A stretch of DNA of 63,983 nt, filler included, from Hyphochytrium catenoides (taxonomy: Eukaryota; Protista; Hyphochytriomycota): assembly GCA_900088475.1 (NCBI GenBank). It is 6 parts of 6 records of this genome, joined end to end, with 100 filler letters (N's around TTAATTAATTAA, not from the genome) between each part and the next. Parts side by side here need not be neighbours in the genome. Positions count along the whole stretch, not along the records: positions 28,936 to 39,814 come from FLMG01001363.1; 5 more parts are not named here. One strand, 5' to 3'. Positions within the stretch are counted from its first letter, which is position 1, and every line of letters begins with the position of its first letter. A program made the translations under genes and the position numbers. This document shows, in pieces, positions 1-63,983 of the stretch. Under the pieces are notes generated by a model. That model was not told the DNA's origin, ran no database searches, and was given only the letters and a program-made list of their open reading frames with translations.

Positions 1-9
1 GCCATCAGC

Positions 10-59
<50 letters not shown>

Positions 60-1593
60 TGGAACTTAGCGAAGCAATAAGTCTGAGGTCAGAGACTAAA
101 GACGACCGTTAGGTATATGGAGTTTGAGGAAGAAAGAGGACAGAGAGAGAGAGAGAGGGTGAGAAGAAAGAGAAAGAGAGAGAAACCGTTTGGAGTGGGG
201 TTGTGAGACGAGAGACAGATAGGAGAGAGAGAGCAAACGAAAGAACGATCATAGCTGTAGGAAAGTACGAGGGAGAAGTCTCATACAAACAGAGACGGAT
301 AAAGGACAGCTAACAAATGACAGACAAATGTGAGGAGGTTCGGTAGAGGAAGCAAAGAGAGCCGTTTGACACTTGTTGACGAGATGTCGAGGCAGGAGAG
401 AAACAGACAGAGAAACAGAGAGAGAAAGAAAGAGAGAGAGAGAGGGAGAGAAAGCTTACCGTCTCTGGCGTCACCACTTGCAAGTCTGGGTGCTTACAGC
501 TGGGAATAGTGGGAAGCAAGGGAGGAACTTTCTCATGGGTGACTGAGGTGCTGAAGACTGAGGGGAAGGTAGCTGCTCGAGAGAGTTTGGGAGCTAAGGC
601 AGGAGGAGGCGCCCTCCCTGCCAATCCCCTATAGTCCCTTTCTCTCTCTTCTGTCCTCACTCTTCTACTTCTTTTCCGTAGCTGGAAGGCGTTGTCCTTT
701 GGCCCACTAAGATCGCTTTCTTCCTGTTGAGAAAGAGATAAGCTTGGACCTTTCGGGAGAGCCGCAGATGAGGAAAGAGAAGGAGAGAGAGAAGACGACG
801 GCTGCAGTTCTGGCTCTTCTCTTCTTGCATTGCTCTCGTCTATCGGTATCGGCTGGACATTCTCTTTGTAAGAGGAAGACCGGGAAGGCCCCGTTCTGTC
901 TCCTTGGCTCTTTGTGAGAAGAGAACGGATGACGCCTGTCTTTCTTCGGCCGAGAGAGAGAGACTGGCTTCGAGTGAGGAGGAGATTTGGAGTGGTAAGC
1001 AACGGTCGAGGAGAGGAGATCTCAGCTCTGCTCCTTCTTCTTGAAGGAGAGGACGCTTTCTTTGCTTCCTGCCACTGATTGTCGTCAAAAACTCTCTCTC
1101 TCTCTCGAGGGAGAAAGAGAGGCGTGGACGGCTCTGCATCGAAAGTTTGCAGGAGAGAACGGCCAATTCTCTTTGTCGCTGAAAGAGGAGTTTGTCTCTC
1201 GTTTCCTTGCTTGGTAGCAGGAGTTAGAGGAGGGATCTCTCTCTCTTTCTCTCTTCCTGCTTCACATTTTTCTGTCGTGCCGGTAGGTCGATGACAGACG
1301 GTGGGCGTGCTGGTAAGAGAGAGACCTGTGGCTAGAGGAGTGAGAGATGTATGAAAGGAGAGAGTGCTCTTCGAGCCAGAGCGATTGAGCTGTTCCCCCG
1401 CGGCCTTGAGGCCTTCTCTCAGCTTTCTAGTCCTCTCGAGTAGAGCACTAGAGGGAGAGACGGTGGTCCTGGAGCTCCCAGACTGAGCTTTACAGAGGGA
1501 AGAAGCGAGAAACTCTTTAATAGTCTCCTCTTCATTGTTCTCTATTCTTTCAATTCTCTCCAGAGAAGGAGTCTCTTCTTCCAGATGGACCAT
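1..1593 (-). CDS. CDC25: Cdc25-like M-phase inducer phosphatase, N-terminal part (3' end runs off the window)
   Basis: Long S/T/P-rich N-terminus with many SP/TP sites, ending LPTIPSCKHPDLQVVTPET at GT donor 459 and spliced to exon 8..1 (LMA). This matches the motif that opens the Cdc25 rhodanese domain (LPT..GKH.DL..I.PET). The catalytic HCX5R motif is not in the window. Confidence 0.7.
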
Positions 1594-1742
1594 CTTCTCT
1601 ACCTAAAGAAGGGCATCAAGCGAAAGATTGCAATCTAAGAAATGAAGAGAACGGTCAGGAGAGACACCGAAGAAAGAGAGAGAGGAAGAGAGACAGACGG
1701 ACAGCTATGAAAGACAGAGAGAGAGAGAGAGAGAGAGAGAGC

Positions 1743-1778
1743 TTCAAACTTTCAATGGCGGGCTTCTAGAGCCATTGG
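1743..1778 (-). promoter_or_regulatory. CCAAT + GC-rich CDE-like + CHR (TTTGAA) cluster upstream of Cdc25
   Basis: Minus strand reads CCAAT (1778-1774), GCCCGCC, ATTGAA, then TTTGAA (1748-1743), about 150 nt upstream of ATG 1593. Confidence 0.4.
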
Positions 1779-2829
1779 GACAGACAGCTCGAGTGTGGCA
1801 GAGTCATTTCTGGGAGGAGGCTGGCGTCCGTCTCAAGAGCTCTGGGGCCATTAACGACTGTGCTCTCTCTCCTCTTTCAGCCTCAGTTTGTCTCTCTTTC
1901 GCCTGATGTAGGCCTAAGTCACCTATCAATCTTCCTCCCACTGCTCCTGCAGCTCCTCCGTCTTTTCTTTCTCTTTGAAGCCCGACTTCTTCTCTCCGTT
2001 TTCCTTACTTTCCCCCGCTTTTTTGAGGCGTCCAAAGCTGGCAGACCAACTGTCTTGCTCGCTGCTTTCCGCCAGACACCTGAGCCTCTCTGAGCTCTCT
2101 CTCTCTCTTTCTGTCTCTCTCTGTCTCTGTCTTCTCTCTCTCTGTCTCTCTCTCTGTCTCTCTCTATCTCTTTTCTGCTGTTTCTCTGTCTCTCATCCAC
2201 TCTCTCCTACATTCTTCTCTGCACCGACGCTGTCTCGCTCCCTCGTCTTCTCTCTCTTTCCTTCTCTCTATCTTTCAGCGTCCTCAGTCTCTCTCTCTCT
2301 CTCTCTCTCTCTCTGTCATTCACTCTCTTTTTGTCTCTCTCTTTTGTTGTCTTCCTCTGTTTTCTTTCTCTTCTTGCCCTCTACCTTCTACTCTGTCTCT
2401 TGTTTTTCTGTCTCTCTCCGTTCCTCTTCTCTCTCTGTCTATTCAGTTCTTCCTCTTCCCCAGTGGTGATGGGCGCCAGGACCAGAACGTGCATCCAAGT
2501 GCAGAAGCATCCGAAGATAAACCACATAGGAGCGTTCTGGTAAAGATAATATCAGGATATACCTAAGGATATTCCGCAACGAGCTCTACAAGGTAACAGC
2601 TAGAGCTGAAAAGTACCATTACTACTGCTGCTTCCTCACTTGTAAAGCGAGTCAGCCCTGGGCATACTAATTTTCCAAATGAAAGTGGAGAAAGATTCCA
2701 CGAGGGTGGATGGGATAGTTCCATTATGATATATAGTTTGTGGCTTACCTGATGACCCACCCACCTTTAAACTCCGCAATCCCGTCGCTGGTCGTCCGGT
2801 GCGAACGATCTCAGAGTACAAAAGAGCGT

Positions 2830-2847
2830 TTTCGCGCAGATCTTGAA
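2830..2847 (+). promoter_or_regulatory. E2F site + 4-nt spacer + CHR-like element
   Basis: TTTCGCGC-agat-CTTGAA in a microsatellite-free island. Confidence 0.35.
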
Positions 2848-3257
2848 TTTTGTAATTTGGGAGGGAGGTATTTGGGTACCCTAGATATGTCTGGATAACA
2901 CGGTTGTTATATACTTTGTACGCCCTCAAAGACCTATATTATCAATAGGGGAAATATGGCTGAAAGGAACGTTACAAGTTTTGGAGGGAAAACGGACTCA
3001 AAAGAATCAACCGTCACCAGAACTGAATATCAGTAACAATGATAATCATAGACTGTTGAAAACTAGACCTAAACCAGATAACTTTTATATCAGTAATCGT
3101 TGTTGTCCTGACTGTCTCTCTGTCTCTCTGTGACCCTTCATAACCAAGACAAGGGCTTAGCTGGTCCTTTCTCTTCCCAAAGACGGAGCCAACAACAGAG
3201 AGAGAGAGAGAGACAGGGATACAGAGAGAGAGAGAGAGAAAGAGGAAGGGAAACACG

Positions 3258-3313
<56 letters not shown>

Positions 3314-3851
3314 GGGAGAGACAGAGAGAGAAAGGGAGTGAAGTTGGACAGACAGATGACGGCGACGGCGAAAGCCCGATGACGAACAACTTTAGAAGGC
3401 AGAAAGTCGACGGAAGGGCAAGGGAGAGGAAAGGAAAGGACAATGCGTGCCCCGCCCCGGCTTTGATATTTATGGACAGCTCTTCTCTTCCACATCCGAC
3501 TCCCTCACGTGCCCCTTCTAGACGCAATCTAGACCAGGAGGAGAGAGAGGGAGACAGATAGAGAGGAGAACGAGAGAGGAGAGATAGAAAGAAAGAGCGA
3601 GAGCGAGAGCGAGAGAGAGAGAGAGAGAGAGAGACAGACTGAGCGGAGAGAGAGAGAGAAAAAGAGCTATGTCGAACGGTCAGAGTAACGAAGGAAAGGA
3701 CAGCGGATGAAGGAGAACCTTCAGAATGGAAACCTCACGGGAACCGCGGTGAAGAATAGGAAAAGACTGAGACAAGCGGAAGAGAGAGACGACAAGTCTC
3801 AAATCGCTAGCGTCGGGACAGAAGAGAAGGAAAGCAGGTCGTCTCGCAAAG

Positions 3852-4560
3852 ATGACATGGGAAAGTGCTTCTCTCCTTGTTTTCCCTCTCGTCCTAGGGA
3901 CTCTGTTGCTCTCTCTCTTGCTCCTCTTTCTTCTCCGCCGGTCATCGCCCTTCCATCTGCGAGACAGAGTAGTGTTAATCACTGGCGCAGGGTCGGGAAT
4001 AGGTAGAGAGCTGGCTCTTCAGTTGGCCAACAGAGGAGCAGTGCTGGTGCTGCTGGACCTGAGAGAGGAGCTATTGGAGAAGGTGGCCAAAGAGATCGAG
4101 AAAGAGAGAGGAGAGAGAAAGGGAGTCCATACATTTGTATGCGACGTCTCGAATGCGAGGTGAGTGAACGATACATAAGGCGAACTTCATTGACGTCTTC
4201 TCTCTTTTCCCTCCTGTTTCTACCTTTCTCTGTCTCTCTAACTCTGGCTTTCTGTGTCCCTCCGCTCTCGTTTCCTCTCTTCTCTTTCTTTCTCTCTTCT
4301 CTCTTTCTTTCTCTCTTTCCTCTTCCTGTGTGCGTGTCGCTCTCTCTTGCTCTCTCTCTCTCTCTCTCTCTCTCTCGCTCCCTCTTAACTTTCTAGACAT
4401 ATTCCTCACCTTCCGACCTGTTCTCTCTTATCTGACACCTTCCGTCTCTTCACTGTGCCGTTAGCTCCGTGAGGGAGGTTGGGGAAGAAGTGAAAAAGGC
4501 AATTTTGCCTGCTAAAGTCTCTGTGATCGTTAACAACGCCGGTAGGGTCCTCCTGCTGAT

Positions 4561-4602
<42 letters not shown>

Positions 4603-5984
4603 CTTTCGCGTCCTTGCTACTCAGGAGATGCAACCTTTAATCTCTCTTTCATAGACGAGTCCTCTACTTTTGTTGGGGACTCTCTTCTGCCCTCTGACAA
4701 CTTTCTGCCTCGTCAGCTCCTTGCAGTGTTCGTTCTCTCTCTCCCTTTCTATCTCCCCTGGTTGTATCTGTCGCTTTCTATCTTTCCTGGTCTGTCTCTC
4801 TGTCTTTCTCATTCTCCTCTCTTCTATAATTGTTCCTTTCTTATCGGTTCCTTGCGATTGGACGACAGGAATCGTCAATGGAAAGTCATTTCTCTCTCTT
4901 TCTGAGGAGGAGCTGGTGCGGATCAATGCGGTGAACTACTTGGGCCATTGCTGGGTCCTGAGATGCTTTCTACCGGACATGATCAAGGCAAATGACGGGA
5001 TGATTGTCACCATCTCCTCTATGGTGCGACCCTTCTTCATGACCTCTCTCTCCCTCTGTATGTCATTCCTCTCTCTCTTCTCTTCTCTCTCTGTCTCTCT
5101 CTTTCTCTCTCTCTGTCTCTGTCTCTGTCTGTTTGGATCTCTCCCGTTCTCTCTCACTGCTACCGAGAATGTTCTATCACTACTTGTCCTTTGTCTCTCT
5201 TCTCCTGATAGCGCTTTAATTGTCAAACAGATGGGTCTTCTGACCTCGGCTAAGCTTGTGGACTATTGTGGCGCAAAATGGGCGAACGTTGGCTTGCACC
5301 GAGCATGTACGCGACTCTCTCTCTGTCTCCTTCTCTCTCTGTCTCTCTGTCTCTCTCTGTCTCTCGCTAATCCTTCTTTGTCCTTCTAAGGTCTCTCTCT
5401 TCCTCTGGAATCTCGCCTCCGCATTTTCTTCTAGAGATATTATTCAGGTCGAATAGTGCCGTGTCATCCACTTGCTTCTTTCGTTGCTTTGGCTCATTTT
5501 CTTGAGCGGGAAGGGTCGGAGGGAGAGAAGGCAAGAAAAAGAAGAGGGAGACACAAAGAGAGCGGGAAGAAGAGAGAGAAAGAGACGAGAAAGAAACGAA
5601 CATCTAACAGTACTCATTCCTGCAGTGCGTTTAGAGCTTGCTCTGGAGGCTCCACGGGTGCAGACGTTGTTGGTTTGCCCTTACATCATCTCCACTGGGA
5701 TGTTTGAAGGAGCCATGGAAAAAGAGTTCTCTTCTCTGCTCTTTCCGCCCCTCTCTCCCTCTACCCTCGTCTCTCGCATCGTCTCGGCCATGGAAAGGAG
5801 AAAGACAGAGCTGATCGGTGGAGGTGCAGGCTTGAGAGGTCTTCTTCTCTCTCTCGCCCCTACTCTTGTCAGTCTTCTACCTTCTAAGCTCTATGACTTG
5901 GTCTGCGGTCTCAATGGTGGCGCAAGGGGAATGGATACTTTTAAAGGTCGAGGGAGAGAGTGGAATCTGAAGACCGTTGAATAG
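3852..5984 (+). CDS. Membrane-anchored short-chain dehydrogenase/reductase (SDR16C / RDH10 / 17betaHSD11-like)
   Basis: Exons 3852-4159, 4465-4541, 4869-5023, 5231-5306, 5626-5984, all GT-AG and in phase. N-terminal TM helix, TGAGSGIG, CDVS, VNNAG, catalytic YCGAK, VCPY.I.TGMF. Confidence 0.92.
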
Positions 5985-6700
5985 TGGAGAGAGCTCGGTG
6001 TCTCTCTCTCTCTCTGTTTCGATATAATTTGGATTACTAGCGTCAGAGAGATAAACATACACCAAGACAGAAAGTAGTCAAAGAGATGAAGATAGAGTGA
6101 AAATATAGAGAGAGCGGCGGGAGGGTGCACAAAGAGAGAGGAGATAGACAGATAGAGATAGATAGATAGAGAGAGAGAGAGAGTAAGTAAAAGAGGCAGA
6201 GAAAGACGTTTTCCAGAAAGACCACCAGGCAGAGAGATGACTCTTCCTCTGTCCATACCTATAGTAAAGCACACAGGATGTCTAGCAAAGACAGGCAAGC
6301 AGAGACTCCAAGAAAAGCGGACAACATGGCCCTACCTTCTGACCGTAAGCAGCCAGCTCCTAGCATAGATTAGCCTCCACCAGGAGAGAAGAGCGAAGGC
6401 AGATAGACAAATATAGAGAGAAAAGAAGAGAAGGTGTTTTCTTCCCTTGCAGGGATGATAAAGGGCAAGGGACGATAGAAATAAATAGATATATTATCAG
6501 AGAAAGACTTGCGGACGCGGGCGCTCGCCTTTGCACTCTTACTCTCCGAGATCCACACTCTTCTTGTTTGTCTCTGTCCCTCTTTTCCTCGCTCACTCTG
6601 CTTCTGTCTCTCTTCTCTGTCTCTTTCTCTCTCTCTCTCTTCTTGCTTTCTCTTCCTGTTCTCCCTTTCGTAGTCTCTCTTTCCGTCTGTCGTCTCCTGT

Positions 6701-8149
6701 CTATGGCGCGCCAGTGGTGGTCTGTGCATGGTGTGCCCTTGGCTTTAGAATGTCCGGCCAGTCAGTGCCGTAAGGCTCGAACTTGGGAATCGGATAGGAG
6801 AAAGGGCCGTGGAAGTTGAAGCGCAGGCGGGTGGTGACTCCTGGTCTCGTGTTATACATACAGACCGCGGGGATCAGGTGATAGTCTCTCTCTGTTATCG
6901 GGATGCCAACACTCTCTGCGCCGCCTCTGCCTGTCCCTCCATGGTCTCTCCCTGTTCTTTGAGCCGGGGAGAGAGACGGCGCCGCGGGAGCAGGAGAAGG
7001 AATGACCTGAACGCCATTTTTATAAAACTTCACGCAGGGAACAGCCAGGTTCTGGTCCAGCACGCAGCCGATCACGTCTCCGACGCCAAAGGTAGGGAAG
7101 CCCGTCATTGACTGCCCACAGACATGCAGCATGGCAATGCCACCACTTTCTCTCTCTCTTTCTCTCTCTCCTTCTTTCCAGCCCTCTTCTCTCCCATCAC
7201 TCTGCCATACGACGCCATAGTTCCCATGCTCATTGGCACTCAGGCCAGGAATGACTGTCCCATAGCTGCCCAGAGCGCCGATAACGCGCATAGAGCCGCG
7301 CGGACTCTCTCCTGAACCGCGCGCAGGCTGCCAGTTGAGCTTCTTTCTCGGGACATCCCATCCGATGGAGATCATTCCTCCTGCATTGTCCATAGATTCC
7401 ACGGTCACCTCGAACAGCCAACGCCCAAATTGGCCAGAAGTCCGTCCAATATTGGCCTGGGCCGTCCCGTAGACGTAGGGCTCGGATAGGATGACCGTGA
7501 GCTTCTTGTCAGCGAGAGAGACATGCTTAGAGAGAAGCTCATTGTTGATAGAGACCTTATTATAGTCCTTTCTTCTGTTGAGCTCTGCAATGAGAAGGTC
7601 TCTGAATGTCCTGAGCTCCTGAGAGAGAGAGAGAATAATGGCAGATGTAGAAGAGATAAGGGCTGTTGTTCCTGTCTTGCTAGCGGAGAGAAAGAGAGAA
7701 GAGGCTGACGGAGAAGGGCTGTCAACAGGATAGAGAAGAGAGAGAAGCTCTCTCATTTGTTCGTTGCTGAGATCTCGCAGTTGCCCGGAGAGAAGCAGCT
7801 TTCGGCTCTCAATCTCTGCGACTACGGCTGCTCTGTGAGGGAAAGGCTGTCTGTCATGAAGGAGAGAGTCCAGCTGCTGCGACGGAACTCTCTGGATGAG
7901 AGAGAGAACGGTGCTCTCTGCCAAGAGAGGAGACGAGAGTTCTTGTCTGAAGGCGTACTTTGTATAGGAAGACAGCTCGGACATGAAGGTGATGCAAGCC
8001 TGACGGAGAGAAGAGACGTCCAGGTCATCAGCGAGGAGGAGGAGGCGGAGGACAAAGTCTCCTGAGAACAGTGTCTCCACCTCGGAGATGATTCTCTCGT
8101 TCTGTTTGTCCTGTTCTGCGTGCTTTCCCTTGGTGTTCAGATCCCTTTT

Positions 8150-8181
<32 letters not shown>

Positions 8182-8207
8182 AGCGCGATAGCGAGAGCGA
8201 GAGCGAG

Positions 8208-8243
<36 letters not shown>

Positions 8244-9836
8244 CGATAGGAAGACAGAGAGAGAGAGAGAGAGGAGGCGGATAGACGAGAGACGGGTAGA
8301 CGAAGAGAGAGAGGGGGAGAGGGAGGGTTAGGATCAGGGGAGACAAAGATTTGGCGGAGAGAAGTATCTGTGGACGAGGAATGACTTGAGGATTGACTCT
8401 ACGTGAGAGTGAGACTCAACCGTGACTGAATATAATGAGAGGAAGAGAGAACATATTCGATGCGCAGGTGACAGAAAGAGAGGGCTAAGCGAGAGGGCAG
8501 AGAGAAAGAGAGGGAGAGCGCAAGAGGAAAGTAGAGAAAGAGAGAAAGCGCGAACCCACACAGCCTTCGAGAAAAGCTGTAGATGGGCTCCTAGAAGGAC
8601 AAAAATGAGAGAGAGAGAAGGGAGCAAGGGAGGAACCAAGGGGAGAGAGGGAGAGAGCAAGAACGGGGTTCTTCCTACCTGAGTAACTCTATGGCACGCA
8701 GCTCTTGGTCTACATAGAATCTCTCAATCCTCTCTCTTGCGGCTGCATATTTGGCTGCAATCTTGTTCTTCTCAAGAGAGAGAGTAATCCGGTGATTCTC
8801 TTCAATTGCCGCGATGTCATCCTTTAAACACTGAGAGAGAACACTCTCAACTCTCCTTAGGTCGTCATCTTGGTGAGTCTTTAGCTCGCCTAGGTGTCTC
8901 TCTTTCTCTGTTAGGATGCTGGCAACTAGTCCTTGCTGCACCGTCTCTTCCAGCTTTCTCCTGCTTTCTCTCTCTCTCTGAATCTGCGATCTTCTCTCTA
9001 TGATCGTGGGATCTTTGGCAAAAGAGAGAAAGCGAGAGAAGACAGGTTCATCAAAGTGGTCGAAGGTGTTGATGTTCTCGTACTGAGAGCCCTTGTCCGC
9101 GAGAGAGAGACAGCTGGACTGCCGGTGGTACGTCACTGGTGCCTCAGAAGCCTGTTCCTCTTTAACTGCTGTCTCTGTCTCTCTCTCTTTCTCCTTGTCT
9201 CTCTCCTTGTCTCCGTCTCTCTCCTTCTCGTCGTCTTTCTTCATCTCTCCCTCTAGCACTGGCTGCCGGGGCTGGAAGTCCGCGTTGTCGACGGCGTCAG
9301 AAATGACTCTGGAGATGGACGTGAGCTGGTCCAGATAGAAGGTCTTCTTATACTGCGGATCAAGGGCAGCGCGTGTTGTTAGAGAGAGAAAGACAGAGAA
9401 AGAAATTGAGAGAACGATAGAGAGAGAAAGAAGGACGGACGAAGGATCCAACATTTATAGGGAAAAGAAAGAAAGAAGAGAGAGAGAAGAAAGAGGAAGA
9501 GGAGAATAGGAAAAGAAGATTGCCAGTGAGCGAACGAAGGGTTTGGAGAGAGAGAGAAAGAAGGATTTGGAGGGAAAGAAGGAAGGGCGCATAGAAGGAG
9601 AGAGAAAGAGAGAGAATGGGGAGGGGAGTATGGAAGGGAACATAAACGGGATAGAGAGGAGGAAAGGAAGAATGGGAGCGAGGGTCGGGCTGCTCCGAAC
9701 TGGGTTAAGGATTTAAGGGGAGACAGACTCTGAGGCGAAAGAGGTGTTATGGAGAAGAAGAGAGAGAGACACACAAAGAGAGAGAGAGAGAGACACACAC
9801 AGAGAGAGAGAGAGACACACAGAGAGAGAGAGAGAG

Positions 9837-9870
<34 letters not shown>

Positions 9871-10719
9871 CAAGAAGAGAGGAAAAAGAGGCGAGAAGGG
9901 TTACCCAGCAAGGGCCAGATGAAGGCAAACTCCTCAGATCAAGGTAGATGCCATACGGCCAGATAGCCAGTTAAGAGACAGAGAAACAGAGAGAGAGAGA
10001 GGGGAAAATTGACAGGGAAAGAAAAGTGAGACGGAGAGAAAGTCACAGGCAAAGAGCAAAAGGGAGAGAGCGCGGGAGAGCTCACTGACCTCAGGAAAGT
10101 TCTTCCCCGAGACGACAATCTGCACCTTGAGTCCTGCGTCTCTTCTCTTTCCTTCTCCTATTGTCTCGCTCGAGAGAGAGAGAGGCCTTGTCCCTATCAG
10201 CTGACTGAATTCTTCCCTCAGTCCTAACCCTCCTTCTTTCTTTGTCTCTATGTCTAACACCATGAAGCGGAAGCGGTACTGAAGCTCAGGATCCTGTGTC
10301 AGCTCCTCAAGTCTTTTCTGGAGCACTGCCTGCGAGATCATCGGGGCGGCACGTCTCTCTCTCTCTCTTTCTCCTTCTCTCTCTCCATCTCCCTCTTTCT
10401 CTCCTCCTCTCTTCTGCGCTTCGGATTTGATCTCCTTCTCCAACGTCTCCCAAGATGAGCGAGGGTCAAAGCAGCGACCAAGGACAAGCCTTCGATCATC
10501 CTCGAGAGAGAAGAGAAAGAGAGACGAAACAGAAGAGACCTCATTATCTTCTGACTGTGAGTGCTGGACAGGAGTCTCTTCTTCTTCTTCTTTCTCTGGT
10601 TGGTTTTCCTTTTCTCCTTCTCGTGCGGCTTTGACCTTCTTCTCTCTCTTCTTTGGGACCACGCGGGCAGTAGTTTGCCGCTTGACGGGGCTACGGATCG
10701 TGGTGAGCTGGATGTTCAT
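6701..10719 (-). CDS. Coiled-coil + BTB/BACK-like + SPRY (B30.2) domain protein
   Basis: Exons about 10719-10090, 9932-9905, (9729-9725?), 9352-8679, 8144-6701. LLLLAD.L.V.SL...C is BTB/BACK-like. SPRY motifs GRWLFEV, ISIGW, FGVGDVIGC.LD, FYKNG, LIPAV, RFNF. Confidence 0.8.
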
Positions 10720-11466
10720 CCTTTCCTCTCTCTTTCTCTCTCTCTTTCCTCTTTCTCCCTCTCTCTCACATGCACATAGTCTTTTCTCTCTTGACGTCGA
10801 TGTGTCTTTCTATCTGAAGGCTGTGTCCCTTCCGCCTCTTGTTCTTTGAGGTCCCAGGGCTCTTGCTTAGTATCAGCTGCTTGTCTGACCCTTACTTCTT
10901 AGGTCTGTCTGTCTGTCTGTCTGTCTGCCTGTCTGTCTGTCTGTCTCTCTCCCTCTCTCTCCCTCTCCCTCTCACTCTGCCTCTCTCTTATAGGTCCCTA
11001 TGTCTCGCTCCTGCGGGTTGTGTCAAGCTCAGTCCTCTCGAACTCTATGAAGCGACGAGAGCGGAAGGAGAAGAGACGCGGGTGCATCTCGTCCAGTGAG
11101 TTTTCTTCCTCTCTCCGCTTTCTCTCCTTTCATGGTCGCTCTCTCTTGTCTGTCTGTCTTTCCGTCTCTCTCTTCATTGACCCTGTTTCTACTCTGGTAT
11201 GCATTCCATTTTGCGCTTACCCCCATTACCTTTTACTCTCTCTCTCTCTTTCTTTCTCTCTCTCTCTNNNNNNNNNNNNNNNNNNNNNNNNCTCTCTCTC
11301 TCTCTCTCTCGTTCTCTCTCTCGTTCTCTCTCTCCTCCCCACGGATGAAGCGCTTTGTAGGAGTAACGACCCTTACCCGAAACTAGCAACCGAAAGTTGA
11401 GCGATCGTGTCTTGTGAGAGTCTACGGTTAGCGGCTACATATGCTCCTTCTGTTCCGTTCTTTCTG

Positions 11467-11506
<40 letters not shown>

Positions 11507-12002
11507 TTTCCCTCTCTCTCTCTCCCTCTCCCTTTCTCTGCCTCTCTCTCTCTCTTTCTCTCTCTCTCCCTTATTCTCTCTCTCTCTCTCTACCCCGCCC
11601 TCTCACTCTCTGGTTCTCTCTCTCCTCTCTCTCTGTTGGACCTCCTTATCTTTCTCTCTCTTCCTCATCCTCTTCCCTGTCAACGCGCGATCAAATGTGT
11701 GCAGCGTGGAGGAAGCTCAGTGTCAGCTGAATGATAGAGCTTTAATAAAAAAGAATCGGGAAGATCACCGTCCAAGGGCAGAAGTCCTCGAAAAGAAGCA
11801 GGGTTACACTCTCTTCTCTCTTTCTCTCTCTCTCTCTTGCAGGGATTCTTTGCTCGCTGCCCCGGTCCTCTTCTTCTAGGCAATTGCTTCGCCTGTCCTC
11901 TCTCTCTTTCGTTCTCTCCCTTGGACATTCTTCACTCTCTCTCTCTCTTTCGAGGAATCCTCTCTCAGCCCAATTCTGAGAGACGCTAGAGCGCGCGGTA
12001 TA

Positions 12003-12837
12003 ATGCGGCGATACGGCACTCACTTCAAGAGAGAGGGATGGAGTTCTTCTTCTACCCTCCTTCTCTCTCTTCTTCTTTCTCTCCTTCTTTCGTCTTCTCT
12101 CCTGTCTCCCGCGCTGGGTATGAAGCACTCATGGACGATGGAAAATGAGAAGAGAAGACAGTTTCCTCTTGAGGTTTTTGGCTTCAATGAGGAAGGGACA
12201 GCGGAGATCAGCATCTCAGAGTTCAGGGTAATCCCTATCGTTCCATACTCTCTGAGCTTTCCCGTGCTCTCCTCTCTTGGCACAATTGTTCTCTTCTCTC
12301 TCTCTCTCTTTCTCGCTCTGTCTCTCTCTCTCTCTCTTTCGTTCTTTCTCTCTCTCTCTCTCTCTCTCTCTTCCCTTCTATAGTTCTTTCTTCTTTCTCT
12401 CTTTCTTGTCTCCTATCGTCGCCCTCCTTCCTCTTTGATTATGCTTTCCTCCCTTGTTTTAGGCCTCTAACTCATCATGTGCTTGGTAGGTGGGCAACGA
12501 TCTCAAGAAACCCCTGGCTTTGCGTCAGATGGGAGTTGCCTTACAGCTGGTTTGTCTCTCTCTCTCTCTCTCTCTCTCTNNNNNNNNNNNNNNNNNNNNN
12601 NNNNNNNNNNNNNNNNNNNNNNNNNNTCTCTCTCTCTCTCTCTCTTCTCCCTCTTCCTCCTGCTGCTCCTTCTGAGGCTTGCTTCTTTCAAGACTTCATG
12701 GTGTCGGAGTGAGTGAGTCAGGGGTTGGATGTCTTATATTCTATCTTGTCTCTCTTCCTTTGACTAACAGACGGAGAGCGTCGCTAAGTTTGCCATGAGA
12801 TTTGAGGTAAGGATTGCCATGAGTAGAAGAGGACTAG

Positions 12838-12870
<33 letters not shown>

Positions 12871-15800
12871 NNNNNNNNNNNNNNNNNNNNNNNNNNNNNN
12901 CTGGTGGAAAGATATGCGGAGCTAGAGGATGAGTGATTCAGAGACGGCGGGAGGCACTCCATGCTATCCGAGCAAGGGACAAAGATAGGAGGAGGCAGCT
13001 CATTGTCTCCGTTGAAAAGAGAGAGGCAGAAGAAGAGAGGGACAGAGGAAACGAGAGAGAGAAAACGAGAAGGCAAGGGCTCTGTAAACTTCAGACGCTG
13101 CGAGGAAATGGGTGTTACTTAGAAGTCCAACCACCTTGATGCTTCTCTTTAGAAATATGGAGACTCTCAGCCCTGCCTCCTGAGCCTAGCGGAGGAGACA
13201 GACTTTCTCGACCTCGCCAGCAGCACAAAGTCAGTGCAAATCCTGAGAGCAGTCCGATAAAGACTCTCTCTCTCTCTCTTAAGAATCCTCTCTCTCTCTC
13301 TTTCTCTCTTTCTTTTCTCTCTCTTTTTTCGCAATATGTTGATAATCCTCTCTCGTCGCTTTTGAGGGTTAGAATGTGCTCTTCAAGCGCTAAACTGTGG
13401 TCAATCTCTCCTGCAGAACCCTGAAGAAGACGATCACTGTGCCAGGCTTCTATATTCTCTACTTCTTTCGCTGTGATGACTCTCCCGATCCCGTCTCCTT
13501 CAAGGTGAGGTGCTAGGTCTGTTGTATGGCCTGTCTTTCCAGCATGCCCATGTTTGTTCCCTAACTCTCTTTCTCATTCTCTCTAACTGTCTCTCCTAAT
13601 TTTTTCTCTCTCTCTCTCGATGTCTCTGCTCTCTGTTTCTGACGCTCGCTCTCGATTGTTGTCCGATCGCTTACTCCTCTGGCGCCAATCTCTTGGCATT
13701 TTCATTCTCGTAGATGGAGGCGGCCCTGATCAACCCTGGGCCCAACTATCTTCCGAGCGGGGATTCCAGTCTCCCATCTCTTTATCTTCTCTTCTTTGTC
13801 ATCTTATCAGGGCTTTGCGGACTCTGGCTGCGCGAATTGAAGAACAGAAAGGACAAGGCACGGCTTCCATGTTTTTCTCTCCTCTATATGCCATCGTTTC
13901 TTCCCTGCCTGACGTCTTCACATGAGTTACGGCGCTTCCCGATCTCTTCACTTTGCCATTGGCCTTGGGTTGCCAATAGTCAAGGCCCTCTCCTCTTTTA
14001 TCTCTTCTACCTTTCTAGTTAGACAGTTCTGCCGATGACATGACCCTCACTCTTCGTCTTTCATTGGCGGCGCAGGTTCACCAGGTTCACAAGCTAATGG
14101 CGCTGGTGATCCTGTTCAAAGTCCTGGCAGTAGGGGCAGAAGGCCTGCGGTACCATTATGTAAAGACCACGGGAGACCCCTCAGGCTGGAATATCGTCTA
14201 CTATATCTTCGCATTCCTGAAGGTACGCAAGGTTTTGAGACACCGGCCCCACCAGGGAAAGGAGGTGGTTAACTGTCTGATCGTCAACGGCTGGGATTAG
14301 GAAAGGCTGGATGATGGGGCGCGAGACAGACAGCAAAAACTCCTTGATCCTCGCTCTTCTTTGCTTTTTCGTCAAGAGCCTTTCCAGTGGCCCTTCGATA
14401 GTGCTGCTTACCATCAATCATAAGCTGGGCCTGAACTTGCTCTTTCCATTTCCGCTCACGGCGTTCTAGGGCGTATTAATGTTTATCGTTATCCTGCTGA
14501 TTGGCAGCGGCTGGTCTCTTCTTAAGGTGGGCGTCTTCCTCTGCTAGTGGATGCGTCTATGCCTCGTGTGGCTTATCGGCCTCATTTAAAGTCGTTCGAC
14601 GTGACCTACTGGGGATACCGGGGCAATGTGTGCGCGATTACCTTTCCTCCTGCTCTGCGCAAACATCAAACTGCCCAAACTTCCGAACGCTCACTGATAG
14701 TGCAGTATCCCCGAGTCATTCACCTGACATCGACAATGCTTCTCCCTCTTGTAGCCCTTCTTGAGCGAGCGCGAAAAGAAGTTGATCATGACTGTTCTAG
14801 CACTGCAGGTAAATGGATAATTATATCGAGAGGGAGGTCCTTTTGGCCTTATCCAGAGCTGAGTTCAGACACAGAGAAGTGATGACGATGGGCGAAACTT
14901 GGGAAGGGATCAGAGCTAGGAAACGACGGAACAGTGGGAATATGACCTAGAAAAAGAGAAGGAAATCTTAAGTGAAATCTTAAGTGGGAGTGGTGCGGCT
15001 AGGAGGGCTGGCCAAGCCGGGAATGAGGGGTGCTTCGAATGCAGCTTGTCCCTACGATATTGAATGGGTCTTCGCGTTCTCTTGGGACCATGCTAAGAAG
15101 AAGGGAATACTCTTTCGTCCGTAGGTCGTGGACAACATCGCACTTATAGTCTTCGAGGAGTCCTCTCCTGGCTCAGTGAAGTGGCTCAACTGGAGAGAGA
15201 TCTTGCATGTGATTGATATTATCTGTTGCTGTGCCATCCTGTTTCCCATCGTTTGGTCCATCAGACAGCTTCGAGAAGCGGTTAGAAATGACGGCAAAGG
15301 TACTTGCCCGCCCATGCTCTAGGCGCTGTCATCGCCGTCCTGGCTCCATGATTTGCTCTTTTGTTATCTCAGTATTAGAGCTGCCTCTCATCCTCTACCT
15401 TGGCCTCATAGGCCCTAGCACCCCGTGCTAACCTCTCTCTTTCCGCCAGCTCAAGTTAATCTCCAGAAGCTGACACAGTTCCGTCAGTTCTACGTGTCCG
15501 TGGTTTGCTACATCTACTTCACACGCATTGCAGTCTTTCTAGTCTCAGCTACGTTGCCCTACAATCTGGTAAGAGATCTTAAGGTTCTTAATCCACTTCT
15601 TTCCTATCCTCTTACGTTTCAAGCTATTTACTTCTCTTCTCTCCTCTTGGATCGGTCATAGCTCCTTGCTCTCAAAGGTAATTGGGTACACTGCGAAAGA
15701 CAGTGATGCTAACACGACACATCTCTCACTTATATTCTTCGCATCCCTGGTTTCCGATATCCCTGTCCCTGATAATTTGAAGACTTGGCTAAGAGTCTTC

Positions 15801-16347
15801 TTCACTGAGGGAGCCACAGTTGTCTTCTACACAGTTGTCGGGTGAGCAGACACTTTTACTTTTCTAAGTCTACATCTCTTCATCTACCTACGTGTACCTC
15901 CATCATACACAAAGAGTATAATCTCTTCGTCTTATATATCCACAACGGCCCTTGCCTACGTTACAGCTCCTAGACTCTCTCGTGTTCTGCTTCGTCGCTC
16001 GCAGCGTCTTGTGCCTGTCTTTGACTCATACTGATTCTCTTATAGGTATAAGTTTAGGCCTGCGGCAGACAATCCCTACATTCCTGTTCGACGGGATGAC
16101 AATGACTTGGTACGACGACCTCATCTTCTGTCTAGGCTACGGAGAACTCAAGGCTCCTGTGCCTCTTCTAATATGCTCTCTCACTTGTCTCTCTTTCGCG
16201 CCTTCGCATCTTTGCTCTTCTCTAATCTCTTTGTCTCTTGTCGCTATGTAGGAGGAGTTCGGGCTCATGGCAGAGGATGAGGACTCTGATCTTGGGGATC
16301 TAAGACCGTCGAAGCCAAGGGCTGTGGATGCGAAATCCTCTCTTTAG
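12003..16347 (+). CDS. GPR107: GPR107/GPR108-like GOLD-domain seven-transmembrane (lung 7TM) protein
   Basis: About 14 exons with a signal peptide. Motifs NYLPSG...LP.LY, VH.LM.LV..K, LIGSGWSLLKPFLS.REKK, CCCAILFPIVWSIRQL, KL..FRQFY..VV.YIYFTRI, GYKFRP..DNPY. Stop TAG 16345-16347. GC-AG intron 13858-14075. Confidence 0.92.
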
Positions 16348-16886
16348 CCCAACCGTTAGAAAAAATTAGAGCTGCCCTTTGGTCAATCCTACAGGCTTGT
16401 TCTCCCAGTCTTAACTGACCCAGGCTACCTGCTTCCCATCTCCGTTCTTGCCTCTTCCGCGAGGCTTCCTTTAACCCTGCATATACACGTCCCATTCTGC
16501 CGACCGCAAGTAGCCTTTGCTATTGCACATGCCTTTGCTGCCCTCCAGCTAGCTAGCTAGGGACCTTAGGTCTTGTCTTGTTAAATCTACTTTGCTGCTC
16601 AAGTTTCACCTTTATTGGCAGTACGTTAAGTTGTTTCCTCTCTAAACAAGATAGATAAAGAGTACTTTGGTCGTTAGGTTTCTAGCAACACTGAGGCCTC
16701 GGGCCCAACCCTTGTGCAGGGTGATCCAAGAGTCATCGGTGGGTTTTCACTCCTTCGTCCGGAGTCAAATGATGACCTTTTAACATTATCATGAAATGGC
16801 CTATCCTTGCTATGGACCCATGAATCTACCCCGCTTTAGATGGACTCGAGTGTTCTTAACCTTCTCCTGTTATTCCTGCCGCATTA

Positions 16887-17438
16887 TTAAAGCCAAGACG
16901 GTAACTTCCAGAAACTGATTTGGTCGTGTGCAACTTTCACCTCTTCATGCGATGTCGGTCTGAAGAGAATCCTGCCAATCATGAAGTGGTCTACACACGA
17001 GGAGACAAGAGAGAGGATGGCGCAGGTCGATAGACGACCGAGAGGCGTGTCCCAGGTCTAACTCTTAGGGAGAGGTTTGGACGACAGCCACGGAGTCCAA
17101 CGGAGCGGCGCCACGCTCTGACGCACTGATGTGAAGAGGCCTGCAAAGTGCAGGTTGGTGTGAAGATGCGAAAGATGATGGGAGAGAAACTATTCCAACG
17201 GTTTATTTCGTCTATTAATTCTTCTTTAAGATAATTTTCCCGTGGCTGTAGAGTGTCCAACTAGACTACTTTCCCTGAAGGTTTCTTTTGTTTCCGATGC
17301 TTTCAGGAACCGAAACGGACCATCAACGTTGATGGAGGTTGAAGTGCGGCTCCGGCCCACTCTGCTCCCAGGTCCGCTCGTCTGTCTGCCTCGATAGAGG
17401 TCTGAGGCCTGGGGCGCCACGCTGCACGACGAGCCCAT
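16887..17438 (-). CDS. Putative small orphan protein with N-myristoylation/palmitoylation-like start (MGSSCS)
   Basis: ATG 17438 gives MGSSCSV. Downstream exon-like segments (LDTLQPRENYLKEELIDEIN; RLFTSVRQ...) are bounded by plausible splice sites. The exon chain and the 3' end are uncertain. Confidence 0.3.
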
Positions 17439-17632
17439 TGCTGCACTCTTCCGGTTCGCTCTCTTGCCAACAGTACTGCAGGGTTCGGGTCCGGAGTCAA
17501 TTGTTATAAGAGCACAAGGCGGCCGAGTTGAGTGAGACCTGTGTGATGGAGATGGCTCAGGTACACCGGTAGAGTTTGAGGGGCAAGGTATCGGACCGGC
17601 AGCAGGCACGAACTACGCCTAGGGCTAAGACA

Positions 17633-20600
17633 ATGGCAGGATGGGATCAGGTTTCCGTCTTTCTTCTCAATCCCCGCGTCTACGTTCTTCTTTTTGCCTT
17701 GGTGGCCTTTCTTTATCATGTCCCGATGCTCATAGTTGAAAGCTTCGTCCTGAGCGAGTTCCTAGAGCGGGTCAATCAAGATGAGGCTGTGGAACTGGGC
17801 TGTTATAAGGAGGACGATAGAAGGCTCCTGCAGATGTGGATGGTGGTTGCAATATCCCTCCATGCCGCCATGACTTGCTTGTCTTTCCTCAGCACCCTTA
17901 TCGTTATTGGATCTCCAATCTCCTCACCTCATCCTTCCTGGATCCCTGCGGTCACCTCTGCCTATGCCATAGCGCTTGTTGACTTTGGATGGACGGTGTA
18001 TGGCATTGTTCTGGCTGTCAATAAGAAGGAAGTTCTGAAATGTGCAGACCAAAGCGAGCCTACTACTGTGGTACGATTCAATAGTAGCTACGGCTTCTGT
18101 CTTGTCGCGCCAAAATGCATTTCCAATCTAGAGATAGAAGGGGCAACTCTTCTCCTTTCTCTCTTCTAACTACTTTTGAAGATCTCTTACGCTATCCTTA
18201 CTGGCATCCTTCATCTTCATCTTCTTCTTCTTAGAGATCTTCTCACCTTTACTTACCGCTTCTCTCCCACATCCTCTGACGATGTCGCAATGTATTGAAC
18301 CTTCATCTCCAGGCCCTGGTCGGGATCATTCTCCTGGTGCAGTTTATTCTGTCAGTGGTGTCGACTTTCTTTTGGTTCCTATTTCAAGTCTTTTGCAGTA
18401 GTCCAATGTCGCGCCAAGAAGGGCAATACAAGCAGTCTTTCGCTTCTCTCTGCAGCACTATGTTCTCCCTCTTCTCTTGCCAGCCTTCCAGCCGCCACAA
18501 GGAAATCTGGGAAAGGTAAAGAACGCCTATCTAAGCACAACGCTAAGGGCCTTTCCACTCCTATATTGTGAAAGGAGGGGGCGCCTCTCATGTCTCCTCC
18601 AAGAAAGCGACAGTAACCGATTGCCTTTCTTTTAATTGTACGGTAGGATGGGAAATATGCTGGCGGACCATCTCTTGATAAGCCGCGGGGAGGCTCTGTA
18701 CGCTCGGGTAGATCTGGAGGATTTGCGCTTCTCCCTATCGTTAGTGCGAAAGAAACACATTGAGGTACTCCCAAAGTCGTGGTTCCTTGTTTCGCCCTCC
18801 CCAGGTTTCTCTTGGGCTGACCTCTGGAAGCTCTATCTGACCCATTAAACTAACGCTGGCAACAACTTACCTTGACCTTAGGAGCGAAGAGAAGAAAAGG
18901 AAGTCAATATGCATAGAGCCTTCACTGCCCAGAATCAAATTCTAATCTCTGAGGTAGAGCTTGAAGATATTCAGCGGTATTCTAAGATCTCGATAGCCAT
19001 GTACGGTTGGATGGTCTTCCTGGCAGGCTACCCTGCCTCCTACGTCCACTATATATGCTCCTGTCGGTTTCTCTCGGGTTGTGTCCACTCCGCTTGGAGA
19101 ACAGTCAAGCTTAAGGCAGATTCCTGCTATAGGACCAGAGCCTCAGCTTTTGTCTCTATGGCTAACCTTAAGCCCGATGATGTCCTTTACCTGAACTTTT
19201 TCAACGATATTCACAAGTCTCCGTATGGTATCGTTAAGATAGACGAGAGGAAAGAACTCGTTATTGCCATCAGAGGAAGCCTCAGCATGGGAGATATTAT
19301 CAGCGACGGCCTGGCGATGGCGGAGGAGTTGCAGGTGAGCTGGAGATAAACCACAGAAACATTACACAAGGAGAGAGGTCATATAGTCTCCTTTTGAGAG
19401 ATCGGTTGGCACTACTGAGTAACTGTTCCTTGCAGCCAGGAGAGATTGAGGTGGACTGGACGGCGTACACACATGCCGGATTTCTAGCGTCTAGCCGAAA
19501 TATATTTGAGCACCTCAACAAGGGTGTACGACGAGAGATCTTGGACGAGTATCTCATAAAGCAGAAATACCAGCTTATCGTTACTGGCCACTCCCTTGGG
19601 GCAGGTAGGGAATGAATGAGACCGGATAAACGAAGGCGTTGATTTGGTTCCTTACCGTTCTTGTACGCCGGTAGCCATAGGCACACTACTGTCAGCTATG
19701 CTTAGGAAAGAGTTCAAGGACTTGAAGGCGTTTCTTTATGCGCCACCACCAATGCTGGATCCAAAGACGGCCGCTTGGGGAAAGAGCTTCATGACAACCG
19801 TAATCAATAGGAACGACATAGTTGCAAGGTTAAGCGAGAGGTCTGTCGCTTATCTGCGGGAAGAGATGATCGAAGAGTACGCGAAGGTGAAAGAATTCCT
19901 CTGGCTGTTCGCTGCTCTTCCAAAATCACGTCTCTAGTTAACCATGAGCTAAGCTTCATTCTCTGTAGACCTCTGCTGCTTCACTATTCCAGCTCATACA
20001 GCCCCCACTCGGTTCTCTTGGAGACCTTAGTTTGCGGGAGTCTATCAGAAGCATTGGCAAAAGGAAAGACTCTAAGACTGTAAGCCGCACCACATCTGAG
20101 ATGGCAGAGTTGACGGTAGAAGTCTCACCCGAGGTTGCTCCTCCTGATAGTAAAATGGTAAGACTCTATTGCTTTGCGTTCAGTGCTTCAACTAACCCCT
20201 ACCTTTAGGAGATTCCCATCAATCCAGAACGGGATAGCTCTGAAGTCATCTCAAACTCAGCCCCTGGCTCATCGGTGGCGGGGGTCCATGACCTAGAAGA
20301 TCTCGGAGAGAAGCCTGGAGTCCCCGTTAAGGTACTTTTGTGCCCATGATTTCAGAACCTGCGATTCATCTAGGGAAGTTGATCCCAAGAGACCAAGAGA
20401 AGGGCGGCGGTCGAGCGAAAGTAACTGATGTCTGATTGCAGGAACTACTCTCCCGAAGAGATTCGATCTCCATTGCGGACAAAATAAAGTCTCGATTTGC
20501 CAAGAAGCCGGGTCAGTTTCCAGAGTTATGTCTTGCAGGTCGGCTGATTCTTCTCACTACCGTGAGAAGAAGGAGTAAGACGTCTTTGGGGCGGGCTTTT

Positions 20601-21078
20601 GCAAGACGAGAGGTAAGGGCTTGGCAGTCACTTTATCTAGTCACACACCGGCTACGCTCTTGCTTACCTGGCACATACTCCAGGAGAAAATTTTAGTGGA
20701 GGAAGTTCAGCATGAGAACTTCGCTCGTCTCTTCCTGCCAGGCTCATCTTGCATCATCGACCACATGCCCTGGATCTGTAAGTTCACGATTTATAAGCCT
20801 TGAGGCACTTATGGTTGACTCATTAGAGGGATGGGCTCTAACATGGACGCCGCTTCGTAGACGGTGAAGTCATTGAGAAGGCGGTAAAGCAGTACCGAGA
20901 ATCGCACTGTAATGTTGACGAGTATGGAGAGATGCCCATTGCAAGAATAGAGATAGACTCCTCTACCAGTCCCACCGTTACTCCAGATGGCCCGGAGAGG
21001 AAGGAAGCTACTGGAGGAGAGATTGGAGTGGTTATCCGAGTACCTCCCTCTCCCTACCAGAGCTTGGGCTCTCCATAA
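17633..21078 (+). CDS. Diacylglycerol lipase-like protein (N-terminal TM helices + lipase class 3)
   Basis: Multi-TM N-terminus; LVIAIRGSLS..DI..D; HAGF; nucleophile TGHSLGA; NDIVARLS (Asp); DHMPW (His). Spliced exons stay in phase to TAA 21076-21078. Confidence 0.88.
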
Positions 21079-21186
21079 ATCAGGTGTGACATTTAACCTT
21101 ACGATTGGTGTCCCTTTGCCTGTGCTCCCAGGCGAAGGTTTACTTTCTTAGAACTTTGTCTATCTAGGTGGACCTCTAGCCGGTTA

Positions 21187-22479
21187 TCACATCTGACTCC
21201 GCCAAAACGTGTCTAATCTCCATTCCAGGCTATCGATGGCTGTGTTTTGTTGGTCGAGGAAGGCGAGAACTTTTTCCAACTATAACAAAAATGATGGAAA
21301 GGATGAGGAATGCGCCAGAGAGGGGGATATCTTTCTACAAATCTCACGCACCATCTTTCTTGAGCTGTCTTGTGCGATGGTTAGATGGCCGAAGTATCCC
21401 TCTTTCTTTAAGGTATCAAATGGTAACTCGGCACTGGCTTCTTCCTCTTCTGACGCTTTCTCACAGTTCCATGAGACCCTATGTACAAATAAATTGAACT
21501 CGTACTCAGACGACGACAGGAAGTAACTCACCGTAGTCCTTTCGGTAGTCCATATTGGGCAACAATTCTGCCGGCGCCGCTTTGAGGGTTCACTTTGACA
21601 GGCAATCTGCCACTTTGGTCCATGGCTTGATACGAGAGCCGTTCTTTCCCTATTGGAGTGGCCACCGAGGCGGAAGTTGGCTGCTTTGCAATCATAGACG
21701 TAAGCATGCATCCATTCACTTCTTCCTCTTCGACTGATGATACTTCAGAAGTGCGATCGAATTCATAGTCCTTTGGGGCGGACCAATCTAATGGTGAGGA
21801 CTCGGTCTGCTCGTCATTGGAAGATGGAGATCGGCGGCCTTGACCAATAACGAGCTTTGGATGGAGGTTCCCAAGAGGCTTCACTTTCCTGGAAGTCGTA
21901 GATGGCACATCAAAAGACTTGTTAGATCAGTAGACACTTGATTTTGACAGACCCATACATCCAATGGAGGCTTACCTAGCCTTCGCAACATCACGATAAG
22001 CTGCCAACTCCTCCTCCTCATCGATTTTGTGAATCTCTCTAATGATGCGGGAGGACGACCGAAGACGACTGGAATTGAAGTACACGCAATAAACCAGTCT
22101 AATTAGGCATGTGAAGGGCCTTATCACGGGGGCTCTCTTGAAATTCACGGAAGTGCTGAAGCTAAAGAGTGAAGAATAATGTGGAACTGTCCGATCAAAC
22201 AGGGTCTGCCTTTGTCGCCCCCACCTGAGTATGTCAAAGGCTCCATCTTTCCAACTCTGTACATCCTCCCAAGCCTCCTGGGTTAGCTTTTGGTATCTGC
22301 CTTTGAGATTGGCATGGGATATTTTAAAGTGTAGGACTGGTTAGAAACAACGTAGGATCTACCGCTATTGAGAACTTAGACCTACTAAGAAGCTCATCGA
22401 TATTGGCGGTGACAGTAATAAGGTCATGCGGGTAATCATAGGGACTGAAGAGTGCTGTCTCCTCATCATCCAGGACCAT
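21187..22479 (-). CDS. Hypothetical protein (6-7 exons)
   Basis: ATG 22479 (MVLDDEET...). In-phase short GT-AG introns give an open frame ending ...LEWRLDTFWRSQM* at 21187. No recognised domain. Confidence 0.6.
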
Positions 22480-22750
22480 TATTTAGATACATATAGCGCG
22501 CATCTAGACGCCAGTCGTACTTCACGCTCGGCCCGAATGCCTAGAGCTTAAGCTTGAGACATCCCTTCAGCTGTAACTCTCATTCGCTTTGAGTGGAAAT
22601 TGGTAGAATGGGCCTCCAAAGAGGTTGCGTCCAGAAGGAGAGGAGGCCCAAGGACTGCTTTTTGATCAACGAAATACGTTTTGAGAATTCAAAAATCACT
22701 TTTCGGAATCTATTTGGGTGCGCTTCGTAATTGAATTTGACTTTTGAGTA

Positions 22751-22779
22751 TTTCGCGCAAAAGGAAGCGCGAGATTGGC
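22751..22779. promoter_or_regulatory. E2F-like site (TTTCGCGC) and CCAAT box upstream of the hypothetical gene
   Basis: TTTCGCGCAAAA at 22751 and ATTGG at about 22774, roughly 280 nt upstream of ATG 22479. Confidence 0.3.
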
Positions 22780-23073
22780 CCGGTAAAAGGCCTGTTACTG
22801 CCTATCCCAAACTATAGATCCCCAGCGGATTGAATGGAGTATGGCATTTGAAGACAGGTGTGACTGACTGTGTCTTGAGAACTTCCTGTCCTCCGACGCC
22901 AGACTGTATTTTTCCCTCGATAAGTGTAGCCTGTCCTTGGGCTGTGCGCCACCGTACGCAACTTCTGCTGAGAACAGAATTTCCTGGACTTTCTTCGACA
23001 TTGGGGGGTCTGCTGTCGACGCCTGGCATCCGGTCCGGAGGCAGTAAAGATTCCAGGCTGGAGACCGCTAGGT

Positions 23074-24188
23074 TCATGTTGCTCGGAAGTATTCTAACAT
23101 CTTGTCTTCGAGCTCATGGGTGTGGCCAACAATCACCAAACAGTGTAAGGGGCTGCCAAAGTCCACAGTAAGAAGCTCTTGCATCGTGCCCGATATGATT
23201 CTTTGGTCTGCACGCCCTAGTCTTGCCATGCCCACGCACATCGTCCCTGGACCATAAACTAGGCTCTAATTTTAGTGTTTTGCCAACTGATCTCTGCAGG
23301 CAGCTCGGCCACTTACCTCCTTCTCCTCGTCTAGATTCTATTTCTAAAAGCTGTTCCAGCGCCTCATTGACAGTCATATACCTCGGAGGGAGATAGACCT
23401 TCTTCCCTCTCATCATGGCATTGAAGTCCGGTTCCTTGACCTTTATGTCTGGAGGAGGGCATTCGTCAGAAGAAGGCATCCATTATCGCGAGAACTTGGG
23501 CCTTTTATCACCTAACAAGCATAGGGTGTGAAGCCCTCCAGACCGGTTAAATTTGATCTTGTCATAGAAACTATCTGGCCGCCACTCTTCTGTAAAGAAT
23601 GGAATCGAAATGGTCTGCCCATAATTGTAGAGCTAATATCGCGTAGACTAGGTAAGATTCTCGTAAAGAAAAGCGTGCCACTTCAAGCTCACCTGTAAGC
23701 CACAGCTTCCAATTGCACCCATCACTGAAGTATTATGTATGACGACCACTTCAGCCCCAATCTCTTTTGCCCTTAAGACAAGATCTGTGTGTGTCGTCGC
23801 GCTAGTGAGAGGGGTTCAGTGTATGTTCTGCGAGCCATGGTACGTCGTAAAGTAACTCGTACCAGAAAGGATCACCCACGACCAAGAACGCCACATCTTC
23901 TGTCTTTGCCGTCTCATATATTGTTTCAGCTTCGCTCTCGACGCACTCTCTATCTGCTATCGCTATCTTCTTACCATAGAATGTCTCCTACATAATGAGC
24001 GGTGTCATGGAGGTAGGGCTCTTCGCATCAATAAGTCCTTTCAATCTTACCAACTTCTCAACGTCTATACCCAATATAGATGTATACATCTCTAAGAACA
24101 CCTTTGAGCACCTTTGAACCGCTTCCATGCCCTTCACGGTTACATCTTTCTCGTCGCCCAGGCCGAGGCCTACCACGTATAGCACCAT
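23074..24188 (-). CDS. DPH5: Diphthine methyl ester synthase
   Basis: Six exons: [79 protein letters not shown]. Confidence 0.97.
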
Positions 24189-25472
24189 GGCCTATATGAC
24201 GACCGAAAACTAAGCCAAGCTTTCCCTAGCACAGAGATGACACTAGCTGCACCTCACTGGGACGTCCAAGCTTAGGCCTGAGAACAGTGTACTGCTGAAA
24301 CAGTTATCCGTTCTCTAGCAGCATGCAGCTCTATCACTTTTGCTTCCTAGCTCATAGTCATAGACGCATGGCGAAGAAAGCAGAACTTGAAGAATCTATG
24401 AAAGCCGTGTTTTCGTGTGTTGGCTGAAGCTGGGAGCTGTTGAGCTGTTATTGGTGATTGGATCAGGTGCATTTATTTCTGCATGGACCATGGACAATTC
24501 TCCTTCATTTGGTTTCTGAGTCTCTGACAGCCCATGACACTACTGATTACTGATTACTGCCGCGGTAGAATAACTGATCTAGAGTGAGTGGGGTTGTACA
24601 GGTACGAGTACGAAGTGCAGCCATTGTTGTTTGGATGCCGTTACCGCCAGAATCTGCCGACGTGGAGCACACTGGTTGGCCTGACACATTTCGAAGGGGT
24701 GGGCTGTTCGCTGGCCAAATTAGTCAGTAACGGGTCTCGCGTCACATCGCTAGCTCACCTGGCTCGAGGTGTGACGTGTGGTTTTTGTCTATCATTTCGT
24801 ATATGGTAATGTGTAGACAGAGTTGTAATCACTGTACATGTAGTATGGGTGTACTAGCCTTACCCCCTCTCTCAAATTATCTTTGAACGGAAACATTTGC
24901 ATTGGCAATATGATAATTTGTTTCTTTCAGTGCCTTTGAATGTAAACCTGGTTTATTTCAAGGAAGGGTATAGAAACATTTCAGTGTCCCCCTTCTGTAG
25001 TGTAGATGGTCTGGGCTGTTTCTCTTTTTACAGATTACAATATGCTGTGGAGTCTACTCCTCCCACTCTCTTACTTGGTCCTATTAGCGGGTCCACCGGC
25101 ATAGATTTGCCGCGGCTGTAGGAAAACACAGAGTTCTCCGTCTTTCCTGGCCTCTTATTGTACAGAGGGAGGCATGCGCTGATTGTGAGGCTCTGGCAAA
25201 CGGATCTGCAGACATCTTTTGCGTTGAAGACTCTGCTCCACCGTGCTGTGCCTGTGTTTGTGGAGTAGGAGGTGAGCACCACAATATGATTTTTAGCTAG
25301 GAGTTTCAATCCTCACTAAGGCTTCGTTTGGCTGTCACTCCAAATTGGGTAGGCTTGTGGTCTTAGTTAGCTCTAAGGAACAAGTTTAAAGGATAACGTG
25401 AGTTCTTCCCTGGTGGTGAGACATCGTGGTTTGAGAAGCTAACTTGCGGATCCCGTTTTCTAGAGAGAAAGG

Positions 25473-26576
25473 ATGTTCCTTTTCGACTGGTTTTACGGAA
25501 TATTAAATTACCTTGGTGAGTATGGCAGTATCTTTGACATCACTATTTGGTACCTTCTTCGTTCCATGGCCGAAGGGAAAGTGCAAGTGTAGTCTAATCT
25601 TTGCTATTGTGGGCTCTAATTGCGTTCGTCCTCTTATTTCTTGCTGGGGCTGCAAATGCGCTTTCTTGCATTGTACTTCATGCGATCACTCTGTGTTCCC
25701 TGCGGTGCTGAGCTCTGTCAGTATCTTCTCAACGATCGGTCTCCCCGAGAGAGAGTCTCACATTTAACTCTCACCTATGGCAGGCCTCTACCAGAAGAGC
25801 GCTAAGATCCTTTTCCTCGGGCTCGATAATGCCGGCAAAACGACACTTCTGCACATGTTAAAAGATGACAGGGTTGCAGTCCACGAGCCTACTCTTCATC
25901 CAAGTAAGGGAACATATGTAAATCGCTATAAATACCAAGTGGCTGACAGTGAGACATGTAGACTCAGAAGAGCTCATTATTGGCAAAATCCGCTTCAGAA
26001 CATTTGACCTTGGAGGCCATGAAACAGGTTGAGTGACATACATATTCACCTTCTGACATTATGTTGATACTGATAGTAGATTCTCCACCTGCTAGCTCGC
26101 AAGCTGTGGCGTGACTACTTTGCAACTGTAGACGGCGTGGTGTTTATGGTAGATGCGCTTGATAGAGGACGCTTCCCAGAATCAAAGACGGAGCTTGACG
26201 TATGTACATCATTCTTGCCGTCGTGACCTTTAAGTTCTCCTCTCTTCATTGGTTGTGCTCACTTTGCTGTCTTGTGCTCGTGACGGTCTTATTCCTCCTT
26301 GCTGGCTACGGTATTGACGGTGGGTTCACGTAGACGCTCTTGGGGTCCGAGGAGTTGGCAAATGTGCCTTTCTTAGTGCTGGGTAACAAAATTGATGCAC
26401 CTTATGCGGCCTCTGAGGAGGAGCTTAGACGGGCTTTGGGCCTTATTGAGACATACGGCAAGGAGCCGCGTGGCGAGAGGGATCCGAACGTCCGTCCGAT
26501 TGAGCTCTACATGTGCTCAGTCGTGCGAAGAATGGGTTACGCTGACGGCTTCCGTTGGATGGCGCAGTTCCTGTGA
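25473..26576 (+). CDS. SAR1: Small GTPase Sar1 (COPII)
   Basis: [44 protein letters not shown]...GY..GF.W. Five exons. Confidence 0.98.
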
Positions 26577-26804
26577 GGCTTATAAGGAACGGAAGGACTA
26601 TTTCGGCTGGTGGTTCGGTCTGGTGCTCACTTCTCTGCTATGGTATATAGGGAATATCTCGATAATGAAAAATATATAGGCCCAGTGGGTCTCTCTTTGT
26701 AGGTGGTCATCGTTTCGCCTCCATCTGTTGCCACAATCTGTCCCTCTTACGCTGCCTCATCTATTGAGAGCAATGAGCTACAATTTGCCTGGTATATTCA
26801 GTAG

Positions 26805-27855
<1,051 letters not shown>

Positions 27856-28163
27856 TGTCCTTTCTGACAAACTGTGCACGAACAATTTGTCTTCTCAGGG
27901 CGCTATCATGTCTGCAAATAGTCACGACCTTACCCTGTGCGAGCTTCTAAGAACAAGACGCTATAGAAAGCACGGCACTATGCGCTGCTTTAGCTTGAGG
28001 GCGGCAACCGACGACGCTTCTTTGTCAACTAACTTTCGCGGTGGTAGAGAGAAGCTCTATCAGACAGGATGATCGGATGATCAGACTCGCAATATTTCTT
28101 CAGAATGTCGTGAGGACACTGTGAGTGTGTGAAGACATGAGTGAAGACATGAAGCCTTATCTG

Positions 28164-28457
28164 CATACTAAGCCGTGATAATCAACATGGCGCAATAGCG
28201 ATAATCGGTGAATCTGGCATAAACCCCTTTTAGCTGCACACGAGGTTCCTCTCATGAGGCTTATGCTACGGATCAATTTGGTCCTCACTTATTAGACTAG
28301 TAAAAAGGGGAAGCCATACTAAGCCTGATAATCAACATGGCGCAATAGCGATAGTCGGCGAATTTGGCATAAACCCCTTTTAGCTGCCCGCGCGGTTCCT
28401 CTCATGGGGCTTATACTACGGATCAATTGGTCCCAAATTAGACTAAAAAGGGAATCC
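28164..28457. repeat. Diverged tandem duplication of a ~150-bp unit
   Basis: Units start at 28164 and 28315 (CATACTAAGCC...TGATAATCAACATGGCGCAATAGCGAT...) and differ by scattered substitutions and indels. Confidence 0.9.
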
Positions 28458-28835
28458 ACCTGTGCTTCTGAGCATTGGGTTTGACGTGGACAAAAGGAGA
28501 GACCAGAATCTTCAGAACTTCAACCCCACCCTTCGCTAATTGAAACTATGGCTAACTGAAATCTTCAGAATCGCTGACCCATCAGCTGAGCCATCATATT
28601 CTCACTTCCATTAGGCGAACTTAGTTCAACAGAGCCAAGCGCTTGGTCGAGCACAATATTCTTTGTGAAGGTGTGCGGCAACGTCGTCTAAATAAAATGG
28701 GAATCACTAATTTGGAAGAACAGGTATGCTAGTCTGCACGACGATAAAAAAAAAGAGTTGCCGACAAGTCTCATGCGGTCCTCCCTCCAACCACCACGTG
28801 GCAGTTCGCTTTCTACGGAGCCTATCATCGCAACC

Positions 28836-28935
28836 NNNNNNNNNNNNNNNNNNNNNNNNNNNNNNNNNNNNNNNNNNNNTTAATTAATTAANNNNNNNNN
28901 NNNNNNNNNNNNNNNNNNNNNNNNNNNNNNNNNNN
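28836..28935. other. Artificial contig-join linker (N44-TTAATTAATTAA-N44)
   Basis: Six-frame stop linker; five identical copies in the window. Confidence 0.97.
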
Positions 28936-31658
28936 ATAAGTTCATCTTTAACAAGGGAGAGAGAGGGGGAGAGCGAGTGGTACCGGACAAGAAAATGTTT
29001 CTTCAATATCGTTATCAGATGGATAATAGCGCGGATTGCCAGTCCTTCCTTAAGGAATTTCTGCAGACCAAGATGGTCGACCTCTTCCTCGAAGAGTATC
29101 TCCGTGTGCTGAGGGCAAAGACGGAACCAACAGGTACCACCAAGATGGGGCACGCCTATCTTCTCCTCTCTCTTGGGTACATCTGCCAACTTTTTCTTCA
29201 CACTTCTTTTGCCGTCTCCTCCTCTCTCTGCGACCCCCAAAGTCCTTCTCTCTCTCTTTTTGTGTAATTCTCTCAGTATCTCTCTCTCTCTCTCTCTCTG
29301 TGTGTGTATCTCTCTCCGTCTCTCTGTATTTGTCTGTCTATATCTCTACTCTTCATTATAATCTCAGCTTTTTTTCTTCTTCCTCTCTCTCTCCCGTTAC
29401 TCGCCTTCTCTTGTTCCTTCTCGTTCTTTCTCTTGTTCCTTCTCTTTCGTTACTAGCTCACATGGTGTTGATCTCTCTTTCTCTCTTATCTCTTTTTTCC
29501 TATTTCTAAGCTGATACCGATTATCTGCCTCCTTAGGAACCTTTTTCAAAGTTGCTAGAACTGGACTGCCAGATGTCTCTGAGGCGACCGCCAAAAAGAC
29601 TATCAAGGATGTCTCTTCCTCCTCCTCGTCGTCTTTTTCTTTCTCCTCTTCTCTTCCTATTCCTCTATCGTTGGGGGAGAGCGGAGAGAGCATCCGAAGC
29701 GTCATCCTCGAGGCAACCTCGACGTCTTCCTTCAAGCGGCCAGTGTTCCAGATACTGGACGAGTTGGCCTTGGCAAGCTATGACGATCTGCATTATGAAA
29801 CTATTATGGAAGGTGACTTGCAGGATTTATTCTCCTGTCTCTCGAGTTTTCTCCCTCTTGCTCTCTTCTCTCCCTCTCCTCTCTTGTGTTTCTGTACGGT
29901 TCTCATTCTCCTCTTTTATCTTTCCCTTTCTCTAGTTCTTCATCTCTATCCGTCGGTCAGTCTATCTACCCTATCTATGGATGACATGCTGTCTTCCTTT
30001 CACTCTTGATCCTATGTAGTCTACAATGCTGTCCAATATCTTTCTTCTTCTCTCTCTCTCGCCTCTCTGTCTCACTCTCTCGTACTCTCTCCTTGATAGT
30101 TATTCCACTCTGCCAGGCGTCTTTCTCTCTTCTCCCCTCATATCCCTGACTCCTAGCCATCCGCCTGCCTTCTGGTTCCCTCTCATATGCTTTCGTATTT
30201 TCCGTCAATATGTGTTAGTCCTGGACAACCGCCTCTCAGACTGCAATGCTTGGAAATGGAAGCACGCCTACCGCGGTCTCTTGGTCTTAGAGTACCTCTC
30301 CTGCTATGGAAACCTCCGTTGTCTCCCTGACCTGTTGGACAGAGCGAAGAAACTGAGGGAACTGCATGGGTACAAGTCCGAGATTGCGGGGAGGGATAAT
30401 AGCAAACAAGGTAAGATGGGCAACACGACAGAGGATTCTGGTGCCTTTCGACAATCTCTTGTCTCTCCTTATCCTCTATTGCTCTCTCTCTCTTTCTCTC
30501 TCTGTCTGTCTCTCTGTCTGTCTCTCTCTCTCTTTCTCTTCTCTTTCTCTTGCTCTCTCACACTTCCTCTTCTTCCGTCTCTCTCTGTGTCGCTCTTTGG
30601 CACGCAAGTTGCTTTCTTGTTCTCGGTGTCTAAGTGCACATAGTGTCCTCTCTTCTCTCTCTGCTTCTCTTCTTTTTCATTCCTTCTCACCTTGCCAATG
30701 CGTCTCTTTGATCGATATCTGGTGCTATTGTTGCGGAGGAGCCACAGCTCTTGAGCTTCTCTCTCCTTGCTCCCACCTTGTCTGTTAGTATTGCCTAACG
30801 TTTACCCATTCTCTTTGTTCTCTTCCTCTTTTCCATCTCTCTCTTTCGCTCTCTCCATTCCTCCCAACCGCTTTCCAGTGCGTCTGCAGGCTCACATATC
30901 CTACAATGTGCTCAATGACGTCAGGAAGCTACGGCTGGCGAGACAGAATATGCTTAAGGTTGGGAGAGAGAGGCATCCAGTGTTACATTTTGTCTCTGCT
31001 TCTCTCTTTTTTCTCTGATGTTCTCTTTCATTCGTGCTCTCTGTTCCGTCTCTTCTCTCATTTTCTCAGTCATCTCTTCCTTAACTCTCTTCCCCCCCTC
31101 TCTCTCTCTTCCTCTTCCTTTCTGTCTTTCTGCTTCTCCTCATATTTCCGCCCTATTTAGCTGGACGAAATCGCCTCTGGCCCTCGGGCGAAGGCTATCG
31201 AGCCAGAAAAGATCTTGGACTTCTCAAGGTTACACTCTCAGCTTGCTCCTCCTGGCTACACTGTGACGAAGAGACAAGAGGCTGACGAGAAAGGACAGAA
31301 GGGAAAGAAGAAGGACAAGAAGGCTATCTCAGCGTCTTCATCATCGTCTTCCCTCGCCTCTCAGGAGCCAGTAAAGCCTGCCACTCCTGTTACGTCGGAT
31401 CTTATTTCCTTCGATGCGATTGAGGAGACAACTGCAGGTCAAACACGGAGAGAGGAGAGCACATCATTCCACTTAACATTTTCTCTCTCTCTCACTCTCT
31501 CGCTCTGTTCGGTGTCTTGTCGGCGATACTTGCATAATGGGATCATGTTTTCTTTATCAGGATTCATGTGCCGTCCTCTCGCCTACCCTCTTCATCTTGC
31601 ATTCTCCCTCTCTCGTTCCTTACACGATCTATCACTACGTTCTTCTTACTTACCTTAC

Positions 31659-31700
<42 letters not shown>

Positions 31701-33193
31701 ACACACACACACACTCACACGAAAACACGCACTCTTTCCTCTCTCGCAGGCTCGACTACTCCGGTAGCAGGATCTACTGTGGGTACCGGGAGCGTTGGAA
31801 GCCGATCGTTTGACTTTGATCTGGGTACATCAAAGAGCAGCGGTGAGCTTAATCGCGCGTCTACTACTTTTCTGTCGTTTGATGTCTGCTCTCCACTATC
31901 TTCTGACCCTCCCTCTCTTCTTGGCCTCTTTCTTTCACTCTTCTTTCCTCTAGCAACGTGTGGATCTCTTCTCCTCCTCCCTATGTTCCTACGGTTCTTT
32001 CCGAGGTCTCTGTACTGACTTAGTAGCAAGGACTCTCTCTCTCTCTCTCTCTTTGATTTCCATTTATTAAGGTGTTCCCTCTTTCTGTCTCTTTGCATCT
32101 ACAGCGCTGTCAGACTTCAGTGCATCTTCAAATGGCTTCCAAGTGAACTGGAACACCCCTGCACAGGCCTCATCTGTCTCTTTAGGACAACCTGTAAGTC
32201 ATTAGCCTTTAAGTCATTAGCCTTCCATCCTCCGTCTCTTTTCCTTTTTCTCCCTGCTATTTCCTTCTTAGTTGTCTAGCCCATTATCCTCCTCTCTTTA
32301 TTTGGAGCGAAAATTTGCTTGTTCTTGAAGATCTGGTATGGACTGGCAAGCCTTTTTATGTCTCTCTCTTTTTCTCTCTCTTTCCCTGGCATCGACATCG
32401 TCTCTTGGCTCAACAGGACTCTCTTCTTTTCTCTTCCTAGTCACAGAATAGTCTTCAGTCCTTCGACATGTTCTTTGGACCTGAATCTCCGTCGAGACGC
32501 GGCAGCGTGCTTTCTGTTTCTTCTCCGCCGCTTCCCGTTTCTCCCTCTTCCCTCTCCACTGCCCCGAGCGCTAACAGTACTGGACTGGGAAGAGAGGAGA
32601 TGATGAGAAAGCAAGCTCCAGGTCTCACTTCCACCAACCCCGTCTCTCCTCTCTCTCCCTCTGCTCTATCATTATCGCCAGCCGCACAATACGCTCTCCC
32701 TCCGACACGTTCTCTTTCCCGCATTTCCTCTTCCAACTCCGCTGTAGTGCCTGCAGCCCTGACCTCCCAAGGGTCTAGAGGTAAGTACCTCATGGGGAAA
32801 GAGGGGAGAAAGAATAAAGAGCAGAGAAAGAGAGAGAGAGAGATCGGAGAAGACAGGTTGATGTATCTTCAATTCTTGTCCACCCTCTCTCCCTATCTGC
32901 GTTCTTAACCTTGTCACCCCCTCTCTCTCTTCCTCTTCCTCCGCGCAGGAGGGAACTCCGCTGGCGGCTTTGACTTTGGAGATCTCTTCGCTTCTCTGGA
33001 TAACCCGACCAGTCCGCGGGTCCAGGGAGAAGGGCCGAAGCAGGCAGCAAACCCTCCTCTGCAGAAAAATACACAGAGTTACACCGCGGGGACTCCATCC
33101 GTTCCACTCTCTCCCTCTTCTCTCTCCTCCTTTGATCACCAGAGAGCGAAGCTCGACGAAAGACAGCCTGCTTCCACCCCGTTCGATTGGTAG
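28936..33193 (+). CDS. dDENN-like + ENTH domain protein with clathrin/adaptor-binding tail (5' truncated)
   Basis: Nine in-phase GT-AG exons from the contig start to TAG 33191-33193. Exon 1 has KKMFL...FLKEFLQTKMV.LFLEE (dDENN-like). ENTH motifs EATS, ELA.ASYD...IM.VL..RL, WKH.YR.L.VLEYL..G, VR.QA....LND...LR..R. Tail has DLISFD, FDFGDLF and PFDW*. Confidence 0.8.
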
Positions 33194-33470
33194 GAAACTG
33201 AGAGAGAAGACGAAACTCTCTTATCTCCTTCTCCTCCCAATGCCGGGGCGTCTTAGGGTGGAGAGCAAAAAGGGAGAAAGGAAGAAAGACCCAGAAGACG
33301 AAAACCTTTTCTCCGCTGTAGATAGGGAACAAAATATGGCTTAACTATTGACGGCACTTGTTCTGACACAGGAGAATAAATGAGTCCATTGATAGCACCT
33401 TATGCGGTGAAGAGGAAAGAGAGAGAACGTGAACAGAGACACACTAGAGAGAGAGAGCGAGAGCGCGCGC

Positions 33471-33522
<52 letters not shown>

Positions 33523-33596
33523 GGGATGGGAGAGAGAGAAAGAGAAGATAGGAGAGACCGAGGAACGAGAGCAAGGAAACGCTCTTCAGTCTCCTC

Positions 33597-36500
33597 CTAG
33601 ACCTTCTCTTTTCCTGCATCTGCCCTGTCTGGCCTAATCCTCATTCGCGCATACTCTGCAGCGCCTTCCTGAACACCTTCTCTTAACTTCTCAGCGATGT
33701 ACTCCCTTACAGAGCCTGAAGCGAGAGAGAAGGGAGAGAACGGAAACGAAGTAAGAAAACGAGGTAAAGAAAGGAAGCCGAAGCTGAAGTAAGAGAGGGA
33801 AACACGGTCGTTAGGTATACTCCCAAATCGTATGTCATTGGTCAAAGGTAGCACTAAGAAGAGAGAGCAGTAGAGTCGCTCTTTCTTCGTCGTACCCCGA
33901 GCTCACTCTTTCCATAGTCCTCTTACCCTATCCCTTGCAATCCTTCTCTCTCTTTCTCTCTTTACCTTCTTCTCCAGCGGCGCCATTTGACTTTCTCTTG
34001 ACATTGAGCAATCCTCTATCCTCGGCGTCCTCTAGCTGCTGTTGGAAGGAGTGGTACAGCTCCTCGCTTGCAAGAAGAGTGGGGATCTGTGCGGAAAGAT
34101 AGGGCGGGAGGTCAAGGATTTTTTGAACGGGAGGAACAAAATGGTAAAACCCGGCACCCATCCCTCTCACTCTTTCTTTCCCTCTTTCTCTTCTCTCGTA
34201 ACACCTTACAACCACACACGCCCTCAACCCTTCTCTCTTTCCTGCTCTCACCTTTCAATCAGCTCCTCTCCCTCGCCAGGCTAACTCTTTCATCACACCA
34301 CTTTTATTGCGCGTTCTTTCTTTCCTTTATCGCATCTTTGCTCTCTCCTTTCCCTGTTTCCCTTTTTACCTTCGCTGTGTAGGCACCATAGAGCGCCACT
34401 AGGCAGGCGTCTGATATGTCATAGTTATGTACAGAAAACTTGCCCCCACGAGCCATCTCCCAGTCAGACAGAAGTTTCTCTTCTCTCATTCCACCTGTCT
34501 TCCTCCCTCTTCGTTGTGGATTGTCCTCTCTCTCTTCTGAGTCTTGACCTCCTGCGTTGCCCTCAAGGACTTCTATCAGCGGCGGCTCTAGCTCTCTCTC
34601 CCTCAGCTGCCGGATGACCTCAAAGACTTCCTGCAAGATTGAAAGTTTGAGTGAGACTCTAGCTCTTTGGACGCCCACGTTTCTCTGCTCTTTCTTCCTT
34701 CAGTTTCATCTCTCTCTTCGTCCCTGAAAGTGAAGATTAAAATAGAAGACAACGGAGAAGAAGGATAGAGAGAGAAAACAAGCGAGCGAAGGATAGAGAC
34801 AGAGAGAGAGAGAGAGACAACAGATACATGGGAAAAGGTCTAAACCTGACATGTTTGATGAGCGCTCGTGTCTTCCCAGGAATCTGAAAGAACTTTCTGA
34901 TGGCGATAGGGTTACATTGGTTGGGTGCCTGCCTGAGAGAGAGAGGGAGAGATGAGACGAAGCAGAACCTTGCGAAACGAAAAGAGACAGAAAGTGGCGG
35001 AAGAGAGAAGAGAGAGAAGAGGGAATACAGAGAGAGAGAAAAGAGAGAAGAGAGAGAGAGAGAGAAGGGTAGAGAAAAGAGAGTGGGAGTCAGAGAGAGA
35101 ACAGGGAGAGAGAATAAAGATAAAGACGAGGAATAAAGAAAAGGGAGAACAAGAGAGAAAAAGAGGAGAGTTAGATACCTAAATATCTCATGGCATTGAA
35201 AGGTGACGATTCCGTTCAGTTGCGCCAAGAGAAAGAGAGTCTTGTTGCTAGTCCTTCCTTGTGCGAAGGACGGCATAAATGACTCCACTAGCGGCTACAG
35301 AAGGAGAGAAAAGAGAGAGAAATAAAGAAGAGAGAGAGGAAGAGGGGAGGATGAAACAGAAGGACAGAGAGAATGATGAGGAAAGAAGCAAGAGAAATGC
35401 AGGTGATTTATTACGTGCGAGAGATAGATAGGCAGTAGAGATACAGCAAATTCAGGGCCAGGAAAGTGCTTGGACCTGGAAGAGCTCAGAGAGAAGACAG
35501 AGACAAAAACGGAAAGCAGAGCCCATCGGAGACAAAGATGAGCGATCATATGGAGAAAGAGGAGAGAGACTCATCTCCCTTAACAGCGAAGACAAAGAAG
35601 AGAGACACAAACAATCACAGATGAGCACCATGAAATCGAGAAAGTAAGCCAGAGAAGAGTGAGGGAGAAGAGACAGAGGAAACGGTAGAGAGTAATCCCC
35701 TGAAGGAAGGGGAAGTGAGGAAAATAGGAAGGGAAGGGAAGGAGAGAAGGGAGAAAATGTGCACACACTTTTACGGTCTTTCCCTGTGTCTCTTCCCTAA
35801 TCTTTCTAAGCTGCCTCTGAATGGCGGAACCGACGGAGAGAAGATCGGATTGACGCCTGAGGTCCACGCGTCCAAGTCGTACCAAGGCGCCTGGAGATCG
35901 GGAGAGAAAGCGTCGGAAAGCGAAAGAAAGAGATATAAACTGAGAATGGCAAAGCCGAGTAAGAGGATAAGAGTGCGTATCGCAGCTCTTGGAGGGAGAA
36001 GCGAGAGAAGTGGTGGGAGTTTAACGTTTCAGTGACTGGCTAACCAAGAAGAGAGGAAAGAGAGGTATTTATGGCTGTGTGAGGAAGAGAAAGAAAGAGA
36101 GAGAGAAAGAGAGAGAGTGAGAGAGAGAGAGGAAGAGAGAGAGGGAGAGAGAAAGAGGGGGAGGGAGAGGGGAAGGAGAGAAAAGAGAGAGAAGACCGAA
36201 GGCCAGATAGCCGCCAACCTTCCGCATTCACGAGGGCAAAGCCGGTGCTCTTTGTGCTGATATCCAAGCCCAAGAAGAGGTCGAAGGGAGAAGGAGCCGC
36301 TTCTAGCAGCTGGTCCACGTCTTTCACTAAGAAATGCTCTCTCGTTTTCTTTTTTCTCCTTGGTTTCCCTTCCGAAGCTTTGCTATTCTCTTCTCTTTCT
36401 CCTTTGTTTCCTCTCTCTCCTTCTACATTCTCTCTCTTCTCTTCTTCTTCTTCTTGGACTGGTGCTGAGCAGGCATTATCTAAAGGGGCCGCTGGGTGAG

Positions 36501-36636
36501 AGGAGAAGAGAAAACGACAAAAGGCAACGCTCTCTCTCTCTCTCTTTGTTCCTGCCATCAACTTTCCTTGCCAGGTCAGTCGCCCTAGAGGCTGACCGCA
36601 GGTAAACCTAGCTGCTCTTCGCCGCCAAAGCATCAT
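33597..36636 (-). CDS. RuvC-like (RNase H fold) Holliday junction resolvase, possibly mitochondrion-targeted
   Basis: Exons 36636-36219, 35890-35769, 35295-35179, 34932-34851, 34630-34370, 34086-33966, 33715-33597. Motifs FLGLDISTKSTGFA, VESF...F..G....L..LAQLNGIV, NP..IRK, YDISDA. Arg-rich, acid-free N-terminus. Confidence 0.8.
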
Positions 36637-39600
36637 CTTCCTTCTTCCCTCTCCCCGGTCTCCTCCTCCTCGCCTCCTGCCGTCTAGTCTTTCGTCATCT
36701 CCTGCTGCTTCCTTGGTTGTTCCTTTAATAAGTGGGAAGGGGTGACGAGCACGACGTGTGTGGTGCCGAGGAGGACGACGATGGAGGACAAAGCTGGAAG
36801 GAAGGAACGAGAACAAGAGATGCTAAAGAGAGAGAGAGAGCCGACGCGGGAGAGGGAAAGAGAAAGAGAGCGCGAGAGAGTGGAGAGAGGATAGCGGGGA
36901 CGAGAGAGAGAGAGCAGAAGAGAGAGAGAGAGAGAGAGCGGAAGAGAGAGAGAGAGAGAGACATTTTTCATAGTTTCCTGTTTTCTGTCAGAAGCAGGGT
37001 AACATGGGTACCCATTTGGGACCACTTGTTGCGTTGATAGAATGTAAGCTGAGAGGAATTTGTGTGGGTAGCTAACCAGGGTATGTTCATGATGTCCTCT
37101 TCTTCCCTCTCTTGTTGTTGTTGTCTTCCTGTTTCTCTCTCCTCTCCCTATCATTTTGTTAGTAGCAGAAGAAGGAAAAAGAAGAAGAAGAACGTGACGG
37201 AGCTTGCATCGGGGCAGCTAGCAGCAGGAGGAAGAGTTACGTGGAAGAAGAGGAGGACGGTGATGACACTACTACTACCAACAAGAAGGAAGAGAAAAAG
37301 AAGCCACGCCACAAACAGCTCCCGCTGCTGCTGCTGGTTGTCGGCGAGGATGATGATTGCCTGACCGAAGCCCCAGGCAACAGAAGGGAGTGATAAGTTG
37401 CTGATCATCAAGTTGATGTCTTTCTGCTGGTGGTGGAGAGCATCATCCTACCGGCTGCTGTTATTATCGACCATCATCACCTGCAGCAGCAGCAGTAGTT
37501 CTTCCTCCTCCTCCCATATCATAAACACCTCTTGCTATTGTTTATCAATGCCCAGCGAGTCCTCACGAGCGGTGGAGCAGTACTGTTAGAGTGCTCTTTG
37601 GGCACAATGAAGTGTACTGTCACAGTCCCTCGCCGCCCGGGTCTGTTGATGGTGAGGAACGCTGCTGCTGTGAGAAAATCTGTAGTAGAAAAGTTTACCA
37701 AAAAGGGAAAAAATTTACCGCCCATTGGTGTGTACTACTGAATAGCCTAGGATAGTTTACCTCAAGATGACAATGATCATCTGCCCAACCGGCCTAAAGT
37801 GTGGCGATGGTCCCTTTGGGCCCTCGGTCCCAGTGTATTATCTTAGCGCTAGCCTGACCTGACAGTACATTAATTCTACAGGGCCCACCTCGCATGGTCG
37901 GTCGGTCTTCATCGTGGTCCCCAACAAATGATGATGATCAGGACCGTTGGAGGCACTACTAGTTATAGAAATTTTGGTGAGCCTCTTCTAATTGTACTAT
38001 TGTTATCTCTTCTTGCTCCATACATCATGATCATCGTCACTATCATGCATCCTGGTCCTCCATCATCCCGTGCCTGTCCGACCCTGCTGTCTCCGACCTT
38101 GAGATCCGCCAACTCGATCTATTGAATAAATATATCGTCCACTTCTTTCAACTTCTTGCTTTTCTTCTTCATCTTCTTCTCCTGCTGCTTGTTCTATTAT
38201 GGACACCTTGCTATCAACCCTTGTTTGTGTTGGTCAGCAGCAGTAAATCTAAACATATTAGTCTCATTACTGTCCATTACTTAGATTATGGCTGAGGAGC
38301 AGAGCAGAAGAGTCACTCTGACCGTTGTTGCCTGACAAGGAAAACGATTGGTTATGCTGGAGGAGGAGGAGGTAGAAGAAGTGACGTCCTTACCTCCCGC
38401 TCCGTCCTCCACGTTGCTCACCCATCATACAATTACTTAAAGTACTATTATCGCGCGGCGGTTTGGTCACCGATGAATTGGAGAAATCCATCTGCATCGT
38501 TCGATGAATTGAAGAAATCCATCTGCTGCATCGTCTTCATTCTTTAAAAATTGTGCACTGATCCTCCTGCCGACCACCTCAGGAAGAAGAAGGCAGAAGA
38601 ACAGCAGAATGAAGAAAGAAGGTGGCCACTTACTACTTCTCTCCCAGCAGGAGGAGATCTCCTTAAGCTACTACTACTTTCTTGTTGTTGGTGGTGATGA
38701 CTAACTGACAACGAATGGTTATTACAGTCCGTTCATGTTAAGGAAAAAGCAGCAGACGGCAGCGGCACTTCTTGTTGCCTCCTGCGCTTGGTGGCGGATG
38801 ATCGACATAGTTAAGAAGAAAGCCCCAAGAAGAAGTTGGTTTAGAAAGGTGCTAGTACTCATCGTTATAATGACTACTGCTGCTGTGTGGTGTGAAGAGT
38901 AATACAAGCTCTTACTTGGCCATCGCAGCATCATCACCAGCGGCACTACTAGTACTTGTCTTAGTAGCAGTAGGCTCTCCTAGTTAGTGCACAGTGAGAC
39001 CTCACAAGCGGTGCTCTTACAGGAGGAGGATCTGCTCTGCTGGGGCCTGGGGCAGGCATAACTAAGAAGTAAGTACTGTTACAGTCCCTCGAACGCCGAA
39101 CCCCTTTCTACTAACAATTTCTGAGCTTGACCCCTTTCTAAATATTTCTATGGGAGTTTGGATAGACATGATGATTATCTGCAACAAATCGTAACTCGAA
39201 AGGGGTCCATAATCATAATTACTGTTGGAATGTATGAGCTTACCAGAAACACGTTCAACTGAAAAGGGCAAAACGTCGTCGTCATAGGGATGAAAGGGCG
39301 GTTAATCAATGTGGCCCTTTATTAATAACCAGACATTAGTAAGGAGTGCATAATCGACTACTGTTTGAAGAAGATAAAGAGATGCAAAAAATATGTACTA
39401 CGAAGCAACAAAAAAAGAGAATGGAGAAAGATAGAGCTAAAATAGGCCAAAGAGAAGAGAAGAGCAGAGAAGCTAGGACCTCACCTGGCCCCCACCACGC
39501 GCCGGGCATCATTGACCGCCGAAGGACGCACCACCGAGGAGGCGGCGGGAAGTTCAGATCGTCCTCCTCCGTACGTCCCCAATAATAATGCGATAGAGGA

Positions 39601-39814
39601 AGAAGTCTTGATCCTGCTCACCCACGGCTAGCAGCAGCCAAGAGGGCGTTTTTTCAGTTATAGTGTATGTCCATACAAACTTCCATACACATTTTTTTTG
39701 ACTCGCAATGGGGTCAAGCTGAAAAGACGTTCCTAGTTAGAAAGCAGGGGTGGGCAATTAGGGGCACTCTCTCAGCATTGGCCATAGGTTAAATTATCAC
39801 CTCCATAACTTTCT

Positions 39815-39914
39815 NNNNNNNNNNNNNNNNNNNNNNNNNNNNNNNNNNNNNNNNNNNNTTAATTAATTAANNNNNNNNNNNNNNNNNNNNNNNNNNNNNN
39901 NNNNNNNNNNNNNN
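39815..39914. other. Artificial contig-join linker
   Basis: N44-TTAATTAATTAA-N44. Confidence 0.97.
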
Positions 39915-40120
39915 AGACTGCGATCAGGGCGCGAGGAGGTCAAATCAGAAGAATCTGACATGGAAGAGAGGGAGAGAGACGAAGAGAGAGAACCAGCCAG
40001 TACGCAGGTATGCATGTTCTGTTGGAGAGACAGCTATACGCTTCATGACGAGTGAGGATCTCTCTCTTCCTTATCTCTTTTTCTTACAATTACCTATTAA
40101 TTGGAACAAATTCTCGCTTA

Positions 40121-40176
<56 letters not shown>

Positions 40177-42672
40177 CTTCTCATCATTCAGTGGGAATGA
40201 GGAGCTGTCCTCTCTCTCCCTGTTCTGGGAATCTCTTTCGGCTCCATCTCTGCGCCCTTGCTTCCTCTTCTCCCTCATTTTCTCTCTTCTGCCCAAATTA
40301 TACCACTTTCACTGTATCTACTTGTCTAGTCGGAGGAATAAACCCTCTCTCTCTCTCTCTCTCTCTNNNNNNNNNNNNNNNNNNNNNNNNNNNNNNNNNN
40401 NNNNNNNNNNNNNNNNNNNNNNTTCTCTCATGGAGCTGACGCAATAGGAAAGTTAGGCAGTCCCCGAGCCCGTAGGAAGCTGGAGAAAGAGAGAGTCCTC
40501 AAAGAGAGTATCCGACAGAAGATACTCCATGGTGTGAAGGAGAAGAGAGAAAGAGAAGGGAAAGAAGAGAAGCGAGAGAAAGGAGAGAAAGGAGATGGCT
40601 TGAGGGGCATCATGAGTCTCTTCTGGGAGCTAGATAAGCAGGAAGATCACGGTTATCTCGACGAGTTCAGGTGAGCTTTGGACGAAAGGGAGAAGGGAAA
40701 GAGAGAGAGAGAGAAAAACAGGCAGAGTAAGTCTCAATCAGTTTCCTTACCCTTCTCTTTCTCCTTTGCCTGTCTCTCGTTATTTGACTCTGAAGCTGAA
40801 CGGTCTCTTTTCTCTCTGTTTCCTTCCTCTTCCCTGTCTCTGNNNNNNNNNNNNCCATGTCACTGTCTCTCTTCTCGCTTCTGCAGATTTGCGAAGGTGC
40901 TGGATCAGCTCAAAAAACCTTTAACGGACGAAGAAGAGATTTTCCTCATAGATAACATTAGGAAGATAGGAAGCCCAAAGAAGATCCAGTACGAGAGACT
41001 GGGTAAAGTTTGTCTCTCTCTCTCTCTCTCTCTTTCTCTCGCTCTCCAACCTCTCCCAGGTGCCGGGTCTCTCTCTCTCTCTCTCTGTTTTCATCCCTCT
41101 CTCTCTCTTTCGGTCAGTCCCTGCCCTTAGTTTCCCTCCTCTACAATCTCTTCTCTCTCTCTCGCCCTGTTTGCCACAATCTCTTCTCTCTCTCTCGCCC
41201 TGTTTGCCACAATCTCTTCTTTCTCTCTCGCCCTGTTTGCCTCTGTCTCCTTACAGAATGCAGGATAACATAGCTAGCTTTTAACGTTGCATGCTTGCTT
41301 CTCTCTCTGTCTGCCTCTCTCTCTACCTCTTCTTCTCTCCTCCCTCCTTCCACCCCACACTCTTCTCTGTATATCTTCTTCTCTCTCTCACTCTATGCAT
41401 CTTCNNNNNNNNNNNNNNNNNNNNNNNNNNNGAGAGAGCTTCGAGAGCTGCTGCGGAGCATTGAGGGAGAAGCTGTGATGAAGGTTCTCTTTCTCTCTCT
41501 CTTCATTCAAACTTCGAGCCTACCTATTGCTGTTCTTCCTTCTCTCCTTCTCTCTCTTTCTCTCTTCGCCATTCCTCTAAACTCTACTCTTCCGTAAGCA
41601 GTCCTGCACTCAAGTAGTGCGACACGTAATCCGTTCTGTCTCATTCTTTTCTGTCTTTCTTTTCTGGCTCCGTTATCCACCTTTGTCCTTCTCTCTCTCT
41701 CTCTCTCTCTCTCCCTCTCTCTCTCTCTCTCTTTCTCTTTCTCTCTCTTCTCTCTCTCTTTTCTCTCTCTCTTTCTCTCTCTCTCTTCCCTTTCTCTCAT
41801 TTCTCTCTCTCTTTTCTCTCTCTCTCTCTCTCTGCTAGGCTTTCGAGGATCAGGATGCCAGGCGTCACGACGGAGAAGCGCTGGGCTGGCTCACGGACGG
41901 AGACTATGACATCGCCCTCGCCAATTGTGGAATCCAGCTCCCTGCGTCCGTCTTATCAGGAATGCTCTCAAGATTTGTGAGGAACGAGGCTGGCGCCGTC
42001 TCTTATAGGGACTTTTTGAGGCATTACGGCTTTAGTCGGACGCAGACTGCCGCGAGGAGAAAGCTGCTGAGCTCTCTCCTGCAGGGGAGAGAGAGAGGGG
42101 AGACAAGAGAGAGAGAGAACGGAGAAGCAGTAAGGGAAGAAGTGAAGAAGAAGCTAGCAACATTGGAGCACTTGCTCAGTGAAGCAGCCAAAGCAGGAAG
42201 AGAGAAGGAGAAGAGAGACAGCTCTACGGAGAGAACAGACCCTCTCTCTTCTCTCTCAGTCTCCCCACGGCCGAGCCCGAAGCAAAAGAGAAGAGAGACG
42301 CCAGCTCTAACAGGAAACGAAGGTGCGAGTCGGGGAGGCCGCTATCGCTTTTCACAAGCTTATTCTTACCTACTTGGCCCTTTCTGTCCCCGACTATCTT
42401 GCCCCTTTATTTTCTCTCTCTCTGTTTCTCTCTCTCTCTCTGTCTCTCTCTCTCTCTCTCTGTCTCTCTCTCCCACACACAGATACACACAGACACTCTC
42501 TCTCTCTCTCTCTCTCTCTTCATCGGCTTACGGCTTTCTCTTTTCTCTCTTATGTATCTCTGATCCTCTCAGGTATATACATATCGTTCTCTAAGCCAAT
42601 GTCGTTCCATGATATGCAGATCCTGCCTCTTGTTCTGTCTCGTTTTAGCTGTCCTTGACACACTCTCTCTCT

Positions 42673-42732
<60 letters not shown>

Positions 42733-43271
42733 GTCTCTCTTTCTTAGGTAGCTCAGCTATTGCCTATGTGGAGGAAGAACAAGTTATTGACTGTTTGAAG
42801 AGAGTCGGAGTAGATCTTGGACCGAGAGAGACCACCGCACTTCTTCTTCCTCTCTCTCACGACAGACTAGGGAGAGTAGACGTCAAGGATCTCCTGCAAA
42901 TGATCTCTTCTCTTTCTCTCTCCTGCACTTCTTCTCTCTCTGGCCAAACCCTGAAGACGGAGAGAGAAGTGGGACAAGAAGATATCCTTCTCCCCACACA
43001 AAGCATTAGGGAAAGCTCTCTCTCTCTATCTTCTTCTCTCTCTCTTGAAAGAGGCAAAAGACGGACTTCTCGGGTTCTCCTTGAGCTGGAAGAGAGACGC
43101 TTAGAAGCGGAGAAGAGAAACTTTGAGCTTCTGATGGAGATGATAGAGAGATGGAAGGGAATGAGACTCGAGGCAGACTTCCAAAGAGATCGTCCTCTCT
43201 CGGACGAGGGAGTCCTAAGTTTATCTTTGGGGCCCAGGATGAGCTGTGAGCTCAAATTTTCTCTCTCTTGA
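39915..43271 (+). CDS. EF-hand-like domain protein (5' truncated, internal N gaps)
   Basis: Exons give LFWELDKQEDHGYLDEFRFAKVL, AFEDQD...GWL...Y..AL...GI.L, FVRNEAGAVSYRDFL, HDRLGRVDVKDLL (degenerate EF-hand pairs). Stop at 43271. Confidence 0.65.
41143..41241. repeat. Intronic minisatellite, 33 bp x3
   Basis: ACAATCTCTTCTCTCTCTCTCGCCCTGTTTGCC repeated three times, one substitution. Confidence 0.9.
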
Positions 43272-44233
43272 GGAAGAGGAAAGCCGATGGAATGCTTCTT
43301 AAGGTTCTCTTCTCTTTCCCTTTCTCCCTCTGTGTCGCAGTCTCTTTCTCTGTCTGTGTCTCTTTGTTCCTGTCTCTCTCTCTGTCTCTCTCTCTCTCGC
43401 TCTCTGTCTTTCTCTCCGCCTCCTGCTTGCTCTCATTTTCTTTCTGTCCTCTCTCTCTCTCTCACTCTTTCGCACACACACACAGTCATTCACTATCGCT
43501 CGGGCTCCCTCTCTCTCGCCCAGCTTCTCCCAGATCTGTCTTTCTCTCTGCGGCTCGCTGGCAGGAGCGCTCTCATGTCTCTCCTGTCTTTTTCCTCTCT
43601 TCGTCAATCTCTCCTCTTTCTCAGCTCTCTCTTTCGCCTCCTCAAAAAGACAATTACTTTCTAAAAGCTGTAAGACGGAACACCAGTAGCGAGCTTCCTT
43701 TACTCTCATAAACAGTCCTTTCTCTCTCATCTATCACTCTCACCCCCCGCCCCTCTCACCAACCTGCACCAGAAGGAGAGAGAGAGAGAGAAAAGAGGGA
43801 GAGAAAAGAGAGAGAAGAAGAGAGAGAAAAGAAGAGAGAGAAAAAGAGAAGAGACAGAGATGAACAGCGGACCTCTACCCGTGCTGCTCCTGTTATCTAC
43901 CACGTCCTTAGGGAAGCAGCGCAGATGTAAAGAAGGGAGAGGGCTAGCGTTCTCTTCCCCAGCGCCCGTCTAGCCAACGAGGGGAAGAGAGAGCTGTAAG
44001 GACAGACTTCCCTGGCCTTGGGAGGAGAGATAGGAGACAAATTTTGAAAGAGTAAAAGAATGGCGAGTCTTTATTAGGCAAACAGATAAGGGCAATAATA
44101 TTGTTTCTCCTACTCCTAGCACGAGAGCTGACTATTAGGGACAGAGACCTCAAGAGGAGAGAGAAGAGAGAGCAAACGACATCGTCTCTCCCTCTCTTTG
44201 GTCCTCTTGTCCCCCGCTAGACCACCGACCAGC

Positions 44234-45589
44234 TTAGTCGACCTCCTCGATCTTGGGGCCAGAGTCTCCGCCCGCAGCGGAAGGACCAGGGCCGCCAGGA
44301 GCTCCACCAGGGAAGCCGCCAGGCATTCCTCCGGGCATTCCTCCTGGCATGCCGCCTGCGCCTCCAGCCGCAGCGTAGAGGTTCTGCAGGATTGGGTTGG
44401 CCACGCCCTCCAGAGACTTTTGCTTCTCTTCAAACTCTTCCTTCTCAGCGTTCTGGTTGTGGTCGAGCCAGTTGATGGTCTCGGTGATCTTCTTCTCAAG
44501 AGTCTCCTTGTCGGAAGGAGAGAGCTTGTCCTTGATCTTCTCCTCGTTGAGCGTGTTGCGGAGGTTGTAGGCATAGTTCTCGAGCTGGTTCTTGGCCTCA
44601 ACTCTCTCCCTGTTGGTCTCGTCCTCCGCCTTGTACCTCTCAGCCTCCTGGACCATGCGCTCAATCTCGTCCTTGGAAAGTCTTCCCTTGTCATTGGTGA
44701 TGGTGATCTTGTTCTCCTTGCCCGTGCTCTTCTCAACAGCAGAGACGTTCAGGATACCGTTAGCATCGATATCATAGGTAACCTCGATCTGAGGAACACC
44801 ACGAGGCATAGGAGGGATGCCGTCAAGAGAGAACTTTCCGAGAAGGTTGTTGTCCTTGGTCATGGATCTCTCTCCCTCGTACACCTGGATGAGCACACCC
44901 GGCTGGTTGTCCGAGTAGGTGGAGAAGGTCTGGCTCTTCTTGGTAGGGATGGTGGTGTTTCTCTTGATGAGCGTGGTCATCACACCGCCAGCAGTCTCCA
45001 GACCAAGAGATAGAGGAGTGACATCCAGCAGAAGCAGATCCTGAAGCTTCTCGCTGCTGTCGTGACCAGAGAGGATAGCAGCCTGGACGGTAGCGCCATA
45101 GGCAACAGCCTCGTCTGGGTTGATGCTCTTGCATGGCTCCTTGCCGTTGAAGAAGTCCGTCAGAAGCTGCTGAACCTTAGGGATACGGGTGGAGCCTCCG
45201 ACAAGGACGACCTCATGGACCTGGGACTTGGAGAGCTTGGCATCGCGAAGAACCTTCTCTACAGGCTCCATGGTCTTGCGGAAGTAGTCCATGCAGAGAT
45301 CCTCAAAGCGCGCTCTGGTGATCGTTGAGTTGAAGTCAATGCCCTCGAAGAGAGAATCAATCTCAATGTATGCCTGGGTAGATGAAGAGAGTGTTCTCTT
45401 TGCTCTCTCACAAGCGGTTCTCAGACGGCGCAGAGCTCTCTGGCTGCCAGTGATGTCCTTGCCATGCTTCCTCCTGAACTCCTGGACAAAGTAGTCAACA
45501 AGCCTGTTGTCGAAGTCCTCTCCGCCCAGGTGAGTGTCTCCAGCGGTGGCCTTGACCTCGAAGATACCCTCCTCAATGGAAAGAAGAGA

Positions 45590-45625
<36 letters not shown>

Positions 45626-46216
45626 GACGTTTCTCTCGCCTCCCTTCTTGTCAAGGCCGTAAGCGATAGCAGCGGCCGTAGGCTCGTTGATGATACGAAG
45701 GACGTTAAGACCAGCAATGGCGCCAGCGTCCTTGGTAGCCTGTCTCTGAGAGTCGTTGAAGTATGCAGGGACGGTAACGACAGCGTTCTTCACTTCCTTG
45801 CCAATGTAAGCCTCAGCGATCTCTCTCATCTTGACGAGAACCATCGCAGAGATCTCCTCAGGGTGGAACTTCTTGGTCTCTCCCTTGAACTGAACCTCGA
45901 TGACAGGCTTGTCACCAGGGCCGCTCAGGACCTTGAAGGGCCAGTGCTTCATATCAGCCTGGACCACAGGGTCAGAGAACTTGCGTCCGATAAGTCTCTT
46001 TGCATCGAAGACAGTGTTCTGCGCGTTCATGGCCACTTGGTTCTTGGCAGCATCGCCGATAAGTCTCTCTGTGTCGTTGAAGGCGACATAGGAAGGCGTG
46101 GTACGGTTACCCTGGTCATTGGCGATGATCTCCACGCGGTCATTCTGCCATACGCCGACGCATGAGTAGGTTGTACCAAGATCGATACCGACGGTCTCTC
46201 CCTTGACTGCCGACAT
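44234..46216 (-). CDS. HSP70: Cytosolic HSP70, intronless CDS
   Basis: [46 protein letters not shown] repeats, C-terminal GPKIEEVD. The true ATG is 46216. Confidence 0.99.
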
Positions 46217-46575
46217 TGTTCCGTGACTGAGTTTTTTTCTGAAGATTCTCTGGGTCTTTAGGAAGGTTGATAGCTTATGGCTCTGAACTTGACAGAGTTC
46301 GTGATGACGAACTTGCAAATTGAGATCTGACGGTGGAGAGCCGTCGAGGGGAAAGGCTGGTCGAGGAGAGAGCTGAGGGAGAAGCGAGGTGTGGAGGACA
46401 GAGAATCACAGCAGCGGGGAAAGTGAGGCGACTACCAGTAAAGAGGAGAAAGGAGATGTGGGAGAGAGAGAGAGAGACGAGAGAGAGACACGCAGAGTGC
46501 GAGAGAGAGGAGAGTGAGCGAGCGGGGAGAGGGAACAGAAAGAGACACACACACAGAGGGAAGAGAGAGAGAAAG

Positions 46576-46638
<63 letters not shown>

Positions 46639-46819
46639 CTTCCCTTAACATCGCAACAAACCCCACCACACACACAGCACGTCTAACAAACCTAACAACT
46701 TCTACAGCAGTTGTGTTTGGCACGTTATTCTATACGAAAAAGCATCGGTGGGTTTGTCAGATGTGTGTGTTTGGCAGGGCGGGAAAGCTGTCCTCTCCCC
46801 GTTGACAGGCCCAAAAGGA

Positions 46820-46839
46820 TTTCGAGATCCTTCTGGAAG
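46820..46839. promoter_or_regulatory. Heat-shock element (4 alternating nGAAn units)
   Basis: tTTCgaGATccTTCtgGAAg about 600 nt upstream of the HSP70 ATG. A second, weaker array GTCgaGAAgcTTCgtGAC lies at 47077-47094. Confidence 0.7.
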
Positions 46840-48684
46840 AAATACCAGTAATACGCCCCGGATGAGGCATAAATTACCCTTACAGTACCATGGCTATGTG
46901 GCGTAGTAATGTGAATGGGATTTGTGGTGGAGGACACAGCAGAACACCAGCAAACGGGTGGGACCTAGGGAGGCACCTCCACACCACACACCCTCGGCGG
47001 TCTTCACTTTTACATACTATATAATAGTCAGTTGGGGGTACCGATGTGCTACCTAGGTCTGGTGGGTTTACCCCTTGTCGAGAAGCTTCGTGACCAAAGG
47101 TTTTGCGAGTTTCTGGTGGATTTGTGGGTCCTTGGCCTCGCCTGTTATTATCTATGGGTGTGCGCCTAGGGCCAAGCGGAGAATTATTGGTGAGCAGAGG
47201 AACAGCCATAATGATTGACATGTGGGACCATACGGTTAATTTATAGGTACGTGAGATGTCTGAAACTGCATAAGGAATTTAGGAGCGGTGAATGACTAGG
47301 TGGATTGTGTGGCAAGAGAAAACTTATGTCAATGTAGTAGGACGAAGGCCACCGGCAGAGGAATAGGATAAGATCTTTAAAGTCTAGGCCTTTCAGTTAT
47401 CACAGTGACCCTGGCCGTTGCAATCCTTTTCGTGATGTGGCGCACTGGGGCCGCTGAGGATCTTTCTGGTCTCAAGGTCTCAAGATTTCTTCCAGACTCT
47501 GCAGACAGCAGGAGCTCTGTAGGAAGCTTCTGGCAGATCTGGGAACCGATGGCCCTGTAGATAGATGGAGGGAGAGGTGATGAGGAGGTGGGTTGGACAG
47601 TACAATGCATACGGGGAGTCATCTCTCTACTTGGGAAAGAAGAACAATAATTGAGAGAGGAAAAAGAGCAACAGCTGTACCTAAGGGACTACAAGGCACC
47701 GGAAGTGCTGAAGAGTGTCATCTTCAAAGCACGACAGTGAGGTTTAGCTCGCTATTGCATATTCAGAGCTGCACAGGCCGTGGGTAGTTAGTTGCCAAGG
47801 GTCTCCACTTGTGGATAACTCTTGCCTGCCACCATTTTGCTAACTCTAAAGCCCATTCCGTCCCGTCTTCTCTCTTTTACGACTCTTTGACGCACTTGTT
47901 TGAAAGTGAGAGATGTGTTGAAGGTACGACTCTCCGACGAGCACTATCACCGTCCTTCCTGAGCCTCAATGGCGACTACCATTCACTTTTCTCGTCGAAT
48001 AAGAGGGGAAGGCTTGCCTGAACCTGTTTTGCAATCCAGCTACAGCGTCAGGTTGGTATGTTGCCTACATAGTCAGCATGATGGCTCAGCTGCTGTCTTC
48101 TTAGAGTGTAAGGCCCCAAATGTCATAGTGGCGCAAGAGAATGGCCTTGTCCTCTGTCACGCTCCTACGTAGGCCCAGAGCAGTTGTGAAAGAATTCTAC
48201 TAGTACTAGAGGAATGGGCCCACCATACCCGAGAGCACAGGGCGATGTTGAGAGAAAGAACCATTCAGAGGCGGAGGAGAAAGGTAGAAGGTAGAAATAC
48301 TGAGAGGAAGTTCTTCTCAGAAGATCAAAGGCATAGGTCAACGTTAGGCATTCCATTAACCCGTAGAGCGATGGGTAGAGGGCTCTTCTTGCATTTTGAC
48401 ACTGAGAAGAGGGCTGACGAACCCTTGATTAGCCTCATAAATGACTTAGGGACAAAGCTTCCCCTCCTCCCTACATAATCTCTATGTACATCATCCTCTG
48501 CGCAAGAGCAAAGGATAGAGAACGGGGTTGGTCCTTCCAGTTGCTTCTTCCAGTCCAACGGGAGATTATTTGCCCTCGGGCGCCCTATTGGTCCCATATA
48601 CGGTGCCACTTGCTTGTCATCCTATGCCATCCCTTACCCACCGGTTCTCTGGTCCACTTAGCGTCGTTGCTCTGGCGGACGGCT

Positions 48685-49636
48685 CTAAAGCTTGGCAATG
48701 GCTGAGCCCATGAGATGCGGTCTGACCAGGAAGAGATCGATGGGAGCCTCGAAGCTCTCGTAAGAGATGGACTCAAACCGCCCGCTGCCGTGCAGACTGT
48801 CGATGTCAAGCCCAACGTCACGGAACGTGCTGCATAAGGTAGAAGCGGGAGGGCGTGAGGCCGTTTGGTTCCATGAGTTAGAATAGAGCCACATTCAGAG
48901 AACAGCCAGAGGCAATGCGCAAGAGGAAATAGCTCACTACCTGAGGGGAGAAGCATGGGAGATAGGAGAGAGAACGCGAATGGGGAGAAGAGACAACCAA
49001 CAAAACCGGCGTTAAGAAAAAGAGAAAACGCGCCGAGGACTCTCACCAGCCATCGCCGATGATCTTCCACACAGGCTCTAGGAACTTCTGCAACCCTCTC
49101 AATCTTGAGCTCTTATCTGCAGAGATGTGCTCCAGAAATAGCAGGCGCCCGCCGGGCCTCAGCACACGAGTGCATTCTGATAACACGGCCGCAGGGTCAG
49201 AGACAGAGCAAAGAACATGTGTTAGCAGCACAGCGTCGATGCTCTGGTCCGGGATCTCCTTTAAATCTTCTCCAAAGCACTGAACCACGCGCGTGGGCAC
49301 TTTGATCCCGCTCTTCTGGAGCCTGTCCGCGTAGTATGGCTTCATGTTAGCGTTGGGCTCAACGCCTGTCCAAGAGGTTATCTTAGCGTTCTTGGCAATA
49401 AAGGGAAAGTTTGCGCCTGTGCCAATGCCGATCTCAAGGACATCTCCGTGTGCTTCAGAGACAAGTTTCTCTCGAAGGGCCATGAACTTTTCTCCTTGCT
49501 TCTGACTGGACCAGTTCAGTAGCTTTGGGAAGTACCTGTGGCGGAGGTTGTCGTTCTTCTTTAGGATGAACAGCGTGGCGGCTACTGCCGCTGCTGCCGT
49601 GCCTGCTGCGGCGCCAACCACAAGGCGAGCGTCCAT
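48685..49636 (-). CDS. Class I SAM-dependent methyltransferase, METTL7/TMT1-like
   Basis: N-terminal hydrophobic anchor, VLEIGIGTGANF, GVEPN..M, VLCSV.DP, RVLRPGG.LLFLEH, DGC. Two exons; the second ends RPHLMGSAIAKL*. Confidence 0.92.
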
Positions 49637-50645
49637 TTCGCGTTGATGAAGTTTGGAGCGAAGCTGCTCAGTAAGAGATGATTGCTTTGCTTTGCTAAGA
49701 GTCTGGCTTCTGCTCAGTCCGGCGGCTGAGGTTCTCGAAGGCGTAAGAGCGCTGTCTTGGACTGGGAAAGAGACGCTCTGTACGCTAACGGCGGCTTAGA
49801 GAGACGGGAGGAGAAATGTAGGTGCGGGCAGCGACTTTTGACTATCCTTCTGGGCTCTTTCCTCCGCCGTGCAACTTGATGGATGACGGTCGCTTATAAA
49901 GTTAACCCTCCAACGCCTGAAAGTTGTAGCCCCTNNNNNNNNNNNNNNNNNNNNNNNNNNNNNNNNNNNNNNNNNNNNNNNNNNNNNNNNNNNNNNNNNN
50001 NNNNNNNNNNNNNNNNNNNNNNNNNNNNNNNNNNNNNNNNNNGCAAGTCAAACCAGCTGGGACTAGGAGCCAGCCAAGGTCGACCAAGAAGTCAACTTCA
50101 ACATTCTTATTTCGCATTCTTGACAGATAGCGTAAGAAATTGCAAGGCAAGCTGTCAAATATGGAATTGATTTTCACTATGAGAGACAACAGGGAAAATG
50201 TAGAAAATGTCAAAAGTAAAATAAAGAATGTCAAAGTGAAAAATAAATGAAGACCGGTCAAGAATGACCTGTGAAGATTCTGACAAAATGTCGGACTTCA
50301 AATAAAAAAAGCTGCGTGCGCTTCGGCTGGCAGTCTTCAGAAAGGAGATCGTTATGGAGATTGAAGGCGCATTGGGCGACCTTCGAAAGCCAAGCGTCTC
50401 TCTGTGAGAGCGTGTGAGATGGGGCAGACTCTTCCTTGCTTGTTCCAGCCCTTTGCTAAGGCTTAGAAGTGGAAGGTGAAGCCTCTGCCTCAGCGGTTTC
50501 TCCGGTCTCCTCAGCAATGGATTGCCGTCTCCTAGGTAGACAATGTCGGCTTGTCTCCAGATCTTGGCTCGTATGGGCTGACTCTTTCAGCGCTGCCGCA
50601 CTCTTTGGCTGATTGGCAGGGTCCTGCAGCTCTGCTTTTCTGCAG

Positions 50646-51333
50646 TCACTCATCAAAGGCAGACTCCTCTTCTTCCTCCGCAGCATTGCTGAATATCTCA
50701 AGCAGGCGCTGTCTCCTCTCATCTTTCAACCATGTGGGCAAGCACTGAGAGGGCAGATCTCCATACTTCCATAAGCAGTGCGGAGAGGGAGAGAGAGAGA
50801 AAGAAACAAAGGGAAGGGGGGTGGAGGAGTGGNNNNNNNNNNNNNNNNNNNNNNNNNNNNNNNNNNNNNNNNNNNAGAGAGAGAGAGAAAGAGAGAGAGA
50901 GAGAAGGAGAGAGAGCGTTATATGCTAGAGAATACCAGAACGAACACCTTGGAACGCAACCACGCCGAGGACAAATAGAGAGATAACAAATTAGAGAGAA
51001 AGCATAGAGCACAAAGAGAGAGAGACAGAGAGATAAGCAAACAGAGAGAGAGAGAGCCAGTGACAACGGGGCAAGAGCGAGAGAGGAACCCTGAAGAAGT
51101 AATAGCTAAGAAACACCGCGTGGACTGAAGTCCAGATGTCAGACGTACAGCGTCTTCCTCTTCTCGGCAGCCATTATCCAGGAGAACTTGCACGACCTGG
51201 ACGTAGGCGTAGGAGAGGAAAGACAAGCATCAAAATGGCGAGAGGAGGAGAGAAATGGGGGAGAACAGTGCTGGACGGGAAGAGAGAGAGTGAGAGACAG
51301 AGAGAGAATGCTAATGGAGACGAAGAAAAAGAC

Positions 51334-51364
<31 letters not shown>

Positions 51365-51618
51365 GAAACGAGAGAAGCCCTTGAAGCCTACAGAGGGCTC
51401 TGGTGTGCCGATTGGCCTTGCAGCAGATGAGGAAATCAACAAGCACTGAGAGGGAGGTTGTGGGTGACAGAGAGAGGAGTTAAGCACTTCGAGGAGAAGA
51501 AGAGAGAGAGACGAGATGGTGGGCCAAGGAAAGGATCTCTGCGGTTCAGTGAATTACCTCTGCGTGAGCTTTGACTGCTGCCACATGCAGACAAGTCCAC
51601 TTGTTATACTGCGTTGAG

Positions 51619-51655
<37 letters not shown>

Positions 51656-54216
51656 CGCCGTGAGGAGAGAGAAGCAAGAAACAGAAACGAGAAGACAGGG
51701 AAGAGTAACCGGCAGACAGGCAAACAGAGCGAATGAGTGGGAGAAGGAAGGTAACAAGCGACTACGGGACAGAAAAAGGAAGGAAAGCAAGAAAGAGAAA
51801 ACATCCTAAGACAGAAGTTTTCAGCTTAAACGCTTTCTTTTGGCATGAACATACCGTGTCTTTCCTGTTGAGTCTTGCCCCCGCGCGGATCAGCCTCTTG
51901 AGAATGGCGACGTTGCCCTAGAACGGTGAAAAGGAGACAAAGAGAAGAGAGAGAGAGAGGAAGAGGGTGTCTGTAAGAGGCAATGAACGAACCTATGCTC
52001 CCGGAGTATCACGCAGAGAAAGGAATAGAGAGGGGGAGAGACAAGAGAGAGAGAGAGAGAGAGGAGGGGGCGGGGGAGAGGTGCACGCGTCGACAAGGAA
52101 GCCAGCAATAGGAGAAGAAGGAGGACCTTCGTACCTTTGAGGAGGCCCAATGTGCGGCGGTCCATCCATGCTGTGGAGAGGAGAGACATCAGGGAAGAGA
52201 GGGTCGGCGAGTGCTTTAGAGAGGTAAGAGGAAGGAAGAAGAAGCACAAGAGCATAAAGAGAGGAAGAGAGAGAGAGCGCGAGCGAGAGAGCGCGCGCGC
52301 GAGAGAGATAGAGAGCTAGAGAGAGAGAAAGAGAGGAGAGAGAGAGGAGAGAGAAAGAGAAAGAGGGAGGATCAGGATTACCTTATCAACGATATGAACG
52401 GCGTCCTTATCGTCTTCTATCAGCTCTTCCAGCGCGTCAACGTCTCCTCTAGAAGCGGCTCTCAGGATAGTGCTTGGCCCCGTCTTAGCCGGCGGTGTCT
52501 CTTCTTCCTCTTTCTCTTTCTTTCCCTCTTTCTCTCTCTTTCTAGTCACTTTTCTCTTTGTTGTCTCTCTTGCCGCCTCCTGGAGGACGCCGTCAATATC
52601 CACTGTGCTTCTCTCTTTCTCTCTCTGTATCTCACGAGAGGCTGACTGGAGAATGGCGCCAATGTCCTTCTCGCTCTTTCCTAGGAGGAGCTAAGTTAAC
52701 CTTGGGACGCAAAGCTGCTCCCTCTTTTCTGCCTTCTCTCTCTCTCTCTCTTTTTCTGTCTTCTTTGTCTCTCCGTCGGTATGGTTGTCTGTGTCTTAGT
52801 CCTTTGTCTCTCTCTCTCTCTCTGTCTTTCTCTCCTTGGTCATGTTGCACTTCTTTTTTCTCTACAAAGAGAACAACGACCAAGAGTTCTCGAGAACAAG
52901 GAAAGAAGTGCTGCGCGTGAAGGAGAGAGAGAAAGAATTCTCTAGAGGGAGAGAGACCCACTAAGCGAGAGAGAGAGAGAGAGTGAGAGAGAGAGAGAGA
53001 CCGTACCGCTAGCCACTTCTTTAGCGGCACTTTTGAGAATGTCCCCGACGCTGCCACCAGCAGTGACCTCTCTCGCGGCTTCCTTTAGAAGAGCTGAACA
53101 AAGCCATGAGCGCTGTCCTATCCGACCGTCTCGATTGATTTCTTCCTCTCTCCCTCTCTCTTTTCTCCCTCTCCTTCTCTCTTTCTCCCTTTTTCTCTTA
53201 CTTCCTCTCTCTTTTTTTCCCCCTCTCTTTTGCTTTCTCTCTGTCTCTCTTTCTTTCCAGCTTTCTCTCTCCTTCTCTCTCTTCTTCTCTCTCGTTTTTG
53301 CACTCTCTTTTGTTCTCTCTCTCTCAGCCCTCTCTGTCCTTATACTACTGGGATGCAGCCTGTGTATCCGGCTTTGCGGCCCTTTCACTGCTATCGACCT
53401 CCGCTCAAAGGACCCATTTGATCTCTCTCTCTCTCTCTCTCTATCTCTTCCATGTCACATCCCTTCCTCTGGCTCTGTCATAGGTCTTCTTCAAAAGAAA
53501 TCTCCCTCTGCTCTCCCTCTATCTATCTCTTTCCCATTCCTTCCTTCGCCAACTCTTCTCTCTTCTCGCTCCTTTCTTCCCACGAACTCTTTCTTCTTTA
53601 CCTTGCACAGAGCCTGTCTTCCCTTCTCCTCTCACTTCTGCTGCCGCCTCTTTCAACAGACTCGCTACTGGAGCGGCGGCGACCTCCTCTGCTGCCGCCT
53701 TTAGAGCGCTCTGAACCGGGAGAGAAGAGGAGAGAGAGGGAGAGAGAGAGGATGCTGCGCCTGCTGCTTCCTTTAAGATGTTTCCTACATCGCCTTCCGT
53801 GCTCTTCTCAGCAGCCGCCGCCTCCTTGAGCAGCTCTCCGACCAAGCGATCCTACGGCCAGTGTGTCTAAGGTAAGGATCTCTCTCTCTCTTTCTCTCTC
53901 TGTGTCTCTGTCTCTCTGTCTCTCGCTTTGTCCGTCTCTTACTCCGTGGGATTGCCTGCTTTCTTGACCCAGACTGTTTGGTTCGCTTCCTTTTACTCTC
54001 TCTCTGTCGCTTCTCTCTTTCTCTTTTCTCTCTCTCTTATTTCTCTCTCTCCCTCCCTCTTATTTCTCTCTCTCTCTCTTCATTTTCTCTCTCTTTCTCT
54101 TTCTCTCTCTCTCGTCCATTTTAGCTGACCTTTGGGTCAGAGATGGACTTTGCTGCGCTGGAAAGAATGTTTCCAATGCTGGCCGGAGAGGACTTTCCAT
54201 CGGGAGGTTTCTCTCT
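50646..54216 (-). CDS. Ankyrin-repeat protein with N-terminal 11-aa helical repeats (5' truncated)
   Basis: In-phase exons give ILRAASRGDVDALEELI, HGWTAAHWASSKGNVAILKRLI..GA, KWTCLHVAA...H.EVVQVLLDNG, ending ...SAFDE* (TGA 50648-50646). Confidence 0.85.
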
Positions 54217-54396
54217 ACATTGAGGATTGATAGCAAACATCAGAGAGAAGGGTAGGAGAGAGAGATAGGGTGATGAGGAGAAAGAGAGGCTAAACAGATT
54301 AAAGCAAGACAGAAAGAGAGAGAGAGCAAACGTTGGGCAGGTCAAACTCCTGTGTCGTAAAGAGGAGGAGAGAGAAAGAGAGAAGAGACACAAAGG

Positions 54397-54496
54397 NNNN
54401 NNNNNNNNNNNNNNNNNNNNNNNNNNNNNNNNNNNNNNNNTTAATTAATTAANNNNNNNNNNNNNNNNNNNNNNNNNNNNNNNNNNNNNNNNNNNN
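54397..54496. other. Artificial contig-join linker
   Basis: N44-TTAATTAATTAA-N44. Confidence 0.97.
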
Positions 54497-54540
54497 CACC
54501 CTCTTCTCTTTCTCTCCCTTTTCTTTTCTTTTTTTCGCAG

Positions 54541-54911
54541 GAAAGCATACCATTTTTGGACGCATCTCTTCAGGAATGAAGGTGATCCAGAGAATAGGAG
54601 CAGTGCCGACCAATGCTGAGGACCGGTACGGTTGAACCCTCTTCTTCAGCGTCATCTTTCATTCTCTCTTTCCCTCGCGCTCTCCTTTTCTCTCTCTCCC
54701 ACTATCCCATTCTCTTTCTCCCTTGCTCTCTCGCTCTCTTATTCTCTCCCCCCCCTTGCGATGCTTCTTCAGCGTGTCTCTCTTCTCTTTTTGTCTGTTT
54801 ATGTCTCTTTTTTAACTCTATGCCCCTCCATTTCTGCTTTTCTTCCTGTTTCGTGCCTGCAGTCCACTGACTGAAGTCAAAGTGTATAAAGCCTACCCTA
54901 AAACGGAATAA
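54541..54911 (+). CDS. PPIL1: Cyclophilin PPIL1-like, last two exons
   Basis: GKHTIFGRISSGMKVIQRIGAVPTNAEDR|PLTEVKVYKAYPKTE* matches the PPIL1 C-terminus. Confidence 0.8.
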
Positions 54912-55552
54912 AAGCAAATTTAGAAGAGAAGAGGAGGATCTCGTCAGACAGAGAAGAAGATACAAAAAGAGGGAGAGAAAGGGGAGAGAGTATAGAGTGG
55001 CAGAAACAGAGAAGAGAGAGAGAGAGAGACAGAGAGAGAGGGAAATCAAGGGAGGGGAAACCGGAAGGAAGGAAGGAAGAGAACATTCTAACGACGTGAA
55101 CCTGAAGGAAGAAAGCGGTGGACGAAGCTTTAGGCTGATGAGGGGCCAAAAGCTTACGAGAAGGGAGGAGAGAGAGACAGAGAGAGAGGCGGGAAGTGTG
55201 GGTCGTGCAGTTGATGAAGCCAATCCTCATGAATCCTTCTTTAGCGTGTCAGCCGGCAAGAGTAAGAGCTTAGGCCAATGAATTACAGCCAAGAAGAAGG
55301 AAAAGTGAGAAGAAAGAAAGAGAGAGAGAGGAGAGTGAAGAAACTGAGAGAACGTTAAGCCCTTCCTTGGTCCCTTGAAAGTTTTTGAATAGCGGATCGC
55401 TAAAGGTAAGATCCTCTGCAGGCAAGAGCGGCGAAGAAAGGGAGAGACAAAAAGAGAAAGTTCCTTCATTTATCCCTCTCTCTTTCCTCCTTAGGACAAT
55501 CCCTCTCTTCTCTCTCTCTCTCTCTCTCTGTGTCTTTTTCTCTCTGGTTAGG

Positions 55553-57854
55553 TCAAACTCTGAAGCCTCCTGCTGGCAGGAGCTGCACTCCTTTGTGGTT
55601 GATGGCTCTCTCAATGGGAAGAAGAATCTGGCCGTTGTCTTTGGCCTCTTCCAGTGCAGCCTTTCCTACCGCTTGGACTAAGGCCCCGTCAGTCTCTTCG
55701 TCAATCCACCTGTCCAATCTCTCCTCTCTCTCGCTGCTCTTTCTCCTTTCTTTTTCTCTCTTCTGCTTGAGGAGATACTCTGCGTTTTCTTGGGCTTCCA
55801 GCTTTCTCTCTCTTTCGCTCTCTTTCTCATCCAAGTGGGTGAGCTCTAACATGAGCTTGGCCTCTTCCATGATTCTTTTGTTTTCCTCTTCTTCTTCTCT
55901 CTTCTGCTCTTGCCTCCTTCGCAGCTGCAGTTGCCGACTTCTTTCAATGGCCTCTTCTTGTCGTCTTCTCCTCTCTTCTCTCCCTTCCATCTCCTGGTCG
56001 GATTTCTCTCTCGCCTCCTGGATCTGCTTGGCGATGCGATCGTCCTCGGTGTTTTTTAGGGCAGCCAGACGACGACATGCCTGAAAGGAGAGAGAGAGAA
56101 AGAGGAGAGAGACAGAAAGAGGGGATGAAGGAGCAGAGAGAAAAGGAGAGAGATGAGAGAGAGGAGGGAAGGGTGGGGGGAGGAGAAGAGAGGGAGAGAG
56201 AGAGAGAGAGAGAGAGCGTTTGTGGAATTAAAAAAAGCAAGAGTTAGGTGACGAAGGAGGTGGGATGGCAGAGAGAGAGAGACTCTTCCAAAGCAAGAGA
56301 ACAATCGAATTGTGATGAGAAAGGGAGCGAAACCGGCAGAGAGAGAAGATGCGAACAAAAGAGCGAGACATGCAAAGCAGAGAGATAACGAGAACCCACG
56401 GCATCGATCAGCTTGGCCTGTGTCTGCAACTTGTCTTGCTGTCTTTTGATCTCTCTCTCTTTCTTCTTCTTCTCCAGCTGTTCCTTCCTCTCTGCCTCTT
56501 CTGCACGCTTGAGATCCATCAGTTCTTCCTCTCGCTGGAGCTTTGTCTTTATTCTCTGAAGCTCAGCATTTGCCTCCCGAGTGTCTAGCAAGAAGACGAG
56601 AGAAGCAACAGATGAAAGGAGAGATCGCGTTGAAAGGAAAGGTAAGCCTCCTGATGGATGAATGAGAATTGAAGAGGTAGAGAGAGAGGGAGACACGGAA
56701 AGGAAAGAGAGAGAGAGAGAGATGAAGCGAAAAAGGAGAGAGAAAGAAGAGACATGCTCTTGCAAGACAGAACGAAAAAAGAGAGAGAAAGACCAGCCAG
56801 ACCTTCACAGGCTTTTCTCGCCTGTCTTCTCCTTTCTGCCTCAGCCGCCTTGTCTTCCTCTATCTCTTGCAGAGAGCGCACAGCGATCAGTTTTCCCTGC
56901 TGCACTTCTTCTCTTAGAGTCTTTCTCATTCTCTCCATCATCTCTTCTTTCTGCTGCTCCAGCGTAAGCTTTAGCGCTCCCATTTTCTCATCTTGCTCTC
57001 TCTCCTCTTTCTTGACTCTCTCTTCTACTTCGTCCCATCTTTTCTTGTCTTCTTCCCTGAACTTCTTCTCTCGGTTGTCTTCCCATTTCTTCAGCAGGTC
57101 TTTCTCCTGAATTTGTATCTCTCTTTCCTGAATGGAGAGAGAGAGGGTATGTGAGAGAGAGAGAAGAAAGAGGGAGAAACGATAGGCAACGTTGTCGACC
57201 TCAAGCGAAGAGAGGAAAGTGAAAGAAAGAGAGATGGAGGAAATGCAGGACAGAAAGAAGCAGTGGAGAGAAAGAGATAGAGTTCGGTTGACCAAGCCCA
57301 CCGAGTTGCTCAGCAGTCTCCTCTGTCTCTCCCTCTCCTGTACGTCGGCCGACTATAGTCCATCTTTCTCTCTTATCACGACTTTGTGCGCTCTCTCTTT
57401 CTCTCTTATTATGACTCTGGTCCCTCTCTCTCTCTCATTCGTGCTCTTTCTCTCTCTCTCTTTCTCCTCTTCTCTCTCCTTTCCATGGTTGTCCTACCTT
57501 CAGTACATCGCTGAGCCTCTGCGCACTTCGGATACCCTTAATTCTGTCATTTTGTTCCGCGAGCTGAGCATGCGCTCTCTCTAACAGCTCCGTTCTTCTT
57601 CTCTGTTGCTCCTCTTCTTCCAGCTTATCAATTCTTCTTCTCTCTTCTTCCAGTCTCTCTTCTCTCTCTGCTCTCTCCGCATCTTTCTTCTTCTTCTTCG
57701 CCTCTAACGTATTGGGCCAGCGCGCAATCTTCTCCTGGGAAAGTCTCTGCAGCTGCAGCTTCTTACTCTCTTTGTCTTCCTTAGTCGTCGGCGGCTGGAC
57801 TGATGCCTTTATACGGCTTAACTCTTGGGCAGAGATGATCCGAGAGGAAGACAT
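55553..57854 (-). CDS. CFAP210: Cilia/flagella-associated protein CFAP210 (CCDC173), trichohyalin-plectin-homology coiled coil
   Basis: Four in-phase exons: EL.RIK, L..LS......WPNTL...K, DRIK...S....SDVL.ERE.QI..K. Confidence 0.8.
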
Positions 57855-58618
57855 CTCTCGCGCTTTCTCTTTCTCTCGCCTTCTCAGTCGGCGGGCTCCT
57901 CTCTTCTGGTCGGTCTCTCTTTCGCTTCTGACCCCTCTTTCCTTCACTGTCTCTCCTCCCCTCTTACTTCTTTTGCCTTCTTTCTATCTGCCTCTTGGCC
58001 GCTGAGGCTCGTCAGAACCAATCCGGTCGAAGATGCTTGTTGAGTATTCTTCTAAGTGACCGCAGGTGGAGGTTTTTCTCTCTCTCCTCTCTTGGACCCT
58101 CAGCTGGTTAGAGTGGTTAGGGCTTATCTCTCTCTCGATCTCTCTCTCTCTCTACTCTGGAAGGATGGAGAAGGAGCGTCAGGTAAGGGAAAAGAGAGAA
58201 GAAGAACAAGCCTTTCTTACACAGCTTCTCTTTTGATATTTCTTCTCCATGGGCTAAAAGGACTATTACCTCTCTTCACGTTTTCTCCTCCCGCGCAACC
58301 TTTCTCCATCTTCTCTCTCCGTTTGTTTTTCGGTTGCTCCTCTGCCTTTGTGGTCCTTCCTGACATTCTCTTGTCCTCTCTCCTCCTCGCTCCTGCTGCT
58401 CGCCTTCTGGTGGGTACTCTCTCCACGTGATCGACCTTGTGTCTCTCTCTTTCTGTCTCTTTCGGAGTATAGGTCACTTGTCCCTTTCTTCTGCCTCTAA
58501 ATGTGTCTTTTTCTCTTGGCTATTTTCTCTCTAGCCTTCTCGCACACACACACTCTCTCTCTCTCTAGCCTTCTCGCACACACGCTCTTTCTCTCTCTCT
58601 GTCTCTCTCTCTCCCACA

Positions 58619-58664
<46 letters not shown>

Positions 58665-59520
58665 CCAATGTTCCCATTCTCGTTCCCAAAATGTCGTTAC
58701 ATTCTCCTGACAGGTGGAAGGTAGCCGATTCTCGGAGTTCACCCTATCTTTTGAGACCGCTTAGAAGAATGGAAACGAGGAAGGTTTCCAACAGCTTCAA
58801 AGTCCGCTTCCTGGAGAACATATTGTAAAACAGTACTTAGCCTGCTCGTGATAACTGGATGAAGGATCTTAATCCATTACTGATTTTTCTTTCTCCTTGA
58901 TCCCTTTTCCGGACTGTGACCTTGCTAATTCTGCGGCAAGCGCCTTGGCTGAACAAATAAGGTCCGCAAATTGCGGATGCCCAGGTGTGAGGATGTGAGG
59001 ATAGATTAGGAGAAGAATCGCACTGCCGATTACTTTGCAGCTGGATCATAACAAGATTAATCATACCTGATTCCTTGATTCTTTTGATTCTTATTGTGGC
59101 CTTTGGAGTCCTTTTTCTTGCTTGTCGGCGCTTCGTCCAATGATCTTCAAAAAGGAAAATCTTCAGAATTGGCTGCTGCGCCATCGCCAGCGCTCAGAGA
59201 CTCAGCAAAGACTATTTGCGCACCACCTCCTTTCTCTTCGGACAAGCACGGCGCGATAACATCCTGAAGGGTCTATTTACATTCTCCTTGTGGTTCGTTC
59301 CTCAAGAATTTTGAATAATAGAGGGACGTTGAACGCAGTACTTGAGGGGCATGGGCGTAGCCAAACCTCCTAGTTGAAGTTGTGCTTGGGCTATCTTGCT
59401 GCTGTTCTAAGGCCATTGGCAGTAATTCAACCAGCATCCACAGCCTCTTTCCAACTACGAACTGATTCTCCTTCTAAGGTACCTCTGCGGAATGGCTGCT
59501 CCAGTATAGCAAGAGTTCAA

Positions 59521-61354
59521 ATGGAGGCACATGGGTCCGGCGAAGAGCATAAGGCCCGACGGGGTTTCTCCGCGCTGTGCTGTGGGCCTAGACAGATTTC
59601 TCCGCAGAAGATCCAGGCTGTACTGAAGGGCACTTACTCTCATGAGGAAGAAGAGCAGGAGCAGGTAGGGACGAAGACAGTCAGAAGAGCTGCGTAGAGC
59701 TTGCTACGACAAAGCAACCTACCTATTCTAAGTGCTCCGCAATGTGCTAAACCTTGTGTCACTTATGTTGGGAGCTGATTTCTTTCTCAGCTTCTTCTCA
59801 GTCTTTCTGTCTCTTGTCTCGCGTGCCGACCCTTTAAGCCCCAAGTCTCTTTCTCCTTCGCGCTTTCTCTCTCCGCGTCTTGTTTTTACTCCTTCCGTCA
59901 CGTTCTGTCTCAGAGTGCCCCCTCTATATGCGTCTAACTACTTCTATCCGGCTCTTTCGCTCTTCTGCTCTATCTTTAGGCCTCGAGGAATCTGCGTCGG
60001 CTCTTGACACGCACAGATCTGCACCAGCTGACCGAGGAGTCGACTCTCTCTCCAATTTTTCATTCTCTCTTCTTCCTTCTCACTTGCAGCACCTATGCAG
60101 CCGCTTTCTCCGCTTCATCTTCTCTCTCTCTCCTCTGTACAGAGGCTGCACTACGAGCGGCGCTTGTACGGGCAGGAATTGGTGTTACTCTCACTGAAGC
60201 TCTTGGTAAGAAACAAGATACAGAGAGAGAGAGAGGAGAAGTCACGAACCTCTCGCCCTGTTTTCTCTCTGTTACGCTTTTTGCAGTATCCGTCTGTTTC
60301 TTCTCTCTCACTCTCTCTCTGTGTCTCTCTCCGTCTCCGTCGTTCTTATTGAGATAACACCGTCTAAGCCTCATTTTCGGTCTTTCTGGGCAGCAAGTCG
60401 CTCTCGTTTTTGGTGCTTTCCTCTAGGACTATCGTCATGTTCCTTTTTTCACAATTTCCCATTGTTTTCTCTGTTTCTCTTTTTCTTCTCTACTCATCTG
60501 CTTTCTCTCCTCCTCTGGATCTTTTTCTCCCGGTCTTTCTCTCCTTTCTCTTCCGGTGTTTCTCTCTGCAATACCGCTCTAATTTCCTATTCACTGTTCC
60601 GCCAGAGATTTGGAGAGGGGAGGACTCGATAGTGAAAGACTTGCTTGCCGTGGCGCAGAATCTTCTTTACGACTCTTCTCTTGCCTCTGCGGTGCTGGAT
60701 GGAGGCGTAGGAGAGAAGATACTCTTCTTTCTCGATGCCTCTAACCTAGAGGTATTACTCATTTTATTCTTGTTCTCCCGTTCTACTTCATCAGGCACCT
60801 CTCTCTGCGTGTGTGTGTGTCTCTTTCTCTCTCTTCCCTTTTCTCTCTCTCTTGCTCTGTCTCTCTTTTTTCCTGTCTCTCTTTCTTCCTACGCTTACAC
60901 CACTCTCTCCTCTTCTTCCTCTGTGGTGTTCCTTAGAAGATCGTCTCCTTTCCTGCGAACTGGTGATTCAGTCGCTAGTGCTTTAAACCTGCTCTTGCTG
61001 ATTTCTCCCTACCACCTCCTTACGATTCGGCCAAACTCTTTCTTGATGCAGTGCCTCTTCTCTCTAACTTCTCGGTCCTCTTGAGCTTCGCCGTAGTGGT
61101 CAATGGCGGCTTTAACTCTTTCTTTCTCTCTCTCTCTCTTCGACAGATTGTCCTTCTCTGTCTCGCTTCGGTGGCCAATCTTCTCTCGTACTCAGACTCG
61201 CTACTCTTGGAAAACGGGGCACTGACCGCTGAGATAATGAAAAAGCTTGACAGGATCATCTGGTTCCTTAGGTGATCTTTCTCTTTCTCTCTCTTGCCAC
61301 GCGTATCTTTCTTCTCTTGTCAATCATCCCTCTTCCTCCCTACCCTTACATGCG

Positions 61355-61392
<38 letters not shown>

Positions 61393-61556
61393 CGTCTCTC
61401 TCTCTCTCTCTCTTCTCGAGACCCTCCTCAAGGTCTAGATGTTTTTCTCTCTTCGTGCCTGCTTCCCAACGCCTGGCTTTAGATGCCGCACCTCTGGTTG
61501 TCTCTCGTCTGATATATCTTGATTTTCTCTCTTCTTCTCTCGCTCTTTCTTTCTCT

Positions 61557-61605
<49 letters not shown>

Positions 61606-61713
61606 TTTGACAGACATGGCAACAGAAGGCAGCAGTACTTTGCCGTCGCCGCTACCGCTAACGCCCTCTGCCATCCTCTTCTGAGGGAGAAGCTTCTCTC
61701 TCTCGATGCTCCA
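59521..61713 (+). CDS. Armadillo/HEAT-like helical repeat protein (3' truncated)
   Basis: Exons ASRNLRRLL..., DLLAVAQNLL, CLASVANLL, AVAATANAL. The start and the exon 2/3 junction are ambiguous. Confidence 0.55.
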
Positions 61714-61813
61714 NNNNNNNNNNNNNNNNNNNNNNNNNNNNNNNNNNNNNNNNNNNNTTAATTAATTAANNNNNNNNNNNNNNNNNNNNNNNNNNNNNNN
61801 NNNNNNNNNNNNN
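61714..61813. other. Artificial contig-join linker
   Basis: N44-TTAATTAATTAA-N44. Confidence 0.97.
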
Positions 61814-62865
61814 CTGTGAGACTACTTATGGCGTATTAGGAGGCAGAAGAAGTGAAATCAGCGACAGACAACCCGTACTGCAAGAGTAGCGCTTCATTAA
61901 GCTCGTCCCCTATATCATATCTCATATACTGTTCGCCCGCTGTTTGCCTCAAAGTCTAGAGAGCAGCAAATCGTCATCTTGAAAAAACAAGCACTACTCC
62001 GCACCTACTGTCAGACTAGCAGGCAAAGCTTGGTAACATTAGTAAAGTTGGCTAGCACCATGGCCTAGCAATATAACCAACCGAGGTCTATCCTCCACTT
62101 GGAAGTCATATTCACTTGCGAGTTGTTCGTCCAGACGGTAAGCTCTATAACCACCAGACATAATAACACCTGCTAGGTCCACTCTCTGTCTTTAGGCTTA
62201 TCTATCATTAATAATAATTTTTCGCGCCACCATCATAGATACGGAACATGTTATCCCTTTCATACATACAGGACGAGACAGGCAGCAGCGTCACAACGTG
62301 GCGTCTCAAGCATATCAGAGTCAGCTTTTAATGTCCTGGTCGCAACTTCTAAGCCTAACGGTTCCGAAGGGCAACGTGAATCGTGTGCGCGCTTTATTAT
62401 ATCTCTTCTGTTGAACTACCTTGGTTTTGACTTCGCAGCCTCGATCGTGACGAGGGTCCTCATCGTACTGCTGGTGGTGGTATCGTTGTAGAGGATTTGT
62501 TTAAATTAAACGGTAACGAAGGCTCTCCTCTCGGGGAGTTGACTCGCCATGTTTGGCTTCCAAGAGGTGGAGACTGAGAGGCCGACACTAATTGGACTTG
62601 AAAGGCTGCAGTCTCTACTTTCTACTAGCAGCAGCGTTCACCCAAGCAGACGCATTATTGCGCCTATCACATACAGTCACTGTAATAAACGGATTGACCC
62701 TACTCAGAACTACCCAAAACCTACTCATTTCTACGAGGGCGCGGGGATCACCTCCGAGGTTCGTTTTGAGTAAGAAGAAGAGGTCGGTTTGGGTGCAAAT
62801 TGAGTATCGATTGAGTAGTGGTTTGGTGGCTTCTGAGCACTTTTTGGAGCACCATGAGGAGGGTT

Positions 62866-62965
62866 NNNNNNNNNNNNNNNNNNNNNNNNNNNNNNNNNNN
62901 NNNNNNNNNTTAATTAATTAANNNNNNNNNNNNNNNNNNNNNNNNNNNNNNNNNNNNNNNNNNNN
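62866..62965. other. Artificial contig-join linker
   Basis: N44-TTAATTAATTAA-N44. Confidence 0.97.
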
Positions 62966-63142
62966 CGTCATCAGACAGCAGAATCTCCATTCGCGCTGTC
63001 ATGGAAGCGTCAGATGATTGGGGTGGGAACCACAACGGACTGAACAGGAGGGAACTGAAGGGAGAAGAAGAGCCAGGAAGGAGAAAGGCCAAGATTCAGA
63101 GAGAATGAGGGAGAGAGCGAACGAAGGGGTAGAGAATAGGGA

Positions 63143-63175
<33 letters not shown>

Positions 63176-63785
63176 TTGTGGCTATGAAAAGCATCAACAT
63201 GCTTCCTCGTCATCTCTCCTCCTTTGTCCTGCAACTGTCCTGTTCGTTGAGGCAGAAGCGCTTTGGACTTTGGATCAACTGTGACACGGCGAGGTACTAT
63301 GCATCACCCCAAGATGAGAGAGAGAGATTAAGAGACAGAGAGAGGAGAGAGAGGAGAGAGAGGAGAGAGAGGAGAGGAAGGTACTGGACCCAAGAGAGAG
63401 GAAGATGATGAAGAACATCATTGGTATAAAGAGATAGAGGAACAGGGACAGGAATAGACAGAGAGAAGGAGGAAGAGAGAGACACAGAGAGTGTGAGAGA
63501 CCTTCCCACTAATGAAGATCAATGGGGTGGGACAATGGATAAGAAAGAGAAGAGAGTCACTGGTCTCTCACTTTCTACCTCGCTAAAAGCTGCTTCCTAA
63601 CTTTATAGGCCAACAGACAAAGGTAGGGAGAGCGAGATAACGTCTTTATAAGCAAGGAACGACGAGAAGACAGAGTGAAGAAACTAGATAGGAAAACCCT
63701 TGGACATACCTTGGAAGACGTGGGAAGACATTGCACGGGTTTGGACATCTTTCAGCAGTTCTTCAACTGCAACATCTCTCTGCAT
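62966..63785 (-). CDS. Internal exons of an unidentified gene
   Basis: Exon-like islands (MQRDVAVEELLKDVQTR...; VPRRVTVDPK...) with AG/GT borders, separated by introns that are CT-rich on the minus strand. Confidence 0.4.
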
Positions 63786-63852
63786 CTACAAGTGGGAAAG
63801 AGAAAGACAGCGAAGAGAGAAAGAAGGGTGAAAGAGGAAGAGAAGAAGAGGC

Positions 63853-63899
<47 letters not shown>

Positions 63900-63983
63900 A
63901 GAGAAGAGAAGGTGTAAGAAAGGAGAGCAGAACAAGAGAAAGAGACAGAACGAGAGAAAAGAGTGAAAGAGAAACGGCAGAGA

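Follow-up and report, generated by a model that had tools for sequence, protein, structure and literature searches.

The window, by which we mean the whole stretch of Hyphochytrium catenoides DNA that was analysed (63,983 nucleotides, filler included), carries a minus-strand gene whose first five exons lie between positions 36636 and 34370 and are separated by canonical GT-AG introns (Table 1). When two further proposed exons are added, the seven exons join into a single in-frame open reading frame of 410 codons, with every intron running from GT to AG. A seven-exon nuclear gene with a set of resolvase motifs had been proposed at this place in the original prediction, and all of its features were found where they had been placed on the minus strand, with homology backing for exons 1 to 5. 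The splice signals of exons 6 and 7 are good, but these exons have no homology support. The gene may alternatively consist of five exons, encode 352 residues and end at the stop codon at 34304-34306; the purine fraction on the coding strand of the putative intron 5 is 0.69, compared with 0.12-0.24 in introns 1 to 3. There is no need for the microexon that had been suspected between exons 2 and 3, because the profile alignment is ungapped at this junction and because, in pairwise alignment, the H. catenoides protein is already three residues longer there than the phage protein. The gene that adjoins the locus encodes a protein with an ENTH domain. A viral island was considered as the setting of the locus and was rejected because of this host gene next to it and because of the introns in the resolvase gene itself.

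Table 1. Features of the candidate resolvase gene, with positions counted along the window.
Feature	Position	Strand	Residues	Remarks
Upstream ORF	36684..36698	(-)		4 codons, ATG ACG AAA GAC TAG; presumed 5′ leader; main ORF in another frame
Exon 1	36219..36636	(-)	1-139	start ATG at 36636; N-terminal extension; beta-1 with motif LGLDISTKSTGFA
N-terminal extension	36286..36636	(-)	1-117	absent from phage homologues; no family match
First catalytic Asp, codon	36262..36264	(-)	D125	matches family-invariant D10, end of beta-1
Exon 2	35775..35890	(-)	140-178	beta-2, beta-3 and first helix; profile alignment ungapped at both junctions
Exon 3	35179..35294	(-)	179-216	PLVESF with E182; helix LAQLNGIV
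Exon 4	34851..34932	(-)	217-244	NPIAIRK and the invariant Lys of ALIKH
Exon 5	34370..34630	(-)	245-331	helix, low-complexity insert, then NYDISDACLVALYGA with D315 and D318
Core insert	34457..34558	(-)	269-302	34 residues, charged, low-complexity; within the RuvC core; phage homologues lack it
Proposed exon 6	33966..34086	(-)	332-371	basis is ORF and GT-AG signals only
Proposed exon 7	33597..33715	(-)	372-410	stop at 33597-33599

The spliced product was compared with two local HMMs of phage homologues, one with 34 members and the other with 101 members. It scored 79.5 bits against the smaller profile and 87.3 bits against the larger one (E-values from 1e-26 to 5e-29, for one target), and both alignments ran without gaps over the exon 1/2, 2/3, 3/4 and 4/5 junctions, with motif I of exon 1 matching phage profile positions 3-25. 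Deletion of the core insert resulted in a single alignment that covered positions 3-181 of the 186 in the profile and scored 98.4 bits. Judged by sequence, the profile match of the spliced product is far beyond chance. In blastp comparisons with individual phage proteins, scores of up to 80 bits were obtained, with 31-37% identity over 111-150 residues.

The phage family in question is the uncharacterised PHROG 159, represented by the ORF at L005:2992-3525 on the viral contig IMGVR_UViG_3300033073_001881 and by the proteins P0006-P0038. This phage ORF matches phrog_159, 'RuvC-like Holliday junction resolvase', with an E-value of 2e-15 and phrog_827 with an E-value of 1e-6. The H. catenoides protein has 26-37% identity to the family and scores 80-99 bits against its profile; the two have in common the order of their elements, the invariant residues D, E, D, D, K and N, and the motifs LGLDISTsxTG, vE..., LAkFNg and D..DA. 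The H. catenoides gene differs from the phage genes in its spliceosomal introns, its 117-residue extension, its 34-residue insert and possibly an 80-residue C-terminal tail, whereas the phage genes have about 180 codons and are placed in replication and recombination modules. Near the phage genes are those for a terminase, a T4-type portal protein, a prohead protease, a primase-like protein and SbcCD-like proteins.

Searches were also made with parts of the gene. Exons 1 and 5 gave weak matches to phrog_159 in the same order, the E-values of single exons against the PHROG model being 0.03-0.24, and exon 1 matched phrog_827 with an E-value of 0.2, compared with 0.0027 for its eukaryotic relative L003. 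A Pfam scan of single exons returned nothing relevant, and none of them matched the bacterial RuvC family PF02075; exon pieces searched against PDB sequences had chance matches only, and there was no match in word-indexed protein searches with the exon 1 and exon 5 regions or in a tblastn search of GenBank phages with the exon 3-4 ORF. An alignment of exons 3 and 4, used as a profile that kept intron columns, found only two ORF fragments among 1.8 billion proteins, both on unannotated eukaryote-like contigs. Scans of JGI metagenomes with an exon 3 alignment and of prokaryote genomes with motif I found no loci, public assemblies contained no exact copy of the ORF on record, and a full-text literature search found no paper on such a gene. 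Beyond the eukaryotic contigs, the only significant sequence relatives of the H. catenoides protein are proteins of tailed phages. Its detectable relatives by sequence are confined to tailed bacteriophages, so that the gene looks like a captured phage resolvase. A possible origin from phages or bacteria had been proposed. The phage-type family occurs on at least 194 viral contigs, compared with just 2 of approximately 185,000 prokaryotic species genomes.

The residues expected of a RuvC-type nuclease are all in place. D125 lies within LGLDIST (residues 122-128 of the spliced product), and its codon is exactly where the catalytic Asp had been predicted. E182, whose codon is at 35285-35283, follows 57 residues later, and further along the chain are LAQLNGIV (residues 201-208), NPIAIRK (224-230) and YDISDA (314-319), with the codons of D315 and D318 at 34420-34418 and 34411-34409, respectively. 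These four residues align to the four invariant acidic positions of the phage family, D10, E64, D163 and D166, while N205, the Asn of LAQLNG, aligns to the invariant N87 and the Lys of ALIKH to the invariant K125. The assignment to the RuvC superfamily with an intact D-E-D-D tetrad is borne out by these alignments; the tetrad positions are equivalent to D7, E66, D138 and D141 of E. coli RuvC.

Structural comparisons were performed with a member of the phage family, from which we infer the fold of the H. catenoides protein through their 31-37% identity. Modelled with AF2, the phage member reached a pLDDT of 90.7, compared with 36.7 when AlphaFold was given the phage ORF as a single sequence. 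The RuvC fold is built on a five-stranded mixed sheet, in which the catalytic Asp ends beta-1, the Glu ends beta-4 and a D-x-x-D motif starts the C-terminal helix. In the phage model, exactly these elements carry the corresponding residues, with D10 on beta-1, E64 on beta-4, and D163 and D166 in the D-x-x-D motif. Its best matches were to bacterial RuvC (Foldseek E-value of 9e-8; VIA Z of 18-19), with an rmsd of 2.2-2.4 over about 147 of 154 residues for the structures 1HJR, 7XHJ and 4LD0. The likeness in sequence is marginal, since only 3 of the 34 members of the phage family match PF02075, and the best E-value, 0.0018, is below the cut-off. Bacterial RuvC also differs in having RuvAB as partners, none of which is implied for the H. 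catenoides protein.

The RuvC of Lactococcus phage bIL67 is a biochemically characterised phage resolvase (PF07066/DUF3882, phrog_827; 4KTW) (PMC3864405). It is alike in its RuvC fold and in the layout of its tetrad, and the phage relative matches 4KTW with a Z of 17.2 in addition to its match to phrog_827. A direct blastp comparison of the bIL67 and H. catenoides proteins, however, gave an E-value of 1.4, and the phage family had no significant match to the single bIL67 sequence in hhalign. MOC1, the chloroplast resolvase of green plants and algae (6KVO, 6IS9), is nuclear-encoded, has the RuvC fold and an N-terminal targeting extension, and matches the phage relative with a Z of 16-17. The H. 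catenoides protein is nevertheless no MOC1 orthologue, because MOC1 chains are missing from the profile-versus-PDB matches at E-values up to 10. The fungal mitochondrial Cce1/Ydc2 (PF09159; 1KCF) and TEFM likewise have a RuvC-like fold, are encoded in the nucleus and are located in organelles; the phage relative matches Ydc2 with a Z of 12.7 and TEFM with a Z of 13-14.6, but there is no match in sequence. The same holds for the A22 resolvases of poxviruses (PF04848; 6P7B, 5E6F), which are virus-encoded, have a RuvC fold and give a Z of 14-15, but differ in viral realm and host. The idea that the protein is simply an orthologue of Ydc2, MOC1 or A22 was rejected, as the exons had no such Pfam match and none of these proteins was among the profile-versus-PDB matches (E up to 10).

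Intron-bearing homologues were found on contigs of two other eukaryotes, which are represented solely by metagenome and read-archive contigs. The same motifs are present, with introns, in L002, L003, L004, L010 and L011; these contigs stop approximately 300 nt past the equivalent of exon 4, and the comparison among eukaryotes covers the exons that precede the one with D-x-x-D. L002 and L003 differ at 7 nucleotides within 56 exon codons, in every case synonymously, and the intron has diverged and contains indels. The homologues in related eukaryotes are under purifying selection. Exon 3 of the H. catenoides gene is 54% identical to the exon fragments P0001 and P0002 from the other eukaryote-like contigs. 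In the tree, the two eukaryotic sequences were placed together (SH-aLRT 97) and apart from the phages by a long branch. Both eukaryotic branches are very long, at about 2.4 substitutions per site, and for this reason the eukaryotic grouping and its placement among the phages are uncertain.

The N-terminal extension has a basic start, followed by an acidic low-complexity stretch and then by the NLS-like motif KPRRKKKT (aa 91-98, 36343-36366). The N-terminus, MMLWRRRAARFTCGQPLGRLTW, contains 7 Arg or Lys residues and no Asp or Glu in residues 1-31; acidic residues begin at position 33. In residues 1-40, hydrophobic runs are at most 5 residues long, and the best 18-residue helical hydrophobic moment is 0.25, a value that was reached or exceeded by 98% of shuffles in this crude test. 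The N-terminus of the relative L004 begins with a 13-residue uncharged stretch and is more signal-peptide-like. A mitochondrial presequence had been predicted for the H. catenoides protein; its Arg/Lys-rich, acid-free start agrees with this, while the expected amphipathic helix was not found, and composition alone is what points to the putative presequence. Since no amphipathic moment is seen at the N-terminus and an NLS-like motif comes after it, organellar targeting is argued from precedent: to our knowledge, the characterised eukaryotic RuvC-fold proteins, namely Cce1/Ydc2, MOC1 and TEFM, are all organellar, which makes a mitochondrial or plastid role the likeliest.

Our preferred reading, to which we assign a probability of roughly 0.6, is that the locus holds a nuclear gene, intact and spliced, that encodes a structure-specific endonuclease of the RuvC superfamily with kinship to a phage family, an organellar role being the likeliest single reading of its function. 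From its sequence, the product is probably a real, phage-derived RuvC resolvase that is predicted to be active. The gene would descend from the tailed-phage resolvase family or share a common ancestor with it. The core (aa 118-331) would adopt the RuvC RNase H-like fold and probably form a dimer, and D125, E182, D315 and D318 would bind two divalent metal ions. The RuvC proteins of bIL67 and of bacteria, MOC1 and Cce1/Ydc2 cut branched DNA by paired nicks as dimers, and the core may cut four-way or other branched DNA through such paired nicks. The eukaryote-specific extension would most likely send the protein to a DNA-containing compartment, and a role in a mitochondrion or plastid would be to resolve recombination or replication intermediates.

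The same active nuclease could instead be located in the nucleus and act, for example, on intermediates of chromosomal recombination or repair, with the extension serving as a disordered acidic and basic linker that contains an NLS. KPRRKKKT does resemble a classical monopartite NLS, with the acidic low-complexity stretch before it, and the low moment and short hydrophobic runs of residues 1-40 also favour this location. We consider it unlikely in view of the organellar precedent, of the basic and acid-free character of residues 1-32, and of the N-terminus of the relative, which resembles a signal or transit peptide and is unlike an NLS. Less likely still is a RuvC-fold protein that has lost the ability to cut DNA and has taken on a different function, in the manner of TEFM, which acts in mitochondrial transcription elongation. 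In favour of this, the proteins that the phage relative matches in structure include TEFM, and the core of the H. catenoides protein carries a eukaryote-specific insert and tails. TEFM, however, is known to have lost the RuvC catalytic acidic residues, whereas the H. catenoides protein keeps all four together with the invariant Lys and Asn, and its likeness in sequence is to phage resolvases, with none to TEFM.

Very little weight is given to the idea that there is no working host gene at the locus, only a decaying insertion of a virus or mobile element, or ORFs that were over-read. No annotated protein was matched among the 1.8 billion representatives, and exons 6 and 7 are without homology support, as such a reading would have it. 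Yet five exons, spliced in frame, align collinearly and without interruption to a profile of 186 positions and retain all of its invariant residues, spliceosomal introns are present, the homologues in other eukaryotes are under purifying selection, and the ENTH host gene adjoins the locus. Just as slight is the chance of a nuclease of the YqgF/RuvX type (PF03652), or of another non-resolvase with an RNase H fold that acts, for example, in RNA processing. The phage relative does match YqgF/RuvX chains in structure, but their Z of about 11 is far below the values for true resolvases (18-19 for RuvC, 17 for MOC1 and for bIL67 RuvC), and there is no match in sequence. The RuvC pattern is seen both in the C-terminal D-x-x-D, with which the last helix starts, and in the Glu that ends beta-4, and the PHROG matches are to resolvase families. 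At the sequence level the protein is distinct from Ydc2, MOC1, A22 and YqgF alike, as had been proposed, with none of them among the exon Pfam matches or the profile-versus-PDB matches.

The gene belongs to a new eukaryotic lineage of RuvC resolvases, which are a known kind of enzyme. Many protists replicate or maintain their organelle DNA by recombination, and we know of generally no resolvase for organelle recombination intermediates outside the fungi (Cce1/Ydc2) and the green lineage (MOC1). For this missing organelle activity, a nuclear gene of phage ancestry that encodes an intact nuclease of the RuvC type offers a concrete candidate. A fuller scenario, which we hold tentatively and at somewhat below even odds, is that a protist lineage that includes H. 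catenoides and at least two other eukaryotes acquired a RuvC from tailed phages in an independent capture, supplied the gene with introns and with an extension for targeting, and uses the enzyme in resolving and segregating the mitochondrial or plastid genome. If so, Holliday-junction resolvases of organelles would have arisen separately a third time, in addition to Cce1/Ydc2 and MOC1, and there would be one more phage-derived component in the maintenance of organelle DNA, to which phage-type enzymes such as the T7-like RNA polymerase and Twinkle have already been recruited. Should a host be a parasite, an enzyme that has no animal counterpart would also be of practical interest.

Our data indicate that the minus-strand gene in the window encodes an intact RuvC-superfamily nuclease of phage affinity (probability about 0.9), and the predicted junction resolvase activity is considered likely. 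Seven ORF segments (36636-33597), each with canonical GT..AG signals, join in frame into a predicted 410-codon product, and every peptide quoted in the original prediction was recovered at its place. The tests on the spliced protein used a product assembled from the window sequence by script. A profile of 34 phage members matched it at 79.5 bits (E 1e-26 for one target), and because this alignment runs ungapped across residues 120-255, over four exon junctions, it validates exons 1-5 and makes the microexon suspected at the exon 2/3 junction unnecessary. A 101-member profile scored 87.3 bits. When a 34-residue charged insert was removed (aa 269-302; boundaries picked from 81 trials, so the bit gain is slightly optimised), the core fell into one alignment that scored 98.4 bits and covered profile positions 3-181 of 186. 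The C-terminal NYDISDACLVALYGA pairs with the family's cvDaaDafllakagl, a weak match on its own. The catalytic residues, claimed to be intact, are indeed present (D125, E182, D315 and D318), and every invariant family column is matched (D10, E64, N87, K125, D163 and D166).

Features of the window gene and its surroundings (positions in the window)
Feature	Position	Strand	Remark
D125 of LGLDISTKSTGFA	36264-36262	-	read from spliced ORF
E182 of PLVESF	35285-35283	-	57 residues beyond D125
LAQLNGIV, NPIAIRK, YDISDA		-	in spliced ORF
D315 of YDISDA	34420-34418	-	
D318 of YDISDA	34411-34409	-	
MMLWRRRAARFTCGQPLGRLTW			basic N-terminus; first acidic residue at position 33
Upstream ORF, ATG ACG AAA GAC TAG	36684-36698	-	4 codons; ~50 nt 5' of proposed start codon
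Neighbouring gene	29400-33000	+	multi-exon, CT-rich introns

The ends of the gene model are less firmly placed. Splice signals are good at exons 6-7 (aa 332-410), for which there is no homologue to set beside them, and the coding-strand purine fraction of putative intron 5 is 0.69, compared to 0.12-0.24 for introns 1-3. CT-rich introns such as these may recall those of coccidian or other alveolate genomes. A five-exon product of 352 residues with a stop at 34304-34306 is equally possible, and the catalytic core is the same in both versions. As its start codon the model takes the ORF's first in-frame ATG, and an additional exon may lie upstream of it.

The phage connection was found with an alignment scan of IMG/VR for motif I, the first catalytic Asp motif, which returned a single viral contig (L005) on an 87-kb UViG. 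The contig's ORF at 2902-3525 aligns collinearly with the window protein, 31% identical over 102 residues (56.6 bits). The match crosses the 1/2 and 2/3 exon junctions; at the latter the window protein is 3 residues longer in the pairwise alignment. This ORF matches phrog_159, 'RuvC-like Holliday junction resolvase' (2e-15), and phrog_827 (1e-6), the family that includes the characterised bIL67 RuvC; this in turn corresponds to PF07066 at 3e-94. Its 33 relatives in the protein collection are all unnamed, and none has a Pfam domain. It is adjoined by a DnaG-type primase gene whose product carries a CHC2 zinc finger and Toprim. After the RuvC-like gene, the phages have a primase-like gene of ~318 residues (L005 2902-4502; phage contig L007 3227-7886), followed in L007 and a further phage contig, L008, by a gene for a 1048-residue SbcCD-like Metallophos/SMC_N protein; both contigs also carry terminase, T4-type portal and prohead protease genes. 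Together the RuvC-like, primase-like and SbcCD-like genes make up a conserved replication/recombination module directly upstream of the terminase, portal and protease genes. This gene context, the abundance of the family in IMG/VR (at least 194 contigs), its rarity in prokaryotes (two loci among 185,579 species, one genome each, both on MAG contigs) and its language-model look-alikes, all Uroviricota, are evidence that the resolvase family is viral. One of these two, an 'Acidiferrobacteraceae' MAG contig (PBOB01000007.1), and a viral contig (IMGVR_UViG_2802429371_000007) are both 24,260 bp with identical match coordinates; the former is evidently a phage contig binned into a bacterial MAG.

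A phage member modelled with the 34-sequence alignment (pLDDT 90.7, pTM 0.87) puts D10 where beta-1 ends, E64 where beta-4 ends and D163/D166 at the beginning of the last helix. The best Foldseek matches of the model were bacterial RuvC proteins (E 9e-8), and VIA-align ranked the known folds as follows: bacterial RuvC (Z 18-19, rmsd 2.2-2.4, ~147/154 residues) > MOC1 and bIL67 RuvC (both Z 17.2) > pox resolvases (Z 14-15) > TEFM (Z 13-14.6) > Ydc2 (Z 12.7) > YqgF/RuvX (Z about 11). The family appears remote from all solved proteins at the sequence level: in the PDB its profile matched nothing beyond the Cas9 RuvC-I motif (E 0.004) and the RuvC of D. radiodurans (E 0.56), and PF02075 was touched by 3 of the 34 members. 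The window protein, its fold read from the modelled phage relative, is therefore classed as a homologue of RuvC-type resolvases. Plain orthology to Ydc2, MOC1 or A22 was rejected since these are absent from the profile's PDB matches at E up to 10, and a YqgF-like identity was rejected on the model's Z of about 11 versus 18-19 for bacterial RuvC. The original reading of a RuvC-type protein separate from Ydc2, MOC1 and A22 is therefore borne out by profile searches and model comparison.

Single exons had no match in Pfam or the PDB, and word-indexed protein searches with exons 1 and 5 found nothing; these direct searches are uninformative because the domain is divided among five short exons. When 1.8 billion representative proteins were searched exhaustively with exons 3+4, only two matched, P0001 and P0002, both of them ORF fragments called on unannotated contigs. 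The contigs behind the eukaryotic relatives (Logan SRR23272335, SRR23272295 and ERR9287622; ENA ERZ6863445 and ERZ6864208) share the motifs LYLGLDISTQSTGYAVL and VWVVGVEDFMRRFLPGRSNAKSIFALAQLNGIVKYACHK, parted by non-coding stretches with GT-AG boundaries. Two of the relatives, L003 and L004, are 95% identical and a third, L002, is ~81% identical to both, which makes two additional lineages at species level. Across 56 exon codons L002 and L003 differ at seven nucleotides, in every case synonymously, and the intron between the exons has diverged through numerous indels; purifying selection is thus acting on the gene in those organisms. Five independent contigs (L002, L003, L004, L010 and L011) all end ~300 nt past the exon 4 equivalent, which suggests a repeat or assembly-breaking sequence at one shared place. 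Comparison among eukaryotes covers the gene up to that point, short of the D-x-x-D exon with the last two catalytic Asp residues.

The window protein is about equidistant from all sampled phage members (26-37% identity). In a quick unrooted maximum-likelihood tree it grouped with the partial L004 sequence (SH-aLRT 97), both on very long branches (~2.4 substitutions per site). The grouping may be due to long-branch attraction; taken as it stands, it argues either for one acquisition long ago or for a common ancestry with rapid divergence since. RuvC-fold resolvases encoded in the eukaryotic nucleus are already known; the novelty lies in the present lineage, its affinity to phages and the domains added to it. 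Full-text literature searches, including reviews of organelle genome segregation and the RNase H-like superfamily, returned no account of such a phage-type gene for a RuvC resolvase from alveolates or any other protists.

Phage homologues start a few residues ahead of motif I, and the window protein is extended by 117 residues at its N-terminus. The mitochondrial presequence proposed for this region is upheld in composition, residues 1-31 being basic with zero acidic residues, but not as an amphipathic helix. The strongest hydrophobic moment of any helix there is 0.25, lower than in 98% of shuffled sequences, and hydrophobic runs are at most 5 residues long, so it is composition that speaks for a presequence. 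The low moment also favors a serious rival, in which the protein acts in the nucleus, as does KPRRKKKT at aa 91-98, which follows an acidic low-complexity stretch and resembles a classical NLS. Against a nuclear role stand the organellar precedents for eukaryotic RuvC-fold proteins, Cce1/Ydc2, MOC1 and TEFM, and mainly by this analogy an organellar role is favored, at close to an even chance. The presumed first exon of L004 encodes an MLGVFR start, a 13-residue uncharged stretch and a basic Ser/Thr-rich region, and by its sequence bears more resemblance to a signal peptide plus a transit peptide.

An ENTH domain (PF01417, E 1.6e-6) was recognised in one exon of the neighboring gene, at residues 65-120 of ORF 30026-30643; the product is an epsin- or tepsin-like trafficking protein and marks the locus as ordinary host chromatin. 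The 2.7 kb upstream of the resolvase gene (37100-39814) contains no convincing ORF or Rfam match and appears intergenic. Long CT/GA dinucleotide tracts occupy the non-coding parts of 33400-36900, and the strand bias in purine content reverses at about 34400, introns 1-3 being pyrimidine-rich and the exon 5-6 interval purine-rich.
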